Assembly: GCF_003334335.1 (NCBI RefSeq) | Contig: NZ_QOWQ01000048.1 | Length of the DNA stretch: 30,915 bases | Source: Escherichia coli | Lineage (GTDB): Bacteria; Pseudomonadota; Gammaproteobacteria; Enterobacterales; Enterobacteriaceae | Direction: 5' to 3' (one strand) | Shown here: piece by piece, positions 1 through 30,915 of the stretch | Layout of the letters: each line of letters starts with the position of its first letter | How positions within the stretch are numbered: position 1 is the stretch's first letter | Made by a program: the position numbers and the translations under genes | The notes under the pieces: model-generated | What the model was told of the DNA's origin: nothing | The model's input: the letters and a program-made list of their open reading frames with translations, nothing else | The model's database searches: none

Positions 1-264
1 ATGAAGTTCCGGCTCGGTGGTTTCGAGGCCATAAAGTCGGCTTACATGGCCCAGGTGCAGTACAGCATGTGGGTGACACGAAAAGATGCCTGGTACTTTG
101 CCAACTATGACCCGCGTATGAAGCGTGAAGGACTGCATTATGTCGTGGTTGAGCGGGATGAAAAGTACATGGCGAGTTTTGACGAGATGGTGCCGGTGTT
201 CATCGAAAAAATGGACGAGGCACTGGCTGAAATTGGTTTTGTATTTGGGGAGCAATGGCGATGA
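1..264 (+). CDS. exo: Lambda-type exonuclease (Red-alpha), C-terminal fragment, 5'-partial at the window edge
   Basis: The 87-aa translation ending ...[11 protein letters not shown] matches the lambda Exo C-terminus as I recall it; the ATG at position 1 is internal to the real gene. Confidence 0.85.
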
Positions 265-443
265 CGCATCCTCACGATAATATCCGGGTAGGCGCAATCA
301 CTTTCGTCTACTCCGTTACAAAGCGAGGCTGGGTATTTCCCGGCCTTTCTGTTATCCGAAATCCACTGAAAGCACAGCGGCTGGCTGAGGAGATAAATAA
401 TAAACGAGGGGCTGTATGCACAAAGCATCTCCTGTTGAGTTAA
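255..443 (+). CDS. Small lambda orf60a-like protein
   Basis: A 62-aa ORF overlapping the exo 3' end, in the position and orientation of lambda orf60a. The true start may be the second ATG at 261. Confidence 0.65.
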
Positions 444-607
444 GAACGAGTATCGAGATGGCACATAGCCTTGCTCAAATTGGAATCAGGTTTGTGCCAA
501 TACCAGTAGAAACAGACGAAGAATTTCATACGTTAGCCACATCCCTTTCACAAAAACTGGAAATGATGGTGGCGAAAGCAGAAGCAGATGAGAGAGACCA
601 GGTATGA
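416..607 (+). CDS. Small lambda orf63-like protein
   Basis: A 63-aa ORF overlapping the previous ORF by 28 nt, the same arrangement as orf60a/orf63 in lambda. Confidence 0.7.
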   Translation: MHKASPVELRTSIEMAHSLAQIGIRFVPIPVETDEEFHTLATSLSQKLEMMVAKAEADERDQV

Positions 608-687
608 CAACCACTGAATGCATTTTTCTGGCAGCGGGCTTCATATTCTGTGTGCTTATGCTTGCCGACATGGGGCTTGTTCAGTGA
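604..687 (+). CDS. Possible 27-aa hydrophobic micropeptide (MTTTECIFLAAGFIFCVLMLADMGLVQ)
   Basis: Its ATG overlaps the orf63-like TGA stop in an ATGA arrangement (604..607). The sequence is a continuous hydrophobic stretch long enough for one transmembrane helix. Confidence 0.35.
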   Translation: MTTTECIFLAAGFIFCVLMLADMGLVQ

Positions 688-899
688 CACCTCAGCAGGA
701 AAACGCCCTTCGCAGCATTGCCCGTCAGGCTAATTCTGAAATCAAAAAAGCCAGACAGCAGTTTCCGGATAAAAACGTCGATGACATTTGCCGTAGCGTA
801 CTGAAGAAGCACCGCGAAACGGTAACGCTGATGGGATTCACACCGACTCACTTAAGTCTGGCAATCGGTATGTTAAACGGCGTCTTTAAGGAACGGTGA
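618..899 (+). CDS. Hypothetical protein in the orf61 region; start uncertain
   Basis: A 93-aa ORF in a third frame, followed by a hairpin plus T-run. It overlaps the micropeptide ORF, so which of the two is expressed is unresolved. Confidence 0.4.
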   Translation: MHFSGSGLHILCAYACRHGACSVTPQQENALRSIARQANSEIKKARQQFPDKNVDDICRSVLKKHRETVTLMGFTPTHLSLAIGMLNGVFKER

Positions 900-921
900 A
901 CATGAAAAGCAAAATCATCAG

Positions 922-945
922 GGAGCTACAGGCTCCTTTTTTATT
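922..945 (+). terminator. Intrinsic-terminator-like hairpin plus T-tract
   Basis: GGAGC-tacag-GCTCC followed by TTTTTTATT. Confidence 0.45.
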
Positions 946-997
946 ATTCGCATTCACCCTCAAGCGTATTAACCAACAATTCAGGGATTAATGGAAG

Positions 998-1219
998 ATG
1001 GCAGACCTCATTGATTCAGCATCAGAAATTGAAGAATTACAGCGCAACACAGCAATAAAAATGCGCCGCCTGAACCACCAGGCTATATCTGCCACTCATT
1101 GTTGTGAGTGTGGCGATCCGATAGATGAACGAAGACGCCTGGCCGTTCAGGGTTGTCGGACTTGTGCAAGTTGCCAGGAGGATCTGGAACTTATCAGTAA
1201 ACAGAGAGGTTCGAAGTGA
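998..1219 (+). CDS. TraR/DksA-family C4 zinc-finger protein (lambda Orf73-like)
   Basis: A 73-aa protein with CxxC...(17)...CxxC (CCECG...CRTCASC), typical of the TraR/DksA zinc finger. Its stop overlaps the next ORF's GTG (GTGA). Confidence 0.8.
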   Translation: MADLIDSASEIEELQRNTAIKMRRLNHQAISATHCCECGDPIDERRRLAVQGCRTCASCQEDLELISKQRGSK

Positions 1220-1467
1220 GCGTAATTCACTCTCAGGCACTGCGTGAAGCGGCAGAGCAGGCAATGCATGACAACTGGGGATTTGACGCGGACCTTTTCC
1301 ATGAGCTGGTAACACCATCGATTGTGCTGACACTGCTGGATGAACGGGAAAGAAACCAGCAGTACATCAAACGCCGCGACCAGGAGAACGAGGATATTGC
1401 GCTAACGGTGAGGAAACTGCGTGTTGAGCTGGAGACAGCAAAAATCAAAACTCAACGAGCAGCGTGA
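1216..1467 (+). CDS. Ea22-like protein, N-terminal part, ended by an in-frame TGA at 1465
   Basis: GTG start overlapping the upstream stop; the 83-aa product resembles the conserved Ea22 N-terminus (recalled, not searched). The same frame stays open after the TGA for 53 more codons, to a TAG at 1627..1629. Confidence 0.6.
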   Translation: MSVIHSQALREAAEQAMHDNWGFDADLFHELVTPSIVLTLLDERERNQQYIKRRDQENEDIALTVRKLRVELETAKIKTQRAA

Positions 1468-1765
1468 GTAGAAGGTGTTATCTCGGATGGAAGTAAGCGT
1501 ATTGCTGAACTGGAGGCCTGGGTTGAATACACAAGAGCTGCATACGTAAGAGCAAAAGACAAGGGAGATTTGATCAGAGTTATTACCCGACAACCAACGG
1601 GATTTTACGCTTACGTACCATGTAATTAGGAATCCTTGAAGTGGCAGCCTAACTGCGGATACACTGAAATGGCGATTTGGTAACATGTTTCGCACAAGGC
1701 TGTTACTACGCTTAAAGATAATCAGCCATGATTAAACGCTTTGTAAAAAGTAAAAGGAAATTACA

Positions 1766-2380
1766 ATGAAAAAATCAATACTAATTTTAGGGCTTACGTT
1801 AATTGTCTCATCTCAAATACCATCGGCAATGGCAAAAAATGAATCAAGACTTTGGGTTGTTGTTGATCGAACGGAAAGACATACCTGCCCTTCAAGTAAA
1901 TGTGGAGTGGCTGGGAAACTATTTTTCAGGGAAGGCGTAGATTTTCTAGAAAAAAAAGGTGAATGGGTTCGTATAACTGAGCCATATTCAGCCTCATGTG
2001 TGGGAGGGGAAAGCGAATATATTAAAGAAGGTAATAAATCCTGCACAAGAAAAAACGGAATCGTCAATGGCAAGTTTTCAGAATGGGTTAAACTTAGTGA
2101 TCTTAGCAGTGAAAGGCCATCAGATCCTGCTGAAAATGCGAGCGGAGATGATACTTTAATCAAAGGATCTGATGACTACCGTATATACAAAAAAGAGTTT
2201 TCTTCGGCAGCTAGGAAGTTAATAAACGAAGGGGTCTGCACGGAAAGCGACTTTAAGGAAATCGGAGGGTGGATGGCATCAAGCAATAAGGGGAAAAACA
2301 TCTATTTCACATATTGCGGAGGAATGACGTTGTCGAACAGAATATACCTAGACGTTAAAAGTGGAAAGACTTTTAGATAA
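1766..2380 (+). CDS. Hypothetical secreted (periplasmic) protein, 204 aa, AT-rich accessory gene
   Basis: SD AAGGAAA 8 nt upstream of the ATG. N-terminal signal peptide MKKSILILGLTLIVSSQIPSAMA with an AMA-K signal peptidase I site and no lipobox. The mature part has 7 Cys. Codon usage is visibly AT-rich compared with the flanking genes. Confidence 0.75.
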   Translation: MKKSILILGLTLIVSSQIPSAMAKNESRLWVVVDRTERHTCPSSKCGVAGKLFFREGVDFLEKKGEWVRITEPYSASCVGGESEYIKEGNKSCTRKNGIVNGKFSEWVKLSDLSSERPSDPAENASGDDTLIKGSDDYRIYKKEFSSAARKLINEGVCTESDFKEIGGWMASSNKGKNIYFTYCGGMTLSNRIYLDVKSGKTFR

Positions 2381-2451
2381 TATGATATTACCAATGACAG
2401 TATTAATTTAATGCCTCCATAGAATTATCTCTAGGAAGTATGTATAAGAAA

Positions 2452-2488
2452 AGCCCGCACAATGAGCTGCTGCGGGCTTTGTGTTATT
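2452..2488 (+). terminator. Intrinsic terminator downstream of the secreted-protein gene
   Basis: AGCCCGCA-(11-nt loop)-TGCGGGCT followed by TTGTGTTATT. Confidence 0.55.
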
Positions 2489-2673
2489 CGCCATATTTTA
2501 TGAAGCAAATACGACACTATAGATAATTAAGCGTTGCTGGTTGTCGATTCCTCACTCACTCCTGTTGATGGCTCTCTTCTTGTATGTGCCATTGAAGGGT
2601 AATATCGAGTAAAAAGATACCGGAAGTATCCGCGCCGCCATGATTGTCTTTCTCCTAATGCAGGAAAAGCAGA

Positions 2674-3012
2674 ATGGCTAAATCATCAGCAGAGCGCAAA
2701 GTCGATCAGAGAGCCAAGCAAGCATCATCCGGTATGCGTAAGCTGGAGCTTGTACTTGATGCTCAGGAAATTGAAATGCTGGATCGTAACTGAGCCACGC
2801 GCCGCTTCAGGCATGCGCCTTACGAGTTTGGTGAGTACATCGCGTTACTGAGCCGCCAGGATGATGCACGTGTGCGCTGGCGTATAAAATCGATCAGCAG
2901 AAAACGTTGCGGTAAGTGCGGCGAGAGAGTTCCTGTTAATTCATGCCCGTGTAATGGTGACTCACAATGCTGGGTGACCAAAGGCTGGCACGAAACAAAA
3001 TTAATGATATAA
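2674..3012 (+). pseudogene. Cys-rich small-protein ORF interrupted by a single in-frame TGA (2791..2793); possibly an ea8.5-type gene
   Basis: Frame 1 is open from 2644 to 3009 apart from the one TGA. The C-terminal half carries CGKC...CPC...C, a zinc-ribbon-like pattern. SD AGGAAA precedes the ATG at 2674. The ORF track shows no intact ORF of 60 aa or more on either strand here. Confidence 0.45.
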
Positions 3013-3040
3013 ATCTCTGTGACATGTCACGGAGGCGGCA

Positions 3041-3469
3041 ATGAAATTAGACCAGCAATATCTAAAAGATCTACTTATCGCATTCGAAAAAACTCATGGC
3101 CCTGACACGATGCTTAGTGAACTAGAGGATAATGGCTTTAATAGATATGACCAAAATTTTATTTTCCATATGCGATTATTATGCGACTACGAATTAATAG
3201 TCAGGGTTGATGGAAAACCTGGGTTCGGTCATATAATGTCCAACGAGTTAGGGGAAGGTGTTGGATATAGTTGGATCGAAGTACCACTGAGGTTGACAGC
3301 AAGAGGGCATGATTTTATTGCTGACTTGCGTCAAAAGGAGGTCTGGCAAACTATAAAAACAAACTTTAAGGATGAGGGAATTAGTACACTAATAAGTGTT
3401 TCAAAATCACTAGCAAAAGGCTTTGCAAGGAAAAAGATAAAAGATATTACAGGAATAGATATTGAATAA
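3041..3469 (+). CDS. Hypothetical cytoplasmic protein, 142 aa, AT-rich accessory gene
   Basis: Strong SD GGAGG 5 nt upstream. No signal peptide or transmembrane segment. Followed by its own terminator. No catalytic motif that I recognise. Confidence 0.7.
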   Translation: MKLDQQYLKDLLIAFEKTHGPDTMLSELEDNGFNRYDQNFIFHMRLLCDYELIVRVDGKPGFGHIMSNELGEGVGYSWIEVPLRLTARGHDFIADLRQKEVWQTIKTNFKDEGISTLISVSKSLAKGFARKKIKDITGIDIE

Positions 3470-3513
3470 TTCTTAGCATCAGCAACTACTGCCTTTGGTG
3501 GAAATTATATCTG

Positions 3514-3540
3514 AACTCGCTACGGCGAGTTTTGTTTTAT
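3514..3540 (+). terminator. Intrinsic terminator downstream of the 142-aa gene
   Basis: AACTCGC-tacg-GCGAGTT followed by TTGTTTTAT. Confidence 0.6.
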
Positions 3541-3551
3541 GGAGATGATAA

Positions 3552-3719
3552 ATGCACTTCCGAGTCACAGGTGAATGGAATGGAGAACCATTCAACAGAG
3601 TTATCGAAGCAGAGAACATCAATGACTGCTATGACCACTGGATGATATGGGCGCAGATAGCACATGCAGACATAACCAATATTCGAATTGAAGAACTGAA
3701 AGAACACCAAGCCGCCTGA
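3552..3719 (+). CDS. Hypothetical 55-aa protein upstream of xis
   Basis: GGAG 8 nt upstream of the ATG; the ORF ends inside a hairpin plus T-run. Confidence 0.4.
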   Translation: MHFRVTGEWNGEPFNRVIEAENINDCYDHWMIWAQIAHADITNIRIEELKEHQAA

Positions 3720-3732
3720 TGGCGGTTTTTTC
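3709..3732 (+). terminator. Terminator-like hairpin just upstream of xis
   Basis: CCGCC-tgat-GGCGG followed by TTTTTTC. In lambda-type logic this would be read through by antiterminated pL transcripts. Confidence 0.45.
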
Positions 3733-3758
3733 TTGCGTGTAATTGCGGAGACTTTGCG

Positions 3759-3977
3759 ATGTACTTGACACTTCAGGAGTGGAACGCTCGCCAGCGACGC
3801 CCAAGAAGCCTTGAAACAGTTCGTCGATGGGTGCGCGAATGCAGGATATTCCCTCCTCCGGTTAAGGATGGAAGAGAATATCTGTTCCACGAATCAGCGG
3901 TAAAGGTTGACTTAAATCGACCAGTAACAGGTAGCCTTTTGAAGAGGATCAGAAATGGGAAGAAGGCGAAGTCATGA
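3759..3977 (+). CDS. xis: Excisionase
   Basis: The 72-aa product MYLTLQEWNARQRRPRSLETVRRWVRECRIF... matches lambda Xis as I recall it; it overlaps the int start by 23 nt, as in lambda. Confidence 0.95.
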   Translation: MYLTLQEWNARQRRPRSLETVRRWVRECRIFPPPVKDGREYLFHESAVKVDLNRPVTGSLLKRIRNGKKAKS

Positions 3978-5025
3978 GCGCCGGGATTTACCCCCTAACC
4001 TTTATATAAGAAACAATGGATATTACTGCTACAGGGACCCAAGGACGGGTAAAGAGTTTGGATTAGGCCGAGACAGGCGAATCGCAATCACTGAAGCTAT
4101 ACAGGCCAACATTGAGTTATTTTCAGGACACAAACACAAGCCTCTGACAGCGAGAATCAACAGTGATAATTCCGTTACGTTACATTCATGGCTTGATCGC
4201 TACGAAAAAATCCTGGCCAGCAGAGGAATCAAGCAGAAGACACTCATAAATTACATGAGCAAAATTAAAGCAATAAGGAGGGGTCTGCCTGATGCTCCAC
4301 TTGAAGACATCACCACAAAAGAAATTGCGGCAATGCTCAATGGATACATAGACGAGGGAAAGGCGGCATCAGCCAAGTTAATCAGATCAACACTGAGCGA
4401 TGCATTCCGAGAGGCTATGGCTGAAGGCCATATAACAACAAACCCGGTCGCAGCCACTCGCGCTGCAAAATCAGAGGTAAGGAGATCAAGACTTACGGCT
4501 GACGAATACCTGAAAATTTATCAAGCAGCAGAATCATCACCATGTTGGCTTAGACTTGCAATGGAACTGGCTGTTGTTACCGGGCAGCGAGTTGGTGATT
4601 TATGCGAAATGAAGTGGTCTGATATCGTAGATGGATATCTTTATGTCGAGCAAAGCAAAACAGGCGTAAAAATTGCCATCCCAACAACATTGCATGTTGA
4701 TGCTCTCGGGATATCAATGAAGGAAACACTTGATAAATGCAAAAAGATTCTTGGCGGAGAAACCATAATTGCATCTACTCGTCGTGAACCGCTTTCATCC
4801 GGCACAGTATCAAGGTATTTTATGCGCGCACGAAAAGCATCAGGTCTCTCCTTCGAAGGGGATCCGCCAACCTTTCACGAGTTGCGCAGTTTGTCTGCAA
4901 GACTCTATGAGAAGCAGATAAGCGATAAATTTGCTCAACATCTTCTCGGGCATAAGTCGGACACCATGGCATCACAGTATCGTGATGACAGAGGCAGGGA
5001 GTGGGACAAAATTGAAATCAAATAA
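3955..5025 (+). CDS. int: Tyrosine integrase, lambda Int type
   Basis: The 356-aa product MGRRRSHERRDLPPNLYIRNNGYYCYRDPRTGKEF... is essentially lambda Int by recollection; its 3' end faces the att site. Confidence 0.97.
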   Translation: MGRRRSHERRDLPPNLYIRNNGYYCYRDPRTGKEFGLGRDRRIAITEAIQANIELFSGHKHKPLTARINSDNSVTLHSWLDRYEKILASRGIKQKTLINYMSKIKAIRRGLPDAPLEDITTKEIAAMLNGYIDEGKAASAKLIRSTLSDAFREAMAEGHITTNPVAATRAAKSEVRRSRLTADEYLKIYQAAESSPCWLRLAMELAVVTGQRVGDLCEMKWSDIVDGYLYVEQSKTGVKIAIPTTLHVDALGISMKETLDKCKKILGGETIIASTRREPLSSGTVSRYFMRARKASGLSFEGDPPTFHELRSLSARLYEKQISDKFAQHLLGHKSDTMASQYRDDRGREWDKIEIK

Positions 5026-5113
5026 TGATTTTATTTTGACTGATAGTGACCTGTTCGTTGCAACAAATTGATAAGCAATGCTTTTTTATAATGCCAACTT
5101 AGTATAAAAAAGC
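5026..5113. other. attL (B-O-P') junction: P' arm with Int arm-type sites and the 15-bp common core
   Basis: The core TTAGTATAAAAAAGC at 5099..5113 is the reverse complement of the lambda att core GCTTTTTTATACTAA. Arm-type sites ATTTTGACTG and ATAGTGACCT lie at about 5034..5053. Host B-side sequence AGGCTTCA follows the core. Confidence 0.85.
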
Positions 5114-5159
5114 AGGCTTCAACGGATTCATTTTTCTATTTCATAGCCCGGAGCAACCT

Positions 5160-6443
5160 GTGAACACATTTTCAGTTTCCCGTCTGGCGCTGGCATTGGC
5201 TTTTGGCGTGACGCTGACCGCCTGTAGCTCAACCCCGCCCGATCAACGTCCTTCTGATCAAACCGCGCCTGGTACCTCTTCTCGCCCGATTCTGTCGGCA
5301 AAAGAAGCGCAGAATTTCGATGCTCAACACTATTTTGCATCCCTGACACCAGGTGCTGCAGCGTGGAATCCTTCCCCGATTACCCTGCCTGCGCAACCTG
5401 ACTTTGTTGTCGGCCCGGCGGGCACTCAAGGTGTAACGCATACCACGATTCAGGCGGCGGTAGATGCGGCAATTATCAAGCGTACCAACAAGCGCCAGTA
5501 TATTGCCGTGATGCCTGGTGAGTATCAGGGAACGGTATATGTCCCTGCCGCTCCGGGTGGAATTACTCTGTACGGTACAGGTGAAAAACCGATTGATGTG
5601 AAGATTGGGCTTTCCCTTGATGGTGGCATGAGCCCTGCCGACTGGCGTCACGACGTCAACCCGCGCGGCAAATATATGCCAGGTAAACCAGCGTGGTATA
5701 TGTACGATAGCTGCCAGAGCAAACGCAGCGACAGTATCGGTGTTCTCTGCTCTGCGGTCTTCTGGTCACAAAACAATGGCCTGCAACTGCAAAATCTGAC
5801 CATCGAAAACACGCTGGGCGATAGCGTAGATGCAGGTAACCATCCGGCGGTGGCACTGCGTACTGATGGTGACCAGGTACAGATTAACAACGTTAACATT
5901 CTCGGTCGTCAGAACACCTTCTTTGTCACCAACAGCGGTGTGCAGAACCGTCTGGAAACAAATCGTCAGCCGCGTACGCTGGTGACCAACAGCTACATTG
6001 AAGGGGATGTGGATATCGTTTCTGGTCGCGGCGCAGTGGTGTTCGATAACACCGAATTCCGCGTGGTGAACTCACGTACTCAGCAAGAAGCGTATGTGTT
6101 TGCACCGGCTACGCTGTCCAACATTTACTACGGTTTCCTCGCCGTAAACAGCCGTTTCAATGCTTTCGGTGATGGTGTGGCGCAACTGGGCCGCTCGCTG
6201 GATGTTGATGCCAATACCAACGGTCAGGTGGTGATCCGTGATAGCGCCATCAACGAAGGTTTTAACACGGCTAAACCGTGGGCCGATGCGGTGATCTCTA
6301 ATCGTCCGTTTGCGGGTAATACCGGCAGCGTAGATGATAACGACGAAATACAGCGCAATCTGAATGACACTAACTACAACCGCATGTGGGAATACAATAA
6401 CCGCGGCGTGGGTAGTAAAGTGGTTGCAGAGGCGAAGAAGTAA
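5160..6443 (+). CDS. ybhC: Outer-membrane lipoprotein of the pectinesterase-like / acyl-CoA thioesterase family
   Basis: GTG start; lipoprotein signal peptide with lipobox LTAC; the 427-aa product matches E. coli YbhC. Confidence 0.93.
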   Translation: MNTFSVSRLALALAFGVTLTACSSTPPDQRPSDQTAPGTSSRPILSAKEAQNFDAQHYFASLTPGAAAWNPSPITLPAQPDFVVGPAGTQGVTHTTIQAAVDAAIIKRTNKRQYIAVMPGEYQGTVYVPAAPGGITLYGTGEKPIDVKIGLSLDGGMSPADWRHDVNPRGKYMPGKPAWYMYDSCQSKRSDSIGVLCSAVFWSQNNGLQLQNLTIENTLGDSVDAGNHPAVALRTDGDQVQINNVNILGRQNTFFVTNSGVQNRLETNRQPRTLVTNSYIEGDVDIVSGRGAVVFDNTEFRVVNSRTQQEAYVFAPATLSNIYYGFLAVNSRFNAFGDGVAQLGRSLDVDANTNGQVVIRDSAINEGFNTAKPWADAVISNRPFAGNTGSVDDNDEIQRNLNDTNYNRMWEYNNRGVGSKVVAEAKK

Positions 6444-6448
6444 GAGCA

Positions 6449-6660
<212 letters not shown>

Positions 6661-6676
6661 ATTCACATGGCGCTTT

Positions 6677-8938
6677 TTACATCTGACGGTTTTTATTGAA
6701 GTTAATCAAACTACCCGCCTTGATAATCTCGCGCTCTTCAGCAGTCAGACTTTCCATATAGAGCGTAATTTCCGTTACCGGCGCATCTTCATGGATCACA
6801 TAACCTTTAAACGTCGTACCCGGATTATCCAGCGCCGCTTTAATGCCAGGGATGTAAATGTAATCCCCCACTTCAAAGGTTGGTACTTCCGCCATTTGCA
6901 GCGGTAACATCCCCCAGTTGATGACGTTAGAACGATAGCGTTTAGTCGCGTACTCCTCGGCAATATTCGCCAGACCGCCAATCACACGCTGGCAGCTCGC
7001 CGCCTGTTCACGCGCAGAACCATCGCCTGGTTTCACCGCATAGACCATGCTGCCAATTTCAGTTTGCAGCGGATCAATATGCTCCTGACCAGCAATCTGC
7101 TTAATGCGCGCAAACACCTCTGTCAGCTCGCTGACATTCCCCGCCAGACGCTGATTTTCCAGCTCAGCAGTCGCTTTACTTCTGCTAACATAACCGGGAT
7201 CGCGGCGAGACAGGGTAAACTCCGCCAGACCAATCGGATTTGAACGATAAGAAGAGGTTTCACCGGAAGGAATCAGTTCGTCGGTGGTGGTCACTTCGTC
7301 GAGGATCTTCGAGCACACTTTCAGGACGATATTGTCAGTCAGCGCACCCAATTCCGGCCAGTCTTTAATGTTCGGCCCGTAAATCAGCGGTTGCTGAGTT
7401 GCCCCTTTCACAAAGCCCTGATAAACACGGTTTTTATACGGCGTTACATCGAAGGCGTACTCCGGCACGTTGTCCCAGCAATCAAGTTCGCTGGCAGAGG
7501 TTAAATAGCCACCGTTTGCCGCAGTCGCAGCGATAGAACGAGCGTCCATCAACGCCACCGCTGACATCTGCCCATTAGCTGGCTTAGAGCCTTCGCGGTT
7601 CGGGAAGTTACGCGTGGTGTGGCGAATACTCAAACCGTTGTTGATTGGCGTATCGCCCGCGCCAAAGCATGGGCCGCAGAACGCGGTTCTGATGATTGCG
7701 CCTGCGCCAATCAAATCTGCTACCACACCTTTTTTGGCGAGATCCATAAACACCGGCTGTGATGACGGGTAAACTGCCAGCGAGAAGGTGTCATTGCCAC
7801 AGGATTGACCGCGCAGTGCATTCGCCGCCGCGATGACGTTTTCGTAGTTACCGCCAGAACAGCCCGCGATAATCCCCTGCTGCACTTTCAGGCGACCATT
7901 TTCCACTTTATCCAGCAGCGAGAGTTTGGCTTTACCGTGCGCCACGCGTTCGGACTCAATTTCAATCTCACGCAGAATGTCGGTCAGGTTCTGGTTCAGT
8001 GTGTCGATTTCATACACGTTGCTCGGGTGGAACGGCAGCGCAATCATTGGTTTGATGGCGCTTAAATCAACGCTGATGCAGCCATCGTAGTACGCCATCG
8101 GTTGAGGGTTAAGCTGGCAGTAATCCTGGCCGCGACCGTGCAGCGCCAGCCAGTTATGGACTTCTTCATCGGTTTGCCAGACAGAACTTAAACAGGTCGT
8201 TTCAGTGGTCATCACGTCAACGCTGTTACGGAAATCGGTAGAGAGCGCGCTAACGCCCGGTCCAACGAACTCCATGACTTTGTTTTTGACGTAACCGTTT
8301 TTGAACACCGCGCCAATGATAGCCAGCGCCACATCCTGTGGCCCCACATACGGCGCAGGTTTTCCGGTCAGATGCACCGCAACCACGCCCGGATAGTCGA
8401 TATCCCAGGTGTCATTAAGCAGCTGTTTTACCAACTCACCGCCGCCCTCACCGACTGCCATTGTCCCTAATGCACCGTAACGGGTGTGGCTGTCTGACCC
8501 GAGGATCATTTTGCCGCCGCCTGCCATCATCTCACGCATATATTGATGGATGACCGCAATATGCGGAGGCACAAAAATACCGCCATAACGCTGGGCCGCC
8601 GATAAACCAAAAACATGGTCATCACCGTTAATAGTGCCGCCGACGGCGCAGAGTGAGTTATGGCAGTTGGTCAGCACATACGGCAGCGGGAAACGTTCCA
8701 TACCGGACGCTTTAGCGGTCTGTACAATACCAACAAAGGTAATATCGTGAGAGGCTAATGAATCAAACTTAATTTTAAGTTTATCCATATTTCCGGACGT
8801 ATTATGCGAAGAGAGAATAGACCAGGCAATAGTGCCTTTTTTGGCTTCTTCTTTTTTAATTTCGCCGGTGAAATGTTCTTCGGCAATTATTTCGTTATTA
8901 CTGGCGAGAAACACGCCTTTTTCAGATAACTTGATCAT
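6677..8938 (-). CDS. ybhJ: Aconitase-family putative hydratase
   Basis: Matches E. coli YbhJ. Start set at the internal ATG (MIKLSEK...), which has GGAG 8 nt upstream, rather than the ORF-track start at 8962. Confidence 0.9.
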
Positions 8939-8993
8939 CAAATGCTCCAGATATCTGCGCACCGTGAAGTGCGCAGAAAGATAATAAATGGAT

Positions 8994-9115
8994 ATACTCT
9001 AAATAATTCGAGTTGCAGGAAGGCGACAAGCGAGTGAATCCCCAGGAGCTTACATAAGTAAGTGACTGGGGTGAGCGAACGCAGACGCAGCACATGCAAC
9101 TTGAAGTATGACGAG
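8994..9115. repeat. ERIC (IRU) enterobacterial repetitive intergenic consensus element
   Basis: Contains GTGAATCCCCAGGAGCTTACATAAGTAAGTGACTGGGGTGAGCG, the ERIC core from which the ERIC1R/ERIC2 primers derive. Confidence 0.8.
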
Positions 9116-9120
9116 AATAT

Positions 9121-10554
9121 TTACAGCATGTTCCAGCCGATCAGCATATTCCACCACCACACGCCGAGGGTGATATGCACCAGGAAGGTTAATATCGTCA
9201 GTACCGCACCGACCAACCACCAGGATTTAATATCGTTATAACCCACGCCAAAGATGACCGGACCTGCCGCGCCGCCATAGTGAGTAACCATGCCGCCATA
9301 GGAGTTGGAGAACAACAGTGCCAGCGCGGTTAACATTAACGGTGCGCCGGAGACGTTCGCCAGCATGGCAAATACCGGTAACATAGCAACGATATAGGCA
9401 CTACCGGAAGCGAAGAAATAACGCACGATAATGCTGAGGAAAATAATAACGAAGAAAGCAACGTTACCGTGACCATCAAATGCCAGGTTATTTTTAAAGA
9501 CTTCAGCTAACCATTCGAAGAATTTAACTTTCGATAATAAGGAGCTTAAGCCGATAATACCGCCGTACCAGATTAAGGTATTCCAGCCGCCTTTATTTTT
9601 AACCACGTCTTCCCAGGTAACGATACCCAGCAGCAGCATGGTTGCCATAACAACGATTGCCACGGTGGATTCATCAACCCCCAGAGACTTACTGAAAATC
9701 CAGCCCAGCAGCGCCAGCACAAAGACACCGAGCAGCATTTTTTCGCGGATTTTCATCGGTCCTAGTTCGGCAAGGCCCGCTTTAGCGATGGTTTTGTTAT
9801 CCACCTTCTTAATTTCTGGTGGATACATGGTGTAAATCACCAGCGGGGTGACCAGCAGCATAATGATGCCCGGCAATCCGGCTGCCAGCGCCCATCCACC
9901 CCAGCTAATTTGCAGGTGCAGAATGTCGTTGATCATTTTCAGCGCCAGAATGTTCCCCGCCATTGCGGTAAAGAACATATAGCTGGTGGTTTTGGTGACC
10001 ATGTAAATGGACATCATCAGGTAATGTCCGACACGACGCGGACTTTTTTCCGGTTCGGACCCCAAAGCCACCGCCACGCTGTTGATGATCGGTAACACAA
10101 TGCCGCCCGCACGCGCGGTGTTAGACGGTGTTGCCGGAGCCAGTACCAGATCGAGGAATACCGTAACGTAACCCAGACCCAGCGTGGTGTTACCGATTTT
10201 ACCAATCAGCAGATAGGCAATACGTTTACCTAAACCGGTGGTCACAAATGCGGCGCTTAAGGTAAACGCCGAGAACACCAGCCAGGTGGTACCTGAAGAG
10301 TAACCGCTTAATACGGCGGTGGTTTTAAACGCACCGTCGGATAAGTTACCGACCACCACCATTGAGGCAGCAACGGCAATTAACAGTACGACAGGTTCCG
10401 GGAAAGGCTTGATAACCAGCCCCACAATGGCCGCCAGGTAAATACCAAAAAGCACCCACGCCAGTTCGCTTAATCCTGCCGGAGCTGGCATAAAACCAAT
10501 AATACATGGGATCGCTAATATCAGAATTAGCTTCCATAACGATTTCTTATTCAT
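9121..10554 (-). CDS. ybhI: DASS-family divalent anion:sodium symporter
   Basis: A 477-aa polytopic membrane protein matching E. coli YbhI. Confidence 0.9.
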   Translation of the reverse strand: MNKKSLWKLILILAIPCIIGFMPAPAGLSELAWVLFGIYLAAIVGLVIKPFPEPVVLLIAVAASMVVVGNLSDGAFKTTAVLSGYSSGTTWLVFSAFTLSAAFVTTGLGKRIAYLLIGKIGNTTLGLGYVTVFLDLVLAPATPSNTARAGGIVLPIINSVAVALGSEPEKSPRRVGHYLMMSIYMVTKTTSYMFFTAMAGNILALKMINDILHLQISWGGWALAAGLPGIIMLLVTPLVIYTMYPPEIKKVDNKTIAKAGLAELGPMKIREKMLLGVFVLALLGWIFSKSLGVDESTVAIVVMATMLLLGIVTWEDVVKNKGGWNTLIWYGGIIGLSSLLSKVKFFEWLAEVFKNNLAFDGHGNVAFFVIIFLSIIVRYFFASGSAYIVAMLPVFAMLANVSGAPLMLTALALLFSNSYGGMVTHYGGAAGPVIFGVGYNDIKSWWLVGAVLTILTFLVHITLGVWWWNMLIGWNML

Positions 10555-10629
10555 TTAAAATCCTGTTCTTTCTGTATGACTCATACAGAAGTCCTTTATT
10601 GATTGTCCTTATCCTGACAACGAATTTTT

Positions 10630-11682
10630 TCAGGGAAGATAAACTTCACCGGAAAATATTTTTCTGGTCGTCCGAATAACAGATGCGCGTAACGTCGTGG
10701 CATCCTGACCTTCATTACTTAAATGAACGTCGAGCGCACCACTGGGGTGTTCAATATTGATATTGCCGTATCCTACAGAAGGGACGATTTGTCGGGTGAC
10801 GGTGCCTTCCAATGCACAACTACTGGAAATAGCAATAGCACCGGTTATCGCCAGCGCGCGATGGCAAGAATGCGGCATAAAATAACGCACATTAATTGCC
10901 CCGCCTTTCTGCGCTGGAGAAATAAGCACAGGTTTAGGGATAACCATATTACTGACATCACCTAAGCCCATTGCTTTACCCGCTTGTAGACGGATAGATT
11001 CAATGCGGGCTAATAATGCTTTGTCGGCATCCAGTTCCGCCGGTAATTCATAACCTGTTTTTCCCAGATATTCAGCCGGAATAATGACGACTGGCATCGC
11101 CATATCGATACAGGTCACCGGGACATCGTCAAAATAATCAATCTGATTATCAGTCGGGAAAACTTTTCCGGTTTTGGTTCCAGCGGCATTCAGGAAAGTG
11201 AGCGCAACCGGTGCGGCAGTACCCGGTACGCCGTCAATTCTGGCGCTACCCTCGTACTCGACAACACCATTTGGCGTTTGCACATCAGCTTCGATGAACG
11301 TACCCGTATTGACGTTGCGGATACGTACGCGAGTAACTGGCGAAGTCGCTGCAATCAAACCATTTTCAATGGCGAATGCCCCAACACCAGACAGCATATT
11401 GCCGCAGTTAGGCGTGGTATCGACACGTTGCTCATGAACGATTACCTGCGCAAACAGATAATCGACATCAGCACGCGGATCGCTGGAACGGCTAATAATG
11501 GCGACTTTACTGGTCAGTGGATTACCGCCGCCAATACCGTCAATTTCCAGATCGTTACCGGAACCCATAATTGCCATCAATATTTTATCGCGCTGCGTTT
11601 GATCTTCGGGTAAATGTTCCGCTAACAGGAACGCGCCCCTCGAGGTTCCACCTCGCATCATCACGCAGGGTATTTTTTTCAT
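10630..11682 (-). CDS. ybhH: PrpF/AcnD-accessory-family putative isomerase
   Basis: A 350-aa product matching E. coli YbhH. Confidence 0.9.
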   Translation of the reverse strand: MKKIPCVMMRGGTSRGAFLLAEHLPEDQTQRDKILMAIMGSGNDLEIDGIGGGNPLTSKVAIISRSSDPRADVDYLFAQVIVHEQRVDTTPNCGNMLSGVGAFAIENGLIAATSPVTRVRIRNVNTGTFIEADVQTPNGVVEYEGSARIDGVPGTAAPVALTFLNAAGTKTGKVFPTDNQIDYFDDVPVTCIDMAMPVVIIPAEYLGKTGYELPAELDADKALLARIESIRLQAGKAMGLGDVSNMVIPKPVLISPAQKGGAINVRYFMPHSCHRALAITGAIAISSSCALEGTVTRQIVPSVGYGNINIEHPSGALDVHLSNEGQDATTLRASVIRTTRKIFSGEVYLP

Positions 11683-11865
11683 AATAATGCCCTCAATTTA
11701 AAAACATAACTTATTGCGATATGGTTACATTAAGGGCAAAGCATCTCTAATGACTTTAGCTCAACGATTAATAACATTTTTTCATTAATTTAAGTTGGCT
11801 AAATGCAGTTAAAATTTTTAACGGCCAGCCACCCAAAATCGTCGCTTCCATTTTCCGGAGTAATA

Positions 11866-12819
11866 ATGAAGCATGAATTATCAAGTATGAAGGCATTTGT
11901 CATACTGGCAGAGTCCAGTTCGTTTAACAATGCCGCTAAATTACTCAATATTACGCAACCTGCATTAACGCGAAGAATAAAAAAGATGGAGGAAGATTTA
12001 CATATTCAACTATTTGAGCGTACAACTCGCAAGGTTACGTTAACAAAAGCAGGAAAAAGGTTGCTCCCGGAGGCGCGGGAATTAATAAAGAAATTCGATG
12101 AAACGCTTTTTAATATTCGTGATATGAATGCTTATCATCGTGGTATGGTGACGTTAGCGTGTATTCCGACCGCAGTATTTTATTTTTTACCGCTGGCAAT
12201 CGGTAAATTTAATGAGCTGTATCCCAATATTAAAGTGCGGATTCTGGAACAAGGCACGAATAATTGCATGGAATCGGTGCTGTGTAACGAATCAGACTTT
12301 GGCATAAACATGAACAACGTCACAAATTCATCCATTGATTTTACCCCACTGGTCAACGAGCCGTTCGTGCTGGCCTGTCGGCGTGACCATCCATTGGCCA
12401 AAAAGCAGCTTGTAGAATGGCAGGAGTTAGTGGGTTACAAAATGATTGGCGTACGCTCCTCCAGCGGCAACCGACTGTTGATAGAACAACAGCTGGCCGA
12501 CAAGCCCTGGAAGCTGGACTGGTTTTACGAAGTGCGTCATCTTTCGACGTCATTAGGACTGGTGGAGGCGGGACTGGGGATTTCGGCGCTTCCTGGCCTG
12601 GCAATGCCTCATGCGCCCTATTCTTCGATTATTGGTATCCCATTGGTGGAACCCGTTATACGTCGAACATTGGGAATAATTCGCCGTAAAGATGCCGTAC
12701 TTTCTCCAGCAGCAGAACGCTTTTTTGCCTTGCTGATTAATTTATGGACTGACGATAAAGACAATTTGTGGACCAATATCGTCGAACGCCAGAGACACGC
12801 GTTACAGGAGATAGGTTAA
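11866..12819 (+). CDS. ybhD: LysR-type transcriptional regulator
   Basis: Start at the internal ATG (MKHELSS...) with a GGAG SD. N-terminal helix-turn-helix. Divergent from ybhH. Confidence 0.85.
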   Translation: MKHELSSMKAFVILAESSSFNNAAKLLNITQPALTRRIKKMEEDLHIQLFERTTRKVTLTKAGKRLLPEARELIKKFDETLFNIRDMNAYHRGMVTLACIPTAVFYFLPLAIGKFNELYPNIKVRILEQGTNNCMESVLCNESDFGINMNNVTNSSIDFTPLVNEPFVLACRRDHPLAKKQLVEWQELVGYKMIGVRSSSGNRLLIEQQLADKPWKLDWFYEVRHLSTSLGLVEAGLGISALPGLAMPHAPYSSIIGIPLVEPVIRRTLGIIRRKDAVLSPAAERFFALLINLWTDDKDNLWTNIVERQRHALQEIG

Positions 12820-12859
12820 TACACCGGCGCAGGAGAGACTGCGCCGGGTAAATCAGCGG

Positions 12860-13891
<1,032 letters not shown>

Positions 13892-14009
13892 CTAAAATTA
13901 GTCGCTTTTGGCGGTGAATGCTGAATTAAAACGCAGAATTTTGTCCGATAGTGGTATCGGTGTACCATTCGCGCAGACGAAAATTCTTAACCTTAATCTG
14001 GAATACGCC

Positions 14010-14828
14010 ATGACCACACGCGTGATTGCTCTCGACTTAGACGGCACCTTATTGACCCCGAAAAAGACCCTGCTTCCTTCATCGATAGAAGCCCTGGCCC
14101 GCGCTCGCGAAGCAGGCTATCAATTAATCATCGTCACAGGTCGCCATCACGTCGCTATTCATCCTTTTTATCAGGCGCTGGCGCTGGATACACCTGCTAT
14201 TTGCTGTAATGGCACCTATTTGTATGATTATCATGCAAAAACCGTGCTGGAAGCGGACCCAATGCCCGTTATTAAAGCCCTGCAACTCATTGAGATGCTG
14301 AATGAACACCACATTCACGGTCTGATGTATGTCGATGATGCAATGGTCTATGAGCACCCGACCGGGCATGTCATTCGCACATCTAACTGGGCGCAAACCC
14401 TGCCGCCGGAACAGCGTCCGACTTTCACACAAGTCGCTTCTCTGGCTGAAACGGCGCAACAAGTTAACGCCGTATGGAAGTTCGCCCTGACGCACGATGA
14501 CCTGCCGCAATTGCAGCATTTTGGTAAGCATGTCGAACATGAACTGGGACTGGAGTGTGAATGGTCCTGGCACGATCAGGTTGATATTGCACGCGGCGGC
14601 AACAGCAAAGGTAAACGTTTGACGAAATGGGTTGAGGCGCAAGGTTGGTCGATGGAAAACGTCGTGGCATTCGGCGATAACTTTAATGATATCAGTATGC
14701 TGGAAGCCGCTGGTACAGGCGTGGCGATGGGCAACGCCGATGACGCGGTAAAAGCGCGCGCCAACATTGTGATTGGTGATAACACCACCGACAGCATTGC
14801 CCAGTTCATTTATAGCCACCTGATTTAA
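14010..14828 (+). CDS. ybhA: HAD-family pyridoxal-phosphate / sugar phosphatase
   Basis: Start at the internal ATG (MTTRVIALDLDGTLL...) carrying the HAD DxDGT motif, giving 272 aa. Confidence 0.9.
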   Translation: MTTRVIALDLDGTLLTPKKTLLPSSIEALARAREAGYQLIIVTGRHHVAIHPFYQALALDTPAICCNGTYLYDYHAKTVLEADPMPVIKALQLIEMLNEHHIHGLMYVDDAMVYEHPTGHVIRTSNWAQTLPPEQRPTFTQVASLAETAQQVNAVWKFALTHDDLPQLQHFGKHVEHELGLECEWSWHDQVDIARGGNSKGKRLTKWVEAQGWSMENVVAFGDNFNDISMLEAAGTGVAMGNADDAVKARANIVIGDNTTDSIAQFIYSHLI

Positions 14829-15887
14829 TCAGGCGGTTATCGACACACTTTTAATTTGCGCGTACAGCCACAGGCCAGGTTTGATCGCCAGTTCATCCCT
14901 GGCCCACGGGCTGATACGCGCCCACAGCGTTTTACCGCCGACTTCCAGTTCCACTTCCACCTGGCCGTTGTCGTCATAACTATTAACAACTTTTGCCCGC
15001 AATACGTTACGAATGCTGGTTTGCTGCGGCGGTTGTAAAACCAGAGAAACATCGGAAGCCTGAATGCGGATACGTAGCGCAGCTTGCAGCGGTTCGTCCA
15101 GCTTATTGACCCACAAATGCTGATCGCCCAGCGCCAGCGCGGTCATCGCGTAATGCGGATGATGCTCAAGCACCGTCACTTTCAGAATGCTACTTTGTTG
15201 CTCTTTCGGCAGCCACGGATTCATCACGCTACTGCCCCACACTTCCTCCAGCGCGCCAAAGGCTTTCACCTGACCGTTTTCCAGTACCATCACTCTGTCT
15301 GCCAGATGGAGGATCTCATCCAGCGAATGGCTGACATACAACATCGGAATGTTGATTTCCCGTGTCAGCCGTTGCAGATAAGGCAACAGTTCGCGTTTAC
15401 GCGGAATATCCAGTGACGCCAGCGGTTCATCCAGCAACAGCAATTCCGGTGCTGTCAGCAAAGCCCGACCAATCGCCACGCGCTGTTTTTCGCCTCCGGA
15501 CAGGCTGCCTGGTAAACGGTCAAGCAACGGTTCAATGCCTAAAAGCGCCACCAGCTTATCGAACTGATCGACCATACTTTTCGACATGCCGTAGCGCAGA
15601 TTGCCACGCACTTTGTAATGCGGGAACAGCCGCGCATCCTGAAAAACATAGCCAACGCGACGCTTTTCCGGCGTCAGGCAGATACCTTTTTCGGCATCAT
15701 TTAGTACCCGCCCATTGAGGACAATCCGCCCTTTTTGCGGGCGCGTCAGTCCACTGATGGCGTTAATCAGCGAAGTTTTTCCGGCACCGGAGACGCCAAA
15801 GATAGCAGTGATGCCATTGGCGGGCAGCGTTTCATTAATAGTCAGGCAATGGTTGCCCAACGTCTGGGAAAAATTCAGTTCCAGCAT
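14829..15887 (-). CDS. modC: Molybdate ABC transporter ATP-binding protein
   Basis: Walker [10 protein letters not shown] and ABC signature LSGGEKQR; 352 aa. Confidence 0.95.
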
Positions 15888-15889
15888 GA

Positions 15890-16579
15890 TTAGCGCCCCG
15901 CCCGTTCACGGCTGATTCTGGCCAGCCATTCTGAAATTAACAGGGAGATCATCGCCAGCGCAATAGAAATAATGCACAGTCTCGCCGCTCCACTTTCCCC
16001 GCCGGGGGTCTGGATCAGGGTATACATGGCAGAAGGAATGGTTCGCGTTTCACCAGGAATGTTCGACACAAAGGTGATGGTTGCACCAAACTCACCGAGA
16101 GAACGAGCAAAAGCCAGTACCGTACCAACAATAATTCCCGGTAAGGTCAGCGGTAACGTGATAGTAAAGAAAACGCGCCAGCGCCCGGCCCCCAGTGTTC
16201 TTGCGGCCTGTTCCAGTTTGACATCAACCCCTTCCAGCGCCAGACGAATTGCCCGCACCATCAGCGGAAACGACATGACGGCGGCAGCGAGAACCGCGCC
16301 GCGCCAGCTAAAGGCGAAGGTAATACCAAACCAGTCATACAGACGTTCACCGATAAATCCGCGCCGTCCCATCGAAACTAATAATAAGTAACCGACGACC
16401 ACGGGCGGTAACACCAGCGGTAGATGCAGTACGCTGTCGAGCAGAGCTTTGCCCGGAAACGTGCAACGCACCAGTAACCAGGCAAAAAAGATCCCAAACG
16501 GCAGGCTAAACAGCACAGCCAGGGAAGAAACTTTCAGGCTTAATAAAACTGCCTGCCATTCTGGATCGGTCAGTATCAT
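15890..16579 (-). CDS. modB: Molybdate ABC transporter permease
   Basis: A 229-aa membrane protein; its start overlaps the modA stop by 1 nt (TAATG). Confidence 0.95.
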
Positions 16580-17352
16580 TACTTGATTGTAAATCCGTAA
16601 CGTTTAAAGATTTCCGCTGCCTGCGGTCCCTTCAGATAATCATAAAATGCTTTCACTGTCGCATTGTTATGCCCTTCCACAACAGCAACCGGATATTCCA
16701 CTTTTTTATGTGAATCTTCCGGGAAGGTGGCAACCACTTTTACCCCTTTGCTGGCAACTGCGTCAGAACCGTAGACAATGCCCAGAGGCGCTTCGTTACG
16801 TTCGACCAGCGCCAGCGCCCCACGAACATCTTCCGCTGGGGCCAGTTTCGGAGAGAGCGTATCCCATGCGCCCAGTTTTTGCAGTGCTTCTTTTGCATAA
16901 ATGCCAGCGGGAACATGTTCCGGATCGCCAACCGCCAGGCGACCGCCATTCAGCAGTGAAGTCCAGTTGGTTTTGCTGTCGATGGTGAAATCTTTCTGCA
17001 CGCTGGCTTTCGGTGCTACAACGACCAGGCTATTGCCGAGCAGTGTCTGACGCGTAGCTGTATCGATCGCTTTTTTATCAACCGCATAATCCATCCATTT
17101 CTGATCGGCAGAAATAAACAGATCCGCAGGCGCACCCGCTTCAATCTGACGGGCGAGAGTAGATGACGAAGCGAAAGAAGAAACCACATCCACGCCTTTC
17201 TCTTTTTTAAACTGCGTAGCAATGTCCTGCATTGCGTTAGTCAGTGATGCGGCGGCGAACACCGTGATTTTCCCTTCATCTGCCAGTGCATTGCCAGCAA
17301 CAGCGAAAGAGAGTGCCGCCCCGGCAAACAAGTTCAACCATTTACGAGCCAT
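16579..17352 (-). CDS. modA: Periplasmic molybdate-binding protein
   Basis: A 257-aa product with a signal peptide, matching ModA. Confidence 0.95.
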   Translation of the reverse strand: MARKWLNLFAGAALSFAVAGNALADEGKITVFAAASLTNAMQDIATQFKKEKGVDVVSSFASSSTLARQIEAGAPADLFISADQKWMDYAVDKKAIDTATRQTLLGNSLVVVAPKASVQKDFTIDSKTNWTSLLNGGRLAVGDPEHVPAGIYAKEALQKLGAWDTLSPKLAPAEDVRGALALVERNEAPLGIVYGSDAVASKGVKVVATFPEDSHKKVEYPVAVVEGHNNATVKAFYDYLKGPQAAEIFKRYGFTIK

Positions 17353-17361
17353 TGGTAACCC

Positions 17362-17395
17362 CTTAATGTAACGTTATGTAGGCGACAATATAACG
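17362..17395 (-). promoter_or_regulatory. Probable ModE operator in the modABC promoter
   Basis: Inverted repeat CGTTAT...ATAACG (taacgttatgtaggcgacaatataacg) immediately upstream of modA. Confidence 0.5.
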
Positions 17396-17477
17396 ACTAA
17401 CTCGGAATTTTCCCAGCAGTTATTGCTAACCTTTGTGAGGTAGATAAGAAAAAATATCGGCAGGAAAAGCAGGAAGT

Positions 17478-17510
17478 TGAGAAAAAGAAAATGCCCGACT
17501 AAGCGGGCAT
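17478..17510 (-). terminator. Intrinsic terminator of acrZ (minus strand)
   Basis: Hairpin ATGCCCG/CGGGCAT; the minus-strand reading is followed by TTTCTTTTTCTC. Confidence 0.5.
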
Positions 17511-17518
17511 TCAGGGAA

Positions 17519-17686
<168 letters not shown>

Positions 17687-17796
17687 TCATGAGACTATTC
17701 TAACCGCTAAGCACAGAAAAGCACTCCCCTTTTGTGCGGTCAGCTTTGCGTGGCGTTCGTTTTCCGTCACAATAAGACTTTTGCCAGGACATTGTT

Positions 17797-18585
17797 ATGC
17801 AGGCCGAAATCCTTCTCACCCTTAAGCTCCAACAAAAATTATTCGCCGACCCGCGCCGCATTTCGCTACTAAAACACATTGCGCTTTCCGGTTCCATTAG
17901 CCAGGGAGCGAAAGATGCCGGTATTAGCTATAAAAGCGCCTGGGATGCCATTAACGAGATGAATCAGTTAAGTGAGCATATTCTGGTCGAGCGCGCAACA
18001 GGCGGTAAAGGTGGCGGCGGCGCAGTACTGACCCGCTATGGTCAGCGACTGATTCAGCTCTATGACTTACTGGCGCAAATCCAGCAAAAAGCCTTTGATG
18101 TGTTAAGTGACGATGACGCCCTGCCGCTGAACAGCCTGCTGGCCGCGATCTCACGTTTTTCACTGCAAACCAGCGCCCGTAACCAGTGGTTCGGTACCAT
18201 CACCGCCCGCGATCATGATGACGTTCAACAGCATGTTGATGTCTTACTGGCTGACGGAAAAACACGCCTGAAAGTCGCAATTACCGCACAAAGCGGCGCG
18301 CGTCTGGGGCTGGATGAAGGCAAAGAAGTGTTGATATTGCTAAAAGCGCCGTGGGTAGGTATTACTCAGGACGAGGCGGTCGCGCAAAACGCTGACAACC
18401 AATTACCGGGTATTATTAGTCATATTGAGCGCGGCGCAGAGCAGTGCGAAGTATTAATGGCGCTACCCGACGGGCAAACACTGTGCGCCACAGTGCCGGT
18501 AAATGAAGCGACTTCTCTTCAGCAAGGACAGAATGTCACGGCCTACTTTAATGCCGACAGCGTGATTATCGCCACGCTGTGCTAA
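17797..18585 (+). CDS. modE: Molybdate-responsive transcriptional regulator
   Basis: A 262-aa product matching ModE. Confidence 0.95.
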   Translation: MQAEILLTLKLQQKLFADPRRISLLKHIALSGSISQGAKDAGISYKSAWDAINEMNQLSEHILVERATGGKGGGGAVLTRYGQRLIQLYDLLAQIQQKAFDVLSDDDALPLNSLLAAISRFSLQTSARNQWFGTITARDHDDVQQHVDVLLADGKTRLKVAITAQSGARLGLDEGKEVLILLKAPWVGITQDEAVAQNADNQLPGIISHIERGAEQCEVLMALPDGQTLCATVPVNEATSLQQGQNVTAYFNADSVIIATLC

Positions 18586-18652
18586 GCGTGTTGACAATTT
18601 GTTATGAAACACGTATCCCTGTCAGTAATCGCTGCACAAAGTGGGATATAAA

Positions 18653-20125
18653 ATGTCATCGTTGCAAATTTTGCAAGGCACGTTTCGTCTTAGCGACACA
18701 AAAACGCTGCAATTGCCTCAGCTAACGTTAAACGCGGGTGATAGTTGGGCGTTTGTCGGTTCGAATGGAAGCGGGAAATCGGCCCTGGCCCGCGCGCTGG
18801 CGGGGGAACTTCCGCTTTTGAAAGGTGAACGGCAAAGCCAGTTTTCCCACATCACTCGTCTCTCCTTCGAGCAATTGCAAAAACTCGTCAGCGACGAATG
18901 GCAGCGGAATAACACCGATATGCTCGGCCCTGGCGAAGATGACACCGGACGCACTACGGCTGAGATCATTCAGGATGAAGTAAAGGATGCACCGCGTTGC
19001 ATGCAACTGGCGCAGCAGTTCGGTATTACCGCCCTCCTCGACCGACGCTTTAAATACCTTTCCACTGGCGAGACGCGAAAAACCCTGCTGTGTCAGGCGC
19101 TGATGTCGGAGCCTGACTTGTTGATTCTTGATGAGCCGTTCGATGGCCTGGATGTTGCCTCACGTCAGCAGCTGGCTGAGCGACTCGCCTCGTTACATCA
19201 GTCCGGTATTACTCTGGTACTGGTGCTCAATCGCTTCGATGAGATCCCGGAGTTTGTCCAGTTTGCTGGCGTGCTGGCGGATTGCACGTTAGCGGAAACT
19301 GGCGCTAAAGAGGAACTGCTCCAACAAGCACTCGTCGCGCAACTGGCGCATAGTGAACAGCTTGAAGGTGTGCAACTGCCGGAGCCGGATGAACCTTCAG
19401 CACGTCACGCCTTACCCGCCAACGAACCGCGCATTGTGCTGAACAATGGCGTGGTTTCTTATAACGATCGCCCCATTCTTAATAACCTTAGCTGGCAGGT
19501 GAATCCAGGCGAACACTGGCAAATTGTCGGGCCAAATGGTGCAGGAAAATCGACGTTATTAAGCCTGGTTACTGGCGATCATCCGCAAGGTTACAGCAAC
19601 GATTTGACGCTTTTCGGACGACGTCGCGGCAGCGGCGAAACCATCTGGGATATCAAAAAGCATATCGGTTACGTCAGCAGTAGTTTGCATCTGGATTACC
19701 GGGTCAGCACTACCGTGCGTAATGTGATTCTTTCTGGCTATTTTGATTCGATTGGCATTTATCAGGCCGTTTCGGATCGCCAGCAAAAACTGGTGCAGCA
19801 GTGGCTGGATATTCTCGGCATTGATAAACGCACGGCTGACGCTCCGTTCCATAGTCTTTCCTGGGGACAGCAGCGTCTGGCGCTGATTGTCCGCGCACTG
19901 GTGAAACATCCGACGTTGCTTATTCTCGATGAACCACTACAGGGGCTTGATCCGCTGAATCGCCAGCTTATCCGCCGTTTTGTTGATGTGCTGATTAGCG
20001 AAGGTGAAACGCAATTGTTGTTTGTTTCGCACCACGCTGAAGATGCGCCTGCCTGTATTACCCATCGTCTTGAGTTCGTGCCGGACGGTGGACTCTATCG
20101 CTATGTGCTGACAAAAATATATTGA
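18653..20125 (+). CDS. modF: ABC-family ATPase with two nucleotide-binding domains
   Basis: Two Walker A motifs (GSNGSGKS, GPNGAGKS). Start taken at MSSLQ... rather than the ORF-track ATG at 18641. Confidence 0.9.
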   Translation: MSSLQILQGTFRLSDTKTLQLPQLTLNAGDSWAFVGSNGSGKSALARALAGELPLLKGERQSQFSHITRLSFEQLQKLVSDEWQRNNTDMLGPGEDDTGRTTAEIIQDEVKDAPRCMQLAQQFGITALLDRRFKYLSTGETRKTLLCQALMSEPDLLILDEPFDGLDVASRQQLAERLASLHQSGITLVLVLNRFDEIPEFVQFAGVLADCTLAETGAKEELLQQALVAQLAHSEQLEGVQLPEPDEPSARHALPANEPRIVLNNGVVSYNDRPILNNLSWQVNPGEHWQIVGPNGAGKSTLLSLVTGDHPQGYSNDLTLFGRRRGSGETIWDIKKHIGYVSSSLHLDYRVSTTVRNVILSGYFDSIGIYQAVSDRQQKLVQQWLDILGIDKRTADAPFHSLSWGQQRLALIVRALVKHPTLLILDEPLQGLDPLNRQLIRRFVDVLISEGETQLLFVSHHAEDAPACITHRLEFVPDGGLYRYVLTKIY

Positions 20126-20143
20126 GTCGGTAGTGCTGACCTT

Positions 20144-20222
20144 GCCGGAGGCGGCCTTAGCGCCCTCTCCGGCCAACGGTTCGACGCATGCAGGCATGAA
20201 ACCGCGTCTTTTTTCAGATAAA
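20144..20222. repeat. REP-like palindrome plus terminator-like hairpin/T-run downstream of modF
   Basis: GCCGGAGGCGGCCTTAGCGCCCTCTCCGGCC, then GACGC...GCGTC followed by TTTTTT. Confidence 0.45.
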
Positions 20223-20291
20223 AAGCGCAATCATTCATAAACCCTCTGTTTTATAATCACTTAATCGCGCATAAAAAACGGCTAAATTCTT

Positions 20292-20307
20292 GTGTAAACG
20301 ATTCCAC
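20292..20307. promoter_or_regulatory. gal external operator OE (GalR/GalS site)
   Basis: GTGTAAACGATTCCAC, upstream of the galP1/P2 -10 elements (tatgctatggtt). Confidence 0.8.
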
Positions 20308-20385
20308 TAATTTATTCCATGTCACACTTTTCGCATCTTTGTTATGCTATGGTTATTTCATACCATAAGCCTAATGGAGCGAATT

Positions 20386-21402
20386 ATGAGAGTTCTGGTT
20401 ACCGGTGGTAGCGGTTACATTGGAAGTCATACCTGTGTGCAATTACTGCAAAACGGTCATGATGTCATCATTCTTGATAACCTCTGTAACAGTAAGCGCA
20501 GCGTACTGCCTGTTATCGAGCGTTTAGGCGGCAAACATCCAACGTTTGTTGAAGGCGATATTCGTAACGAAGCGTTGATGACCGAGATCCTGCACGATCA
20601 CGCTATCGACACCGTGATCCACTTCGCCGGGCTGAAAGCCGTGGGCGAATCGGTACAAAAACCGCTGGAATATTACGACAACAATGTCAACGGCACTCTG
20701 CGCCTGATTAGCGCCATGCGCGCCGCTAACGTCAAAAACTTTATTTTTAGCTCCTCCGCCACCGTTTATGGCGATCAGCCCAAAATTCCATACGTTGAAA
20801 GCTTCCCGACCGGCACACCGCAAAGCCCTTACGGCAAAAGCAAGCTGATGGTGGAACAGATCCTCACCGATCTGCAAAAAGCCCAGCCGGACTGGAGCAT
20901 TGCCCTGCTGCGCTACTTCAACCCGGTTGGCGCGCATCCGTCGGGCGATATGGGCGAAGATCCGCAAGGCATTCCGAATAACCTGATGCCATACATCGCC
21001 CAGGTTGCTGTAGGCCGTCGCGACTCGCTGGCGATTTTTGGTAACGATTATCCGACCGAAGATGGTACTGGCGTACGCGATTACATCCACGTAATGGATC
21101 TGGCGGACGGTCACGTCGTGGCGATGGAAAAACTGGCGAACAAGCCAGGCGTACACATCTACAACCTCGGCGCTGGCGTAGGCAACAGCGTGCTGGACGT
21201 GGTTAATGCCTTCAGCAAAGCCTGCGGCAAACCGGTTAATTATCATTTTGCACCGCGTCGCGAGGGCGACCTTCCGGCCTACTGGGCGGACGCCAGCAAA
21301 GCCGACCGTGAACTGAACTGGCGCGTAACGCGCACACTCGATGAAATGGCGCAGGACACCTGGCACTGGCAGTCACGCCATCCACAGGGATATCCCGATT
21401 AA
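20386..21402 (+). CDS. galE: UDP-glucose 4-epimerase
   Basis: MRVLVTGGSGYIGSH..., 338 aa. The ORF-track start at 20344 is an upstream extension into the promoter. Confidence 0.97.
   Translation: MRVLVTGGSGYIGSHTCVQLLQNGHDVIILDNLCNSKRSVLPVIERLGGKHPTFVEGDIRNEALMTEILHDHAIDTVIHFAGLKAVGESVQKPLEYYDNNVNGTLRLISAMRAANVKNFIFSSSATVYGDQPKIPYVESFPTGTPQSPYGKSKLMVEQILTDLQKAQPDWSIALLRYFNPVGAHPSGDMGEDPQGIPNNLMPYIAQVAVGRRDSLAIFGNDYPTEDGTGVRDYIHVMDLADGHVVAMEKLANKPGVHIYNLGAGVGNSVLDVVNAFSKACGKPVNYHFAPRREGDLPAYWADASKADRELNWRVTRTLDEMAQDTWHWQSRHPQGYPD
20405..20420. promoter_or_regulatory. gal internal operator OI
   Basis: GTGGTAGCGGTTACAT, lying inside the 5' end of galE. Confidence 0.8.
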
Positions 21403-21411
21403 GGAACGACC

Positions 21412-22458
21412 ATGACGCAATTTAATCCCGTTGATCATCCACATCGCCGCTACAACCCGCTCACCGGGCAATGGATTCTGGTTTCACCGCACCGCGCTAA
21501 GCGCCCCTGGCAGGGGGCGCAGGAAACGCCAGCCAAACAGGTGTTACCTGCGCACGATCCAGATTGCTTCCTCTGCGCAGGTAATGTGCGGGTGACAGGC
21601 GATAAAAACCCCGATTACACCGGGACTTACGTTTTCACTAATGACTTTGCGGCTTTGATGTCTGACACGCCAGATGCGCCAGAAAGTCACGATCCGCTGA
21701 TGCGTTGCCAGAGCGCGCGCGGCACCAGCCGGGTGATCTGCTTTTCACCGGATCACAGTAAAACGCTGCCAGAGCTCAGCGTTGCAGCATTGACGGAAAT
21801 CGTCAAAACCTGGCAGGAGCAAACCGCAGAACTGGGGAAAACGTACCCATGGGTGCAGGTTTTTGAAAACAAAGGCGCGGCGATGGGCTGCTCTAACCCG
21901 CATCCGCACGGTCAGATTTGGGCAAATAGCTTCCTGCCTAACGAAGCTGAGCGCGAAGACCGCCTGCAAAAAGAATATTTTGCCGAACAGAAATCACCAA
22001 TGCTGGTGGATTATGTTCAGCGCGAGCTGGCAGACGGTAGCCGTACCGTTGTCGAAACCGAACACTGGTTAGCCGTCGTGCCTTACTGGGCTGCCTGGCC
22101 GTTCGAAACGCTACTGCTGCCCAAAGCCCACGTTTTACGGATCACCGATTTGACCGACGCCCAGCGCAGCGATCTGGCGCTGGCGTTGAAAAAGCTGACC
22201 AGTCGTTATGACAACCTCTTCCAGTGCTCCTTCCCCTACTCTATGGGCTGGCACGGCGCGCCATTTAATGGCGAAGAGAATCAACACTGGCAGCTGCACG
22301 CGCACTTTTATCCGCCTCTGCTGCGCTCCGCCACCGTACGTAAATTTATGGTTGGTTATGAAATGCTGGCAGAGACCCAGCGAGACCTGACCGCAGAACA
22401 GGCAGCAGAGCGTTTGCGCGCAGTCAGCGATATCCATTTTCGCGAATCCGGAGTGTAA
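21412..22458 (+). CDS. galT: Galactose-1-phosphate uridylyltransferase
   Basis: A 348-aa product with the HPH motif. Confidence 0.97.
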
Positions 22459-22461
22459 GAA

Positions 22462-23610
22462 ATGAGTCTGAAAGAAAAAACACAATCTCTGTTTGCCAAC
22501 GCATTTGGCTACCCTGCCACTCACACCATTCAGGCGCCTGGCCGCGTGAATTTGATTGGTGAACACACCGACTACAACGACGGTTTCGTTCTGCCCTGCG
22601 CGATTGATTATCAAACCGTGATCAGTTGTGCACCACGCGATGACCGTAAAGTTCGCGTGATGGCAGCCGATTATGAAAATCAGCTCGACGAGTTTTCCCT
22701 CGATGCGCCCATTGTCGCACATGAAAACTATCAATGGGCTAACTACGTTCGTGGCGTGGTGAAACATCTGCAACTGCGTAACAACAGCTTCGGCGGCGTG
22801 GACATGGTGATCAGCGGCAATGTGCCGCAGGGTGCCGGGTTAAGTTCTTCCGCTTCACTGGAAGTCGCGGTCGGAACCGTATTGCAGCAGCTTTATCATC
22901 TGCCGCTGGACGGCGCACAAATCGCGCTTAACGGTCAGGAAGCAGAAAACCAGTTTGTAGGCTGTAACTGCGGGATCATGGATCAGCTAATTTCCGCGCT
23001 CGGCAAGAAAGATCATGCCTTGCTGATCGATTGCCGCTCACTGGGGACCAAAGCAGTTTCCATGCCCAAAGGTGTGGCTGTCGTCATCATCAACAGTAAC
23101 TTCAAACGTACCCTGGTTGGCAGCGAATACAACACCCGTCGTGAACAGTGCGAAACCGGTGCGCGTTTCTTCCAGCAGCCAGCCCTGCGTGATGTCACCA
23201 TTGAAGAGTTCAACGCTGTTGCGCATGAACTGGACCCGATCGTGGCAAAACGCGTGCGTCATATACTGACTGAAAACGCCCGCACCGTTGAAGCTGCCAG
23301 CGCGCTGGAGCAAGGCGACCTGAAACGTATGGGCGAGTTGATGGCGGAGTCTCATGCCTCTATGCGCGATGATTTCGAAATCACCGTGCCGCAAATTGAC
23401 ACTCTGGTAGAAATCGTCAAAGCTGTGATTGGCGACAAAGGTGGCGTACGCATGACCGGCGGCGGATTTGGCGGCTGTATCGTCGCGCTGATCCCGGAAG
23501 AGCTGGTGCCTGCCGTACAGCAAGCTGTCGCTGAACAATATGAAGCAAAAACAGGTATTAAAGAGACTTTTTACGTTTGTAAACCATCACAAGGAGCAGG
23601 ACAGTGCTGA
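22462..23610 (+). CDS. galK: Galactokinase
   Basis: A 382-aa GHMP kinase. Confidence 0.97.
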
Positions 23611-24644
23611 ACGAAACTCCCGCACTGGCACCCGATGGTCAGCCGTACCGACTGTTAACTTTGCGTAACAACGCAGGGATGGTAGTCACGCTGATGGACT
23701 GGGGTGCGACTTTACTTTCCGCCCGTATTCCGCTTTCCGATGGCAGCGTCCGCGAGGCGCTGCTCGGCTGTGCCAGCCCGGAATGCTATCAGGATCAGGC
23801 CGCGTTTCTGGGGGCCTCTATTGGTCGTTATGCCAACCGTATCGCCAATAGCCGTTATACCTTTGACGGTGAAACCGTGACGCTTTCGCCAAGTCAGGGC
23901 GTTAACCAGCTGCACGGCGGGCCGGAAGGGTTCGACAAACGTCGCTGGCAGATTGTGAACCAGAACGATCGTCAGGTGCTGTTTGCCCTGAGTTCAGATG
24001 ATGGTGATCAGGGCTTCCCGGGTAATCTCGGCGCGACGGTGCAATATCGTCTGACCGACGATAACCGTATCTCCATTACTTATCGCGCCACAGTTGATAA
24101 ACCTTGCCCGGTGAATATGACTAATCACGTCTATTTCAATCTTGACGGCGAGCAGTCTGACGTGCGCAATCACAAGTTGCAGATTCTGGCGGACGAATAT
24201 CTGCCGGTTGATGAAGGCGGCATTCCGCACGACGGCCTGAAATCTGTCGCCGGAACGTCTTTTGATTTCCGCAGCGCCAAAATCATCGCCAGTGAGTTTC
24301 TTGCCGACGACGATCAGCGCAAAGTGAAAGGTTACGATCACGCATTCTTGTTACAGGCCAAAGGCGATGGCAAGAAAGTGGCGGCGCATGTCTGGTCAGC
24401 AGATGAAAAATTGCAGCTGAAGGTCTACACCACCGCTCCGGCTCTGCAATTCTACTCCGGCAACTTCCTCGGCGGCACACCGTCGCGGGGAACCGAACCT
24501 TACGCCGACTGGCAAGGGCTGGCTCTGGAAAGCGAGTTTCTACCGGACAGCCCGAACCACCCTGAATGGCCGCAACCGGACTGCTTCCTGCGTCCTGGCG
24601 AAGAGTATTCCAGCCTGACGGAATATCAGTTTATTGCTGAGTAA
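23604..24644 (+). CDS. galM: Aldose 1-epimerase (galactose mutarotase)
   Basis: A 346-aa product that overlaps the galK 3' end by 7 nt. Confidence 0.97.
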
Positions 24645-24650
24645 TGTTAC

Positions 24651-24675
24651 GCCCTCGTCATGAGGGCTTTATCTC
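24651..24675 (+). terminator. gal operon intrinsic terminator
   Basis: GCCCTC-gtcat-GAGGGC followed by TTTATCTC. Confidence 0.6.
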
Positions 24676-24801
24676 ATATTGTTCAAATCACCAGCAAACA
24701 CCGACATATTTGCAACTCAATATTCACAACAACCTTACACTGCGCCACTATTTTCGCTATGGTTATGCGTAAGCATTGCTGTTGCTTCGTCGCGGCAATA
24801 T

Positions 24802-24820
24802 AATGAGAATTATTATCATT
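24802..24820. promoter_or_regulatory. Probable Fur box in the gpmA promoter
   Basis: AATGAGAATTATTATCATT resembles the GATAATGATAATCATTATC consensus and lies about 25 bp upstream of the gpmA ATG. Confidence 0.5.
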
Positions 24821-24845
24821 AAAAGATGATTTGAGGAGTAAGTAT

Positions 24846-25598
24846 ATGGCTGTAACTAAGCTGGTTCTGGTTCGTCATGGCGAAAGTCAGTGGAACAAAG
24901 AAAACCGTTTCACCGGTTGGTACGACGTGGATCTGTCTGAGAAAGGCGTAAGCGAAGCAAAAGCAGCAGGTAAGCTGCTGAAAGAGGAAGGTTACAGCTT
25001 TGACTTTGCTTACACTTCTGTGCTGAAACGCGCTATCCATACCCTGTGGAATGTGCTGGACGAACTGGATCAGGCATGGCTGCCCGTTGAGAAATCCTGG
25101 AAACTGAACGAACGTCACTACGGTGCGTTGCAGGGTCTGAACAAAGCGGAAACTGCTGAAAAGTATGGCGACGAGCAGGTGAAACAGTGGCGTCGTGGTT
25201 TTGCAGTGACTCCGCCGGAACTGACTAAAGATGATGAGCGTTATCCGGGTCACGATCCGCGTTACGCGAAACTGAGCGAGAAAGAACTGCCGCTGACGGA
25301 AAGCCTGGCGCTGACCATTGACCGCGTGATCCCTTACTGGAATGAAACTATTCTGCCGCGTATGAAGAGCGGTGAGCGCGTGATCATCGCTGCACACGGT
25401 AACTCTTTACGTGCGCTGGTGAAATATCTTGATAACATGAGCGAAGAAGAGATTCTTGAGCTTAATATCCCGACTGGCGTGCCGCTGGTGTATGAGTTCG
25501 ACGAGAATTTCAAACCGCTGAAACGCTATTATCTGGGTAATGCTGACGAGATCGCAGCGAAAGCAGCGGCGGTTGCAAACCAGGGTAAAGCGAAGTAA
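24846..25598 (+). CDS. gpmA: 2,3-bisphosphoglycerate-dependent phosphoglycerate mutase
   Basis: [17 protein letters not shown]..., 250 aa, with the RHG catalytic motif. Confidence 0.95.
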
Positions 25599-25620
25599 AC
25601 GTCATTCGTTTAAAATGAGA

Positions 25621-25651
25621 AAGCCGACTGCAAGTGAGTCGGCTTTTTTGT
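25621..25651 (+). terminator. gpmA intrinsic terminator
   Basis: AAGCCGACT-gcaagtg-AGTCGGCTT followed by TTTTTG. Confidence 0.65.
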
Positions 25652-25669
25652 TGCTAACAATGGAGCACA

Positions 25670-25750
25670 TTGCCTGATGCGACGCTGCGCGACTTATCAG
25701 GCCTGTGGTGATTCATCGGATACGCCACTCTGACGGCGCATCCGACAATT
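25670..25750. repeat. REP palindromic units
   Basis: TGCCTGATGCGACGCTGCGCGACTTATCAGGCCT and a second REP-like unit, between the convergent genes gpmA and aroG. Confidence 0.75.
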
Positions 25751-25755
25751 AAACC

Positions 25756-26808
25756 TTACCCGCGACGCGCTTTTACTGCATTCGCCAGTTGACGTAACAG
25801 AGCATCGGTATCTTCCCAGCCGATGCAGGCATCGGTGATGCTCTTACCGTAGGCCAGCGGCTCCCCGCTCTCGAGGCTCTGATTGCCTTCCACCAGATGG
25901 CTTTCCACCATCACGCCAATAATGGCCTTTTCGCCACCGGCAATCTGCTGGCAAACGTCAGCACAAACATCCATCTGCTTTTTGAATTGTTTGGACGAGT
26001 TAGCATGGCTGAAATCGATCATCACCTGTGCTGGCAGGCCTGCTTTGTTCAGCCCTTCTTTCACTTCAGCAACGTGCTTCGCGCTGTAGTTAGGCTCTTT
26101 ACCGCCGCGCAGAATGATATGGCAATCGCCGTTACCGCTGGTATTCACAATCGCCGAATGCCCCCATTTCGTTACGGACAGGAAGCAGTGCGGCGCACCG
26201 GCGGCATTAATGGCATCGATAGCCACTTTAATCGTACCGTCGGTGCCATTTTTGAAGCCGACCGGACAAGAAAGCCCTGATGCCAGTTCGCGGTGCACCT
26301 GCGATTCGGTGGTACGTGCGCCAATTGCGCCCCAGCTCATCAGGTCAGCGAGATATTGTGGGGTGATCATATCGAGAAACTCACCTGCCGCTGGCAGACC
26401 GCTGTCGTTAATATCAAGCAGCAATTTACGGGCTATACGCAGACCGTCGTTGATCTGGAAGCTATTATCCATATGCGGATCGTTAATCAGCCCTTTCCAG
26501 CCCACCGTGGTACGCGGCTTTTCAAAATAGACGCGCATTACGATTTCCAGCTCATCTTTCAGCTCTTCACGCAGCGCCAGCAAGCGAGTGGCATACTCTT
26601 TTGCCGCGACAGGATCATGAATTGAGCATGGGCCAATCACAACCAACAGGCGATCATCATTACCTTTCAGGATCTTATGGATCGCTTTTCGGACATGGGC
26701 AACCGTATTCGCGGCATTTTCAGTAGCGGGGAATTTTTCCAGCAATGCGACAGGAGGAAGTAACTCTTTGATTTCTTTGATGCGTAAATCGTCGTTCTGA
26801 TAATTCAT
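25756..26808 (-). CDS. aroG: Phe-sensitive DAHP synthase
   Basis: A 350-aa product matching AroG. Confidence 0.95.
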   Translation of the reverse strand: MNYQNDDLRIKEIKELLPPVALLEKFPATENAANTVAHVRKAIHKILKGNDDRLLVVIGPCSIHDPVAAKEYATRLLALREELKDELEIVMRVYFEKPRTTVGWKGLINDPHMDNSFQINDGLRIARKLLLDINDSGLPAAGEFLDMITPQYLADLMSWGAIGARTTESQVHRELASGLSCPVGFKNGTDGTIKVAIDAINAAGAPHCFLSVTKWGHSAIVNTSGNGDCHIILRGGKEPNYSAKHVAEVKEGLNKAGLPAQVMIDFSHANSSKQFKKQMDVCADVCQQIAGGEKAIIGVMVESHLVEGNQSLESGEPLAYGKSITDACIGWEDTDALLRQLANAVKARRG

Positions 26809-26878
26809 GTCTGTTCCAGTGTTGCCATACTTATCTTAGTGAATGCAATACTTCCAATCTATATCTTCCGTCAGAATG

Positions 26879-26896
26879 TGTAAACGGGGTTTTACA
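26879..26896. promoter_or_regulatory. TyrR box in the aroG promoter
   Basis: TGTAAA-cggggt-TTTACA, about 70 bp upstream of the aroG start. Confidence 0.7.
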
Positions 26897-27123
26897 CTAT
26901 GAACGGATTAATCCTGGAATTAGCAAGAAAAACGCCAGATTGTCGCGAAAAACGAGATCTCTCCTACAATTTCTAACTGTAACTCCTTTGTTTGTTAATT
27001 ATTTCAAGATTCTCTGCTGCGTTTCATAACCTGGCTGAAATCTTAAACCAATGCCTTATATTCACCTGCAAATGCACTGTTGGAAGAGGTTATCCGACAT
27101 AACGACCATAACAGGAGCATCCT

Positions 27124-27504
27124 ATGAAAATGACAAAACTGGCCACATTATTTCTGACTGCCACTCTAAGCCTTGCCAGCGGTGCCGCACTGGCTGCCGA
27201 TAGCGGAGCGCAAACTAATAACGGCCAGGCAAACGCCGCAGCTGATGCGGGCCAGGTAGCCCCTGACGCCCGTGAAAATGTCGCGCCAAATAACGTCGAC
27301 AATAACGGGGTAAATACCGGTTCTGGCGGCACAATGCTGCATTCGGATGGTTCTTCAATGAACAATGACGGAATGACCAAAGATGAAGAGCACAAGAACA
27401 CCATGTGCAAAGATGGTCGCTGTCCGGATATCAATAAAAAGGTACAAACCGGTGATGGCATCAATAATGATGTCGATACCAAAACCGACGGTACCACGCA
27501 GTAA
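27124..27504 (+). CDS. ybgS: Small secreted protein
   Basis: A 126-aa product with a signal peptide and a low-complexity Asn/Gly/Ala-rich body. Confidence 0.85.
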
Positions 27505-27525
27505 CCCTGCAAAATAGCCAATAAT

Positions 27526-27555
27526 GGGAGAGCGGAGTCTCTCCCTTTTAATTTT
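27526..27555 (+). terminator. ybgS intrinsic terminator
   Basis: GGGAGAG-cggagt-CTCTCCC followed by TTTTAATTTTT. Confidence 0.6.
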
Positions 27556-27617
27556 TCACTTCTAAAAGCAGTATGATGTCATAAAGTTAAGTGAGAATAA
27601 TTAAGAGATGACTCGTC

Positions 27618-28559
27618 ATGGCGCACTCACACTCACACACGTCCTCACACCTGCCAGAAGATAATAATGCTCGTCGCTTGTTGTATGCTTTCGGCGTGAC
27701 TGCCGGGTTTATGCTGGTAGAAGTCGTTGGTGGTTTTCTTTCTGGTTCTCTGGCATTGCTGGCCGATGCGGGTCATATGTTGACCGATACTGCCGCCCTG
27801 CTTTTCGCCCTACTCGCCGTGCAATTTTCACGTCGTCCTCCCACCATTCGCCACACTTTCGGTTGGCTAAGACTGACCACGCTCGCGGCGTTTGTGAATG
27901 CCATAGCCCTCGTGGTAATTACCATTTTGATTGTCTGGGAGGCGATAGAACGCTTCCGCACGCCGCGTCCGGTCGAGGGCGGCATGATGATGGCAATTGC
28001 CGTGGCTGGGTTGCTGGCAAATATACTTTCTTTCTGGTTACTTCATCACGGCAGCGAAGAGAAAAACCTCAACGTACGAGCAGCGGCACTGCATGTGCTC
28101 GGGGACCTGCTGGGTTCGGTTGGGGCTATTATTGCCGCGTTGATTATTATCTGGACTGGCTGGACACCTGCTGACCCCATTCTCTCGATACTGGTGTCGC
28201 TTCTGGTTCTGCGTAGCGCGTGGCGACTGTTGAAAGATAGCGTGAATGAATTACTTGAAGGTGCACCGGTATCGCTGGATATCGCTGAACTGAAGCGTCG
28301 TATGTGCCGGGAAATCCCGGAAGTCCGCAATGTGCACCATGTACATGTATGGATGGTAGGCGAGAAGCCGGTGATGACGTTGCATGTGCAGGTGATCCCG
28401 CCACACGATCACGATGCCTTGTTGGATCAGATCCAACACTACCTGATGGATCACTATCAGATTGAGCACGCCACCATTCAGATGGAATATCAACCTTGTC
28501 ATGGGCCAGACTGCCACCTGAATGAAGGGGTGTCTGGCCATTCACATCATCACCATTAA
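27618..28559 (+). CDS. zitB: Cation-diffusion-facilitator zinc efflux transporter
   Basis: A 313-aa product with a His-rich N-terminus and C-terminus. Confidence 0.95.
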
Positions 28560-29275
28560 TGGGACAGCGCGCGTGAGCCTCTTTCACGTGCGCTGTTGAT
28601 CCACATCCGGCTGCCGTTGAGCGCAATAAAGGTCAGGATGATGTACTCCAGAGACATGGCGTAAACGCCCTGAAGTGCAAAAATAACGACGCTAATCACG
28701 TTAATAATCACCCACAACAGCCAGTTTTCCACATACTTACGCGTCATCAGAATCATTGCCACGATAGATAACACCATCATGCATGAATCCCAGAACGGGA
28801 AAGCGTCCGGTTGCAGTTCAGGCATCACAACCTGTAATCCTAATGCTTGCATGATCATGACTGCCACGCGGGTCAAAAATGCAAACACCGGATTGATAAA
28901 TACCGTCATCAGACCAATCGAAACAACGCAAACCGCCAACCAGCTGAGTGCCTTCGGCAATGGCAACCAGCGAATTTTCAACTCCGCCTCGTTCTGACTG
29001 GTTTGTCGCGACCACGCATACCAACCGTAAATATTCGCGGCAAAGAAAAACACCTGTAATAGCAGGCTGGCATACAGCTGAATCTGAAAGAAAATAATGC
29101 CAAACAAGGTGACGTTGATCAGGCCAAAGAAGTAGTTGCTGATCTTCTCCAGACTGGCAAGGCCAATACACAGCAACCCGGCGATCGTGCCTACCGCTTC
29201 GATCCATGAGAGATCATAACCGCCTGCCCCTATTGGTATATGTACCAGGATATTCTGCACACTAAAAAAATCCAT
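28556..29275 (-). CDS. pnuC: Nicotinamide riboside transporter
   Basis: A 239-aa membrane protein; its stop overlaps the zitB stop (shared TTAA). Confidence 0.95.
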
Positions 29276-29312
29276 CTTTCCCCCAAAGCGTAACGTTACG
29301 CCTTATTATTCG

Positions 29313-30356
29313 TTATCCACGTAGTGTAGCCGCAAAATCCAGCATACGATTGAGCGGCACCAGCGCCCTCTCTCGCAGCCTTTCATCAACATGAACCTCG
29401 TGATTGCTTCCTTCCTGTTCTAATGCCTCTGCGATGGCCTGAAGGCCATTCATGGCCATCCACGGACAATGCGCGCAGCTGCGGCAGGTTGCACCCTCAC
29501 CTGCGGTTGGTGCTTCCAGTAACTCTTTATCTGGCACCGCCTGCTGCATTTTGTAGAAAATACCCCGATCGGTTGCCACAATAAGCCTCTGATGTGGCAA
29601 TGTTTTCGCAGCAGCGATCAGTTGACTGGTGGAACCGACCGCATCCGCCATATCGACAATAGCTTGTGGTGATTCTGGATGCACCAGTATGGCAGCATCC
29701 GGGTATTCTTCTTGCAAGCGGGTTAACGCCTGAGTCTTAAATTCATCATGCACAATACAGGCACCCTGCCAGCATAGAATGTCTCCACCCGTCTGTTTTT
29801 GCACGTAACGCCCCAGATGTTTGTCGGGTGCCCAGATGATTTTTTCACCCAAACTATCAAGATGATCAATAAGTTCGACGGCAATGCTTGAAGTTACCAC
29901 CCAATCTGCGCGCGCTTTTACCGCAGCAGAAGTGTTGGCGTAGACGACGACAGTACGATCGGGATGGGCATCGCAAAATGCGTTAAATTCTTCAACAGGG
30001 CAGCCGAGATCCAGTGAACATTCAGCCTGAAGTGTCGGCATCAGAATTGTTTTTTCCGGACTGAGAATTTTGGCGGTTTCTCCCATAAATCTCACCCCAG
30101 CGACTAACAAAGTAGAAGCGGGATGCTTTGCACCGAAGCGCGCCATTTCCAGAGAATCAGAAATACAGCCACCGGTTTCTTCTGCCAGTTGTTGAATTTC
30201 GGGATCGGTATAGTAGTGGGCAACCATCACCGCATTACGTTCTTTTAGCAGACGTTTTATCTTCTCGCGGTAATACGCTTTTTCATCAATGCTTAACGGC
30301 GTCGGCTTCGGGGGGAAAGGATAAATCGCCGTGTCTGGATCAAACATTACGCTCAT
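29313..30356 (-). CDS. nadA: Quinolinate synthase
   Basis: A 347-aa product matching NadA. Confidence 0.95.
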
Positions 30357-30428
30357 CTTACCATCTCGTTTTACAGGCTTAACGTTAAAACCGACATTAG
30401 CGTAATATTCGCTGTTATCGGTGTAATT

Positions 30429-30446
30429 TGTTTTATATGCTAAACA
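30429..30446. promoter_or_regulatory. Probable NadR operator half-site palindrome in the nadA promoter
   Basis: TGTTTTATATGCTAAACA, a TGTTTA/TAAACA inverted repeat. Confidence 0.5.
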
Positions 30447-30601
30447 AGATAGTCGAATGGTGGGGAAAAGTCACTCGAATTACGCCTAATGTGCAGGATG
30501 CGTCATTTTACGCCTAATTCCACCGACATAGAGTTGCTTGCACAGTAAGCTCTGACGATGTCATCAGGTTTACAAAGTGAAATTGAGGATGCCTGAATAG
30601 C

Positions 30602-30630
30602 AAAAAAGCGCCTTTAGGGCGCTTTTTTAC
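30602..30630 (-). terminator. Terminator hairpin at the end of the tRNA operon; bidirectional-looking
   Basis: AAAAAAGCGCC-ttta-GGGCGCTTTTTT. Confidence 0.6.
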
Positions 30631-30632
30631 AT

Positions 30633-30708
30633 TGGTGGGTCGTGCAGGATTCGAACCTGCGACCAATTGATTAAAAGTCAACTGCTCTACCAACTGAGCT
30701 AACGACCC
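30633..30708 (-). tRNA. lysQ: tRNA-Lys (anticodon UUU), with encoded CCA
   Basis: The reverse complement reads GGGTCGTTAGCTCAGTTGGTAGAGCAGTTGACTTTTAATCAATTGGTCGCAGGTTCGAATCCTGCACGACCCACCA. The lysQ name is assigned by position and is tentative. Confidence 0.93.
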
Positions 30709-30840
30709 CTTGCGGGATTATGCTGCCTTAATCATTCAGGATGGTGGGTCGTGCAGGATGACTCGACTTCGTCTCGCCCTTCGGGCCGTTGCTAACGCAA
30801 CGTTATCCTTCACGTTCTCTACCAGTAACCACCTTTAAAT

Positions 30841-30915
30841 TGGTGGGTCGTGCAGGATTCGAACCTGCGACCAATTGATTAAAAGTCAACTGCTCTACCA
30901 ACTGAGCTAACGACC
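30841..30915 (-). tRNA. lysZ: tRNA-Lys (UUU), second copy, missing its first 5' nucleotide at the window edge
   Basis: Identical to the 30633..30708 copy over 75 nt. The gene name is tentative. Confidence 0.9.

Follow-up and report, generated by a model that had tools for sequence, protein, structure and literature searches.

The zitB/pnuC junction

The window analysed here is a stretch of 30,915 nucleotides of Escherichia coli DNA (contig NZ_QOWQ01000048.1, assembly GCF_003334335.1), and all positions are those of the window. Two genes converge in it: zitB (27618-28559, + strand), which codes for a CDF-family zinc exporter of 313 residues, and pnuC (28556-29275, − strand), which codes for a nicotinamide riboside transporter of 239 residues, both as given by the list of open reading frames and by RefSeq. 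The zitB stop codon is the TAA at 28557-28559; the pnuC stop codon, also TAA, occupies 28558 down to 28556 on the − strand, where the + strand shows TTA (28556-28558). Both stop codons are thus contained in the tetramer TTAA at 28556-28559, as a direct reading of the + strand from 28545 to 28563 (CAT CAT CAC CAT TAA TGGG) shows. The original prediction had described zitB and pnuC as convergent with both stops in this one TTAA, and the sequence, the open reading frames and RefSeq all agree with it. It had also stated that the stops overlap by 4 nt; this is correct for the coding sequences, which share 4 nt when the stops are counted, but not for the stop codons, whose own common part is the central TA, that is, 2 nt.

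PnuC matches the NCBIfam model NF011926 over its full length (464 bits, cut-off 335), and so does ZitB the model NF002923 (648 bits, cut-off 408). Moreover, the tail SARERGS(R/H)A(L/F)S of PnuC and a His-rich tail of ZitB are present in 81 of 81 loci, with the stop codons at the homologous place. An annotation artefact or a run-on reading frame was considered as the origin of the overlap, and was rejected, given two conserved tails and full-length hits to the family models. The identical 4-nt overlap is annotated by RefSeq in strain BUCT2930, which is 100% identical to the window over a 2-kb query (27400-29400), and the ends of zitB and pnuC are again identical in RefSeq in four further E. coli strains (five strains in all). 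The 2-kb region is present in 5426 of 5426 complete E. coli genomes.

The local gene order in RefSeq is galM-gpmA-aroG-ybgS-zitB-pnuC-nadA, followed by a tRNA cluster. nadA (29313-30356, − strand) is located directly upstream of pnuC on the same strand, at a distance of 37 nt (list of open reading frames and RefSeq), and nadA and pnuC form what we take to be an operon, the likely source of the − strand transcripts that arrive at the junction. The upstream limit of the zitB transcription unit is set by the intrinsic terminator of ybgS (27526-27545, + strand), which is followed by TTTTAATTTT. Term-seq in MG1655 (Adams et al., 2021; supplementary file 3) places the ybgS 3' ends 67-68 nt ahead of the start of zitB.

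Conservation of the junction in enterobacterial species

The junction was surveyed in one genome per species, with PnuC as the query. Eighty loci were kept, from many enterobacterial genera and including a few records labelled Pantoea or Erwinia, and about 300 more distant PnuC loci were left out of the survey. zitB is convergent with pnuC, and follows it directly, in 80 of the 80 other species. The gap between the two coding sequences is −4 nt at 68 of these loci, 0 at nine, −7 nt at two and +3 nt at one. Read in the orientation of the window, the 4-nt overlap is TTAA at 41 loci, CTAA at 10, CTAG at 9 and TTAG at 8; the coding sequences that abut do so as TGATTA (five loci), TGATCA (three) or TAATTA (one), both 7-nt overlaps are TCACTGA, and the one locus with a gap of +3 nt reads TAACGGCTA. 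At the outer positions of the tetramer the base varies among synonymous stop codons, and the central TA is fixed.

From this comparison of sequences, the junction between these two unrelated transporter genes appears to be old and to date back to an ancestor of the Enterobacteriaceae. If both stop codons are under purifying selection and few indels are tolerated, exactly such a pattern of drift would result; since selection on the stops suffices, the conservation of the junction does not by itself call for a selected interaction between zitB and pnuC. Nor is a 4-nt overlap rare, because it represents the commonest length class of convergent overlap. The lengths of convergent overlaps jump at 4, a length that only CTAA, TTAA, CTAG and TTAG permit (Lillo and Krakauer, 2007). 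The number of convergent overlaps in E. coli was 58 in that study, and 75 convergent overlapping pairs were counted later (Huvet and Stumpf, 2014).

Stem-loops downstream of both stop codons

A stem-loop is predicted after both stop codons in 81 of the 81 loci, with a mean energy of −21.3 kcal/mol over the 50 nt past the zitB stop and of −28.2 kcal/mol over the 70 nt past the pnuC stop. In the window, hairpin A (28564-28596, + strand), the proposed 3' stem-loop of the zitB mRNA, lies within codons 227-238 of pnuC, and hairpin B (28504-28539, − strand), the proposed 3' stem-loop of the nadA-pnuC mRNA, lies within codons 296-308 of zitB. They are separate elements, about 25 nt apart across the stop codons. 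The general family profiles stop at residue 231 of PnuC and at residue 293 of ZitB, so that both hairpins are mostly encoded by lineage-specific C-terminal tails. A search of Rfam gave no family match at the junction.

The stability of the folds was compared with that of recoded sequences in which synonymous codons were drawn according to E. coli codon usage, leaving the protein unchanged; the same null was used for species of higher G+C content. Interior windows of zitB and pnuC have an average z of about −0.1 under this null, which is therefore calibrated. In each gene, the last window is the most stable fold of the antisense strand (among 46 windows along pnuC, where it is the window of hairpin A, and 60 along zitB). 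RNAalifold predicts both hairpins, on both strands, from 30 colinear sequences; from the full alignment of 81 sequences, all that it recovers is the seven core pairs of hairpin A (+ strand), with next to nothing on the − strand, because indels in the His-rich tail of ZitB disturb the alignment.

Hairpin A starts 5 nt past the zitB stop and consists of a 13-bp stem (28564-28576 with 28584-28596; the inverted repeat is 92% complementary) and a 7-nt loop. Its energy is −26.8 kcal/mol in the zitB-sense (+) RNA, with a z of −4.0 against shuffles, and −21.5 kcal/mol in the pnuC-sense (−) RNA, where the hairpin is weaker because one G-U pair becomes a C-A mismatch. The recoding test gave, for the + strand, −26.8 kcal/mol observed against −13.8 ± 4.4 kcal/mol for the null (p = 0.003) and, for the − strand, −21.9 against −14.1 ± 3.8 kcal/mol (p = 0.037); the corresponding median z values for the 81 loci are about −2.2 (+) and −1.65 (−). 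Pairing is retained in 85.7% of the cells over 80 distinct sequences. Covariation over the same 80 sequences is weak and not above the controls. The variants found within E. coli are wobble-type or restoring changes in the zitB sense. Synonymous diversity shows a modest dip at the hairpin (rank 23 of 228 windows). Selection for structure at hairpin A is plausible, but part of its conservation may stem from coding constraint, the PnuC tail being conserved as protein.

Hairpin B starts at 28539, 17 nt past the pnuC stop along the pnuC-sense (−) RNA, and is built from an 8-bp stem (28504-28511 with 28532-28539) plus inner pairs, with a folding energy of −23.8 kcal/mol in the pnuC sense (−) and −25.9 kcal/mol in the zitB sense (+). 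On recoding, none of 300 sequences was as stable as the + strand (−26.3 observed against −17.0 ± 3.0 kcal/mol for the null), and the − strand gave −24.3 against −19.5 ± 3.7 kcal/mol (p = 0.10); the median z over the 81 loci is −2.18 (+) and −2.40 (−). Both members of a pair have changed in 48 cells, compared with 19.9 ± 3.4 in column shuffles (0 of 500 shuffles reach 48) and with 3-9 in controls in which the partner was slid by 1-3 columns, although, with loci related by descent, counts set against shuffles cannot be read as probabilities. Inside the genus Escherichia, two pairs have been swapped completely (GGCCAGAC/GTCTGGCC versus GGCCGGAT/ATCCGGCC), and the swaps fall on third codon positions, CCA GAC...GTG TCT in the window being CCG GAT...GTA TCC in close Escherichia relatives. 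Three distant loci (L039, L062 and L075) have a hairpin of different sequence in the same place after the pnuC stop. Synonymous diversity again dips modestly (rank 54 of 301 windows). Selection for structure at hairpin B is likely.

The G-U wobbles point to the strand on which each hairpin could act. The wobble cells of hairpin A number 72 in the zitB sense (+) against 31 on the opposite strand, and those of hairpin B 60 in the pnuC sense (−) against 15. These counts fit each hairpin serving the gene that ends just upstream, with the proviso that base composition, and the choice of sites that happen to be synonymous, confound any comparison between strands. In E. coli, the recoding test of hairpin B contradicts the strand assigned by the wobbles, since the hairpin is more significant in the zitB sense (0/300) than in the pnuC sense (p = 0.10). 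Taken together, the folds predicted from the sequences make it appear that, in each gene, the final 12-13 codons also specify a stem-loop at the 3' end of the mRNA of its neighbour.

Termination signals and transcript ends

A scan for terminators (a hairpin followed by at least five T in 8 nt) returned no site at the junction on either strand. A canonical intrinsic terminator is accordingly rejected: there is a GC-rich stem-loop, but no U-tract, the 8 nt that follow the stem having mostly 3 T in the case of hairpin A and mostly 1-2 T in the case of hairpin B (81 loci). A stable stem-loop lacking a U-tract is thus what is found just downstream of both zitB and pnuC. On the + strand, the GC skew ranges from −0.27 to −0.32 between 28650 and 28800 and from +0.1 to +0.24 between 28050 and 28450, and the sign of these values means that both read-through RNAs are richer in C than in G; many membrane-protein genes have such an excess of C over G on their antisense strand, and the skew is not a prediction of rut sites.

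As there is no DNA between the two stops and no canonical intrinsic terminator, each mRNA must end inside the other gene, and the two transcripts have to overlap by 4 nt or more. The original prediction, that each transcript extends antisense into the partner gene, therefore stands, and pnuC-zitB is also part of a published list of excludons (see below). Its remark that no intergenic terminator is present is accurate insofar as there is neither an intergenic space nor a canonical hairpin with a U-tract, but it passes over the stem-loop that follows each stop, inside the partner. To speak of "no terminator" is most likely misleading, in that it implies unbounded read-through, whereas conserved stem-loops follow both stops. 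The mutual interference that was also suggested may take place between zitB and pnuC, as a possibility and not as a result. The observation put forward as able to refute the prediction, namely transcripts that stop short within the coding region of their own gene, is impossible for a functional mRNA and so does not discriminate.

Published maps were inspected for ends at the junction. Among the Term-seq ends and Rho-termination regions curated by Adams et al. (2021), none is assigned to pnuC or zitB and none falls within MG1655 783600-784199 (coordinates on U00096.3 being 812441 minus the window coordinate, a conversion derived from the ybgS Term-seq end and assuming no indels); low expression could explain the absence of ends at the junction from that study, but the absence still weighs against 3' ends set by the hairpins. 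Neither zitB nor pnuC is mentioned in the supplements of TERMITe (2025) and SMRT-Cappable-seq (2018). The literature on zitB termination and on pnuC antisense transcription yielded nothing specific to the junction, and for pnuC-zitB the literature searched gave no report of reciprocal expression, of cleavage by RNase III or of colliding RNA polymerases.

Discussion

The reading that we prefer, with a probability of about 0.55, is that the 3' ends of the zitB and nadA-pnuC mRNAs are set or protected by the stem-loops embedded in the partner gene, through Rho-type release of the transcript and exonuclease trimming. With no DNA between the stops, the 3' untranslated region of each gene would reside inside the last codons of the other. 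RNA polymerase would pass the stop and enter the partner gene, where the RNA made would be antisense, untranslated and richer in C than in G, which is the kind of transcript on which Rho acts. Transcription would be stopped within the partner mainly by Rho and occasionally by head-on collision of polymerases; 3'-to-5' exonucleases would then trim the RNA back to the stem-loop, which in turn would protect the mRNA. On this scheme the zitB mRNA is expected to end near 28597-28605 and the nadA-pnuC mRNA near 28495-28503, about 40 nt and 55 nt, respectively, into the partner gene, so that the antisense overlap of the mature mRNAs would amount to roughly 90-110 nt (about 28495-28605) and no further. 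The scheme follows what is known of Rho-dependent transcripts of E. coli, which end precisely just after stable stem-loops that lack U-tracts; such stem-loops shield the RNA from PNPase and RNase II and are closely followed by rut sites (Dar and Sorek, 2018). We infer, for zitB and pnuC, that the hairpins mark the 3' ends and that this is the termination route used.

It is conceivable that the hairpins have no role in the formation of 3' ends. A shift of a stop codon could have persisted as a neutral, frozen accident, the hairpins being by-products of the encoded tails, namely of the GC-rich Ser/Ala/Arg codons of PnuC and of the Gly-Pro-Asp...Ser-Gly-His and His-rich codons of ZitB. Convergent overlaps are in general explained by stop-codon mutation (Lillo and Krakauer, 2007), the PnuC tail is conserved as protein, covariation at hairpin A goes little beyond the controls, and synonymous diversity is only mildly reduced at both hairpins; moreover, runs of His and Asp codons are naturally self-complementary (CATGATCATG), as in L039 and L062. 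We nevertheless consider this account unlikely, because recodings that preserve the protein fold much less well, because the interior windows of zitB and pnuC show no excess of stability, and because distant taxa carry hairpins of different sequence at the same position. The pairing of hairpin B, in particular, has been kept through synonymous double changes at third positions (CCA/TCT to CCG/TCC and GAC/GTG to GAT/GTA). If the hairpins do function, they could instead terminate transcription directly, with neither Rho nor trimming, hairpin A being a weak intrinsic terminator with an imperfect U-tract (UGUUGAUCC), or A and B together acting as a bidirectional terminator of the collision type. 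The stem of hairpin A is long, GC-rich and stable (−26.8 kcal/mol), both hairpins fold on both strands, and there are precedents: the bidirectional terminators described for convergent pairs in E. coli are Rho-independent stem-loops unlike intrinsic terminators, and intrinsic terminators are predicted inside the partner coding sequence in 19 + 2 of the 58 convergent overlaps of E. coli. However, few T follow the stems (mostly 3 in the next 8 nt for A, 1-2 for B), fewer than the five that the scan looked for. The bidirectional element described is one hairpin shared by the two genes and placed between them, but the zitB/pnuC junction has two separate ones, and release driven by collision gains in efficiency when both genes are strongly expressed. 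For these reasons we regard direct termination at the hairpins as doubtful.

A different view of the junction, and one that we regard as improbable, is that read-through is unbounded and regulatory. In this scenario the pair would work as an excludon, in which zinc-induced zitB lowers pnuC, and nadA-pnuC, when derepressed through NadR, lowers zitB, by polymerase collision and by RNase III cutting of the duplexed RNAs. A canonical terminator is indeed absent from the junction, the pair is classed as a convergent excludon in no fewer than half of the 58 RNA-seq samples of MG1655, and the tight junction seen in 80 of 80 species could be explained by a selected interaction. The listing is nonetheless silent on regulation, since expressed pairs with overlapping coding sequences satisfy the coverage criterion automatically, and the conservation of the junction is explained more simply by purifying selection on the stops, where any indel alters a protein tail. 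The collision model, besides, works best for highly expressed pairs, and the conserved stem-loops just past the zitB and pnuC stops argue for bounded 3' ends, as the preferred scheme of Rho-type release and trimming would have it. A bolder version combines the approximately 100-nt overlap and the hairpins into a reciprocal post-transcriptional switch, working through an RNase III duplex or polymerase collision, which would have been selected as a link between zinc stress and NAD salvage across the Enterobacteriaceae, with both tails kept partly for the sake of the partner's RNA element; this we hold to be very improbable.

The overlap of zitB and pnuC is in itself already known: it is annotated in RefSeq, it belongs to a class described long ago, it has been catalogued as a transcriptional overlap, and it is an ordinary case of its kind. 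Its geometry is identical to that of the 4-nt convergent overlaps, in which the stops share the central TA (Lillo and Krakauer, 2007; Huvet and Stumpf, 2014), and there, as for zitB/pnuC, termination signals must sit in the coding sequence of the partner, as the authors noted; a Rho-independent terminator was predicted inside the partner coding sequence for one gene of the pair in 19 cases and for both genes in two (Lillo and Krakauer, 2007). There is no difference in kind between these overlaps and zitB/pnuC, which adds the persistence over 80 species and the use of all four tetramers. Likewise, pnuC-zitB is found among the 165 convergent excludons of MG1655 listed by ExcludonFinder, in at least 50% of 58 RNA-seq samples, and terminators embedded in the neighbour's transcription unit are the usual cause of such overlaps (146/165) (Sanmartin et al., 2025). 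Membership in this list rests on RNA-seq coverage, whereas the behaviour that defines the class is mutually exclusive expression with RNase III processing; the overlap of pnuC and zitB takes in coding sequence as well as untranslated regions.

There is also a likeness with the protective stem-loops of Dar and Sorek (2018), in that the hairpins of zitB and pnuC are likewise stable, free of U-tracts and located just downstream of the gene, followed by sequence with more C than G. They differ from those in being embedded in the coding sequence of the other gene, and hence under a double constraint, and in that the role of Rho and exonucleases is one that we infer. The overlapping bidirectional terminators of Ju et al. 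(2019) and Wang et al. (2022) are also comparable, since they too involve a convergent E. coli pair and hairpins that form on both strands and are unlike intrinsic terminators. In termination of this collision type, the stem-loop positions RNA polymerases that meet head-on (Ju et al., 2019; Wang et al., 2022). In contrast to a single common element of that sort, zitB and pnuC have two hairpins that flank the stops.

What zitB/pnuC contributes is modest: a well-conserved case of dual coding, in which C-terminal codons appear also to encode a conserved stem-loop for the transcript of the neighbour. Changes made at the 3' end of either gene, whether by recoding, by a C-terminal tag on PnuC or ZitB or by a clean deletion, are likely to alter the stability of the other gene's mRNA, and synonymous sites in tails of the zitB/pnuC type should not be counted as neutral.

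The window holds a second tight tail-to-tail junction, at which the stop codon of ybhA (TAA, 14826-14828) abuts that of modC (14829-14831). The ybhA/modC pair is also among the convergent excludons of MG1655 (Sanmartin et al., 2025).

Variation at the zitB/pnuC junction

The coding sequences of the convergent zitB and pnuC genes usually overlap by 4 nt in the related enterobacterial loci, and several of these loci depart from that arrangement. The stops abut, with a gap of 0 nt (TGATTA, TGATCA or TAATTA), in L033, L039, L047, L049, L050 and L068 (Buttiauxella) and in L057, L071 and L078; the coding sequences overlap by 7 nt (TCACTGA) in L038 and L062, and lie 3 nt apart in L075. At these variant junctions PnuC is longer or shorter by one residue, and a predicted hairpin is kept after each stop. 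Within E. coli, strain 2015C-4498 (NZ_CP027552.1) matches the 2-kb query that spans the junction (window 27400-29400) in two places, one of which covers only query positions 881-2001; a "cation transporter" is annotated in this strain in place of zitB, and its zitB gene has probably been disrupted at a point upstream of where it meets pnuC.

Sequences flanking zitB

The zitB-sense RNA beyond the hairpin that follows the zitB stop (28564-28596) is unusually structured at 28597-28720 (+ strand), a stretch that runs antisense to the final third of pnuC. The predicted fold of 28557-28720 has an energy of −56.5 kcal/mol (z −4.8 relative to shuffled sequences), and the antisense strand of pnuC codons 195-226 gives z values of −2.2 to −2.6 when compared with synonymous recodings. 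On the other side of zitB, a terminator scan places the intrinsic terminator of ybgS at 27526-27555 (stem at 27526-27545, followed by TTTTAATTTT), matching Term-seq 3′ ends of MG1655 located 67-68 nt 5′ of the zitB ATG (Adams et al., 2021). Only about 65 nt are left for a zitB promoter, unless read-through from ybgS supplies zitB.

Other features of the window

Another tight tail-to-tail pair is found at 14826-14831, where the TAA stop of ybhA (pyridoxal phosphatase; 14826-14828, + strand) abuts the modC stop (14829-14831, − strand; TCA as read on the + strand), with a 0-nt gap; modC-ybhA also figures in the published list of MG1655 excludons (Sanmartin et al., 2025). Two tRNA-Lys(UUU) genes lie on the − strand at 30633-30708 and 30841-30916, and an Rfam match to RtT (30742-30909, − strand; 60 bits) takes in the spacer that separates them and extends into the second gene. 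The tRNA cluster of BUCT2930, a strain with an identical zitB/pnuC junction, is spaced differently from that at 30633-30915. A match to naRNA4 (CssrE, a nucleoid-associated non-coding RNA) at 6512-6582 (− strand) scores 60.7 bits, barely exceeding the Rfam gathering score of 59.5.

Follow-up and report, generated by a model that had tools for sequence, protein, structure and literature searches.

A short-form RtT-family element with a tRNA-Lys 3' end in the lysZ-lysQ spacer of Escherichia coli

The rttR, or rtT, RNA of the Escherichia coli tyrT operon was reportedly described in 1991, and the 178-bp tandem repeats distal to tyrT and tyrV are said, from work of 1978 and 1981, each to hold the last 19 nt of tRNA-Tyr. 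We could confirm the principle of these repeats in K-12, where the boundary of the unit falls in the T-loop and the unit ends in the 3' end of the tRNA. Two articles describe rtT RNA as being released from the transcripts of tyrT and other tRNA operons, and as possibly modulating responses to amino-acid limitation (PMC4986893, PMC2965389). The RtT core is conserved in Pasteurellaceae, and RtT RNAs have been detected on Northern blots in Actinobacillus (PMC4986893).

The spacer described here separates the tRNA-Lys genes at the lysZ and lysQ positions of the lysT operon, in a 30,915-nt stretch of an E. coli genome (RefSeq assembly GCF_003334335.1, contig NZ_QOWQ01000048.1) that is referred to below as the window. 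It contains an element that shares with the RtT RNA of the tyrT operon (rttR/rtT; RF00391) a homologous core, the same location downstream of a tRNA gene in the transcript, the same closing helix made from a copy of the tRNA 3' end (T stem and part of the acceptor stem) and the same ...CCA end. It differs in its length of 76 nt, being a short form without the P2/P3 region, in ending as tRNA-Lys rather than as tRNA-Tyr, and in lying between two tRNA genes instead of in a distal tandem array. Compared with the 178-bp repeats of tyrT and tyrV, the lysZ-lysQ spacer holds a single unit, and the sequence that follows the copy is unrelated to the sequence that follows the gene, so that simple tandem duplication does not describe it.

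More distant likenesses can be drawn to other RNAs. The 3'ETS of leuZ, reportedly a tRNA-operon spacer RNA that acts as a sponge for small RNAs, is comparable in that the RtT element, too, is a part of a polycistronic tRNA transcript that is not itself tRNA and that the tRNA-processing nucleases could free. The 3'ETS is, however, unrelated to RtT in sequence and lacks a tRNA end copy. The tRNA-like domain of tmRNA and acceptor/T-arm minihelices resemble the element in that the T stem and the acceptor stem contribute their 3' strands to a helix that is followed by NCCA. In the RtT element, by contrast, helix P1 has 10 base pairs and the tail 8 nt, and the T-loop is replaced by a three-hairpin domain of ∼56 nt.

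The lysZ-lysQ spacer and its RtT element

ARAGORN places two minus-strand tRNA-Lys(UUU) genes at the end of the window, at 30633–30708 and 30841–30916, the second being truncated by the window end. This upstream gene, whose first base lies outside the window and whose remainder occupies 30841–30915, is assigned to the lysZ position of the lysT operon by ARAGORN, by an Rfam tRNA match of 71 bits and by synteny with lysZ of K-12 W3110. The downstream gene (30633–30708) is assigned to the lysQ position by ARAGORN, Rfam and the K-12 annotation. Between them lies a 132-nt spacer (30709–30840). The next tRNA gene of the operon is found upstream; downstream are the intrinsic terminator of the operon, AUGUAAAAAAGCGCCCUAAAGGCGCUUUUUUGCUAU (30597–30632, minus strand, from comparison with K-12 and its annotation), and then nadA. 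Far from this operon, the window also holds an Rfam match to naRNA4/CssrE, a REP-derived nucleoid-associated RNA, at 6512–6582 on the minus strand (60.7 bits against a gathering threshold of 59.5).

The 18-mer TGGTGGGTCGTGCAGGAT has three exact plus-strand occurrences in the window, starting at 30633, 30742 and 30841; at up to three mismatches the chance expectation is 0.01 matches, and three matches were reached in none of 100 shuffles. The occurrence at 30742–30759 is an exact match to the final 18 nt, with the CCA, of the tRNA-Lys(UUU) gene on either side; its coordinates and identity are those given to it by an earlier, sequence-only reading of this DNA. In the orientation of the transcript (minus strand, from 30759 to 30742) its sequence is ATCCTGCACGACCCACCA, or AUCCUGCACGACCCACCA as RNA. 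It opens with the end of the T-loop, continues with the 3' strand of the T stem and that of the acceptor stem, and closes with the discriminator base and CCA. Positions 30750–30759 of this copy form the 3' strand of helix P1, and positions 30742–30749 the unpaired tail ACCCACCA.

A search of the whole window with the Rfam RtT model (RF00391) gives a match at 30742–30909, minus strand, whose 3' end is the 18-mer. Its score is 60.0 bits (gathering threshold 45; E = 1.6e-9), in an alignment that carries an insertion of 43 nt and has model positions 1 to ∼58 within the upstream tRNA gene, so that only the 3' ∼65 nt are convincingly homologous. On the strength of this match, of homology to the core of the tyrT rtT repeats and of the fold, we assign the stretch from the 5' strand of P1 through CCA (30742–30814, minus strand) to a short-form element of the RtT family. 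Its location, between two tRNA-Lys genes on the same strand and upstream of the operon terminator, is that of the family. So is its outer helix, formed by the copied tRNA 3' segment and followed by a tail ending in CCA, which is seen in the minimum free energy (MFE) fold, in the RNAalifold consensus and in covariation across tRNA types. The 18-mer thus forms the 3' end of a short-form element of the RtT family, an ordinary feature of a family that is already catalogued.

The sequence-only reading had named a conserved element of the operon's spacers as the finding that would count against a remnant or a scar, and this is what K-12 displays: RtT follows every tRNA-Lys of its lysT operon, in five copies. 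In K-12 W3110, lysT, lysW, lysY and lysZ are each followed by an RtT match that has the same 18-mer as its end, with scores of 54–60 bits, and a fifth, long-form copy lies past the lysQ terminator (46.7 bits), between two 54-bp direct repeats that each consist of the tRNA 3' end and terminator. Only this post-lysQ copy bears the PGAP label 'RtT sRNA'; the spacer copies are unannotated in RefSeq. The window lacks the fifth copy, which is present in K-12 and in many other strains, a difference of 155 bp. The K-12 tyrT operon has four RtT copies, which end in AATCCTTCCCCCACCACCA, the 3' end of tRNA-Tyr, and whose core aligns with the Lys copies as AACGTTGC-loop-GCAACGGCCCGAAGGGCGAG-hairpin-GAGTNATCC. 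In an alignment of the five Lys and four Tyr copies, the invariant blocks CG..GC.ACG.CCCG.AGGG.GA...GA.T.ATCCT are common to all, and the last 13–14 nt are specific to Lys or Tyr.

Other descriptions of the 18-mer fit less well. Neither ARAGORN nor the Rfam tRNA model makes a call in 30709–30840, where the match to tRNA-Lys is confined to the last 18 nt of the gene, so that a tRNA pseudogene is not indicated. A simple tandem duplication is not indicated either, the sequence after lysZ being ATTTAAAGG... and that after the copy TCCTGAATG...; duplication of a tRNA 3' end with its flank does fit the K-12 post-lysQ unit and the tyrV repeats. The sequence-only reading had taken the 18-mer for a possible remnant of a tRNA gene deletion or duplication and the sequence beside it for unrelated. 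The 18-mer is indeed tRNA-derived, but it is the end of a conserved element and not a stray remnant; likewise, the neighbouring sequence is unrelated to tRNA-Lys, but the Rfam match and the alignment with the tyrT copies identify it as the conserved core of the RtT family.

Fold and covariation of the element

When the element is folded in isolation, P1 encloses three hairpins, P4, P5 and P6, and the 8-nt 3' tail ACCCACCA is free in the MFE structure. The 5' strand of P1, CGUGAAGGAU (30805–30814, minus strand), lies directly 5' of the core and pairs with the first 10 nt of the tRNA end copy, with one A.G mismatch. P4 (30787–30802, minus strand; CGUUGC-GUUA-GCAACG) is near-invariant in 45 elements, with 98.6% of cells paired. 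P5 (30776–30786, minus strand; GCCC-GAA-GGGC) is the most conserved motif of the family and was part of our search pattern, and P6 (30765–30773, minus strand; GAC-GAA-GUC) is a variable hairpin with compensatory changes in four pairs. The 76-nt piece 30742–30817, which adds three bases 5' of P1, folds with a predicted energy of −28.5 kcal/mol (z = −3.46), and none of 200 shuffles was as stable. The Arg and Tyr forms have an analogous fold.

The pairing partners in P1 change with the stable RNA gene upstream. In the Lys type, CGUGAAGGAU pairs with AUCCUGCACG; in the Tyr type, GGGGAAGGAU with AUCCUUCCCC; in the Arg type, GGGAGGAU with AUCCUCCC; in the Pro type, AGAGGAU with AUCCUCU; and in the 5S type, GGCAGUU with AACUGCC. 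The structure was tested on an alignment of 45 distinct elements, which were chosen with a filter on the tail and from whose long forms the P2/P3 segment had been cut beforehand, because MAFFT, given long and short forms at full length, misplaced the P1 5' strand of the short forms. In this alignment 91.3% of cells are paired in the proposed structure, compared with 31–46% in slid controls, and neither the observed pairing nor the covariation score was reached in any of 500 shuffles. Two-sided changes occur in four pairs of P1 and in four of P6. RNAalifold recovers P1, P4, P5 and P6 unaided; at the covarying pair that flanks P6 in its consensus, 39 elements have C-G and 6 have U-A.

Among the Lys, Tyr and Arg types, the P1 5' strand pairs best with the end of its own tRNA type, at 9.0–9.6 of 10 positions as against 6.6–8.3 across types. 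The change of the P1 5' strand with tRNA type has the character of compensatory covariation in the aligned sequences, one that rests on few independent events, corresponding to about four tRNA types; P4 and P5 hardly vary and are uninformative on covariation either way. No tRNA gene contains the P1 5' strand as one contiguous stretch, and copying or conversion from a tRNA gene therefore cannot maintain it. In the Lys type it reads like acceptor nucleotides 5–7 (CGU) fused to a Tyr-like T-stem 5' strand (GAAGG), and it is this Tyr-like GAAGG that gives rise to the single A.G mismatch. Such a composition hints that the Lys-type element may have descended from a Tyr-type element.

The surroundings of the element are also of interest for its fold. 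The proximal spacer, AUUUAAAGGUGGUUACUGGUAGAGAA (30815–30840, minus strand), is A/U-rich and follows directly on the CCA of the upstream tRNA. Its GGUGG is the complement of CCACC in the tail. That tail has 8 nt, compared with 4 nt in tRNA, and in the MFE fold of the full spacer it pairs with this upstream GGUGG, 30828–30833 and 30821–30823 being paired with the tail region; both features weigh against the reading as a tRNA-end mimic that is set out below. On the other side of the element lies the distal spacer, UCCUGAAUGAUUAAGGCAGCAUAAUCCCGCAAG (30709–30741, minus strand).

Distribution among genomes and E. coli strains

A scan with the core pattern GCRACGRCCCGWAGGGYGA, covering one genome per species and with tRNA neighbours assigned by ARAGORN, gave at least 120 loci; these and the further loci examined are numbered here with the prefix L. 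Among the matches listed, the core is found downstream of genes for tRNA-Lys(UUU), Tyr(GUA), Arg(ACG), Arg(CCG) and Pro(UGG), in Escherichia, Citrobacter, Enterobacter, Klebsiella, Pluralibacter, Phytobacter, Kosakonia, Erwinia, Pantoea, Brenneria, Gilliamella, Marinobacterium and others. At almost all of the loci listed, the last 16–19 nt of the same tRNA come after the core. Over all types, an element consists of the P4-P5-P6 core and a copy of the final 14–19 nt of the stable RNA gene directly before it; at the start of this end copy, 7–10 nt pair with an upstream segment to form P1, and the remaining ∼8 nt, ending in CCA, are unpaired. Long forms beside Pro, Arg(CCG) and Erwinia Lys genes score 82–101 bits with the RtT model. 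Long forms in other genomes keep pieces resembling the T-arm 5' half of the cognate tRNA, such as GCAGGTTCGA and AAGGTTCGA. Tandem arrays of RtT occur after tyrV and in Klebsiella, Pantoea and Superficieibacter.

The correspondence between the tail and the adjacent gene extends to individual substitutions. Changes in the acceptor stem of the adjacent tRNA are mirrored in the tail at L022 (Lys, ...ACGCCCCACCA) and at L026 and L102 (Tyr, ...CCCCCGCCACCA). At L102 (8622–9350, Enterobacteriaceae bacterium RIT691), two tRNA-Tyr genes of a single operon differ by one acceptor-stem base pair, having GGTGGGG/CCCCACC and GGCGGGG/CCCCGCC respectively, and both downstream RtT tails match the variant tRNA-Tyr gene to which they are adjacent and not the other tRNA-Tyr gene of the operon. 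Decayed or truncated tails also occur among the matches listed, for example at L006, L020, L021, L105 and L119. A role for the tail as a co-transcriptional placeholder, paired with the 5' acceptor strand of the downstream tRNA, was considered and rejected since the tail always matches the upstream RNA; it does so even where tRNA-Val, tRNA-Thr or no gene follows.

The core is not confined to tRNA neighbours. In the spacer of rRNA operons between 5S rRNA and a distal tRNA-Thr or tRNA-Asp, a P4-P5-P6 core ends in a copy of the 5S 3' end, ...AACTGCCAGGCAT, at L083 (297–437) and at L010, L063, L065, L066, L091, L092, L110 (in E. coli), L113 and L117. These 5S-linked elements carry the copy with a few flanking bases, and an upstream GGCAGTT complementary to the start of the copy; their scores lie below the Rfam threshold for RtT. 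Multicopy relatives of the core, consisting of GCGACGGCCCGAAGGGTGA, a hairpin and then TCATAAAAAA, were also observed away from tRNA genes, in Alcanivorax sp. 24 (L028–L042), Pectobacterium (L079, L080), Pseudomonas (L043, L057) and Brenneria (L098), with at least 18 copies in one Alcanivorax genome. They may link RtT cores to repeats of the REP/BIME kind, a connection that PMC2965389 proposes for E. coli. A separate observation concerns an IMG/VR contig (L126, ∼2060–2260, minus orientation) on which an RtT copy after the valY-lysV terminator is cut right after ATCC. Past the cut lie unrelated sequence, a serine-recombinase-like ORF and ORFs resembling phage tail fibres, an arrangement that may represent a rearrangement junction inside the tRNA-like end. 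The idea that a prophage uses the RtT tail as a secondary att site was dropped for this contig, there being no second att copy in 13 kb.

Within E. coli, the element is a unit of presence and absence. The unit comprises 99 bp (30742–30840), includes the proximal spacer and is bounded by the 18-bp direct repeat at 30742–30759 and 30841–30858. The comparison of this spacer across E. coli genomes, which the sequence-only reading had proposed, places the 18-mer as one arm of this direct repeat. The complete 132-nt spacer is found at 80% coverage or more in 1,996 of 5,426 complete E. coli genomes (∼37%). The empty lysZ-lysQ spacer is estimated by subtraction (4995 with the junction, less 1996 with the element) to occur in ∼3,000 genomes, or ∼55%, a figure that comes from a junction query that joins pieces, was checked against the spread of rows and is not a direct census. 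In E. coli AR_0013 (L132, 900–1700), the same operon has spacers of 35, 51, 48 and 33 nt, and all four RtT units are absent, each exactly from the CCA of the tRNA to the CCA of the copy, with 99 bp missing at the lysZ-lysQ site. E. coli CFSAN027350 (L133) lacks the lysZ-lysQ unit alone and keeps three spacer units and the post-lysQ unit; the spacer sites of the operon therefore vary independently. The spacer without RtT is 33 nt long in both strains, and the distal spacer is the only spacer sequence kept in such alleles.

The RtT unit is thus dispensable and polymorphic in E. coli: with the element absent from about half of the complete genomes, and all four units absent from AR_0013, any function must be non-essential. 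Orthologous lys spacers of Citrobacter, Pluralibacter, Enterobacter and Phytobacter carry RtT units, so that the empty alleles of E. coli would most simply be losses, produced by recombination or slippage between the 18-bp repeats. For the complete set of exact losses in AR_0013, serial slippage or allele replacement may be the route. E. coli plasmid records also contain tRNA-Lys with parts of the spacer region, in 11 places (for example NZ_CP098226.1, 50 kb).

Possible origin, processing and function

How might such elements have arisen, and what keeps them in place? We consider that the RtT element is probably a structured spacer RNA, co-transcribed with the lysT operon, whose 3' end mimics a tRNA end for processing. 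A different explanation, which we regard as unlikely, is that it is a neutral by-product of the dynamics of tRNA arrays: a degenerate pseudo-tRNA with an expanded T-loop, spread by unequal crossing-over and with a tail renewed by gene conversion, giving a functionless RNA. The number of copies does vary, in the arrays of tyrV, Klebsiella, Pantoea and Superficieibacter and in the 155-bp difference between the window and K-12; units are present or absent exactly, and independently at each lys spacer; long forms retain T-arm-like pieces of the cognate tRNA; some tails have decayed; and the mirrored tail substitutions are what gene conversion would produce. Conversion cannot, however, maintain the P1 5' strand, which nevertheless stays complementary to the type-specific tail. 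Compensatory changes in P6, the absence of any ARAGORN tRNA call in the spacer, and conservation of the core from Enterobacteriaceae to Erwinia, Gilliamella and Marinobacterium, and to Pasteurellaceae (PMC4986893), also speak against decay without function.

Two further explanations turn on the direct repeat itself, which has the layout of attL and attR at tRNA genes. It would be a quite improbable outcome, in our judgement, for the element to be a selfish, non-autonomous repeat of stable-RNA 3' ends, mobilised in cis or in the manner of REP/BIME sequences, with the repeated end as its site of insertion and excision. That a gene, an element and a partial 3' copy starting in the T-loop follow one another as at an attachment site, that empty sites are exact, that one core occurs at unrelated loci with locus-specific ends each time, and that P4-P5-P6 relatives are multiplied off tRNA genes in Alcanivorax, Pectobacterium and Pseudomonas would all be accommodated, as would the assignment of rtT-like sequences of E. 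coli to BIMEs (PMC2965389). No gain event was observed, however, the E. coli empty sites looking like losses, and a target-site duplication of fixed size would not range over 14–19 nt as the repeat does. The element has no linked recombinase, and deletion between 18-bp repeats 99 bp apart needs no dedicated enzyme. Replication slippage is able to delete between short direct repeats without one. Repeats of a tRNA 3' end that begin in the T-loop are, for their part, said to be typical of the core sites of integrases, and the sequence-only reading had offered an att-type scar of a phage or island once integrated in tRNA-Lys as an explanation. The direct repeat with its start in the T-loop, and the 99-bp unit that is missing exactly at the repeat in other strains, would agree with such a scar, which we nevertheless hold to be extremely improbable and for which we find no support. 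The repeats are a mere 81 bp apart, and what separates them is the conserved RtT core rather than foreign DNA or an integrase gene, whereas attachment sites would enclose cargo. The arrangement recurs after every tRNA-Lys of the operon, five units in all, and after Tyr, Arg, Pro and 5S genes, and the helix formed with the repeat covaries, as a conserved RNA module would. The copies recovered in a scan of viral contigs adjoin tRNA-Lys or match the E. coli tyrT repeats and are read as host flank, and the apparent junction on the IMG/VR contig is without a second att copy in the 13 kb covered.

The structured spacer RNA that we favour can be placed within what is known of the operon. The lysT operon is transcribed as one precursor of ∼1100 nt, in which RNase P cuts the 5' end of each tRNA, and its tRNA-Lys precursors have long 3' trailers that are removed by RNase E, RNase II, PNPase and RNase T (PMC4176162). 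The RtT fold falls within such a trailer. Against a stable spacer RNA, the text of that Northern study of K-12, in which the lysZ-lysQ spacer was probed, describes large precursors alone, in RNase mutants, and is silent on any spacer RNA of the wild type (PMC4176162); no RNA product or phenotype has been reported for the lysZ-lysQ copy. Helix P1 is followed by a free tail that ends in CCA, and the element therefore ends in a helix and ...ACCA, like tRNA-Lys itself. We infer from this a possible course of processing. An RNase P cut at the downstream tRNA, together with an endonucleolytic cut in the A/U-rich stretch past the upstream CCA, would free the spacer RNA, with the proximal spacer as a conceivable entry site for RNase E. 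Exonucleases acting from the RNase P cut would then trim the 3' end and would stop at the helix and ...ACCA, as for tRNA. The outcome would be a discrete RtT RNA with a terminus of the tRNA type, such as is reported of the rtT RNA from the tyrT operon, and this RNA could be a by-product or a modulator, for instance of the stringent response.

A broader and more speculative proposal, to which we give limited credence, is that RtT elements form a class of stable-RNA 3'-end mimics, whose closing helix and tail co-evolve with the upstream RNA, be it Lys, Tyr, Arg, Pro or 5S, and which compete with the cognate RNA, or buffer it, so as to tune how it is processed or sensed. Such a mimic would present to the maturation and surveillance machinery the same terminus as the RNA upstream, and its candidate partners would include RNase T, RNase PH or RNase II, the CCA-adding enzyme, poly(A) polymerase, and RelA and the ribosome. 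If this is the case, the natural alleles of E. coli with and without RtT make it directly testable, as they differ only by the exact presence of the unit and are ready material for work on tRNA-Lys maturation, tRNA levels and responses to starvation.

Finally, the RtT copies are hot spots of small insertions and deletions in a tRNA operon, which matters for the assembly and annotation of such repeats. What these observations add to knowledge of RtT is a terminus and closing helix that track the neighbouring RNA, relatives linked to 5S rRNA, and natural alleles of presence and absence, each of which may serve as a lead to the function of the family.
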